Shown here: positions 1 to 64,000 of the stretch, piece by piece | Layout of the letters: each line of letters starts with the position of its first letter | Numbering within the stretch: the stretch's first letter is position 1 | From: Negaprion brevirostris | Taxonomy: Eukaryota | Assembly (NCBI GenBank): GCA_030324005.1 | Contig: JARDVH010000031.1 | Span: 50,309,787-50,373,786 of the forward strand | Reading direction: 5' to 3' | Length of the DNA: 64,000 bases | Position numbers and translations under genes: made by a program | The notes under the pieces: generated by a model | Told to the model about the DNA's origin: nothing | Database searches by the model: none | Seen by the model: only the letters and a program-made list of their open reading frames with translations

Positions 1-105
1 AATGATAGGGAGTGGGATAGCTTGATCTTGGGATTGGACATAGCTCAGCACAACATTGAGGGCCGAAGGGCCTGTACCGTGCTGTAATGTTCTATGTTTC
101 TATGT
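1..105 (+). mobile_element. CR1/HER1-type LINE 3' tail
   Basis: GGGCCGAAGGGCCTGTACCGTGCTGTAATGTTCTATGTTTCTATG stem-loop plus short terminal repeat. Confidence 0.7.
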
Positions 106-559
106 AACTTCATCCCATACAGTTGCATTGGCAGCATCCTCATCTTTTGCCAAGCAATGTCTTGATCTTATCTCATTCTCATCTTGTTTTCAATATAGCA
201 TCACTTTGGCTGTAATTTCTTCCAGCTCTGCAAGCCTCCTAGATATCTGCACTCAGTGGCCACTTGAACAATTTCAAAACAAATGCCAGATTCCATTTCT
301 GTCCCATCCCAATTTATCTGCATGAGAAACTCGGAGGCCATTGCTGACCCCACTTTTACCCTTGTGCGATCTCATCAGTCCTTTGACGGGATATTCATCC
401 ACATCATTGATGTTTATTTGTGCTGATGCCATCCTGAGCCATTTTCTTGGCTGTTTTCCGTGTCAGTTTATCTTTGCTTTCCATTGCCTGTCAGTTTAAG
501 CATTGACAACACAAGTATTGTAACAGGTATTGGGCTACAGTAATATAAGTAATAGACCA

Positions 560-1556
560 TATGGGGGTGAACTCCACGCCAGAGCTGATTATCACATGGA
601 AATTCCATTTCAATATGACTAGTGGGCCTGGAACCAAATTCTCTAGGTCCGCTCGCGTCTTACTCCCATGCCAGCCAGGAGTTGTTCCCTCCAGCAGGGA
701 TTACTGCTGCTCCCCACTAACAGGGAACTGATGGCCTGACATCGATGGAGGGAAATAAGGCCATTGAGGCCCCCCGGGAGGTCAAGGGTAAGGTGCCCTT
801 TGAGCAGTGCAGCCTGACAATGATAACCTGGCACCTTGGAACTGCCCAAGGGTCAAACTGGCACTGCCCAAGGGTCACATTGGCACTGCCCATTGGACAT
901 CAGACAGTGGGTGGAGCCAGAGGGAGCAGGATCTGCAGGGGACAGGATCTACTGGGGGGTGATCATGGACGGGGACTGCCACTCTGCAAAAGGATCGGTG
1001 GGGGAGGCAGGGAGTGAGGGCGATCAGGGCTGTCCATCCAAGTGGAGATGGGGGTGCAGGGCTGCGAGGGGTGACAGGACTGCCTGTGGGTNNNNNNNNN
1101 NNNNNNNNNNNNNNNNNNNNNNNNNNNNNNNNNNNNNNNNTGGAAGCCAGGGAGATAGGGGCTGAATGGGGGGGAGGGGTGCAGGGGCTGTGGTGGGGAC
1201 ATGGGACAGGCCCAGGGAGGTCCGGGAGACCATCGATCAGAGGGTGGTGGGATCAGTAGGCCAGCAGTGGAGACGTGCGAGGTTGGCCAGCAATCTGGAG
1301 GCCGGCAACGGGGCAGGCCAGTGCCTATGTGCTGATCTCCACTCTGACAGATCAGAGCATGCACAGTGACCCGCTCAACGCTTTGCTGAGGAATAGGCCC
1401 TGACCTCAGAATGCCAGAGTGAATCCCACCAGATCACTCAGCCCTGCTCAGAGTGCCAGAGATTCATTCTGGAAGTCACACTTTAAAAAATGACAGGATT
1501 TACTCCCATTTTCCCGCACAGTGGGAACTTCGAATTTTTTTTGGAAAATCCAGCCT
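560..1556. mobile_element. GC-rich non-autonomous interspersed element, possibly derived from a DNA transposon
   Basis: Abrupt G-rich block ending in GGAAAATCCAGCC, similar to the ends of the short elements at 56.5 and 63.4 kb; its ORFs are low-complexity. Confidence 0.4.
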
Positions 1557-2262
1557 ATATGTCTGACTTGGCAGGAACAAAGACATTTGTTGAACATAAT
1601 TAGGAAAACTTAGAAAAACTGAGTGGGCCGCATTTTAAAAGGAAACGGACCTGTGAGGGATATTATAGAGGCAAAATGTCAAGAAAAAGTGAAAGAAGAA
1701 AGAAAATATCAATTTTGGATGTCTTGAGAATTCAAGGATGTTTTTCACAAATGAAAGAATGGCACAGGATAGGGAAGTATGAAAAGACAATGATGAGCCA
1801 AGGACCTGCCTTAGAACAGGGCGTACAAGATGATGATGATGGCGGCGATCTATTCCCCTCACTCCCAGTTAATTCTAGACCAATTGACCAATCTGACAAC
1901 CCTGCAAACCACAACTGCCCAATTCTGCGGCACACCTTTTGCCTGCTTGCACCTTAAAATACTTCTTTTACTGCTTCTTCTTGGCCACCATCTTTAATTG
2001 TTTTCCGGCTACTTCTGGGCAGGTAGCCACAAGCTCTGTGGTACCACACCTGGTAAAAGTGCATAGAGGTGAGAACACATGGACAGCCCAAAGAGTTTTT
2101 CTGCCAATTTCACAGGCTCCTCCCTCCCCAGCATCCATATCTAATTCAAAGGTGCTTGGAAAATTCCAGCCAAGGTTCCTGTTTCCCTATACCAGCGATT
2201 TCCTTAAATTCCTCTGCAGGCTACCATCCATTCTTTTCTCAAATTTGTCAAAAGCCTTTTTG

Positions 2263-2548
2263 ATGGCATGGTGGCACAGTGGTTAGCATTGCTGCCTCAC
2301 AGTGCCATGGACCCAGGTTCAATTCCTGGCTTGAGTCACTATCTGTGTGGAGTTTGCACATTCTCCCCATGGGTTTCCATGGGTGCTCCGGTTTCCTCCC
2401 ACAGTCTGAAAGACCTGAATTGGCCATGCTATATTTCCCCTCAGTGTACCCAAACAGATACCAGAGTTTGGCGACTAGGGGATTTTCACGATTACTGCAT
2501 TGTAATGTTAATTTAAGCCTACTTGTGACACTAATAAATAAATAAATA
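2263..2548 (+). mobile_element. V-SINE (HE1-like head and core), tail type B
   Basis: tRNA-like head GGTGGCACAGTGGTTAGCATTGCTGCCTCACAG, core TGTGTGGAGTTTGCACATTCTCCCC, tail GGCGACTAGGGGATTTTCAC...GCCTACTTGTGACACTAATAAA. Confidence 0.85.
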
Positions 2549-5500
2549 TTCAGAAAACATCTTCAGGATAATGTATTTTTCAGATTTGTCATTTTGGAAG
2601 TATGTTGAAAATGTATTTGATCTTCTGTTTTTACTTGATACAATTTTCTATTGTATATTCTGATTTACCTTATACAATTCATATTATGATTTTCCAGCAA
2701 TCAATTTACAGTGATTATGTTGCAATCATTAATTGATCGACTTTGGGCAACATATATCAATGGCACAAACTGTATCATCTGTCAATACTCATCATATCAG
2801 CAAGAATGTTATTGCAAAACTAAAATGGAATTCTCCCTCAACATATATACTAGAATAATAACTGCCCCGGAATGAAGTTAATCTATAATCTTTCAGTTTA
2901 GGTGCTGTTTAGAATTACCTATGTTCCTTTTTGGCTGTTTATGATTTAAGCTCAATCTTTTAATAAGATTATTGCCCAATATTCTCCATTCTGCCTATTT
3001 CATAGTTAATAGATTAAAAAATTAATCAAACTTTTTTTAATGTAATCTGTTACATTAACTTTCACCATCAGAAGGATGTATTTAACTGTGTTTACAGGTT
3101 GAGAGGGATGGCTGTTACTCCTAAAGCAAGTAAGAATAACAGAAATTCTGTTATTCCCTACACACCCAAAACTCTTTGTGCAAACCCCTCAATCTCTCAG
3201 TGCTTAATGTTTAATAAATAGGTCTATATAACTGAGGATACGGGTTGGAATTGTTGTCAGATTTCAATCTTAAAAGGACTTCATAGAGAAAACCCTTTCA
3301 TACACCCTAATTGCCTGATGAATGGCTAGTTACTGACAAAAGTTAGAGTTGGCATGTGNNNNNNNNNNGGCATGTGACTTCTTAAACTTAAAATATTTCT
3401 GTACTTGCAGAACAAAGTAGCAGATAGTAAGAGGAGGCAGATGTGAACTGGGCAAGTGGCCAGAAATGACATACTCTTGATTCCTCTGAAGAGACTAACC
3501 TAGACATTTCTGTCTATAAGAGAACTGGGGGAGTAGACAAAGGTGAATCTGAAGACAAACTCACTGTAAGTGTTATCTGGCTCCTGTTGATCTTCCTTAT
3601 TTACTGATACAGGAAAAAGAACAGGAGGAAGTTTGATGTCTGGGCGACTACTTAAATGCCTCCAGTGACCCTCCATACTTTGGGAAATGAGAAGTATGGC
3701 AAAATTAACCATCTGTAATGTAGGTGTTCCATTCTGAAGGAAAAGTGCTGCAAATGCTATCCATTGTCAACAATGCATCACTCCATTAACTTGTGTCTAG
3801 ATGGAAAATTAGCTGTTACAACAAATCACTTGTGTGCCTGCAAGGAGGTGAGGACTGGAAAGTTGAATGGGCAAATGACCTTGACTACATTGGCAGTGCC
3901 ATCCTTGGGAGAGATTGGCAACATGTATGTTTGCAGCAGCAGACTCAGCTTTTCAATTGTCATACTGAAATAGAGCCTGCAGAGGCAGTTTCACTCAGTC
4001 CTTGCTCTGTGTCGGTGTCTTCCGCTAGTCTTCAGATCCCCTGGCATGACTTCATGACTTCTTTATCATCTTTCATGAAATTGGTTGAGGGACACTTTGA
4101 CCTTGTGCAATTGTGCAAGAAAATTGACAACATAATTCAAAGAGTTCCTTTCCTGACTGTTAATAAACCTCGCTACCTTTAACCCCATTTTTAATGGTTA
4201 GATTTGTCCTGGGTGGGAAATGAAGGGGTGCATTACTGTATCCTCATTTGAAGTGAACATTGATGTCTGATAAAGCTCTGGCAAGCAATCTGGCAGAAAC
4301 CGAGCTGCAGAAAGCTGCATGGTCTGCAAAACATGTGAGTTTCCGAACTTAATATTTATGTCTTCTTGCTGAAGAAATCGTGTTCACCTCCTGGAATTCA
4401 TACCGAAATTGCATTGCTTCAAGATAATTTAAATAAAACTGTTGCCGTTTCACAACACGTTTGAGCACAATTCTTTTGCTTTCAATTAAGCTTGCAAGTT
4501 TTTTTACTATTCTGAAAGAATATGCGTATTAAATATTTTACTAGCTTCAGTGTATGCGTGTAATTGCACCATTGAGCTTTTCAATATTCAACAAGAATTA
4601 ACCACCCTTTGCAAGACAAAGAGGTGTCCTGAAAGATACATCTCACTTCCATTGAAAATTAATAGTAAATTAGTAGTTACATAAGCAAATCACTAAGGTA
4701 ATTACAAGAATTGTTCAACTAAAGCAATAATGAGCATGAAGGTGTGTATTATTAATGGCTGTTACATATTGGGATGTCACAGTGTTTGATAAAGTGCGAC
4801 TGCTACAATCCTACATATGTGCATAACAAACAGACCTATTAACACAGGCATTGTTAGCTTTCTAAAACTGATGGGCCTTACACTGCAAGTTTTTTTTAAA
4901 CACTATAAAGATAGAGATGTATAATTGGTCAAGACGAAAGGTAGTGTGAAAACCTCCTTGCAGCGAAGCAATTGCAATTGTTATTTCTTGCAACAAGTTA
5001 CATTTATATTTTATCCTTAATGTAGCTTCACAAGTTAGAGCCAAGAGAGCAAAAGGAATTGAGTGTTGGGGGGATAAGGGCAAACAAAAACACAGTCAAA
5101 AAGGTACGTTTTAAAATAACTTTTGAAACAGAGTGGGTGTAAAACAAGGTGAGGTATTTGGGAAAACAGCCCTGGGATGTGGAAGCAAGGGGTTTGAAAG
5201 TTCTGCCACTGGTAATAGAGCAAAGGGAATGGAGAAAGTGTGATTAGAGATGCTCAGGTATGAGTATAGATGGTCAGCTGTGAATANNNNNNNNNNNNNN
5301 NNNNNNNNNNNNNNNNNNNNNNNNNNNNNNNNNNNNNNNNNNNNNNNNNNNNNNNNNNNNNNNNNNNNNNNNNNNNNNNNNNNNNNTGACCATCAAAATT
5401 TAAGGACCTCCCCAGAGGGGGGTTTGTTGAATGACAGTTAAAATTTTTCATTTTATTGGCTGATACATAAAACCGTGTGGTCAAGACATAAATTCGGCAA

Positions 5501-5779
5501 CTCAGAAGACGAATCAAAGCAATCAGGCCATAGGTGATAGGTGAGCACAGATTTGAGTAAAATTCGATGTTGCTGACAGTTAGAAAAACAAGTTGAAAAG
5601 CATGTTCAAAACGTTGAACTTGAAAATGCCAAAGGCATGTTATGAGAGTCACAGTGGCAAAGGGATTGAGGTAGTTTTGGAGATGGATGGTGTTTTTGTC
5701 TGGCCAGCACTCAGCTTCATGAAGTTTCTCAGGTCAGATATACAATTAAACAGCATCATTTTTGAGCCAAACAGAGATA

Positions 5780-6870
5780 GATCTGAATATTATTTAAATA
5801 GAGAAAAGTTAGGAACAGTGGAGATCCAAAGAGATTTAGAGATCCATGTAAACAGATTATTGAAATGTAGCACTCAGATACAAAAAAAAATTCAAAGCGT
5901 TGATTAACGTTTGCCTTTATTTCTAGGGGAGGTGATGGCCTAATGATATCATTGCTAGAATGTTAATCCAGAAACTCATCTAATGCTCTGGGGACCTGGG
6001 TTCGAATCGTGCCACAGCAAATGGCGGAATTTGAATTCAATAAATAAAAAGCTGGAATTAAGAATCTACTGAATCTGCATGAAACCATTGTCAATTGTCA
6101 GAAAAATCGATCTGGTTCACTAATGTCCTTTAAGAAAGGAAATCTGCCGTTCCTACCTGGTCTGCCAGACATGTGTCTCCAGAGCCTCAGCAAAGTGGCT
6201 GACTCTTAACTGCCCTCTGAACAAGAGTAATTAGGGATGGGCAAAAAATGCTGGGCCAGTGAAGCCACGTCCCATGAAGAATAAAAAAAATTCTAGAGGG
6301 TTAGAATGTAAAGAAGAAATGTTTTGCCGCATCTATTCAAAATGCTGCTTAGATCACATCTGGCTTACTGTGTACAATTCTGACACTGCACCTGAGAAAG
6401 AATATACTGACTTTGGAAAGTGTGCAACTCAGATTCACGAGAATTTTACCATGGGCTAGGTGATGAGGAGAGATTATATAAAATAGACTTAATTGTACTC
6501 ACTGAAATAAAAGAGATTGAGTGGTGATTTCAATTGAGAATTTTGAAAGGGGTTCATAAGGCAAAGAGAGAGGAACATATTCTGCTGATGGAGAGGTGTC
6601 AGACAAGAAGACTTCAAACTCTGAACCATGCCATTCAGTAGAGAATTTAGGAAATAATTATCTTCTTTCCTAAGACAGAGTGTGGAACTCTCTCCTACCA
6701 GAACAGTAGAAGCTAGCTCAATTAATAATTCTAGATCTAAAATCTAAAGATGTTTGCAAAGAAGAGATGTGGAGCCAAGACAAGCAAATGGAGCTCAGGT
6801 ACAAATCCACATGATCTCATTGAATGGCAGAACAGGCTCAAGGAGCTGAGTACCCCTTTCTTATGTGCCT
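5780..6870 (+). mobile_element. Decayed CR1-type LINE 3' region interrupted by a SINE
   Basis: Remnant reading ..LGTVEIQRDLEIHV.. and a 3' tail GAATGGCAGAACAGGCTCAAGGAGCTGA. Confidence 0.65.
5925..6290 (+). mobile_element. tRNA-derived SINE (second family)
   Basis: B-box GGGTTCGAATC, core CTGGTTCACTAATGTCCTTTAAGAAAGGAAATCTGCC, tail TAGGGATGGGC...CCCATGAAGAATAAAAAAAA, TTCTAG on both sides (target-site duplication, TSD). Related pieces at 13745, 15455, 43181/44140 and 47990. Confidence 0.8.
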
Positions 6871-7339
6871 ATACATTAAATATCTTAAATTGTGGAAGTG
6901 ACAAGTTTCCAGACAAAAATCTGGCCACATAGTGTAATTTTGTTATTTTTTTAAGTGATCTTAAAAATACAATGCTCCAGTGAATTGCACAATAGAATAA
7001 TGGAGCAAGATTTGCTCTCGTCTCCTGCTTGAGTCTTAGTTCTCACTGTGCCATCAGGAAGTACTACTGAACAGACTTCAGGTATGTTCACATAAAGTAA
7101 GAGGGGGAGCTGGAGGAAAAGTTGCTACAACCTGTCTGGCAGAACTCCTAAATCTTGGGAACGAATCATTTTCCGGCCTTCTAGGTACAGTACATAAATG
7201 ATGTGGGGATCTCTAAACAGCTGAGTGAAAATATCTNNNNNNNNNNNNNNNNNNNNNNNNNNNNNNNNNNNNNNNNNNNNNNNNNNNNNNNNNNNNNNNN
7301 NNNNNNNNNNNNNNNNNNNNNNNNNNNNNNNNNNNNAGA

Positions 7340-7480
7340 TTATTGTTGCTGCACCAGTTCACCAGATTCTCTATCTCATTCCTGTACTCTGTCTCGTCAT
7401 TGTTTGAGATCCGCCGCCACTATGGTGGCGTCATCAGCAGACTTGAAAATCGGATTGGAGGGGAATTTTGCCACACAAGG
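7340..7480 (-). mobile_element. Rex/Babar-like LINE reverse transcriptase fragment
   Basis: Minus strand reads CVAKFPSNPIFKSADDATIVA, a degenerate (F/Y)ADD motif context. Confidence 0.6.
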
Positions 7481-7759
7481 CCAAAGGCAAACCACCTCTG
7501 CCATTTGAAACACATCCCAGGGAAATCCTGACCAGTGTATTTACTCACTTAGCTATATAAAAATTTCAAGGGTGCCTGTGTCACACTTTAAATGTCACAT
7601 TTCAGACATGATCACCAAATATCAGGGGCTTACAAGAAAATGACAGTCGTTGCATGATAATTTTTTTTTCTGACCTAGAGTTAGAAATTGATTTGTATGA
7701 AGACAAATGTATGAAAAATAATTTGTGGTCTCCATAGGACACCTTAACACATCCCAGCC

Positions 7760-8060
7760 ATACCCTATTCCACCTTCATCGGGAAAAAGATACAAAAATC
7801 TGAGGACACGTACCAACTGACAAAGAACAGCTTCTTCCCTGCTGCCATCAGACTTTTGAGTGGACCTGCCTTATATTAAGCTGATCCTTCTCTTCACCCT
7901 ATCTGTAATTGCAACACTATATTCTGCACCTTGTCCTTTCCTTCTCCCCCATGTACTGTATGGACAGTATGTTTTCTCTGTATAGCGCGCAAGAAACAAT
8001 ACGTTTCACTGTATCCCAAATATATGTGACAACAAAAATCAAATCAAATCAAAATCAAAA
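7760..8060 (+). mobile_element. Rex/Babar-like LINE 3' end
   Basis: AACAGCTTCTTCCCTGCTGCCATCAGACTTTT...GCGCGCAAGAAACAATAC, ending in (CAAAT)n. Confidence 0.65.
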
Positions 8061-8199
8061 CTAGGAATATAGGAACAGAAGAATGTTATTTAATCTTTGG
8101 AGACTGTGTGCTATTCAGCGAGGTCATGGTTGATCTTATTTCCAATTACACCTTTTCCCCAGATTCCTCAATAACTGATTCCTTGTGATGAGGGTTTGT

Positions 8200-8590
8200 T
8201 TTATGATGGCCTGTATTCACTGGTGTTGATAAGAATGAGAGGTGACCTTATTGAAACATGTAAGATGATGTTCCATCTCGTGGGTGAACCTAGAACTAGG
8301 GACACAGTTTCAAAACGAGGGGTGTCCCATGTAGGATGAAGAGAATGTCTTCGCTCAGGGGATTGTTCGATTTTGGAAATCACTTCCCAAAGATTATTGG
8401 AGACTGTGCCATTGAATATATTCAAGGATGAGCTGGACAGATTTTGATTGACAATGGACTCAAGGATAGTGGTGGAGTGAAGGCAGGGAAGTCAAGTTAA
8501 GGCTACAATCAGATCAGCCACAATCCTATTGAATAGCGGAGCAGGCTTGAGGGGCCAAATGGCCTGCCCCTGCTCCTTTTTCTTATGCTG
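8200..8590 (+). mobile_element. CR1-type LINE 3' fragment
   Basis: AGAATGAGAGGTGACCTTATTGAAAC...GGAGCAGGCTTGAGGGGCCAAATGGCCT. Confidence 0.7.
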
Positions 8591-8990
8591 TTTGGATAAT
8601 AAAGTTCTGTTGATCACATTTATAAAATGAATAGCTGATCTGGAATAAATTGCTATTGGTGGAAGAGAGTTCCAAACTTCTCCCACTTTCATTATGTGAA
8701 GAAGTGTTTCCTAAGTTCGTTCCTGTAAGGCCTGCCTTTAAATTTTACACGATAATCCTTTGTCCTAGAATCTCCAACCAGAACAAGCTGTTTCTCCTTA
8801 ATATCTTGACAATTTTCTTCAAATCACCCTTAACCCTTTAGATTCCAGGGAATACAAGCCTCATTTGCTTAATCTCTCCTGGTAGCTTATAGTCATGGAA
8901 TCCAGGTATCATTCTAGTAAACCTTTGCTGCACTCCCCCAAGACCAATAGATCCTTCCTAAGATGTGGTGTCCAGAACTCCTCGCTGTGT
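8590..8990 (-). mobile_element. CR1-type LINE fragment in the opposite orientation
   Basis: Remnant KVGEVWNSLP..; TAAGATGTGGTGTCCAGAACT is typical of the reverse complement of CR1 ORF2. Confidence 0.55.
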
Positions 8991-9087
8991 AGAAGAATGC
9001 TTTTAGAGATCTCTGTCTTTCTTTCCTGTCTTCATGCCATAGCAGTGAGCCATCCACTTAGCCACAAGTAACACTGCACAAAATACA

Positions 9088-9310
9088 ACTTGATTTGATT
9101 TGATTTTGATTTGATTTATTATTGTCACATGTATTAACATACAGTGAAAAGTATTGTTTCTTGCGCACTATACAGACAAAACATACCGTTCATCGAGAAG
9201 GAAATGACAGAGTACAGAATATCGTGTTACGGGCTTGGCTATGGTGTAGAGAAAGATCAACTTAATGTGAGGTAAGTCCACTTAAAAGTCTGACAGCAGC
9301 AGGGAAGAAT
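9088..9310 (-). mobile_element. Rex/Babar-like LINE 3' end, inverted relative to 7760-8060
   Basis: (TTTGA)n followed by the reverse complement of the 7830-8060 sequence. Confidence 0.65.
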
Positions 9311-10224
9311 TGTTATTGCATGCCTGCTTAAAGCATGCTCTGGAAAACTAAAGACATCAAACCGATTAAGAGGTAAGAGTCCCCACCTTTGTCAAAAAAA
9401 TGTTTGGCAACTGAAGAGAAAAGATTTGGCAGACAGTTGGCATGGTGATGTGATGCCTGTCAAAATGTCTCATTGTCTTGTGAAAACAATGAGAACAACG
9501 AGCAGTCATTTTGTCTCTCTCTCTCCCCAGTGACAAGTGCACTGTGTCTTTAATAATGTGCTGTATAACTTTGATCCTGTACTGTAGGACAGTATGATTA
9601 AATATTGACTGCAGTTTAGGACCAAAGCTGAAAACTATTGACCCAAAGATTACAGAAGTGATGACATTGTGTTATGATGCCTGAAGCCAAAGATTTTGAA
9701 GGCATTATTCACACTTAAGGTCACTTCTGCAACCAGAGGGGCAATAGTTTACCAATTACAGCCCAAAAACTGCCATCAATATTTGCTTTATTATACTCCT
9801 GAGATCAATTTATTTTAAAAACAACAAACATCTTCACCTCTTGTTCTTTGTGATGTCAGTAGCCAACATTCCTTGTTCTAAGGCCAATTGACACCACTCA
9901 TTTGGAGACCATTACTCTATGATGTCAGTTAACACACATTAATGAAACTATATTCTCATGTAACAAATCTTCAGTATGCATTGAGCACCTCATTCCACAG
10001 GGACAATCATTTCCATTTGTTGTATATATAATGATGACACAAGTGACTGGCATCTCACTGAAAGTAACTTAGATTGGCATCTCATGATACAGTCTTTTAT
10101 TAGTCATGTGATAAAGTATTTTGCATCTGATTACAAAATCGCCGCACACAGCAGGCACTATTTATTGTCAGTGTTCCAATAAACTAAGGGAGCTTGGAGA
10201 CCCACAAAAATAACAAATTTCACT

Positions 10225-10810
10225 GCGGCACAGTGGCACAGTGGTTAACACTTCTCCTTCTCAGTGCCAGGGACCCGAATTCAATTCTGGCGTGGGTCAC
10301 TGTCTGTTTGGAATTTGCGGTATCTCTTCGAGTCTGTGTAGGTTTTCTCTGGGTACTCTGGTTTCCTCCCACACTCCAAAGAGGTGTGGGTTATGTTGAT
10401 TGGCCATCCTAAATTGCCCTTAGTGCCATAGATGTAAAGCAAATAAAAGTAAAGTTGCCAAAGCCCCAGATGACCATAGGCAGGGGGCCAGACAGATGGT
10501 GATTTAACCTGAGGATCACAACATTTCAGGTGAGGGGTAAAATAGAGAAGGCGGGGCTTAACAAATAACTTTGGCTGGTACGGAAATTGAACTCACGCCA
10601 TTGGCACTGCTCTATATCACAAAGCAACTGCCCAGCCAACTGAGATAACTGATCCCCCCAAAGATGTGTAGGTTAGGTGGATTAGCCATGGTAAATGGGG
10701 TTATGGGGATAGAACAGAGGGAAGGGCCTGGATGGGATGTTGTTTTGGAGAGTCATTGCAGATTCAATGAGCCGGATGGTCACTTTCCGCATTGTAGAGA
10801 TGCTATGGTT
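10225..10810 (+). mobile_element. V-SINE/HE1 (tail type A) with a nested SINE
   Basis: Head and core at 10225-10437; the element resumes at 10660 and ends GCATTGTAGAGATGCTATG. Confidence 0.75.
10440..10660 (-). mobile_element. Nested tRNA-derived SINE (third family)
   Basis: Minus strand begins GGGGGATCAGTTATCTCAGTTGGCTGG, has B-box GAGTTCAATTTCC, and ends CCTATGGTCATCTGGGGCTTTGGCAACTTTACTTTT. Confidence 0.65.
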
Positions 10811-13744
10811 CATTTCACTAGAGCTGGCACTCACTAGAATAATTGAGAATTTCAATTTTCCCACCCCCACATTACTGTTTCTAACACCTTAGACACAATC
10901 ATCGAGGTGAAGTTCTCACGGGCAGATTTGCTTGATCGCTCATTGATGCTCACTTAGCAGTCAGCAACAAGTTTTCTTATTTTGCTGCTGACTGCAAAGT
11001 CCAGGCCAATGTGACGAAAGCTATTGTCACGCAATTTATTAACCTCACAATAAACTGAGGAGGATCCGAGGCTCATAGCTAACAATGGTTTTGAGGGTTT
11101 GCTCCTACCATAGTTTAGTTTTTTTTCAATTCTTAGAATGGAGCTGAAGCCAGTACCATGATATTTGGGTTCTTGTGAAAGCACATATTTTAGATTCTGC
11201 CATGATGATTCAGTGAGCCTTTTTCACCCAGAAGCTCAGCAGTATAATGTAAGAAGGTTTGGTTTCTGATCATGTAGAATCTGTTCATTGCAGCTAGGAT
11301 GGTGGCAGGGACGCAACAATTCAACTCCACTTACACAAAGTAGAAAAAGGAAAATTTGACACTTTTAAACTACTCTTGATCACAACATAGCAATTTCTTC
11401 CTGAAGTGCATGGATGTAGATTCTGGTAGCACAGGACCAACCATTTGTGGAACAGAATGGCAGACAATGCCCATACAAAGAGGGAAAATGGTTAAAAAAG
11501 TAAAGACAGCCAAAACTAAACACTACATCATTGGCATTGGGACTCAGCAGATGATGGGTCCAAAGGTATCGAGCACATAATTTAGCTGATAGCTCAATGT
11601 AGTACTGCATTGTTCTGCCAATGATGTTGTCTTTCAATGAGATGTTACAATGAGACCTTCTATGATTTCAGATGGATAGTAAATGATTCCAAGACACTCT
11701 TTGAAGAAGAGAAGTGGAATTCTCAAAATGTCCTGGCTAATTATTATTCCTCAACTAAAATGATTCAAAAACTAGCTAATCTGGTCATTGCTGTTTGGGC
11801 GAACTGTATGCTTTGCATATATTGTCTTCATACATTGTAACAATGACAACATTTCAAAAGNNNNNNNNNNNNNNNNNNNNNNNNNNNNNNNNNNNNNNNN
11901 NNNNNNNNNNNNNNNNNNNNNNNNNNNNNNNNNNNNNNNNNNNNNNNNNNNNNNNNNNNNTGGGCAGCATGGTCAGTGCAGGCTTGGAATGCCAAAGGGT
12001 CTGTTCCTGTGCTGTAATTTTCTTTGTTCTTCGCTCTTTGTTTTTGTAATGGTTATGTTTTGTGACTGTGCCTTTAATTTAAGGTAAAATGGAAGGATGA
12101 AAAGAGGTCATATGATCTCTGAATTCTGCCTGGGTGACTTCATTGCTAAAGATTAAAGGGTGGCACAGTTTGTTTCACCGGGAAGAATATGCAGGTGTTC
12201 ATGCCTCCATACAATAACCAAAGTTATCTGTGCTGACGGTGAAAAGACTAATAGTCCCCAAGTCTCATAATGTAATGATTTGTAGACAGTTATACTTTAA
12301 ACTACCTGTCTTGTTTTGAAATAGAATAAAGTTGGATGTTTAAATGATGCGAGTTAGCATTTCTAACTGGAAACAAAGCCTGTGTAATTCACGTTGGCGA
12401 TGGGATTTAAGATGGGGCAGATTTCATAGGAAGCCATTATAGGATCGAATTACAGGGCATTTTCTTAAAATATTATAAAATCTCATGGACAATGTCAGTC
12501 TGCCATTATCTAAAATGAGAGAGAGATAGAAAGAGAGACAGCCAAGAGACAGAGACAGCAATCTTTGTTGTTCAAGATTCAAGAAGTGGAAGCTTGTCCT
12601 CAGATTAAAAAGACTAAATTCCTAAGGATTTAAATGAGATTGAACTATTCACCTAGCTTTTGCAGGTGGGAAAATCTCTAGGATAAACCTCACCATAAAA
12701 GCCAGTTCAGAGGTTAGAAGTTATCTGTCTAAAAAAAGAAGAAAGAAAGAAATCCCTTAGGAGCTGTGACTCATCAGGAGAATGGAGTGTCTACTTAAGG
12801 GATAGTGTACAGTATAACCATAGATGGAGTTTTCAGGTTGTTTTAATGGGGAATCTTTTCTGTAATTAAGAGTAAGTTGTTCACTGAAAGAGTGCTTTGT
12901 CATATTGCTCTTAGTTTGACTGTGACAGTAAAAGTCTTAAAACTTAAAATCTTATATAAGTTACCCACCAGGAATTTGAATTTCTTTTTAAAAGTTATCA
13001 GTCTCCACAGGGATCATAACAAAGTTTTAAAATCTAACTTCATTTCTATTTGAAAGGTTAAAGCAGGTTATGCATGAGTAGTACATGCCCCTTGTGATCA
13101 TATAGCATATGTCTTGGGCTGTATATTAATTACTAACAATTCTCTTGTCCAACAGTAACACAGTTCCAGTAAAATTGTGCACAGTGCTCCCACTCCTGTT
13201 TCTCGAAAATGATGCTCTGACCCTCACTGATACAGTCCAAAGCTAATAATGAAATGCATGTACGCTGAAATAACTCAGAAATGCAGAGCCAATAGGCAAA
13301 TATTATGAAGTATATTAACTGGTTAAAAGAATCAATATTTTCATACAGGATGAGAATCGGACATGTGAAGCCAACCACACTCCCCATCCCCTGCCACCCC
13401 TTCTCCAACATGACTCTAACACAAGGCCTCATTTTAAAATGATTGACGGGATGGGCACCCAATTGTGTCAGCAAACAGGCAGCACCCACCAGCCCACAGC
13501 CACCCCTGCCTTCCTTTGATTTCTTTAAACCACACGCTAAAAGCTTTCCTATTTCAGGTTCTAATACTTGCTGCAGTACAAATTCTTTTCTATACTCCAT
13601 CCCCACTTCACATTCCACACTCTTGGCTTTGTATTAAGAACATAAGGACTAAGATAGGTACTCCATGAAAAAATCCTACACTACTTTACTTTTTGAAAGC
13701 TATTTACTAACGCTTCTCCTCTCTTCTCAAGAAAAGAACAAATC

Positions 13745-14195
13745 TGCTTTTTTCTATTCATTCATGGGACATGGGCATCACTGGCTGGCCAGCATTTATT
13801 GCCCAGCCCTAGTTGCCCTTGAGAAAGTGGCAGTGAGCTGCCTTCTTCAATCGCTGCAGCTCATGTTCTGTGGGTTGACCCACAATGCCATTAGGGACAG
13901 CATTCTAAGATTTTCACTCTTCGAAGGAACAGCAATATATTTCCAAGTCAAGATGATAAGTGGCTTGAAGGGGAACTTGCAGGTGGTGATGCTCCCATTT
14001 ATCCGCTGCTCTTGTCTTTCTAGACACGGGTTTAGAAGATGCCTTCTAAGGATCTTTGGTGAATTGCTGCAGTGTATCTTGTACATAATATACACTGCTG
14101 TTACTGAGCGTGGTGGTGGAGGGATTGAATGTTTGTTGATGTGGTATCAATCAAGTGGGCTGCTTTGTCCTGGATGGTGTCAAGCTTCTTGAGTN
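13745..14195 (-). mobile_element. LINE 3' fragment sharing its tail with the 5925-type SINE
   Basis: Plus strand TATTCATTCATGGGACATGGGCATCACTGGCTGGCCAGCATTTATTGCCC, followed by LINE-like body sequence. Confidence 0.6.
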
Positions 14196-15014
14196 NNNNN
14201 NNNNNNNNNNNNNNNNNNNNNNNNNNNNNNNNNNNNNNNNNNNNNNNNNNNNNNNNNNNNNNNNNNNNNNNNNNNNNNNNNNNNNNNNNNNNNNNNNNNN
14301 NNNNNNNNNNNNNNNNNNNNNNNNNNNNNNNNNNNNNNNNNNNNNNNNNNNNNNNNNNATCTCAATACACCCAAACTAATTGGAAACCTATTAACTGCAT
14401 CATCTCAAGCTAATGCACTTTTCATATTCAGCGCAGTTTAGATGCAAAATAAAGTTATTTGGAAAGATGTCTGGAAATTTAGAAGCCCCCTCATTCCTTA
14501 TTAGAAATAATGAGGCACATTTACCTCTGTACAGGCTAGAATTTATACATTTTATGGATCATGTTTTGATGAATTTTAAGCAAATATAATGCTCTAAATA
14601 GAATGACCATATGTTATCCGATATTGAGAGGAAGAATGGCTGGAAAACCTTGGCTTAACCATTCAAACCCTATCTGTATTTTGGTTATGATTTCCTTCAA
14701 CAGTGCTTCTTTATTTCATTTAGAAGGTATTATAATACATTGCCTGAAGCATTTATACCAGAGAAGAATCCAGTCGCTTAAGGCCATGTCAGATAAAAAA
14801 AAACTTAATCTTTCCCCAGGGAAGCATTTACCAATTTCAAATTTTGATCATAAACTAATGTTCAACAGCTAGATAATTTAACTCATTTAACGTGTTTCAG
14901 TTTTAAATCATTCTGTAAATATATGTTTTAATAGTTGATCTTCCATGGTGTCGCTCAGAGTGAATTGGAGAATATTCTGTTCTGTAATTTTATTTACAAT
15001 AGCTTAAATAAAAG

Positions 15015-15212
15015 TAAAAAGCAGCAGATTCTAGAAATCTGAAATAGAAAGAAAAAGTGCTGAAACTGCTCAGCAGATGTAAGGATTTGTGAAGGAAAGA
15101 AACAGAGTTAATGTTTCAGGTCAAGAGTTTTTAACCTGAAATGTTAATATTCTTTCCCTCTCCACAGATGCTGCCAGACCTGCTGAATATTTCCAATATT
15201 CTCTGTTTTTAT
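15015..15212. mobile_element. Penelope-terminus-derived inverted (hairpin) element
   Basis: CTCAGCAGATG...AACAGAGTTAATGTTTCAGGT paired with ACCTGAAATGTTAA...CTCTCCACAGATGCTGCCAGACCTGCTGA. Confidence 0.65.
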
Positions 15213-17346
15213 TTTATTTGCTTACACTAATTGAATAAGGCAAATTGTTTTTTATTGGAGGAATGTTAATGATATTCTATGATTATGTGTACATTTGCAT
15301 GGAAATTATCAAAAGATTATCTTGTTTCATTCATTGTTTTACTTCTTTTTAAAAGCCAGGCTAAGAGAAAGATGCTTCAGTTTGCTACTACGTAGAAGGT
15401 GAATCTTAGGACCGTATGAATAATTCAGAGGGAAGGGGCTCTTATATTCTTCTTTTTAATTCATTCATGGAATAACAGTGTCTCTAGCAAGGCCAGCATT
15501 TGTTGCTATTTCCTAATTGCCCTTGAGAAAATGATAGTGAGCTGCCAGCTTAAACCACTGCAGTTCATGTGGTTTAAGTACTAGGATGATGTCCCTTGAA
15601 TGTGAGTGCATGGGGTGTTTGTGCACTAGTCAGGTAAAAGAGTCTGAGAGCACCTAGTGGATTTTTGGGATATGAGAGTGCTAGGGAAGCCAGTTATATT
15701 TTTTGCAGACAATGGGAAGAGGTCACTGGAATTCTATAGAGGTGAGAATATGGTCTTCAATTGTGAGCTGCAACAACTGGTGGTGGAGGATGTACATGGG
15801 TATGGCAAAACTGGGATAATGGCAATGGAGTGTGCGAACACTGGACATGGTGTTGCTATGTTTAAAACTAGTGGGAGGGGTTTGGTTACATGAAAATACT
15901 GAGAGAAAGTGTGTAGGATGCTACTGACGAAATCACTAGTTATTGAACCACAGGTCAACCTCAAGAGCAGGTTTTGAGATTCAGCAACTGGCTGAGGCAA
16001 TGGTGAAATGGTGAAGGAATGCATTTATTCATGACACCGAAGATTTCATGCAAAGGTTAGCTGGTGTTGGCCTGGAGAAAAAATTGGGCCACTCCCCCAT
16101 TATCATTAACAGTCAGCATATCTTGATTTGAGTCACATGGCTCAAGTTACCCACCTATAGCTCTCTGCGCTGCATTTCAGCCACCGTCACAATCATGTTA
16201 AGTTCCTTAGTCATATTTTCAGCAACAATTTAATTTATATGGCGCTTTGGCTGTAGGAAAAAAATCCTAAAACACATTTTTAGCACTTTAACTATTTGAA
16301 TATTTTAAAAGAAGTGCAAACATACTATAGGAATATTAAACCAGTTTCTTGGAATGGCTTTGAATGTGAGTAGGTGGAATCCATGTATTTATATGGATTT
16401 AAGCTTGATGTCTAAGTACAGCAAAGGTAGGGACATCACACCGGAGAAAGTAATGATTGTCAGCATCAGGCCAAGGATCTAGTTATGGTGGGGATGACAA
16501 CAAAGGCTGAAATAGGGAAATGAAAGGATCAGGTTGCAGACTTTCCTCAATTTTTACTGACAGTTTTCTGAATTTGTGGATTCAGAGAAGGAGTCATCAG
16601 GAAAAAAAAAGGTCTGTATGGATCCTCATGCAGAATGTGGTTGGAAGCTTGCACTCAAATTTGTAGCGAGTTAAAATGAGGGTGGAAGAATCACCTAGAT
16701 AGGGCTAAAGAGAGAATTTCCAGGAAAATAGATCTTCATGGTGAAGGACAGTTCTAAGATTCCAAGTCACCAGGCTGAGAAAAGAAAAGAACAGGAATAA
16801 ATCCTGAGGACCTAAGAATTACTTCTGATTGATTCTGTAAAAATTGAACATCCATGTAAAGTGTAGTGAAAAGTGTGTCTTTTTTGGATGGGGCTAAAAA
16901 TAAGAAAGGGTAGATTCCATTCTATAGTTTCAAAGTATAAATTGTTGCAAAAATAATATTTTGTCAATAGTGTTTTAATCATTTGTTACAGTAAGTGTTT
17001 TCCTTTAAATTTTTTTTTCCATTCATTTACTTCAATATCATGATTGCAGCAGAGATAAAGTCAAAATCCCTTGGCGTTTTGTGCTCCTGATCCTGCTAGG
17101 ATGCATGAGGTCCTCAATGGGATAGAAGGAAGTCACCCGCTCACAGCAAGAACTTTTAGAAAATCACCTTTGGAGTGAGGAACTGGGATTACCAGCACCT
17201 GGCTAATTTCCTGTCATTCCTGTCATCTTCCATCTCATTTAAATTTGCATTCTGTCCCAGGTCCCAATGAAATTTAGGATCATACTGTTCTATTGTATAA
17301 TCTTATTATTAATTAATGACGTCCTGTTAGGTAATAAGATTGTGCA

Positions 17347-17640
17347 GGCAGCATGGTGACATAATGGTTCGCACTGCTGCCTCACAGTGCCAAGGACCCG
17401 GGTTCAATTCCCAACTTGGGTCACTGTCTGGTGGCATCTGCACAATCCCCCTGTGTCTGTCTGTCTTCCGGTTTCTTCCCACAGTCTAAAAGATGTGCTG
17501 ATTATGTGCATTGGCCATGCTAAATTCTCCCTCAGTGTACCTGAACAAGCATCAGAGTCTGGAGACTAGGGGATTTCCACAATAAAATGTCAGTGTCAAT
17601 GAAAGCCTACTTGTGACAATTATAAATAAACTTAAAACTT
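17347..17640 (+). mobile_element. V-SINE, tail type B
   Basis: Same head, core and tail as 2263-2548. Confidence 0.8.
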
Positions 17641-19864
17641 TTAAACCATCATTTAGCCAATACAGAAAATAAATGTGGAGCATTTTTAAGCTGGTGAAAC
17701 TCCTCTGCACAAGTACAAGTCTGAATGTACATATACACCCACATAACTCCTGTAAAAAACTAATACATTGTCAATACACATAACAACAAAAAAAAGTGAC
17801 TGGATTAATTGAACATACCTGAAAAATGTTTGTGTTCCATCTGCTCTTACAAAACAATATTGAGGCACCAGGGTAGGAATTATTGATCGATATTGATTCT
17901 TTCTCCACACATAAAATGGGTGAAAATCATGCCAATTTAGCAGGAGACAACCGACACCCAAAGTGCATGTATTGGTCCAACTGCTGAATTAAACATACTC
18001 ATTGTTATGGATCCTGGATGGGCACTTGTCAAGGATTCATTTGCTAAATCAATTCCTAATGAATCCTTTAGTGATTCTCACAAACTGAAAGTGGAGAAAT
18101 TAATTTTTGAAAAAATCCTTCCTATTGACCCAACAAGTGTAGGTGAGCTTCCTCAACAGCTTAAGCACTGAAATCATGCTACCCCTCTCCCCCCACACAA
18201 CCCAGTCACCCTCCACCCCCCACACCTCTTCACTCCCTACAGCCGCACCGCCCCCCACCACCCCCCCCCCCCCACCCCGCCCCGGCCCACCCCATTCCAG
18301 CAAAGCAGNNNNNNNNNNATTACTGGATTCTCCTAATGGGCAAGCTGCCCGTGGAAGTGCAATTTATGCCCGCAGCTTGCCAGGAATATGCAGGTGATGC
18401 CTAAGAAGCAGTTTCTATTCATTCTTGTGCCTCTTATTTTGGGCGCACACCAATCGTACCGTGCTGGTTTTGGCTCGAAAACAGGACCAGATGAAGTTTT
18501 ACCCCATTATCTCACAGTCACGCAGCACCCGACAAATCTTCATGTCACTGAGAGACATCTTGTTTGTTGCACTATCAGGAATTTGAAGTATCAGTATCGA
18601 CTTTCAGAACATGTTTGAAGCCAAATTTGCAAAAGCTTAACCACAGGAGCCATCTCCCACATAAAGAGGGAAAAACTTTTTTTTATATTCACCGTAATCG
18701 TAAAATTAGTTGTTTTTCATATTTTATGGACTATTGTGACTGTTCCTGTTACCTGGTCTCTAATACAATGTTCTTTACTGGTTTAAGGAGATAAGCAAAT
18801 TCCAATGTTTCTAACCTTGTGAAATTAGTTGATTCAATATGTCATCATAAATAAGGTTTTGAACAGATCAACTTGAGTTTGACAAAAACGATTACTCCTA
18901 ATTGTAATATGACATCATATGAGAGCTGACAACTCTCCATTGATGTCCATGCATTCAGCTATCCATCCCCATGATTTAAAGTTCTTTCCCTAAATTCCTC
19001 CACCTCCCCCTAAGACCCTTCTTAAAACCCACCTTTTTGACTGACCCTCTTGATAGTTCTTTCCTTGGCTTGCCATCCAATTTTATCTATTTAAAGCTCT
19101 TAGCATATTTATCCACACACTATAGTTGTTGTTACTGTTGAAGACAGGCTTGTGTTTTCCAACAGATGAACAAACCCTGAGGTTTGGGACAAAACTATTC
19201 AAATATGACAACTAGGGGTCAGGTATGAGAAAACTTTCAAGTCGCAAAACTTGGTGTCCACAACAATTAGGTTAAGAAAAGTTCACTGGCGGCTGACAAA
19301 GCTTTACATCTTCAATCAAATAAAGTGTGTGTTTATGGTATGGTCAGGTGGATAGTGGCAGTAGAGTCACATATTTTCTGGTCAGTTTCATTGCCAACCA
19401 TGCTGCTTTCACCACAGTTCCTGTTTTCTTCTGTCCACCAAGTGAGACTTCACATCTGCATTTTTAGTTGTCTAATTAAATAGAATGTATAACACAAAAA
19501 CAGGCCATTCAGCCAACTATCCATACTGGTATTTATGCTCCACACATGTCTCCTCTNNNNNNNNNNNNNNNNNNNNNNNNNNNNNNNNNNNNNNNNNNNN
19601 NNNNNNNNNNNNNNNCTTCCTTAACTGTATCGATGCTATTTGCCTCAACAACTCAACCATCCGTGGTAGAAAATTCTACCATTCTGGATAAAGAAATTTT
19701 TCCCAAATTTCCCACTGGATTTATGAGTGGCAATCTTATATTTCTGGCCCCTCGATAAATTGGAGACATTTCTCTATATCTATCCATCCAACCACTTAGC
19801 TCTACATAATTCAACAGGTCTGTTCCCTCATGGGTAGGGTAGTAACAGAGAGCAACAGGAAACT

Positions 19865-20165
19865 TTCAGAATGATAGAACCACAGAAGAGAGCCATTTGG
19901 CCAATTGTGCCTGCACAAGCTCTCTGTAGGAGCAATTTACCTCATGCAGCTTCCCCTGCCTTCTCCTTTTATCATTCTCCACTTTCTGATAACAACCCAA
20001 TTTCTTCTTGAATGCCTCAGCTGAATCTGCCTCCAACACACATTCAGGCAGTTCCTTTAACTTCCTAATCACTTGCTGTATGAAAAGGTTTTTCCTCATG
20101 CCACCATAGCTTCATTTGCCAATTACCTTAATTCTGTGCCCTCTTGTTCTTGGTCCTTCCACCAA
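19865..20165 (-). mobile_element. CR1-type LINE 3' fragment
   Basis: Remnant MRKNLFIQQVIRKLKELPECVLEADSAEAFKKKL, the CR1 ORF2 C-terminus. Confidence 0.7.
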
Positions 20166-21824
20166 TGCTACCATCATTTACCAGTGCTTCATCCTGAAAA
20201 TTTGCAATGAAGCTAGTTAAATTCTTCCACCTACACACATCTCGGGTCCATTTCAACCAATATGTAAACTCATCAGATTTAAGTAAGTGTCTCTATGCCC
20301 CAGAGTACTCACCCCAGAGAAGGCAAACAAAATTTCTATGTTTGCAGATTTCCCAGTGGTTGGAGATTCCTAAAACATAATGCCAGTTTTTCACACATGT
20401 CAAACACCCATCTGACCAAAATGAACATGCTGCAGTGCTACGACAATTTCTTTTGTCTACAATGGCAATACTTGAGACCTTGTTCAGTGAGCATATTGTG
20501 CCAAATATTCCTACGTGCAGTGTAAGTTTGTGCAGTGAACTCACCCCTATTATGAACTCATTTCAGCCAGCAGAGCAAGATTTTCTTTCTTCAGTCGTGG
20601 CTGAGATCAAACACAGAAGGCAGTGTCTACCACCTAGTCACCAGGATTCAAGCTTAAGTAACTTTGCTGCCAAAGAATGATACTAGAGTTGGGACTGGTA
20701 ACAAAGAATATCTTCTTTGTGTGCTTATGTGTGTGCACTTGATCTTCATTCTATCTGTTTTGTTTCCTTGTATTCCAGATGGTAATCTTTGTATTTAAGT
20801 TATTTTCTGCCTTTCCTGACTTGCTATTTGGGGTCTGGTTTTAGCTCCTGCACCTATATTCTATATTCTAGGCTGTTTGTTTTTACCTCAGCCATTTCCA
20901 TTATCATAAAAGCTGGTTAATAAGTCTTCTGAGTTACAGGGTACTCATATTTGCACCTTCACATTTCAGGCCATTTGCTTTGTTCCTTATATTTTATTTT
21001 GTATTATCTACATTATTAGCTGCTACTTACATTAATTATACAAGCTTAGCTATATTTCCTGCATTCTGAGCTTGATATTATATACTCTATGCACTTCCAT
21101 TGCAACCCATCCTCTGCCATGTCCATTCAAGGCTGTTGCCATTGTGATGTGGACTGTTTTGTGAGTTTCCCTGCAAAGAGTGATGTATATTGGGTTAGCC
21201 ATCCAGCATGTACTCATTGTGATCCATGTTGTGTTCCTTGTGATGTATACTATATTCTCTATTATTATGACAGAGCTCAAAATTCACAATTACCCAATGC
21301 TTTTCAGACATTTGTCAAACTCTTGCATTTCAAACTTAACATTGGCTGTTTGTTTTAATAACTTTGATGTTGTTAATAGTATACATAGGCCTATACCACT
21401 ATCGTGGCCCATAAAACTGAATCATCATTACCCACTTCAGTGCCACTTCAGCTGAGATTGGCTATTTCAAACCAATCAATGAATCAAGCCTTGGACTTTG
21501 CTGATCAGAATGGTTCAGACAGACAAAAGGTGGAACTTGGTTCTACTTTGAGCAGCATTGTGACACCATCCAAGTGATTGGAATAGGGTATTCCACTGTT
21601 CACTAATTAACCCGTTTTACTAGGTGCAATTCTCATGTGTTCTGCTGTGGGGATTTTACAAGCATGGATTCCCCTTATTTCTGAACTTTTTTTTCTCCCT
21701 TTGACCCAGGAACTGATGAGATTTGGAGGTGCTTCCCTCATCCATGATGGCCAATGGAAAGTGTATTAATTTTAATATTTGAAAGTAAATGCTAAAAAAG
21801 TGAAATTGTGCTGCTTAGATGTCG

Positions 21825-22220
21825 GCTCTGTCTCCGTTAGTAACACATTTCCCTTTGAATCTGCACGTTTGGGGTTCAAGTCCTAGCCCTGGACTTGAGA
21901 TCAAAAATGAAGGCCAATGCGGTTCGAGGGAGTGCTGCACTGTTGGAGGTAACAATTTATGGATGAGATGTTAAAGTAAGACACTGCACTCTGAAGTGGG
22001 GCAAAGGGATCCTACCTTATAATAAAAAGAGCAGGGGAGTTATCTCCGGTGTCCGGGCAAATATTTATTCATTCGTTAACAGCATAAAAGCAGATGATCC
22101 GTTACTACCTCACAATGTCCGTGGAAGGAGCTTGCTCTGGGCAAATTGGCTGTTGCATTCTCTACAACAGTGAATATATTTCAAAAATAATTTATTGGTT
22201 GTAAAGTGTTTTAGATGTCC
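21825..22220 (+). mobile_element. Deu-domain SINE (SacSINE1/AmnSINE1-like)
   Basis: B-box GGGTTCAAGTCC, then GAGGGAGTGCTGCACTGTTGGAGG..GGATGAGATGTTAAA..AAGAGCAGGGGAGTTATCTCCGGTGTCC..GCAAATTGGCTG..ATTGGTTGTAAAGTG. Confidence 0.75.
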
Positions 22221-34600: not shown

Positions 34601-34800
34601 GGCCCCTACTCTCCAATGTGCCTTTGTTTATGTGAGCTCCTCTCTTCCACCGGCAGCGTGTAACCAAGTCTCCGAGCGTCAGCGAGCGTCAGCGTGGCCG
34701 AGCCCAATGAGCGCCCGAGGGCTGGGCCCGCACCAGCCGGTTGGCTGCCTCTCACTTTGGTAAATTTCCGAGGTGACGTTAACACTGTGGATTTTTAAAG
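34600..34800 (-). promoter_or_regulatory. NR4A2: NR4A2 proximal promoter
   Basis: Minus strand GCTGACGCTCGCTGACGCTC (two half-CREs, 34674-34693) and CACATAAACAAAGGCACATTGG (34613-34634); CCAAT at 34704-34708; another TGACG at 34774-34778; CpG-rich. Matches the 5' end of mammalian NR4A2 as recalled. Confidence 0.85.
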
Positions 34801-35379
34801 TAGTTGGGGCTTGGCTTGAGGCAACCTTCTCACCTCTTTCAGCATTTCCAAAACAACACGTAGCTGGAATATTCGCCGTTTATAGCTTATCGATCTTATT
34901 GATCACTTGTTTTGGACTTATTTCTACAACGGCAAACTGCGTAACTATTACTTTTCATTTCCGGCATAAAGATCTATTCCATTATTGAATATTTTACCTC
35001 TTATAAATTCTAGCCTGAAAAGGGGAAACCGGGTGAGTGTATTGTTTTAGCATTCAAAGAGCCTCCCCTTTCTGTTTAATTCAGTTTGTATGCTTTAAAC
35101 ACACGCATTTTTCTTTGATGTAAAGTTGCTTAAGAAACACTTACTGGGACGGTGTCCTGCTTTTGGAATGTAAAACATATATAAATATATACGTATAAAA
35201 TCAGCAGGTATTATCACGGATTGCTGGGTGTGTGGGACAATCAAGTTTCGGGTTAACTAAATTTTGAAAGAGCCGCGCTGGTGATTGTGAGGTTAAATAT
35301 TTAATATAGCAGCTCTGTAATATAAAAATTCAATTATTGCATATGTTTATATATTTATTGTATCTATAAATATAATTAC

Positions 35380-35710
35380 ATGTATTGGTGGAAACAATGT
35401 GAAGGGAGGCCGGGCTGCTTGGGAAAAGTCTGCTGACTACCTTTAATGATGTAAGGCGAGGAGAGGACAGAGGCAGCTCATTAATCCGGCCTGTTGCAGC
35501 GTCAGTGATCGTGGGCGAAGCAATTGAATGAACGAAAGGAAAATGTGAGCGGCAGCGCGCCGGGTCCGGCAGAGTGCCGTATGACGCAGGAACGCTGCTA
35601 TTGACGCAAAGAGCCGGCTCAGCCAGAAATAGCAGGTCTGGCAATGCACTCTCAGTCTGCAAGTGATGCACACAGGGCTGGCCTTACACTCAGGCTATTT
35701 AAAACCCCAT
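35380..35710. promoter_or_regulatory. Upstream CRE/MEF2-like enhancer cluster about 0.9 kb upstream of NR4A2
   Basis: GC/CpG-rich block with CGTCA at 35500-35504, TGACG at 35582-35586 and 35602-35606, and an imperfect MEF2-like GCTATTTAAAAC at 35694-35705. Confidence 0.55.
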
Positions 35711-38700
35711 CGGAAACTTGAGAACACCAAATTAAGACATTGCGGATATTTTTAGAGCTAGTGCTTTGGTGGAGGGGGGTTAAGTTTGCTATCTATACAC
35801 ACACATATATATATACACATACACTCACATTATATCTACAAAGTTTTTTTCGCAGATTATGCTGTTCTGTGTATTTTACACTGGCTTGTTTTCTTTTCCC
35901 CACAATTGATCAGTTGTGGTGTTTATGGACTGTGGGCTGCAATACTGCACACCTTCACCCTCCCCCACTCCATTTTCAAATACTTTCGCCGCCCTCCTCA
36001 CCCCCACCCCCAACAAATTTCACCATTTAAACAAACGGGGGCAGTTCAGCGCCACGTTAGCTTCCAATTCAACCCTGCCACTCCCCTCCCCCCGCCTCTT
36101 CCACCTGATGCGCTGTCCCTCTGTCCCGGGTTACTATTGACAAGTGGGAGCATTGTTGGGAAAAATCATAAGAGGTGTTTTAATGAATAAGTCCCCCTTT
36201 CCCTCGTCTAATTAGTAATATCGAGCTATCCAGTATGTAAAATGTTCAATCGGTATGTGAACAAAACAAAAACAATGTCAGCGAAAACGCCCATTACGTT
36301 TGTAAATGGGAATGTTCTTGGCAGACGGTACATTTCCAGTGGTTGACCGCTTTGCAGGTTCTCCACTTGGCTGGAAACAGTCGTTTCAGATCCCCAGAAC
36401 TGTTGCAGTTGCGCGTTCTGACCAGGAAGAGGCAATCGCCTTCACTCATATTCCACCAACATAATACATAATTTCGTCCCAAAATAAATTTACATACAAA
36501 ACCAAATAGCTCGATCATACATTTAGGGCTCTTACATCTAGAGCTCGCTAAATTACAAGCTCCTACTGTGCATTTGATTATTGCCGTTATTGGCTAGATA
36601 GATAGCAGCGGAATGGAAAAAGTATATTTTCTGGAATTTTACAGGATAATTTGTCTTTCCCAGCTACATTAAGTATTACCCTATTGATCCAATTCAATTT
36701 CAAAACGGTAAAATTACAGGAAGTTTTACAATGGTAAATAGGATTTTGTTTCTTCCTACGCTAAAATGTGTAACATAAACGCATTGGGTGTATGAGCGCG
36801 TGTTGTGTGGGGGTCGGGGAGGGAAGACGGTGAAGAGTAAATAGAGACATAAGACACAAAATAAAAACATTTTTTTTTATTGTTAAATACATGGTACAGC
36901 TTATTAATTGCAAAATTATTCCAAAAGTAACTTCCTTTTGATGTTAACTCAAGCTTTCAAATGCTTCTCACAAAAGTTATATCCCGAATAAAAATAAATG
37001 AAAATAATCACCAGTAAAAATGACATTTTACATCCTAATTCCCCGTATGATATAAAGCAGATCCTTTTAATGGGATAGGTAATAATCAAATCCCTGATGT
37101 TTTTGATTTTAAAAAAAGTAAACCAATTATTGGAGGAATCACGTGCAGATGACTCAATTTTAGATTGCTTATGGTTAACATCTCTATTTTGAATGAAGGT
37201 ATTGTGAAAATTCTAAAATATGGATAAGGAATTAAAGTTACAGAGACAGTGCAATTATATGTTAAGCCTTCTGCTGAAACTAACATGATCTTGTCTGGTA
37301 TAAACATTTTCAATACTATTTATGGACAAAAAAAAAATTTTAAACTGTTAGAATAAAGACTCAAGCATTTTTCTTTGGCAAACTCCCCAGATCTTGGCAA
37401 TAAAAGTTTGACAATATTCAACTTAAAATAAATAGGGCAGCAAATCCTGTTAAGAAATTACTATATTAGCACAAACACCACATAGAAACAACAATTTTAT
37501 TTAATAAAATGGCCTTCACTCAATACACATCCCGGGGGTGTGGTGTAGATTAATCCCCCACCCCACAACTCATTTTAAGGGCATGGTGTAGATTTAAAAT
37601 CAACCAAGTCTAATTCAAACAAACAAAGTCACACATCAAGTTAAAAAGGGAAAATCAAAAATGTTGAAATGTAAACAGAAAATTAAGTACATAAAGGTCA
37701 CATCACACAGCCTCATCCTCTCAATGTCATAATTGAACTATTACAGCATTACATCCATGTCCACCAATGATTAAATGAAAACCTTGTCACATTTCATTCT
37801 TCAGGCAGATAACACTACAATGATTGCCTCCTACCTTTGGTGGCTGTTTCCATAATATTCTGTCATCTAAAATGAAAGCATCGGTGGTTTCGTAAACATT
37901 GACTTTGTGGAACTGCCACTCGCCGTTGTTGGTTCCAGGCTGTTTCATTTTTCAAGCCCAAGTACTATTTTCTCCCTCCACTTCTCATGACTCTCCTATC
38001 AAGCCAAATATGTCTGGTGTCCCTGCCACACAAGCCCGCTCCCTGGCGAACAATTTCCTTCCTCTCCCTGACAACCACCCATATAATATCTGAACCTGAG
38101 CTGAATTCCAACTACATATCCAAGCCTTCAAAAATATTGCCTATTTAAATGCCTGTAACATCATCTGGTTCCACCCAAAACTCTGAAAAACTGAAGCTTC
38201 ATCCAGGACTTTATTACAACTGGCCTTGATTTACAGTAATCTCTCATGTTCTATCTTCCATAAACTTAAGGTTATTTAAAACTCTACTGTTTCCTAGCTC
38301 AANNNNNNNNNNNNNNNNNNNNNNNNNNNNNNNNNNNNNNNNNNNNNNNNNNNNNNNNNNNNNNNNNNNNNNNNNNNNNNNNNNNNNNNNNNNNNNNNNN
38401 NNNNNNNNNNNNNNNNNNNNNNNNNNNNNNNNNNNNNNNNNNNNNNNNNNNNNNNNNNNNNNNNNNNNNNNNNNNNNNNNNNNNNNNNNNNNNNNNNNNN
38501 NNNNNNNNNNNNNNNNNNNNNNNNNNNNNNNNCCTCTCATCCTCTAAGGGTCCAACGTTCACCCTAGCCAGCCTCTTCCTTTTTATATATTTATAAAAAC
38601 TCTTGCTATAATGGCTCAGTATCAAATTTTATTCTGTAATACATAGGTTATAGTGATTTTCATATCTTTAAACTGGTCTGATTAACAAGTTTTTCTTGTC

Positions 38701-41279
38701 TTCATCTCCCCATTGATCAATACTATTGTCAGTAATTTCTTCCTTTTTCAAAATGCAGCACTATACATGTTTTCTGCTTCCCCTTACATCCCAAACATAT
38801 TTAATAAACTCTTTTTTTCAGTGTCACATTGTTCATTTGTTCTTTTCACAGACATCAAATCTCTGCCACTCTTCACTTCCCTCTAATTTTTATTCCTTCC
38901 ATAACCATTAGGCTATTAACACTGAAGCTTATTACATAAAACATCAGTAGTTCCCAATTTATTTGGTTCTTTGCACATCTGTTTTCATTTTTTTTTAAAC
39001 GAAGAAACGCAGTAAATAACTAAAAATAAAAAATACAACTTAATATTTCAAGATGGGACCTTCACTCACTGCAGATTTTTAACAGTTAATCTTTCACTTT
39101 CGTTCACCAACTGGTCTGCTGTGTATTTTGTATGATTCAGTTCAGCACTCCTGTAAAACCTTACAACTGTAACATACACAATAATCTAATTACAGGTTTC
39201 TGGAAAACAAGTAACGTTTATTAACCACATTTAAATTATATATTAAAATTCCATATATCCCTTTTTAGTAACTTTCCAAAAGGAAAATCATGTTAAATTT
39301 CACATCTATTTGGACTTTTGAATTTAAATTAATAAAAACAAAAGATTAACACATTCTAAGGAACAGATTTTTCCATTTGTTTTTTGAAACACAATATATA
39401 TTTGAACTCCTCAGAAAATTCCGCTGACTAGCTATCTTTATTCATTCAAAGAAGGGGTATATGACACCTCATTCTATATATACGAAGCAGGAGAAACACA
39501 AGACTATGGAAAGAGAGGAAAGCATAAAGTTAGTATAGAAACACTCTTGCAAAAGCTAGCACAAAAATGATGGAATAAATGTCCTCCTGATAGAAACAGC
39601 AATGTTTACAGCCTGTGATCTTATTGGAGTAAAAGCAATTAGTTAATTTGCCCTTAATGTCAATATTAGAAAAAAGTATAATACCAGGAATTATGAGCCA
39701 GTGTATATTTTAAAAAGAATAATTTCCAGGGTCAAAATATTATATGTTCATATAAAACAAGAAAGAAAAATGGTCACTTGTGATTAAAAGTTCAGTGTTA
39801 AGAATTAAACTGCATTTGAACCACAAAAGGCAAGCACAAAACTGGACAAGTGGGTTTTAAAATGAGAGTTGTGAGAAATGTGAAAGTATTGCGTTATTGT
39901 CTTAACATGAAAGTGAACAATTGCATGTGCGTCATCAGTAAGGTTGTTACAACAAGCCTGTACTAGTTCAGCTTTACATTATAATGTATAAGCATTATAA
40001 TGTAGTCCAAAGTACTGTGAAAAACTCTTGAAGCATCTGAAAATTAATTAATACTGGCAAATTTTATAACTGCATTTGCAGCTACACAATGTAAATTTGA
40101 TTGGATTTGAAAAATAATTATACATTTACATCTCAATGTGGTCAGAAAACAGAATTGTAGAATCAGCAATATGCGACAGGTGGAGGATAGGTGGGGGAGA
40201 AAAACAAAAGAACTACCTTTATATTGCCTATCTTCACAAAACATATTGAGTACAATCTTTTTTATATTTCTTCGGTATTTGTCCAAAATAGTCTATATTC
40301 CAGAATACAGCTTTATATCACAGATGGGAGACAGCAATAGAATGCTCATATTTTTATTTTTCCCCCCTTGTACAATTTTGTCACATCATAGGAACATTTG
40401 TGCTATGGTAAAACATCATAACAGAGATCAAAGACCTCTGGAATAATGCATGCCACCACTGCCAGCAGGAACAGAGAATTTGGCACTCAGCCAAATCTCC
40501 AATCAACAGCAGGAGCTCAGAATCCCAGCCACATTGAGGTCACTGAATTCCAGCCACAGACTCCATTCTTCCTTCACAACAGCATTGTTCCTCCCATTGT
40601 AGGATTGTAGGGTGTTAGGATGCAAGTTGACACTCAAAATTTACCTTTGGCAAGTTTTGATTGTGTCATGAGGAAAGAGTGAAACAGCAGAGGCCACGTA
40701 TTTTCTGACAAAGAGGGAAGCAAAGCAAATTATGAGGTTAATTTGCTCATGCATTTTCCAGTGAATGTCACCCATTCTGGTTCAGTTCAACGTAAAGAAA
40801 CCAAAGTAAAAAAAATGATATGAAGTGCATTCTTTAGTTCTCAGAATATTAAATTGATCATAAATTTGTATTTTCTCACTCATCAAATTAGGACTGTAGT
40901 TTATTAAACTAAACACCCATATGTTTTGAACTTGAGTGACTACACTTCCAAAATACTTCATTGGCCTTAAAGCACTCAGACATCAAGTGGTGATGAAAAA
41001 TGCAAGTTTTTATCTTTTTTTTAAATGCTCTCTGCATGTAAAGGTATTACTACAATTAAGAAAGCACTGTTGAATTTTGCCTATTATAAACAATTTAGTA
41101 GCAAAGATTTTCAAGCAATATTTATTGAGTTCCTAATGCAATTTATACACTGGCAAAAATTTTATTTTTATTGTATTATGATTTTGCCTTTTGTGATCAT
41201 ATAAAATACAGCCCCTCTAATATGTAGAGCTTGCAGAAAACATTCAGCTATTCTAACTCAGCAGACTTGTTTAAATTAA

Positions 41280-41422
41280 AATTTACTTATTAGCGTCACA
41301 AGTAGGCTGACATTAACAGTGCAATGAAGTTACTGTGAAAACCCCTGGTCGCCACACTTCGGCATTTGGGTACATTGAGGGAGAATTTAGATGGCCAATT
41401 CACCTAACCAGCACATCTTTCA
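41280..41422 (-). mobile_element. V-SINE 3' portion, tail type B
   Basis: GTCACAAGTAGGCTGACATTAACAGTGCAATGAAGTTACTGTGAAA. Confidence 0.7.
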
Positions 41423-42414
41423 GACTTATATTTTTGAAATAAGTAAAACTGTCCAACGTATTAATTTGCAAATACAGAGTCCTAGTGTCACTCTGTACTT
41501 ATCTGCAATGGAATCACATTTATACTATGCAGATAAAAGCTTCACTGCACTAAACGCAGCAACCTTCAGGTCGGTGAACAAGATCCTATTGCTGTAATGG
41601 AAGAAAAATGTTATAATTCAACTGCTAGGATATTTAAGATGTTAACAGTAAGCTTAATACAATAGCTAAAAATCAGACACAATAACCCCTAGTATCTCAG
41701 AGCAATGTATTATGGTATACATTAAAAATACATACATGTTATTGTGCAAATTCAATTGAACAGAGATCAAGGGTGGAAACTGCATGGGTGAAAACAGAAA
41801 TGGTTTTGAATGTGATGTCGCTAAATGTCCATACTGTAATGTGAAAAATGCCTAATTACTACAATTAAAAGAGCCAACTATCGAGTGAGGAGAATGAAAA
41901 ATAAATTAAGAACAACATCAGAAAAATCAGGTCAACCAATTGACCTCAACCCTTACTTTAGATCACTGTGTCAATGATTATAGTAGTCAACCCTAAAAAT
42001 TACTTTTTAGGCCAAGCTTTTGGTTACCTGTCACCTGGCATCTCCTCATATGGCCTGGGATTAAATTTTGTCTGGTAATGGCTCCTGTGGAATGGCTGGG
42101 GATGTTCTCCTACAACACAAAATGCAATATAAATTAAGGCATACTGTTGAACCAAAATTTTGAAAAGTGCAGCACCAGCATATTTGGAACTGTTCAGGTT
42201 TCACACGGAGTTGGTTAAGCCCAGCAATGTCATATCTGTACTGGGATTAAGTTTTCAACAAATTTGTTAATACAGTGTGAAATGTCCACTCTATACAGAA
42301 AAGTTTGTGCCTTTAAGTTGATCATATCCAAAATTAGTTTGTAATGAACATAAATTTATATAATTTATCAACCATTTTCAGATTAGATACAGCATAGCCA
42401 CATGAACAACAGTG

Positions 42415-42720
42415 TGGGTGACACAGTGGTTAGCACTGCTGCCTCACAGCGCCAGGGATTCAGGTTCAATGATGGCCTCAGGTCACTGTGTGGAGTTTGC
42501 ATGCTCCCCCCGGTCTGCAAAGGCTTCCTCCGAGTGCTCCAGTTTCCTCCCATACTCCAAAAATGTCAGATTGATTGGCCATATTAAATTGCTCCGTCAA
42601 GTCAGGGGGACTAGCAGGGTAAATACTTGGGGTTATAAAGAAAGGACCTGGGTGGGACTGTTGTTGGTGCAGACTAGATGGGCCAAATGACTTCCTTCTG
42701 CATTGTAGGGATCCTATGAT
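42415..42720 (+). mobile_element. V-SINE/HE1, tail type A
   Basis: Complete head and core; tail CCTTCTGCATTGTAGGGATCCTATG. Confidence 0.85.
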
Positions 42721-42869
42721 TCAATAATCTTTCTCTGTTCCAACATCATGCCTTGACTTAAACCTCAAAAGACCCTCCATTACTTCAATGCAAGTTCCAT
42801 TTCCCTTAAGATTCATCTCCATAGAACACATTTAATGGAAAACTAAGTGTCTATGAAAGGTTTTCCTTC

Positions 42870-43025
42870 ATAGTGGTTAGCATGGCTGCCTCAAGCACCA
42901 GGGACTCAGGTTCAATTCCCATTTTACTGTGCAACCTCCACATTGACATTCTCCCCATGTCTGCGTGGGTTTCCTCCAGATGCTCCAGTTTCCTCCCACA
43001 GTCCAAAGATGTGCAGGTTAGGTGG
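42870..43025 (+). mobile_element. V-SINE 5' part running into a gap
   Basis: Head plus core TTCTCCCCATGTCTGCGTGGGTTTCCTCC. Confidence 0.8.
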
Positions 43026-43271
43026 NNNNNNNNNNNNNNNNNNNNNNNNNNNNNNNNNNNNNNNNNNNNNNNNNNNNNNNNNNNNNNNNNNNNNNNNNNN
43101 NNNNNNNNNNNNNNNNNNNNNNNNNNNNNNNNNNNNNNNNNNNNNNNNNNNNNNNNNNNNNNNNNNNNNNNNNNNNNNNNCGTTGTTGGCAAACATTTGT
43201 TGCCCATCCCCAATTGCCCTTGAACTGAGTGGCTTATTAGGCCATTTCAGAGGGCAGTAAGAGTCAACTGC

Positions 43272-44130
43272 AACAACAAAAACAGAAAATTGAAAAATCT
43301 CAGCAGGTCTGGTAGCATCTGCAGGCAGAGAAAATAGAGTTAATGTTTTGCACCCAGATGGCCCTTCCTCAGAGCAAGGCAGCAAGAGAAATATGATGGA
43401 TTATATACTGTGTAAGTGGGGAGTGGAGCAGCAGAATAGAAGGTCAGTGATTGTTGGGGGCCTGGAGAGATTGCTAATGACGTGTAGGTCACAAGACAGA
43501 AGACGTTTTTAATGGCAACAGCAGGTGTTAATAGTTGCATAAAGGTAAGATATCAATAGGAGAAAAAAAGGTCAGTGCTCAGTGCAAGTGAAACTCAAGA
43601 ATAAGGTTTGTGCATTGGAGCAAAAAATCTGATATAAAAAAGGATCAAGATGGAGGAGAAATGCTGCAGTTTAAAGTTGTTGAACGTTGATTCCCAAGAG
43701 CTGTAATATTCCAAGTTGTAAGATAAGGTGCTGCTCTTCCAGTCTGTGTGGGCTTCACTGGGTATTGCAGCAGGCCAAGGACATAGATGTGGGCATGAAA
43801 GCAAGATATGGACTTAAAGAGGCAAGTAGCAGGAAAGTTGGGGTCATGCCTGTGGGCTGAGAAAAGGTATCCCACAGAACAGTCACCCAGTCTGCATGTA
43901 GTCTCCCCAAAGTAGAGGAGCAGCTTCCACTGAGGGAGATGCTTCACCAGAAAGGAATGTTTGGGGGGCCTTGAACAGTGAGGAATGAGGAGGTAAAGGG
44001 GCAGGTGTTGCATCAGTTGCAAATAAAATGAAGATGCTATGGGAAGGGAATGAGGCGTTGAGTGGATCAGGATGTCATGGAGGGAGCAGACTTTGCAGAA
44101 TGCTGAATGGGGTGGGTGTTTCATGGTGTC
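43272..44130 (-). mobile_element. Penelope-like retroelement relic (GIY-YIG endonuclease region plus terminus)
   Basis: Minus-strand LLYFGETTCRLGDC..HRHDPNFPATCLFKS..HAHIYVLGLLQ is a decayed YIGET.R.L..R GIY-YIG segment; terminus CTCAGCAGGTCTGGTAGCATCTG. It sits between two halves of a 5925-type SINE (43181-43270 and 44140-44395). Confidence 0.75.
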
Positions 44131-46444
44131 ATCATGCTGGAGTCATCCACATTGCTGTGGGACTGGAGTCACAAGCAAGTCAGACCAACTAAGGATAGCA
44201 ATGTCCAAAGAGGACATTGGTGAGTCAGATGGGTTTTTACAACAACTAACAATAGCTTTTAAGCTTTAATTAAAATTTATTGAATTTAAATTCCACCAGC
44301 TGCCATAGTGGGATTTAAATTCCTATCCCCAGAGTATTAGCCTGGGCCTCTGGATTACTAGTCCAGCAACATTACCACCACACCACCATCTCCCCATGGG
44401 ATGACTAAACTCATTTCACAAAGGATTTGAGTTCTATACACCTTGGTGATATCCCCATATCATCCCAGGCCTGTCCACATCATAACACTGAGCCCATTGT
44501 CCTCATACAAGATATTAGTCTCAGCACACAGCAGTGAGAGGCTGACTTGACTGCAACATAAATCAGGGAGGACGAGAAGCAGGAGGACACACGCATATTC
44601 ATAGAATCCATACAGTGCAAAAGGAGATCAATTGAGAAAACTGGTCACTAATTAAAAAAGGTCTAAAAATGTTTTCTCATACAATATAGAACATCTATCA
44701 ATGTTACTGTCTGCAACCAGTCAAAAAATACAATTCTAAGCGCATTCAAAAAATCTCTATGAAATTAAAAATAGAACTGTTGGGAGAGACTTGAGAAGCA
44801 CAAGGATAATTGTGAAATCAAATATTAATGATTCTTAAAAATCAGAGAATGATGCAGCAGAGGAGGAGATGGTTTGGTCCATCTTGTCTGTGCAGGCCCT
44901 TTGGTAGAATTCTTCAATGTTGTCTCACTTTCCTGCTTCCCCCCAAAGCTTTTCTCACCAGCAAACTATTAACCTACAGTAAATTTAGTACACAGAATGT
45001 TATTTATCTAACAGTGATTCTAATACGAATTAAATTATTTCAGTAAAGAGCCATGCCACCCACTTTGAACAAAATCACATTCATTTATGCACCTAACCTG
45101 TCTGGCAATATGCAAGGTAGAAGAAAAATCATGTTGGAGATGCAACAGCAGAGGGAAAAGAATAGCATATGGTTTATACAAACATACAGTACTTATTAGC
45201 ACAGCGTAGGTTTAGAGCAGCAAATGAATCATCCCCTATTTAAAACATCAATAGTCCATATTTATAACACTTACCCAATTTAAACCAACCTTCAGTCGTC
45301 AGTGCATGAGTCAATGCTAGTTTGAAACTGCAGAAAAAAGGTTTGGATTACACGCTGTGTGTGTATATATATATATATAGAATTTAAATTTGTCATTTTT
45401 TTGCTATTATTCATATCTGATCCTAACATCCAATGACATGCAGAATGCACCAAAGCCTTTTCTCTTTCCTTCTTGAGTATTTAATGCAACACTTTACCTA
45501 CAATTTCTAAACCCAAGTTTTTTGTCTGTTAAATAATGATTGTCTATTTATAGGATGGCATTTAAATTTTCATTCCAATTTCTCATTCTGTACAAGTCTA
45601 ATACAAGCTCCTTTGCCTTCAACACATTAAAACCAAGCTTCTTAGTCCTCCTCATTCTCAACAACTTAACATATTTAAGCATTTAGCTATAAAACTTATC
45701 GCAATGCAAAGGCCCAAAAGATGGAACAAACACCAATGTAGTTTACTGTCAATTGCAATGTATGAACTAGCCCCACCACATATCCTGAGACACAAAATTC
45801 ATCTTTGCCATTGAGCCACCACTGTCATTTTACACATATTGTATATGATTGATTCTACTGTAGGTTAGAGGCTAAATGGACCATATGGCAACATGTTGCT
45901 CTCCATATGTTTACATGCCCATCCATGCTTAACCATTTATTAAGCACCATCTGCAACCCATGTGAATCCTGCTAAGCTAATCAAAATATGCTTCTATTAT
46001 TTACTCAGTTAACTATTATTACATCATTGACACATAATTAATTATTTTCATAATATACAATGAATGAGCTTTTGAGGCATGCACTTAATTCTGCGTTGGT
46101 TCTTTTGGATAAAACTCCCGACCAAAATATAGTATTAGAAACAGCGGGGGGCAGGGGAGGGAATCAATGGCTCTGTTGCTAAAACCATATTAAGTAGTTA
46201 CCTGACTAAAGAATACACAACCTCTTAAAATATATATTTTAAAAAGGTGATTATATTTACGGTCTGTAACTAGGCTTCATGCCGCCAGGGCAAAACATAA
46301 ATCATTCTGTGGAATTATTTGCATCATCAGAAACAGCATTTTAGTACAGATTCTCCTTAAAATTATTAGTTCGTCGGCAAATCAACCTGAATTAGGAAAT
46401 ATAACATTAGGGGGAGTAGATTTTTTTTAACCCCAAAGACAAAA

Positions 46445-46740
46445 GAGTAACAATCTTGCTTCTCAGCCGAATAGAAATTTTAAAGATAAAATCCACTAAG
46501 GACAACAATCTTACTCTGAACTCGATTTGGAATTAAAAAGTAAAATCCACTGAAACAGAAAAAAAAATCTACTCTTGACTCGAGTAGGAATTTTAAAGGC
46601 AAAATCTACTAAAACAGAAATAAAGATTAAATCCACTAGAGAGAAAAAATAACAAACTTACTCTTCACTCGAGTAGGAATTTTTAAAAATAAAATCCACT
46701 AAAACCGAGAAAGAAAAAGTAACAAACCCACTCTTCACTC
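46445..46740. repeat. Degenerate 55-85 bp tandem repeat (about 4.3 copies)
   Basis: Recurring AACAA(T/A)CTTACTCTTCACTCGAGTAGGAATTTTAAA..AAAATCCACTAAAAC starting near 46449, 46503, 46567, 46651 and (partial) 46721. Confidence 0.8.
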
Positions 46741-46742
46741 AC

Positions 46743-47260
46743 CGTGAATCGAGATGTGCCGGCAGCACACAGGTTGCACCAGCACCTCTACTCACCCGAA
46801 GCAAAACAGTGGGGTGGCAGCGCTGGAGGAACAGAAAGCTCGGATTCCAGTATCGGTGCAGAAAGAGGGGAAGGGAGGTGGGGAGGGGGGACAGTTGCAG
46901 GCAGCGCGGCTCTAACCCAGCCGCCGCATGCCTGATGCTCAGGCAGCCTCGCAGCGCCCGCCCTGCGCTGGCAGTGGAAGTGCCGGGGCCGGGATAAAGG
47001 CTGCATTGTTGAGCAAGCCACCTCTGTCCCACTCACAGCCGCCCCGAGCTCTCCTAACAAAGCCCGCACCCGCGTCACTCTGGCGTCAATGGAAGCAGGC
47101 TCCGTGACGCAGGCGGGCAGGCTCATCGTCTGCGTCATTCTATAAATAGCTCCATTTGTTTCAGTGCCCAGCTCCCTCTCCCTTCGGCAGCCTTGCTTTT
47201 TCCATTGACGGCAATGTGAGCCGGCCCGGGGGAGGGAAGAGGGATATAGCGAAAGGGGAT
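46743..47260 (-). promoter_or_regulatory. Distal CpG island: candidate alternative NR4A2 promoter/first exon, or an activity-dependent enhancer
   Basis: Five half-CREs (47073, 47084, 47105, 47133, 47206), a consensus MEF2 site CTATAAATAG at 47140-47149, and minus-strand donors ACG|GTGAGT (46743) and CGG|GTGAGT (46796). Confidence 0.65.
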
Positions 47261-47989
47261 CCTCTCTTAACTGACCCTACAATGGAAACACAAAGCTTTT
47301 ACTGCGTGTGCGATGATGCATTGCTGTAATAGCCAACATTATCCTGTCTAGTATTTTCCCAAATTAGAACCAGATGAAGCTATTGGAACAGGCAACTGGA
47401 AAGTTTCAAAAGCATATTTAAAACTTGCTTTTCTTCCACTCATTTTGTGCTGTATCCAAACAACAAACTTTTGAAAGAAAAAGTCCATCCTTTATATTAA
47501 AAATAAATATTTTATATTAAATATGTATATTAAACATTTTGATGTGCCTCGTTACTTTTTTTGTTTCCAAGCGCCGTATAATTGAAAATATTGCACTTCC
47601 GCAAAAGAACCTGTTGCCAAATATTTATAATTCAGGGAGAGTTAGTGGGTTGTCGTTAGCTATTCGAATCTTGGGCACATAGACCTGATCCATTGGTCCC
47701 TCCGTCCTCTCCCAAATCTGCCCACACACTTGGTGTAGACGGCAAATTNNNNNNNNNNNNNNNNNNNNNNNNNNNNNNNNNNNNNNNNNNNNNNNNNNNN
47801 NNNNNNNNNNNNNNNNNNNNNNNNNNNNNNNNNNNNNNNNNNNNNNNNCCCACACACGTGGTGTAGACGGCAAATTTGGGATTATGCACCTTTCTCCCGG
47901 TTCCGAGTGCTAACCAATTCATTATTTCTGTCCCATCATTACAACTTCCCCTTTTGTGCTTAGATCCTTCTCTTGATGGATTTTGCGAT

Positions 47990-48260
47990 TCACCGTAGTG
48001 ATTATAATACTGGACTAATAACCAAGAAGTTAGGTGTCAACATTCCACCATGGCCAGTTGTAAAATTGAATAAATTTCTTCATTTCTGATTTAGAAGCAG
48101 TTAGAAAATGAAAGCTTCCAGATTGTCATTAAAAAAACAAAATAGTTCCCAAAAGGGAAGATTGCCATCACAATCCAATCCGGCCTACACATAACTCAGA
48201 TCCACATTCTGTGGTTGACTCTTGATGTTCTTTGAACTGGCCTACTTAGGCACTCAGTTG
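47990..48260 (+). mobile_element. Older copy of the 5925-type SINE
   Basis: TGGACTAATAACCAAGA...GATTGTCATTAAAAAAAC...GTGGTTGACTCTTGATG. Confidence 0.55.
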
Positions 48261-48311
48261 TAAGCAATCAATACCAAATTCAAAATAAGTAGAAAAAAAA
48301 TCCAACAGATG

Positions 48312-48605
48312 CAGCAACATGGTGGCACAGTAGTCAGCACTGCTGCCTAACAGTGTCAGGGGCCTGGGTTCAATTCTGGCCTTGGATGACTGTCTGTGTG
48401 AAATTTGCACATTCTCCCGTGTTTATGTGGGTTTTCCTCTGGTTTCTTCCCACACTCCAAAGATGTCCGGGTTGGGTTGATTGGCCATGGAAAATTGCCC
48501 CTTAGTGTCAGGGGGATTAGCAAGGTAGATATGTGGGATTACAGGATAAGGTCTGGGTGGGATTGATGGGCCCAATGGCCTCCTTCTGACTGTAGAGATT
48601 CTATA
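48312..48605 (+). mobile_element. V-SINE/HE1, tail type A
   Basis: Head and core; tail GGCCTCCTTCTGACTGTAGAGATTCTAT. Confidence 0.85.
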
Positions 48606-51199
48606 AATCAATGATCTAGGCATTGTGAAGAAGCTAGATTTAAGCAATCTTAGCCCTGCTCATCTTGTAAAGTCCATATTTGCATCTGGAAACAAATCAG
48701 TACTCCTCCATGTTGAACACTACACAGAGAAAGCACTGAAGGAAGAAAGGGCATAGAATATAGTCTATATTAAAAGCTATGCAAACCCTGTCACTGAGTC
48801 AAAGAACAAAGAACAAAGAACAAAACAGGCCCTTCGGCCCAACAAGCCTGTGCCGCCATTTTAACATTGTGAGTCCCCCCTCCACCCATGACCCTTGTCT
48901 ATGCTTATGGCATTCCACATTGAGGGAAGACTAATTTAGGGACAATNNNNNNNNNNNNNNNNNNNNNNNNNNNNNNNNNNNNNNNNNNNNNNNNNNNNNN
49001 NNNNNNNNNNNNNNNNNNNNNNNNNNNNCTTTTCCTATTCATTTCAGCAAATGTTTTCATAATTTTAAAAATCATTATTAAATTCCCTGTTAAATCATTA
49101 CTGCCATTGAAAGAGTCCAATGATTTTAAGTCTCCATTAATATCTATAAAGTGAGAAATTGGGCTGGGTAACACCTCTTTTTGTGCCCTCAGAGTTCAAA
49201 AGTAGTTCTGCAATGTATGCACACATTTGTAGAGCGAACTGCACCAGACACCTTATTAATGAGGATGTTAGCAAGCAGCCAGTGAATATCCACCAAAAGT
49301 ATGAATAGCAAATAAATCATGGCAATCAGTATGCAATGTTAACGTGACCCCGGGGCTGCCACTTAGGAACTCAATGCTCCAGCCAACACCTTCTCTTCAC
49401 TTCACACAACTGAGCATACATTCAGCATTATTGCTACTGAAAGGGATCATCTATTAGAATTTTACAGCCACAGAAAGAGGCCCTTCAGCCCATCAGGTAA
49501 TGTGGCACTGAGAGAGGGACCTGAACCCTGGATCCTCAGGCTAAAAGTTTGATGCTGTACCATCTGAACTACTTGCAAGTTAGGTACTGGGCACCTTCTT
49601 CCGGCTGTTGCTTTGAGCCTATAAGTGCTTTCAATCATAGTTTCAAGTTACAGAACTCTAGAGGGAGTGGTTTGATAGATGATGAAGAACTTTAAGGTTT
49701 CTGCACAACTAATTGCTCTCAGGCATGGGTATACTAGTAGGCATATGGACTGCACACGCATCACCTTTTTGGCAGCCCATCTCAACTCTCTTGTATATCA
49801 GGACCAAAAGGGATTCATTCACTTTATGTCTGTCTGTGAGCTACCACAGATAGCAAATCATACAGTCCTATGCCCAATAACATAGCAGCAGTTGTGATGT
49901 CTTCATTTTGCAGCAGTCATGACAGCTGCAATTGACACCCCTAAGGGAAAGGGTGGTTACAGGAGACAAGGGCTATTTCCTGATAACACGGTCGATGATT
50001 TTGGTGTTTAAACCCTGCAAAGTTGTGTAGCATATATGCGTTTATGTTGACTGCACTCGTCTGAGTTATTTGTGGTAGAACATGTGTGTGATCTTGCCAT
50101 CCAGTGAGCTGACATCTGCATTATCTTTGCTCCTTGTCTCATACTTGCATCAAACTTTTTTTTATCATCTCCCTGCCTGCCCATAAGTAGAAGATGTTTT
50201 GAATTATTTTGAAAGTAGGCTCTAATGTGTTTCCCCAAATCCTTGGTTTGTGTGATCTAACTTAAAAATAATTCCCAGCAAATTCACATTATGATTAACT
50301 CAGGAGTTGGGTTCATGCACATTCACATTTAGGAAGGAAATATTCACAACCTCACACACAAACATATAGCAAGCCGTAGAAAAGAGGAAGATTTACAACT
50401 ATGGCCAATGACAGAACTACAGAAGTATATACTAGTTCTTGTGATTTCTAAAGTCTGAGAATTGAAAGTCCCAAGTGTATTTCCCATGTGGCGGGGTTCA
50501 GTCCAAATGAGTTGGAGACAACTCAGAAATTCTTGAAACAAATGATGCTGCAGCACAATGGACTTTCTGTGCCTACACTGCTTGGCAGCTGATAGTCAGA
50601 GACTTATAAAATAAAAAAAGTTTTGAGAAGTTGAGAGATGGTGGCTGGCTGCTTGCTCGGTCGAGAGCTGCTGGAGTTCTTTCCATTTGGTGTTAAGTCA
50701 ACAGTCTAAGCATTTCTTAGTTTGCAAAGGAATATAGGGATTTCAAAATGGTTGCTTGATTCATACGACCAAAAGATGTTTATTTATCAGTTGGTACTGT
50801 CTTTGGTTTCAGGACTGACAGTGTCCCAGGCGTTAACTTTTGAAAGAGTTACCATTCATATTGACGTCCCTACATCACAAAGCCATTGTCTAGGCAGAGT
50901 CTGACCCCATTAGAGGGTTAAGATTTGCAAAATGCAAATGATGTCCATTGTCCCCTCAATGGTCCTCTTTTGAAATGGACATTGACAATCCCAGGTGAGA
51001 GGTGGGCCTGTGAACCACTCTGCAGCATTAATGACTTTTGATCTGTGAGTCCCTTGATTTCGTGATTATAGCGTCCTTACATTTGGAGTAAGATTTCACA
51101 ACAATGCAAGGAAGATTCTTTTGTTCTTGTAGCTCCTGTAGGTAACTTCCAGATCGAAGTGCCAATCCTATTGTCATGTACCATGTAACAACCATCTTT

Positions 51200-51545
51200 T
51201 TCATAGAATCCCTACAGTCAGAAGGAGATCATTCAACACATTGAGTCTGCACTGACCCTCTGACAGAGCATCTTACCCAGGCCCAAACCCCCACTCAATC
51301 CTCTACCCCTGCACACTTATGCTGGCTAATTCCCCTAACCAACACATGTTGGGAGACTAAGGGGAAATTTAGCATAGCCAATCCATCTAACCTATGCATC
51401 TTTGCATTGTGGGAGGAAACTGGAGCACCCAGAGGAAAATCACACAGACACAGGGAGAATGTGCAAACTCCACACAATCATCCATGGCTTGAATTGAACC
51501 CGGGTCCTTGGCACCATGCTAACCACTGTGCCACCATGCCACCCT
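51200..51545 (-). mobile_element. V-SINE/HE1, tail type A
   Basis: Reverse complement of the family: CATAGAATCCCTACAG...GCTAACCACTGTGCCACC. Confidence 0.85.
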
Positions 51546-53484
51546 GGTTCAGCAGAAAGTCAATTTAAAAACAGCAAAAAAGAATAAAGATTCCGTACAT
51601 ACAGATTGGCTTTATTTTCATGTCGTATTGATACAATGTCTGTAAAACATTCCTGATGCCTCATTGTGTACTGATGTTAACTCCAATTTACCTCCAATGC
51701 AAGATATATGCATTGTTAGTATCTGTGTTAGGAATGAGAATGAAATCAAGTGACTTTTCACTGTTTTCATCAGTACTGTTTTCTTGCTGTTCTTCCACAG
51801 CTTTGTCAGGCTGGATTGCTTGGGTATCTGGAAAGAGGAAGGTAGAAGGATAAGATATGCTTTGGGGAGCAGCGGAGGGGGGCAGGGGGGAGGGGGGGAA
51901 CATGTTTATGTCATGTGTAGCTCATAAATCAGAAAGAGGGTACGTGACATTCTGCTCCCATTGCCCTTTGACCATATGCCTGGGGAGATTGTTTCCCCTC
52001 TGCAGGTACAAGACATGTCATCACTTTTCCACGTCCTCCACCAATAAGTTTAGTCTATGGTGTTCCAAAGTCTTTGGAGGCTGCTCACTCCCTTTCAATC
52101 CCAGTCTACCCTTTCCAGGTAAGATTATTTTCAACCACAACTCCCAGCATCTTCTCCATTATAAGAGGGGCAGGCTAACTTTAACTGTTATTAGTCACAC
52201 ACAACAGGCCCCCTTCTCAAGTATCAAGCCTATCAACGAAATGGTCAGCTCCAGATGGCACAGAAGTCATGAAAATAAGCAATCAACCGGCATCACGATC
52301 CCTTTACATGAAAGGGTCGAGAACAGAGGCTAATGGGGCCCAAAGGTACTAGCGAAGGGTGACATGCTGGTTTGCCAACTCTGTTCACAGCACCAGCCAT
52401 TTTTGATGAGGCTGGCTACTCACCCCCACAAAATGGATAACTGATTAAGCTCATTGAGCACCTTCTCAACATCAAATGAGGCCAACTGGAATTGCCCAGT
52501 CTGCCTGACAGTGTGGAGCCAGTTTAACTGCATGGACACCCAGTGGCAAGCCAAGAGGCCAGCCATTCAGGTAGGCCCTGCAGGTCCTCCCAGTCTCGAT
52601 AGGTACACATGCAGCCATGGGTCCTCTGAAGATGGATGGATTTCAGCATGCTCCTTTCAGCTCACTGCACTCACTCACACACACAAACACACACAAACAC
52701 ACACAGCAATGGCCTGCCTGGCTGATTTTTTTTAACATCAAATTTTAAAAATTTGGTGAGAGGACATCTCCATGTTGAAGCTTCCGCTCAGTTACTCCTT
52801 TGCAGGCTGCTGCTCCTTTCATGCTGGAAGGCCTCTGATTGGCTTCCAACTTCAACAGCCCACCCGGCATTCTTAATTGGACAGAGAACCGGTCCCTAAG
52901 CCAGTTAAAACTCTGAAAATGTTGAAGACAATGCAGTCTAATGTCTTAACTTTTCATATTGGAGTATTCAATTCTACACAGAGTAACACATACTATGCCT
53001 AAATATTGTCTTGTACAAATAAATCCAAATCCTTTTGTTTTTGCATGCTGCACATTTATAAATTGGGTTACACAAAATCATAAGCAACAGAGTATAAATG
53101 GACATGTATCAGTTTATAAATGATTATGTCTGTCTATGGAAACTAATATCAGTTGTTTACATATGGAAAAACATTTGGTGAAAAAGGCTGAACTGTTACA
53201 TATTTTATCCCATTATACTGTTATGTGCTGTTAACCCCTTCACTGAGAGATCCTTTCACAAAATTGTCTCCCCTCTTCAAAGAGGCGCTCTTTCCCTATT
53301 TCATGGGAACACTCTTCCTCCAGCCCACCCTGTTTTACAGCAGCACGTTAACCTTCTTGCATCCTCCCTCCACCTCCACTCCCTCAGTGACTACTGTCTT
53401 GATTTCTGCACTTGTTCCTACCTGATGTTGTTGCTTTGCTCTGAGAATGAACTTTCTAGTGTGAGCACACACTACAAGAGTTGA

Positions 53485-53765
53485 TTTAAAGTTTATTTAT
53501 TAGTCACAAATAGGCTGACATTCACACTGCATTGAAGTTACAGTGAAAAATCCCCTACTCACCACACACTAAAGCCAGTTTGATTACACAGAGGTATACC
53601 TGCACATCTTTGGACTGTGGAAGGAAACTGGAGCATCCGGAGGAAACCCACGCAGACACAGGCAGAATGTGCACACTTCACACAGATAGTAACCCAGGCC
53701 AGGAATCATACCCATGTCCCTGGTGCTGTGAGGCAGCAATGGTAATCGCTGTGCCACTATGCCGT
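53485..53765 (-). mobile_element. V-SINE, tail type B
   Basis: AAAGTTTATTTATTAGTCACAAATAGGCTGACATT...GCTGTGAGGCAGCA. Confidence 0.85.
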
Positions 53766-54825
53766 TGACCCATGCCATTGACTTGTCATGCCACGTTGAA
53801 AAATTGTCCACATTTCAAACAATGCATGCAGCTGCATACATGAGTGCTAATGTTCATGGGACTCAAACACAATCATCAGTCTTGTAGGCATTGCAGTCAG
53901 TGCCTTTCCTTAGCTTCTCATTAGCATAAAAAGCCAAATAGCGTCACCAGCATGACAAATATTTAAATCTTAACTGCCACTACTAGAGACATGGTATTGA
54001 ATATGAGTATATGCAGTTATACGTGCATTGGGTGTGTCTGCCTACGCCTGTAATAAGTAACTGATGAGTATACGTAGCTAAAGGCATCTCCTGCAAATCC
54101 TGAACCAATTTTAAGCGGTTAAATGTAGTTGGCTTATGTGTGAATGTTACTTTTTCTTAGAAACCTCTCCAAAACTGTGCAGATAAGATCATTAATGTGG
54201 ATGGCTGCATGAATTGCCTTTAATATGTCACCTGGCTTTTATTTTGGAAGGCTATATTATTGTCTAATGAAGAACTATCATTCACTACCATCACTGTGAA
54301 CCATATTTTTCATGATTCATTAGAAAGTTAATCAGACTGCTTTAAATAAACATAAACTGAAATAAAATCCTGTGTGCTATATTTGTAAAGTAGTAACATA
54401 GTTTATATCTCACAACATTTGTTGCACAAAAATTGGCAGATTTTCAAATTACAAATATGCATGGCATCTGCTGCATCTCAGTACAAGAGTAATAGTCACA
54501 TGCACAGGTTCTTTTTAGGAAATCTGTGTTGAGAGCTTCCTCCTGCTTTTAAAAATAGAAATTACTGGAAACACACAGCTGATCTGCCAGAATCTGAAAA
54601 GAGTAAAAACCTTTAACTTATCATTTTGTCAACCTTTTGATGGTCATAGTTTTTCTCCCTTTCTGCAGTTCACCATTAAGGGGCATTCACTGTAGAGCAA
54701 GCAATCATGTGGCAGTAGGGAAAAGCTTGGCACATCTCTTCATTTCCAAGTTGCCTTGTTTGACATTGCTGAGAAATTTTGGACCACTGGGCTGCTTATC
54801 TTCATTGTCAATGGGGCAGTTCTTC

Positions 54826-55132
54826 CATAGAGTCCATAGAATCCCTACAGTGCAGAAGGAGGCCATTCAGCCCATCAAGTCTGCACCGACCACATTCCCA
54901 CCCAGACCCTGTTCCCATAACCTCACCCTGCAAATCCCCTGACACTAAGGGGCAATATAGTGTGGGCAATCAGCCTAACCCACACATCTTTGGACTGTAA
55001 TTGGAGCACCTGGAGGAAACCCACGCAAACATGGGGAGAATGCGCACACCCCACGCAGACAGTGACCCAAGCTTGGAATCGTCCCTGGTCATGTGAGTTA
55101 GCAGTGCTAACTACTGTGTCACCGTGCTGCCT
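54826..55132 (-). mobile_element. V-SINE/HE1, tail type A
   Basis: CATAGAATCCCTACAGTGCAGAAGGAGGCCATTCAGCCC...GCAGTGCTAACTACTGTGTCACCGTGCTGCC. Confidence 0.85.
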
Positions 55133-56477
55133 ATTTGTGTGGAGCTCTTAGCTGTCTTGAGACAGCTGCTGGTGTTATAATGTAACAACTACCAAATTGG
55201 AGTGGTTGTTGTTATCAATATGTCGAGCTGCAAGAAATATGGTGTTGAGCGTGAAGTCTAAGATTAGATCCTTGTGAATGAGAGTTAAATAGGCTCAATG
55301 GCAGTTATTGTGGTTAATTATTGTTTCTGGCTCTGTGGCCAAAGTGAAAAACAAATTGAAGATAGTATCTGCCACTTATTCATGAAGTAGATCCTTTTCA
55401 AAGTACTATGAAGGGAGAAGATCTGAGAGCTGAAAGTAGAGAGTGCAAAGCCTCTTCAGAGGCTGCTTCAGAACAATCAAGAGATAGTGCAAAATTAAAT
55501 TATGATATAGCATTTTGTAATGTCAAGAAGGTTTTTGGGGAGGTGGAGCATTATTAATAGGTCACATCATCTGCAGGGACTAGCAATTGCACAAATGTTA
55601 TTCTACATAATTTTCCATTAGTTAATCTTTGCCATCAGTCATAGTTAAGAGCATTTCTCTGGGCTGATGCCATTCAATGACTGGTTAGGTACATTTCAAA
55701 GGACTTGGATGGACATTTTCAGGATTTAGAATGAATATCAAACTTTGGTAGGCATTGATCCCAATGAATTGCACCAGTGATCCATCTATGAGGATCTCTG
55801 AAAGGTCTGCAGATGTGCTGTGCAAATAGAAGACGAAGGGTAAATACGCTCCACACATATATGGATAAGGTGTAGATTGGTAGACATGGATGGTATTCGT
55901 AGAAATTCATTAAAAATGCTCAAGGTGGGGAAAAGGAGAATGAATAATAGATATCAGAAAATGAATCAGTGCTCTAAAACAACTATACACCTTGGTGCTG
56001 CCTTTCTGAGGCATGTGAATAGGATTTTTGGCTGAGGTGTGTAAACCCTTAGTGTTCCACAGCACAATTGTGATCACTCCAAAACAAGAATTGTACTGAG
56101 ATAATAGTTTGCTGTTATCAAGGTGGTTCTACAAATCTTTGTGGCATTTTTATTGGATGCTTTGGAGGCCTTTGGTATAATGAAGAAGAAACTAGCTAAA
56201 TTTTAAGAGAATTGGGTAGATTAGGGTTTGAGATGGTGGAACGTCATACGGTGATTTGATTAATTCACCCTTATACCACTGTTGACAAAATGCTTCAATG
56301 CAACCCGTCTTAGGCTGAACCATGGGAGTAAGTGGTCAAATCTTGGATTTTATCTGAAAGTATACTCCAGCTCCAAGATTCAAGTAAAGGCAGATGGGAA
56401 ACACATTGAATCTATTTCTAATGAAAGTGGAGGTTTAGGAGGCAAATTAGTAGACACCATTGCATATTCCATTCAAT

Positions 56478-56605
56478 CGCCGGAATTTTACTGCCCTGCC
56501 CGCCACGGGAATCGTAGCAGGCAAGTGTTGGACAACAGGAAGGTTCATTGACCTCGGGCGAGATTTTCCAGTCTTGGGTCAAGCGAGGCCATAAAATCCC
56601 GCCCA
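56478..56605. mobile_element. MITE-like element with short terminal inverted repeats
   Basis: Ends GCCGGAATTTTA and TAAAATCCCGCC; similar elements at about 40430-40555 and 63416-63552. Confidence 0.55.
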
Positions 56606-57179
56606 ATGTCTTTGAAAATGTGCTAGATGACATTGATCTTAGAAGTCTAAAAAGTTAAATACATGAATAGGCATGCAATAGAAGAATTCGGACTGCGTAG
56701 AGGTGAAAGGTCTTTAGTTTAGAAAGGCGTCAGGTGTGGGTGCAGGCTTGATGATAAAGGGCCTGTTCCAGTGCTGGACCATTCTTTGTTTTTAACAGAC
56801 TCCTTTGAAGGTGGAGAATTGTAGCAGATATTCAGGAATTGATGATGCCTAATTTGGCATGCCATGATGGGATCAAAATTCCATGACTGGAAAGGTCAGA
56901 ATATTGGACACTCAACAGAGGCGCTAACCTCACTGTGGAGACTGAAATTAGAGCGGAACCCAAGCAAATCTCGGAAAAGAGCAATTGGGCCAATCAAAAA
57001 AAAAATTCCTAATTTCCTTGGAGAATGGAGAGGTAGTGCCGTAAAGACAATTCCCTTCGTGTTGATTACCTCTAGTTTCTACATTCAATGGCCTTTTTAC
57101 AACCAGAATGGAATCTACACCTGGTTAACAAGTGCAGTGTCTGCTGAAATGCCTGGGGCTGATATTACAGAGGCAGTGG

Positions 57180-57485
57180 GGTGGCACGGTGGCACAGTGC
57201 TTAGCACTACTGCCTCACAGAGCCAGGGAACTGGGTTTGGCACCGGCCTTGAGTCACTGTCTGTGTGGAATTTACATGTTCTCCCTGTGTATGTGTGGGT
57301 TTCCTCCAAAGCTGTGCAGGTTAGGTTGATTGGCTATGCTAAATTGCCAGTTAGTATCAGGAGAACTAGCAGGGTCAATACGTGGGGCTATGGGAAAGGG
57401 GCTGGATGGGATTGTGGTCGGTACAGACTCCACGGGCTGAATGGCCTCCTTCTGCACTGTGCTGCACTGTGGGGATTCTATTCTG
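57180..57485 (+). mobile_element. V-SINE/HE1, tail type A
   Basis: GGCACGGTGGCACAGTGCTTAGCAC...GGCCTCCTTCTGCACTG. Confidence 0.85.
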
Positions 57486-58252
57486 TGGCATCTCCCACAC
57501 CGCACGCCCCCNNNNNNNNNNNNNNNNNNNNNNNNNNNNNNNNNNNNNNNNCAGAAAACAATCAGATTGAGGTTCTAGCGAAAGTTGCTTCATCCCATCA
57601 GAATCATTTTGGAATTACTAGCCTAGTCTTTGTCCAAGATTTTTCTGAAACAATGAAATAACAGCTGATGTACTTTTGGCAGATTCACACAGGGATTTCT
57701 GGTCCTCTTTGGGCTAGCAAATTATGGATATGATATTGGGCACCTCCAGTATTGGTGCAAAGTGGCACCTCGAAGGCTACATGCGACAAATTATAAATTG
57801 CTAAATATTACTTGTCATAGGGGTATGATTAATCCTCTTTAATAAAAATCTATTTTGAAAACGGTTGAGAATTGTACTATTTATTCTCCAGGTAGGACTG
57901 TCTGAGTTTAAGACACATTCCATAAAGCCTTTACGTACTTGTGTAAATTCACTCCGTTAGAAACTGTAACCCAATTCCAAGATCTAGTCCACAAATAAAA
58001 AATCTTACTTTCCAAATCAAAAACACTTTTATGTATATACAGAGGTAAATTTCTTCTTTTTGGGCACATTGTGTTTGTTTCTTCGTGGCTTTCCTTTGGC
58101 TTTCAAGCAATTTTGAGAGCAAAAAAAATGCCTTCCTCGGGCTTTAATTTTTTTTTATTCATTCATTTTGAGGCCATAATTGTGCATCCTCTGCAATTAA
58201 TTTGCGATAAAGTGGAGCTTCTCATAGAGGACATAAACAAAATACAGCTTCC

Positions 58253-58324
58253 TGGAGATGCCGGGGATTGAACCCGGGACCTCACACATGCGAAGCGCGC
58301 GCTCTACCACTGAGCTACATCCCC
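58253..58324 (-). tRNA. tRNA-Ala (anticodon CGC)
   Basis: GGGGATGTAGCTCAGTGGTAGAGCGCGCGCTTCGCATGTGTGAGGTCCCGGGTTCAATCCCCGGCATCTCCA: 72 nt, full cloverleaf, G3:U70 pair, intact A and B boxes, TTTT terminator at 58239-58242. Confidence 0.98.
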
Positions 58325-58666
58325 AAGCTCGAAAACCTGGCTCTAAATAATGGCTGAAGTGGATTCAAATCGGACATTAGCTGGGGCAATGAGGGACGAG
58401 AGGGCGGGTAGAAATATAATTTTAGTTGATGAAGCCTTCTTGCTGTGTTGATCACTCGGCTGGAGATTTGTCTCTGACAAGTACTGGGCCAACGCCAACC
58501 TTTCACTCCAGGGTCGGTAAGGTTCGCGGGCTTAACTTGCTTCCTTTGATTTGACCGCAACGTAAAAATTGCAAATGTTATCAGCGAGCTTTTTTTTCTA
58601 AAAACAAAGTAGTAAAACGAAGTGATTAATTTGGGCAAAGGAGGGAGGGGGGGAAAAAAATATCAT

Positions 58667-58737
58667 TGCATCGGCCGGGAATCGAACCCGGGCCTCCCGC
58701 GTGGCAGGCGAGAATTCTACCACTGAACCACCGATGC
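58667..58737 (-). tRNA. tRNA-Gly (anticodon GCC)
   Basis: GCATCGGTGGTTCAGTGGTAGAATTCTCGCCTGCCACGCGGGAGGCCCGGGTTCGATTCCCGGCCGATGCA: 71 nt, fully paired stems, T7 terminator at 58654-58660. Confidence 0.98.
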
Positions 58738-58905
58738 ACAAGAAGTTCCACGCGCAGCCACTATACAATTGCAACCGTTAACGGTCACTNNNNNNNNNNN
58801 NNNNNNNNNNNNNNNNNNNNNNNNNNNNNNNNNNNNNNNNNNNNNNNNNNNNNNNNNNNNNNNNNNNNNNNNNNNNNNNNNNNNNNNNNNNNNNNNNNNN
58901 NNNNN

Positions 58906-59140
58906 CAATGAAGTTACTGTGAAAATACCCGAGTCACCACACTCTTCAGGTATGTTCCACATCACGCCTGTTCCACATGGTGCCTCTTCAGGGAGGATTA
59001 AGCATGGCCAACGCACCTAACCTGCACGTCTTCCGGACTGTGGGAGCACCCGGAGGAATCCCACGCAGACATGGGGAGAACGTGCGGACTCCACACAGAC
59101 AGTGACCTAAACCGAGGATCGAACCCAGGCCCCTAGCGCT
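58906..59140 (-). mobile_element. V-SINE, tail type B (partial)
   Basis: CAATGAAGTTACTGTGAAAA...GGGAGCACCCGGAGGAATCCCACGCAGACATGGGGAGAACG. Confidence 0.8.
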
Positions 59141-61529
59141 CGTCAAACTCTGAATTTTCTTGTCAAACCCTGAACTCAATCCAGTCCGAATTTGCTAGAA
59201 GATTCTTTGCTGCTCTGAGTGAGCATGGTGAGGAAAGGAAAACAAAGGAGCCTAGATTGCTAGCTGGGCCCTGATGACTGCGTTCATCAGAAAAAAAAAC
59301 AAAACTCATCGTCCTCCTGGTACCAAGTGGAGGAAGTCTGCAGCTAAAGTAGACACTGTAAATGGGAGAGGCCACACAGGCAAGGCCAAATTAAGGATGC
59401 CAAGGGCTAGTGGCTGAACTGCACTTGGTGCAAGCAATGATGCAAACAGCAGGGCTTTTTTTTTATGAGTTCAAGTTTACAGAGTGTGCAAAATGGAGGA
59501 TGACCAGGAAAACATACTGGAGTAATCAAGTCGAATAGTACCAAAGGCTTCCAAGCAGCGCTTGTGCTGAAGCACTGGAGCAAAAGATGGGCAATATTAT
59601 GGAGGTGGTCATTGCACATAATGGAGTGGATATGGGGTCAGAAGCTCATCTCAGGGCTAGATAGGACAGCAAGGTGAGGTTCAGCCTGAGATGGCGATCG
59701 AATCAGTGGATAGAAAGCGGAGTCTGGGATGAGGACTGAAGACTTTCACCTTTCTATTATTTAATTGGAGGAAATTTCTGCTCATCCAATACTGGGGGTC
59801 AGATAAGCAGCGTGACAATTAACCAGAAGAAGTGGAATCATATGAAAGAAATGGGTAACTGACAGATTACTGAGCAATATTAAAATAGTTTAGGATGAAG
59901 CGGAGTGACCGAGGGGTTTTATTAGACTTGGCACTTGATATATCCAATCACTGGAAAGCAGCAATTAATAAAGTAAATAGACAGCTGATTTAAAATAATG
60001 TAAATGCTATAGGTTCACATCCATTATGTGAATACATGGGAACAAACTTCAGTTGTAACTCTTTTCAGAACTGCATAAACAGCAGGGCATAATTTGCAAT
60101 GCATATGCAGAGACCGTATGAAAATATTTTACATGTTAGTGTTAGACATTGNNNNNNNNNNGAACAAGATCATGGTCAAAGAGATGGGCCTCACATACCA
60201 ATCAGCAGCATTTACAAATGACAATTAGTGTCTTGAGAATCTGCTGCGCGTGTCTGAATTTGATGTTCTTAGATCCAAGTTCCACCTGACAGCATTGTTT
60301 CAATCTTTGGCAAGAGCTGCGGATAGAAAAGTAATCAGGTAAAAATTATGTCAAGATTAGGAATTTCCACCTGTATCATGTGACAGCCCCAGAGCAAAGC
60401 ACAAGGTATGGAACTGCTGCTCTACCATTACCATATAATTGAAGGTTTTTGAATGACTGTTGTGTTTCTTCCTCTGTGAAATTATTAAGATCTTTTGCAT
60501 GGCAGTGCAGGCTACAATAATCTCAGAGACCTGAGGTGGACTAGATTTTAACATTCCCTTGATCTATCCAAGCATTGGGATCAATGTCCCTGGGTATCAA
60601 TGGTGTGCTTCAGTAACACATAATGAATTTAGTGGTACAGTATATACTGCACACTCAGGAATCCAACCACACATTATAGATTGTAGGTTCTTTCCTCCTT
60701 TTAGCTGCCTTCTAAAATAAATATAATTCAATTACTGGTTTTGCTAAGCAAAGTGTTGGTAAATTTCATGGTAGAAAAAAGTGTGTTCTAAAGATTGGTA
60801 GGTCTGACAAAGATAGCGTAGAATCGGTTACCTCAACATTACTGCAAACTTTAAAGAAACTAACAGAGCTGTCCTTCTCCTGGAACAGGCAATGTATCTG
60901 ACTGGGAATGTACCTACTTCACTTGTGGCATTCTTTCAACAAACATTGTCATGCAGGCAGGTTTTTTGAATAATTTGAGTTCCAAATGTCTGGTGGTTGT
61001 ACATAAAAAGCACCATACAGGTAGATCTTAGAAAGAAAGAACAACACAGCACGGGAAACAGGCCCTTCGGCCCAACGAGCCCACGCCGCCGTCCCATTGT
61101 CAGTNNNNNNNNNNNNNNNNNNNNNNNNNNNNNNNNNNNNNNNNNNNNNNNNNNNNNNNNNNNNNNNNNNNNNNNNNNNNNNNNNNNNNNNNNNNNNNNN
61201 NNNNGTCAGTGAACTTAGAAGAAAGTGATCCTCTTTCCATCTTCTCAAATCCCAAAGCTAGAGTACAATCAGCCAGTCCTCTGCTGCCTGCAGGTTGTGG
61301 GGAGGGGTGTTTAAAAAGGATGTTTAAAATGCAAGCACTGCTGTTCAGCATATCTCTCGTACCCACCCAGCGTACTTCTCCTAATCATCTTCCTTTCCTC
61401 TCAAATATGGATTCAGAGGGGTGCTCTTATAGGATAATTGTAGCTGTAGCTTCAGCTGTACAAACGTGGATTTAACATTGTTTTATAACACTGTCAGAAA
61501 GACAACAGTAATTTTCCCCATTACACAAA

Positions 61530-61640
61530 AGTGAAATATTGCAAAGGCTGGAAATCTGAAATAAAACAGAACACGCTAGAGATATGCAGCAGGTCAGGCA
61601 GCATCTATGGGGAGAGATCAGAATCAATTGCCTGAATCTT
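61530..61640 (+). mobile_element. Penelope terminus fragment
   Basis: GCTGGAAATCTGAAATAAAACAGAAC...CAGCAGGTCAGGCAGCATCTATGG. Confidence 0.6.
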
Positions 61641-61809
61641 CTGAGACCAGGAGAGGTGAACAAGTCAACAAAAACTGCTGATGCAACACTGGGACTCTGA
61701 GGGGATCCTGACACGCACTCACAAGTGCAGTAATTAAGTGGGAAGATTTAAAATCTGCTCAGAAACACAGATCTAAGTAAACCTGCTGGAGTGTTCAGCC
61801 CAACGGATT

Positions 61810-62010
61810 CTGCTCACCTCTCTGCCCCAACATTACTCAAATCCCTCCCAACACTACTCACCACTCCCCTGACACTGCTCACCCCCTCCTGACAATACTC
61901 ACCACAGCCCCCAAACCACTCACTAATCCCAAACACCGCTCACTACCCCCCACACAGCCCAGTCTCTCCAACGATGCTTATCCCCAACAACACCACCCAA
62001 CACTAGTCAC
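61810..62010. repeat. Degenerate ~21-22 bp minisatellite
   Basis: About 9 copies of a unit resembling CTCACC(A/C)CTCCCCAACACT(A/G). Confidence 0.7.
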
Positions 62011-62109
62011 TTCATTCCTGGTCGACCTACAATATGAATTCAGAATCTCTTTAATTTCAACACAGTCCATAGTACTGGGAGTCTCTAAGACAGTACTGGT
62101 TAGGCACTA

Positions 62110-62390
62110 CCTCAAAGGTATTGGAGGGATAATCGAGAAGGAGAGTGCGTGGATCTCAAGTAACTGGCAAAAGAAACGGAAGTGACATGCAGCAAGATAT
62201 TAAGGTCTGGAAAGCACAGTGTTATGGAGGCAGGTTCAATCAAAGCATTCAAAAGGGAATTTAGACGGTTATCTGAAAAGTAAGAATATGCAGGATTTCC
62301 GGGAGTAACAGGGAATGGCACTAAATTGCTCATGCACAGAGCCAGTGCAGACAGGAAAGGCTGATTGACCTCCTGTGCTGTAACAATTCT
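62110..62390 (+). mobile_element. CR1-type LINE 3' fragment
   Basis: GGAGGCAGGTTCAATCAAAGCATTCAAAAGGGAATTTAGA...CCTCCTGTGCTGTAACAATTCTG. Confidence 0.6.
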
Positions 62391-62461
62391 GCAATTCTGT
62401 GAAAAGCATCTGGTCCCATTATGATGAGCAAACTTTTACTTTTGCCTGACTTACTATGATG

Positions 62462-62992
62462 GGGTGGCACAGTGGTTAGCACTGCTGCCTCACAGCGCCA
62501 CGGATCTGGGTTTGATTCCCAACTTGGGTCACTATCTGTGCGGAGTCTGCATGTTCCCCCCATGCCTGCATGGGTTTGCTCCAGTTCTTCTCACAGTCCA
62601 AAAGACGTGCTGGTTAGGTGGTCTGTAATTCTGCTTATGTTTGTAATTCTTTGACCTTTTTCTCTGTATAGCTTGTCCCTCTGNNNNNNNNNNNNNNNNN
62701 NNNNNNNNNNNNNNNNNNNNNNNNNNNNNNNNNNNNNNNNNNNNNNNNNNNNNNNNNNNNNNNNNNNNNNNNNNNNNNNNNNNCGTTCAAGAAGTTGTCT
62801 ACATCATGACTTAAGTAATTGTGAAAAAAAAGTTTAAAATTTATGAATATGAGCATTTACAGTATTTGTAAGCATTGGCTAAATTCTCTCTCAGTGTTCC
62901 TGAACAGGTGTAGGTGTGTGGCAACTAGGGGATTTTCACAGTAACTTCATTGCAATGTTAATGTAAGCCTACTTGTGACACTAATAAACTTT
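62462..62992 (+). mobile_element. V-SINE, tail type B, split by an insertion or gap (about 62622-62875)
   Basis: Head and core to 62621; resumes GCTAAATTCTCTCTCAGTG..GGCAACTAGGGGATTTTCACAGTAACTTCATTGC. Confidence 0.8.
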
Positions 62993-64000
62993 TTAAAAAA
63001 ATTGCTTTAAACCAAGTGTGCAACTTTTGTTCATCTCACCAATTCTTTTTATTAGGGTTGAATTCCTCCATTGTCTCCAAATATGTTTTAAGAGCCATTT
63101 TTCGCTTAGCTATTGAATACAATGTGCACACATAGATCAATCTTTCAAACTGCTCAAACCTCCTCAAAATCAAGTTTGGAAGTTCAAAAAGGTGTGTCAC
63201 ATTGTTTTGTTCAAATGAAGAATAGAAAAGAATTCCATCCTATCCTCATCACTATCTTTCTGCTGTGTATTATACCAAGAGCTATATCTGTGTGCGTGTG
63301 TGTGTGTGTATTCAGCACTAGATGACATGCTCAACTTCGGGTAGCCATATTGAACAACTTTATTTACACGTCCCCAAAAGAGGGCAGTATAACAGAATGT
63401 TCAACTATTACTATGGGTAGGATTTTCTGGTTATCCTCACCCCGGGACTAGAAATTCCTGCACAAGATCAACAGACATGTTTTTAGTCTGTCGAACTCTC
63501 TGTGCCATCCGCAATGATTTCTGTGGTGGGTGGGGCCGGAAGATTCCTGCCTATATATCACATACCAAGATTTCCCTGTTTGATTTTACAGTATTTCTTC
63601 GAAGAAGACAACTATATATAGGTTGTTCTTCAAGAGACAACAAATTTGAATGTAAATGTAACAGCCAATTATATGGAACTTAAAACCTTAATCTCTTATA
63701 GTTGGGACAATGCTAGGTACCCATTGTCCAACCCTTAAATAAAATCATAATGATACTGTTTGAAATACTTTATTCCAGCTAATGTAATTTGAGTTATTCA
63801 ACCCACATAAACAAATAGAGCCCAATTAACCTTATGACTCTGATCTATGTTCTGCCCTTAACCCCTATGCTGAACTCCTCTTATCCATATTTATGCATTA
63901 CAACCAGACTGTCTCCAGCCATGTTTTATTAATGCACCTGTAATAGTCAGCATTTTCACAGCGACAATTGAATAGATTGCCAAGACACAGGGCCGTTTAG

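What the first reader, a model, noticed from the sequence alone, without database searches (positions are those of the whole stretch)
58253..58737. tRNA-Ala(CGC) and tRNA-Gly(GCC) pair upstream of NR4A2, probably an anciently syntenic locus
Seen: two intact Pol III genes 342 bp apart, about 24 kb upstream of the NR4A2 start. Recalled: human has an Ala-CGC/Gly-GCC pair a few hundred bp apart between NR4A2 and GPD2, and the Ala sequence here appears identical to that human isodecoder (arm GCGCGC-TTCGCAT-GTGTGA). tRNA gene positions usually turn over quickly, so keeping the position, partner and isodecoder since the shark/bony-vertebrate split would be unusual. Inference: the locus could have a position-dependent role, such as a TFIIIC-bound boundary of the NR4A2 regulatory domain or co-regulation with it. 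Both genes are on the minus strand here, whereas I recall opposite strands in human, which would imply a local inversion.
Basis: partly seen in the sequence, partly recalled or inferred. Interest (0 to 1): 0.7.

Follow-up and report, generated by a model that had tools for sequence, protein, structure and literature searches.

The report
Ancient anchored tRNA pair beside NR4A2
Two intact shark tRNA genes sit between NR4A2 and GPD2, matching a pair in human, mouse and chicken, so the site likely predates the shark/bony-vertebrate split; it is most likely one of several long-lived housekeeping tRNA sites kept for tRNA supply, and nothing here shows that it controls NR4A2.

Summary
tRNA-Ala(CGC) 58253-58324 and tRNA-Gly(GCC) 58667-58737 are intact, both on the minus strand and 342 bp apart. 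They lie between NR4A2 (minus) and GPD2 (plus) in a shark genome. Published tables show an Ala-CGC/Gly-GCC pair in human, mouse and chicken, convergent and 244-306 bp apart, so Ala has flipped in one lineage. The Ala gene is the only one of its type in this assembly, and its cloverleaf energy equals that of human Ala-CGC-3-1. The Gly differs from the human one by a compensatory base pair. The depth is not peculiar to NR4A2: 3 of 7 other human tRNA sites checked also hold matching tRNAs in this shark, 2 showed none in gappy sequence, and 2 were untestable. Best reading: an anchored housekeeping tRNA locus kept by selection for supply. A boundary or co-regulation role is untested and weakly opposed (flip, fast-evolving mammalian flanks, no CTCF consensus). 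The scan noted a similar case (Thr-CGT beside miR-193/365) in another genome, but not this pair.

The parts
58253..58324 (-). tRNA-Ala(CGC) gene: G3:U70 acceptor pair, anticodon stem with two G:U pairs (G28:U42, G30:U40); likely identical to human Ala-CGC-3-1 and mouse Ala-CGC-2-1
   Evidence: 64.8 bits; single exact copy in G000; constrained cloverleaf energy -27.6 kcal/mol equals the published value for the human and mouse genes; pairs read from the sequence
58667..58737 (-). tRNA-Gly(GCC) gene with a C5:G68 acceptor pair in place of the common U5:A68
   Evidence: 66.7 bits; the only exact copy among 40 scored of 106 candidates; two differences from L017 and energy -28.2 against -26.4 for L017 and human Gly-GCC-2-2
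58325..58666 (.). 342-bp CpG-rich spacer holding the Gly trailer and terminator and the Ala 5' flank
   Evidence: CpG o/e 0.84, rank 14 of 649 gap-poor 342-bp bins (median 0.23) over window plus 200 kb; unique in 1.25 Mb of fetched DNA; about 250 bp covered at about 96% identity by contigs of 2 of 4 other runs laid (organisms B and D)
58654..58660 (-). T7 Pol III terminator-like run after Gly
58239..58242 (-). T4 Pol III terminator-like run after Ala; its side agrees with the minus-strand orientation of Ala
58264..58274 (-). B box of the Ala gene
58678..58688 (-). B box of the Gly gene
28640..32071 (-). NR4A2 coding exons (left anchor); ATG at 32071
33751..35000 (-). likely NR4A2 promoter and first exon (CpG-rich, CRE-like motifs at 34681-34691)
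   Evidence: the start site is inferred, not mapped
58906..59160 (-). repeat with a tRNA-like B box (SINE-like); a neighbour, not part of the pair
   Evidence: 113 matches in 1.25 Mb; B box at 59125 and a weak tRNA-like call only at relaxed score

Best explanation
This is a pair of intact tRNA genes between NR4A2 and GPD2 that likely descends from the same locus as the human, mouse and chicken pair, and it is likely kept in place because it is a constitutively active housekeeping source of tRNA, not because it acts on NR4A2. Shown: the genes, their place and order, single-copy Ala, the strand difference, and three more human tRNA sites with matching tRNAs in this shark. Inferred: TFIIIC binds the internal A and B boxes, TFIIIB and Pol III load, and each gene ends at its own T-run. 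Losing the only canonical-type Ala-CGC gene would be selected against. A new copy elsewhere would rarely land in permissive CpG-rich chromatin, so the old site persists. The conserved NR4A2 regulatory block around it likely also suppresses rearrangement. An inversion of the Ala gene happened in one lineage; which state is ancestral is not known.
For: Orthology. Shark order is NR4A2(-), Ala, Gly, GPD2(+): GPD2 exons at ext 189270 and 204509 and DAO_C exons 191 kb right of the pair. ARAGORN at default score finds only these two genes in the window; at relaxed score the window plus 200 kb gives four further, weak calls. Human chr2 Ala-CGC-3-1(+)/Gly-GCC-2-2(-) lie 34 kb from ENSG00000115159 (GPD2, name recalled). 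Mouse chr2 pair. Chicken chr7 pair; an Ala-CGC with the same Cove score 73.12 occurs in 4 of the 7 bird tables. Housekeeping status: both human genes carry Pol III in all four cell types and both mouse genes are listed as active; the shark spacer is CpG-rich, a correlate of activity in PMC6961574. Supply: 1 match genome-wide to the canonical-type Ala-CGC pattern; the only other Ala-CGC seen is a deviant gene of the other Ala type in a cluster. Selection on the RNA: compensatory C5:G68 in Gly, and C29:G41 in Ala relative to Ala-TGC. Class: Tyr+Ala pair 9 kb after TMEM214, Ala-TGC at the 3' side of a DHX37-like helicase and 80 kb from BRI3BP, two Tyr genes 13-17 kb before a TRIM54/55-type RING exon near CRH. 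NR4A2 is classed as a long-range regulatory-block target (PMC3923872).
Against: Transcription in shark is not shown. Only 3 of 7 control sites were positive, and two of the three were looked up after the shark tRNA had been seen; of the 5 chosen from human or chicken knowledge, 1 was positive (CRH), 2 showed no tRNA in sequence with 14-15% N (VAC14, DPP9) and 2 were untestable. Gly-GCC is multi-copy in this shark (106 candidates), so supply explains the Gly less well than the Ala. Human keeps two other housekeeping Ala-CGC genes, yet still keeps this one. Collapsed tRNA arrays or gaps could hide further Ala-CGC copies. That the mouse and chicken pairs lie between NR4A2 and GPD2 is recalled, not shown by a call. 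No frog, teleost, gar, chimaera or lamprey positions were obtained. Human Ala-CGC-3 transcript is highest in neurons (log2 14.8-15.0 against 13.4 in hiPSC and 14.1 in cardiomyocytes), which a pure housekeeping reading does not predict.
Confidence: 0.62

Rival explanations
1. [quoted passage not shown]
For: Position and partner kept in shark and three amniotes. About 24 kb from the likely NR4A2 promoter in shark, similar to the 30 kb between Arg-TCT-4-1 and CADM3. Human Ala-CGC-3 is highest in neurons, and Pol III share rises 2.2-fold (Ala) and 3.6-fold (Gly) from hiPSC to neurons, while Ala-CGC-1-1 does not rise.
Against: Similar rises occur at unrelated housekeeping genes (Ala-AGC-8-1 2.7x, Tyr-GTA-2-1 3.1x, Gly-TCC-1-1 3.7x). 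5' flanks have negative PhyloP in human and mouse, unlike the 99% conserved 140 bp before Arg-TCT-4-1. Gao et al. name only Arg-TCT-4-1 and Lys-TTT-3-1/3-2 as co-regulated in the section read. Relative orientation is not kept. The nearest CTCF-consensus matches (up to 2 mismatches, recalled motif) are at 52248 and 63374. Equally old tRNA sites lie beside TMEM214 and DHX37/BRI3BP, which are not known developmental regulators (recalled).
Confidence: 0.15
2. Passenger of a genomic regulatory block: the genes need only stay functional, and their place survives because rearrangements in the NR4A2-GPD2 interval are selected against for the sake of NR4A2 enhancers.
For: NR4A2 is in the regulatory-block cluster of PMC3923872; NR4A2-GPD2 linkage is intact in shark; tRNA relocation is thought to be tied in part to chromosomal rearrangement (PMC2888827).
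Against: A block protects against breakage but not against decay of a redundant 72-bp gene. Ala is apparently unchanged and Gly changed only by a compensatory pair. Other retained sites lie beside housekeeping genes. This reading complements the best one more than it opposes it.
Confidence: 0.12
3. Isodecoder-specific function: the Ala-CGC-3 molecule, with two G:U pairs in its anticodon stem, does something other Ala-CGC genes cannot, for example in neurons, and this holds the locus.
For: Sequence apparently unchanged from shark to mammals and same Cove score in 4 bird tables; kept in human beside two other active Ala-CGC genes; neuron-high transcript.
Against: Syntenic tRNAs usually keep identical sequence anyway (nematode tRNA-Ala, PMC2888827); Gao et al. 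report minor effects of isodecoder diversity on decoding speed; it does not explain the Gly partner.
Confidence: 0.08
4. Coincidence or artefact: independent insertions, or a mis-assembled orientation.
For: Orientation and the Gly sequence differ from amniotes; the pair lies on a 1,238-bp gap-free piece between two gaps; contigs from other runs do not bridge to the Ala gene.
Against: Chance of about 6e-5 for the single Ala gene alone; both genes are on one gap-free piece; the T-run sits on the side expected for minus-strand Ala; order matches human.
Confidence: 0.03

Closest known systems
Human tRNA-Ala-CGC-3-1 / tRNA-Gly-GCC-2-2 (chr2:156.40 Mb), mouse Ala-CGC-2-1 / Gly-GCC-2-2, chicken chr7:36.24 Mb pair (supplement tables of PMC10791582, PMC6961574, PMC8044555)
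   Same: Same two anticodons, same order, spacer of a few hundred bases, GPD2 as right neighbour in human (name recalled), equal cloverleaf energy for Ala
   Different: Tandem in shark, convergent in 3 of 3 amniotes; spacer 342 against 244-306 bp; shark Gly has C5:G68; GPD2 exons located in shark start 130 kb or more away (promoter not located) against 34 kb in human
Housekeeping or 'core' tRNA genes (Gao 2024, PMC10791582: passages, section 14, supplement rows; Thornlow 2020, PMC6961574: passages, supplement rows)
   Same: Dispersed, CpG-rich, near another tRNA gene; the human orthologues are classed housekeeping
   Different: Those sets were defined in human cells or placental mammals; here the place is traced to a shark
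Ancient syntenic tDNAs of Bermudez-Santana 2010 (PMC2888827, passages)
   Same: A minority of loci resist turnover: 77 human-Xenopus synteny associations
   Different: The two loci they inspected were absent from stickleback, lamprey and lancelet; no shark was examined in the passages read
tRNA-Arg-TCT-4-1 beside CADM3 (PMC10791582, section 14)
   Same: Vertebrate-wide synteny with a neuronal gene about 25-30 kb away; neuron-high transcript
   Different: Arg-TCT-4-1 has a 99% conserved 140-bp upstream flank, a predicted enhancer and strong neuron selectivity; this pair has fast-evolving mammalian flanks and occupancy in all four cell types
Somatic-type solitary tRNA genes of zebrafish (bioRxiv 10.1101/869651, passages)
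   Same: Single genes or small clusters against large maternal-type arrays; this shark also has an array-like Gly class (10 of 30 loci share an upstream motif)
   Different: Stage of expression is untested in shark
Human tDNA insulators (Raab et al. 2012; recalled, paper not held)
   Same: B-box genes that would bind TFIIIC, between two Pol II genes
   Different: Recalled examples are multi-gene clusters tested in reporter assays; no insulation evidence exists here

Membership tests
Functional type-2 Pol III tRNA gene | Full cloverleaf with standard anticodon | tested here: met
   64.8 and 66.7 bits, full model length
Functional type-2 Pol III tRNA gene | Internal A and B boxes and downstream T-run | tested here: met
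   B boxes; T4 and T7; A box read from the sequence
Functional type-2 Pol III tRNA gene | Transcribed, Pol III-bound in shark | not testable with these tools
   no shark ChIP or tRNA-seq available; CpG-rich spacer is only a correlate
Orthologue of the human Ala-CGC-3-1/Gly-GCC-2-2 locus | Between NR4A2 and GPD2, order NR4A2-Ala-Gly-GPD2 | tested here: met
   shark; human coordinates and nearest gene id: (gene name and NR4A2 position recalled)
Orthologue of the human Ala-CGC-3-1/Gly-GCC-2-2 locus | Ala sequence identical to the human isodecoder | tested here: inconclusive
   equal constrained energy -27.6, method calibrated on Gly (-26.4); no human sequence was available for a letter-by-letter comparison (searches found none)
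Orthologue of the human Ala-CGC-3-1/Gly-GCC-2-2 locus | Gly sequence identical to human Gly-GCC-2 | tested here: not met
   energy -28.2 against -26.4; two compensatory differences from the L017 type
Orthologue of the human Ala-CGC-3-1/Gly-GCC-2-2 locus | Convergent orientation | tested here: not met
   tandem here; convergent in human, mouse, chicken
Enhancer-overlapping co-regulated tRNA (Arg-TCT-4-1/CADM3 type) | Synteny with the partner gene across vertebrates | tested here: met
   (mouse and chicken neighbours recalled)
Enhancer-overlapping co-regulated tRNA (Arg-TCT-4-1/CADM3 type) | Highly conserved upstream flank | tested here: not met
   5' flank PhyloP -2.47 and -4.05 (human), -2.43 and -4.35 (mouse)
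Enhancer-overlapping co-regulated tRNA (Arg-TCT-4-1/CADM3 type) | Neuron-selective Pol III occupancy | tested here: inconclusive
   2.2x and 3.6x rise in neurons, within the range of some other housekeeping genes but above others
tDNA insulator / TFIIIC boundary (features recalled) | TFIIIC occupancy and insulation at a domain edge | not testable with these tools
   no ChIP or Hi-C data
tDNA insulator / TFIIIC boundary (features recalled) | Adjacent CTCF site | tested here: inconclusive
   no consensus match between 52248 and 63374 at up to 2 mismatches; a consensus scan misses real sites, and gaps flank the pair
tDNA insulator / TFIIIC boundary (features recalled) | Enhancer-blocking or barrier activity in an assay | not testable with these tools
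   needs reporter or deletion experiments

The most novel reading that the evidence does not exclude
Jawed vertebrates share a fixed skeleton of anchored tRNA sites, some possibly ohnologues from the early genome duplications (Tyr/Ala near TMEM214 and near TRIM55-CRH), and at NR4A2 the anchored pair is itself part of the gene's regulatory domain, as a TFIIIC boundary or a neuron-active shared element that works in either orientation.
Probability: 0.13. Interest if true: 0.78.

Novelty: new member of a known kind. Interest (0 to 1): 0.45.

Why it matters
tRNA gene positions are reported to turn over about as fast as unconstrained sequence (PMC2888827), and only 5.5% of flycatcher tRNA genes were traced to the deepest node of a sauropsid alignment (PMC8044555). 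This pair and three more sites in one shark assembly suggest that a subset of housekeeping tRNA sites has stayed in place since the last common ancestor of jawed vertebrates (about 450 million years, date recalled). That gives a short, testable list for the open question of why some tRNA genes cannot move: supply, chromatin context, or a positional role. A single-copy Ala-CGC gene beside a neurodevelopmental disease gene (NR4A2, recalled) is a clean deletion-and-rescue target. As it stands this extends a known class and shows no new mechanism.

Tried and rejected
Papers: 10 of 10 searches used. NR4A2+GPD2+tRNA gave 6 papers, none about this pair by title or start of abstract (listing only). 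Searches on shark or vertebrate tRNA synteny listed no paper on it (listings only); subscription papers are not covered. The Ala anticodon-arm motif was in no main text and in neither of two supplements searched (one file of the second was not searched). Raab 2012 and Kutter 2011 are not held, so statements on them are recalled. The zebrafish supplement of PMC11417395 was unreadable; that of PMC11574265 gave isodecoder names only; bioRxiv supplements are closed; Thornlow's ortholog table was not among the files searched. These unseen files may bear on presence of the pair in teleosts and across 29 mammals. Sequencing runs: no RNA holder listed. The spacer was covered by contigs in 2 of 4 runs laid, neither reaching the Ala gene; the left flank got only short chance pieces; with no neutral baseline the 96% identity says nothing on constraint. 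Control sites without a positive: VAC14, 0 tRNA in 200 kb, 14% N, 5' end not located; DPP9, 0 in 150 kb, promoter island beside a 3.6-kb gap; TMPO orthologue on a 1,473-bp contig; NDUFS7 marker not found. My guess that the C1 Gly pair (L017/L018) was the VAC14 pair was wrong. AGBL5 and UBC were not identified beside their shark tRNA sites. No inverted repeat flanking the Ala gene marks an inversion breakpoint. Unconstrained folding does not return the full cloverleaf (z about -2) and was not used. Rejected: SINE or pseudogene origin of the pair (full-length, terminators, single copy); chance pairing.

Full report
1. The observation. ARAGORN and Rfam find two and only two tRNA genes in the window: Ala(CGC) at 58253-58324 and Gly(GCC) at 58667-58737, both on the minus strand, full length, 64.8 and 66.7 bits. 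They are 342 bp apart. Each has a B box and a T-run shortly after its 3' end (T4 at +11, T7 at +7). The spacer is CpG-rich (o/e 0.84, rank 14 of 649 bins, median 0.23). Both genes lie on one gap-free 1,238-bp piece between two assembly gaps. Their relative orientation therefore does not depend on scaffolding, but the orientation of the whole piece does.

2. The neighbours. The minus-strand nuclear receptor at 28640-32071 is NR4A2 (Pfam zf-C4 and Hormone_recep; best match NURR1). CRE-like motifs at 34681-34691 mark the likely promoter, about 24 kb from the Ala gene. To the right, the only DAO_C matches in the genome are two plus-strand exons 191 kb from the pair, and FAD-domain exons of the same enzyme lie 130 and 146 kb from it. 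This is GPD2. At relaxed score the window plus 200 kb gives four further, weak tRNA-like calls, one of them inside a repeat. The genome is a shark's: the ten best matches to its CRH precursor are all cartilaginous fishes.

3. Other vertebrates. Human hg38 chr2 has Ala-CGC-3-1 (+) at 156400768-840 and Gly-GCC-2-2 (-) at 156401146-217, 34 kb from ENSG00000115159 (GPD2; name recalled); both are housekeeping, with Pol III peaks in all four cell types (PMC10791582 supplement rows). Mouse chr2 has Ala-CGC-2-1 (+) and Gly-GCC-2-2 (-), 244 bp apart, both active (PMC6961574 supplement rows). Chicken chr7 has Ala-CGC (+) and Gly-GCC (-), 249 bp apart (PMC8044555 Table S4). That the mouse and chicken pairs lie between NR4A2 and GPD2 is recalled. 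So 3 of 3 amniotes examined are convergent and the shark is tandem; inverting Ala alone converts one into the other. No frog, teleost, chimaera or lamprey position could be obtained, so the ancestral state is open.

4. The molecules. The constrained cloverleaf energy of the shark Ala is -27.6 kcal/mol, the value published for the human and mouse genes. The same calculation gives -26.4 for the common shark Gly-GCC, the value published for human Gly-GCC-2-2. This supports identity of the Ala indirectly; no letter-by-letter comparison was possible. The window's Gly gives -28.2 and differs from the common type by a compensatory U5:A68 to C5:G68 change, so the isodecoder is kept for Ala only. The Ala anticodon stem has two G:U pairs. 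The Ala gene has one exact copy among 13 matches and is the only match to a canonical-type Ala-CGC pattern; the one other Ala-CGC seen is a deviant gene of the other Ala type in a cluster. Gly-GCC is multi-copy (106 candidates, 40 scored), and 10 of the 30 loci fetched share an upstream motif and look like an array class. Collapsed arrays make all counts lower bounds.

5. Is the depth special to NR4A2? I checked seven other human tRNA sites. Positive, 3 of 7: (a) an intron-containing Tyr-GTA and an Ala-AGC in tandem 9 kb after TMEM214, matching human Tyr-GTA-2-1 and Ala-AGC-8-1 in ENSG00000084693 (AGBL5 and its neighbour TMEM214 recalled); (b) an Ala-TGC at the 3' side of a DHX37-like helicase, 80 kb from BRI3BP, matching the UBC-BRI3BP cluster described in birds and human Ala-TGC-3-2, though without the Asp and Phe genes; (c) two Tyr-GTA genes 13-17 kb before a TRIM54/55-type RING exon near CRH, matching human Tyr-GTA-5-1/5-2 (position near TRIM55 recalled), without the Ala. 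Sites (a) and (b) were looked up after the shark tRNA had been seen; (c) was predicted. No tRNA seen, 2 of 7: VAC14 and DPP9, both in sequence with 14-15% N. Untestable, 2 of 7: TMPO and NDUFS7. Deep retention is thus a property of some dispersed tRNA sites, including ones beside ordinary genes, but its frequency is not measured.

6. How it most likely works. Shown: intact genes, order, strand difference, single-copy Ala, compensatory changes. Inferred from the established type-2 promoter mechanism: TFIIIC binds the A and B boxes, TFIIIB and Pol III load, and each gene ends at its own T-run. Inferred for persistence: the site is a constitutive source of tRNA, loss of the only canonical-type Ala-CGC gene is selected against, and new copies rarely gain active chromatin. 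The NR4A2 regulatory block (PMC3923872) likely also shelters the interval from breakage. I put this at 0.62. The positional reading (0.15) has some support: human Ala-CGC-3 is highest in neurons, and Pol III share rises 2.2-fold and 3.6-fold there while Ala-CGC-1-1 stays flat. Against it, three unrelated housekeeping genes rise 2.7- to 3.7-fold, the mammalian flanks evolve fast, orientation is not kept, and no CTCF consensus lies near. Passenger of the block (0.12), isodecoder-specific function (0.08) and artefact (0.03) follow.

7. Comparison with what is known. It works like a housekeeping or core tRNA locus (PMC10791582, PMC6961574) and resembles the solitary somatic-type genes of zebrafish (bioRxiv 10.1101/869651, passages). 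A minority of ancient syntenic tDNAs is known: 77 human-Xenopus associations, the two inspected being absent from stickleback and lamprey (PMC2888827, passages). The closest case with a positional proposal is Arg-TCT-4-1 beside CADM3, whose conserved flank this pair lacks, so I do not file it there. Membership among tDNA insulators could not be tested.

8. Verdict. A real, very old tRNA locus, orthologous to the amniote pair with high probability, with a lineage-specific flip of the Ala gene. It is a new and deeper member of a known kind. The NR4A2 boundary idea remains a testable minority reading. Interest 0.45.

Noticed in passing
G000:C25:75065111-75065551 (L076, L118) and G000:C59:65124577-65128653: Tyr+Ala pair after TMEM214 (a urocortin-like gene lies 3.8 Mb away on the same contig) and two Tyr genes before a TRIM54/55-type gene near CRH. 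The two sites may be ohnologous tRNA loci from the early vertebrate genome duplications.
   Followed up: partly
G000:C133:19516862-19516934 (L002): Single Ala-TGC beside a DHX37-like helicase and BRI3BP, the place of the human and bird UBC-BRI3BP cluster; no Asp or Phe genes in 200 kb.
   Followed up: partly
L002, L003 (C31:39585502), L004 (C25:70995993): Three identical Ala-TGC genes on three contigs, each alone; L004 is 225 kb from a urocortin-like gene. Neighbours of L003 were not identified.
   Followed up: partly
L012/L068 (G000:C59:35.34 Mb): Cluster of three similar Ala genes with three different anticodons (CGC, TGC, AGC) plus Met; looks like anticodon shift after local duplication.
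   Followed up: no
L021, L022, L024-L028, L031, L035, L039: Gly-GCC copies sharing an upstream motif, mostly on small contigs and often 350-500 bp from an Asn gene; likely a collapsed tandem-array class, possibly maternal-type.
   Followed up: partly
L072 (G000:C73:86.95 Mb): Ala-AGC and Val-AAC pair about 580 bp apart, with a second identical Ala-AGC 16 kb away on the other strand.
   Followed up: no
window 46501-47500 and 24001-25250: CpG-rich non-coding patches upstream and downstream of NR4A2; candidate enhancers or non-coding promoters.
   Followed up: no
window 58906-59160: Abundant SINE-like repeat with a B box on the same strand, about 170 bp beyond the Gly 5' end across a gap.
   Followed up: partly
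L098-L102: Five CRF-family precursor genes on five contigs (CRH confirmed for L100).
   Followed up: partly
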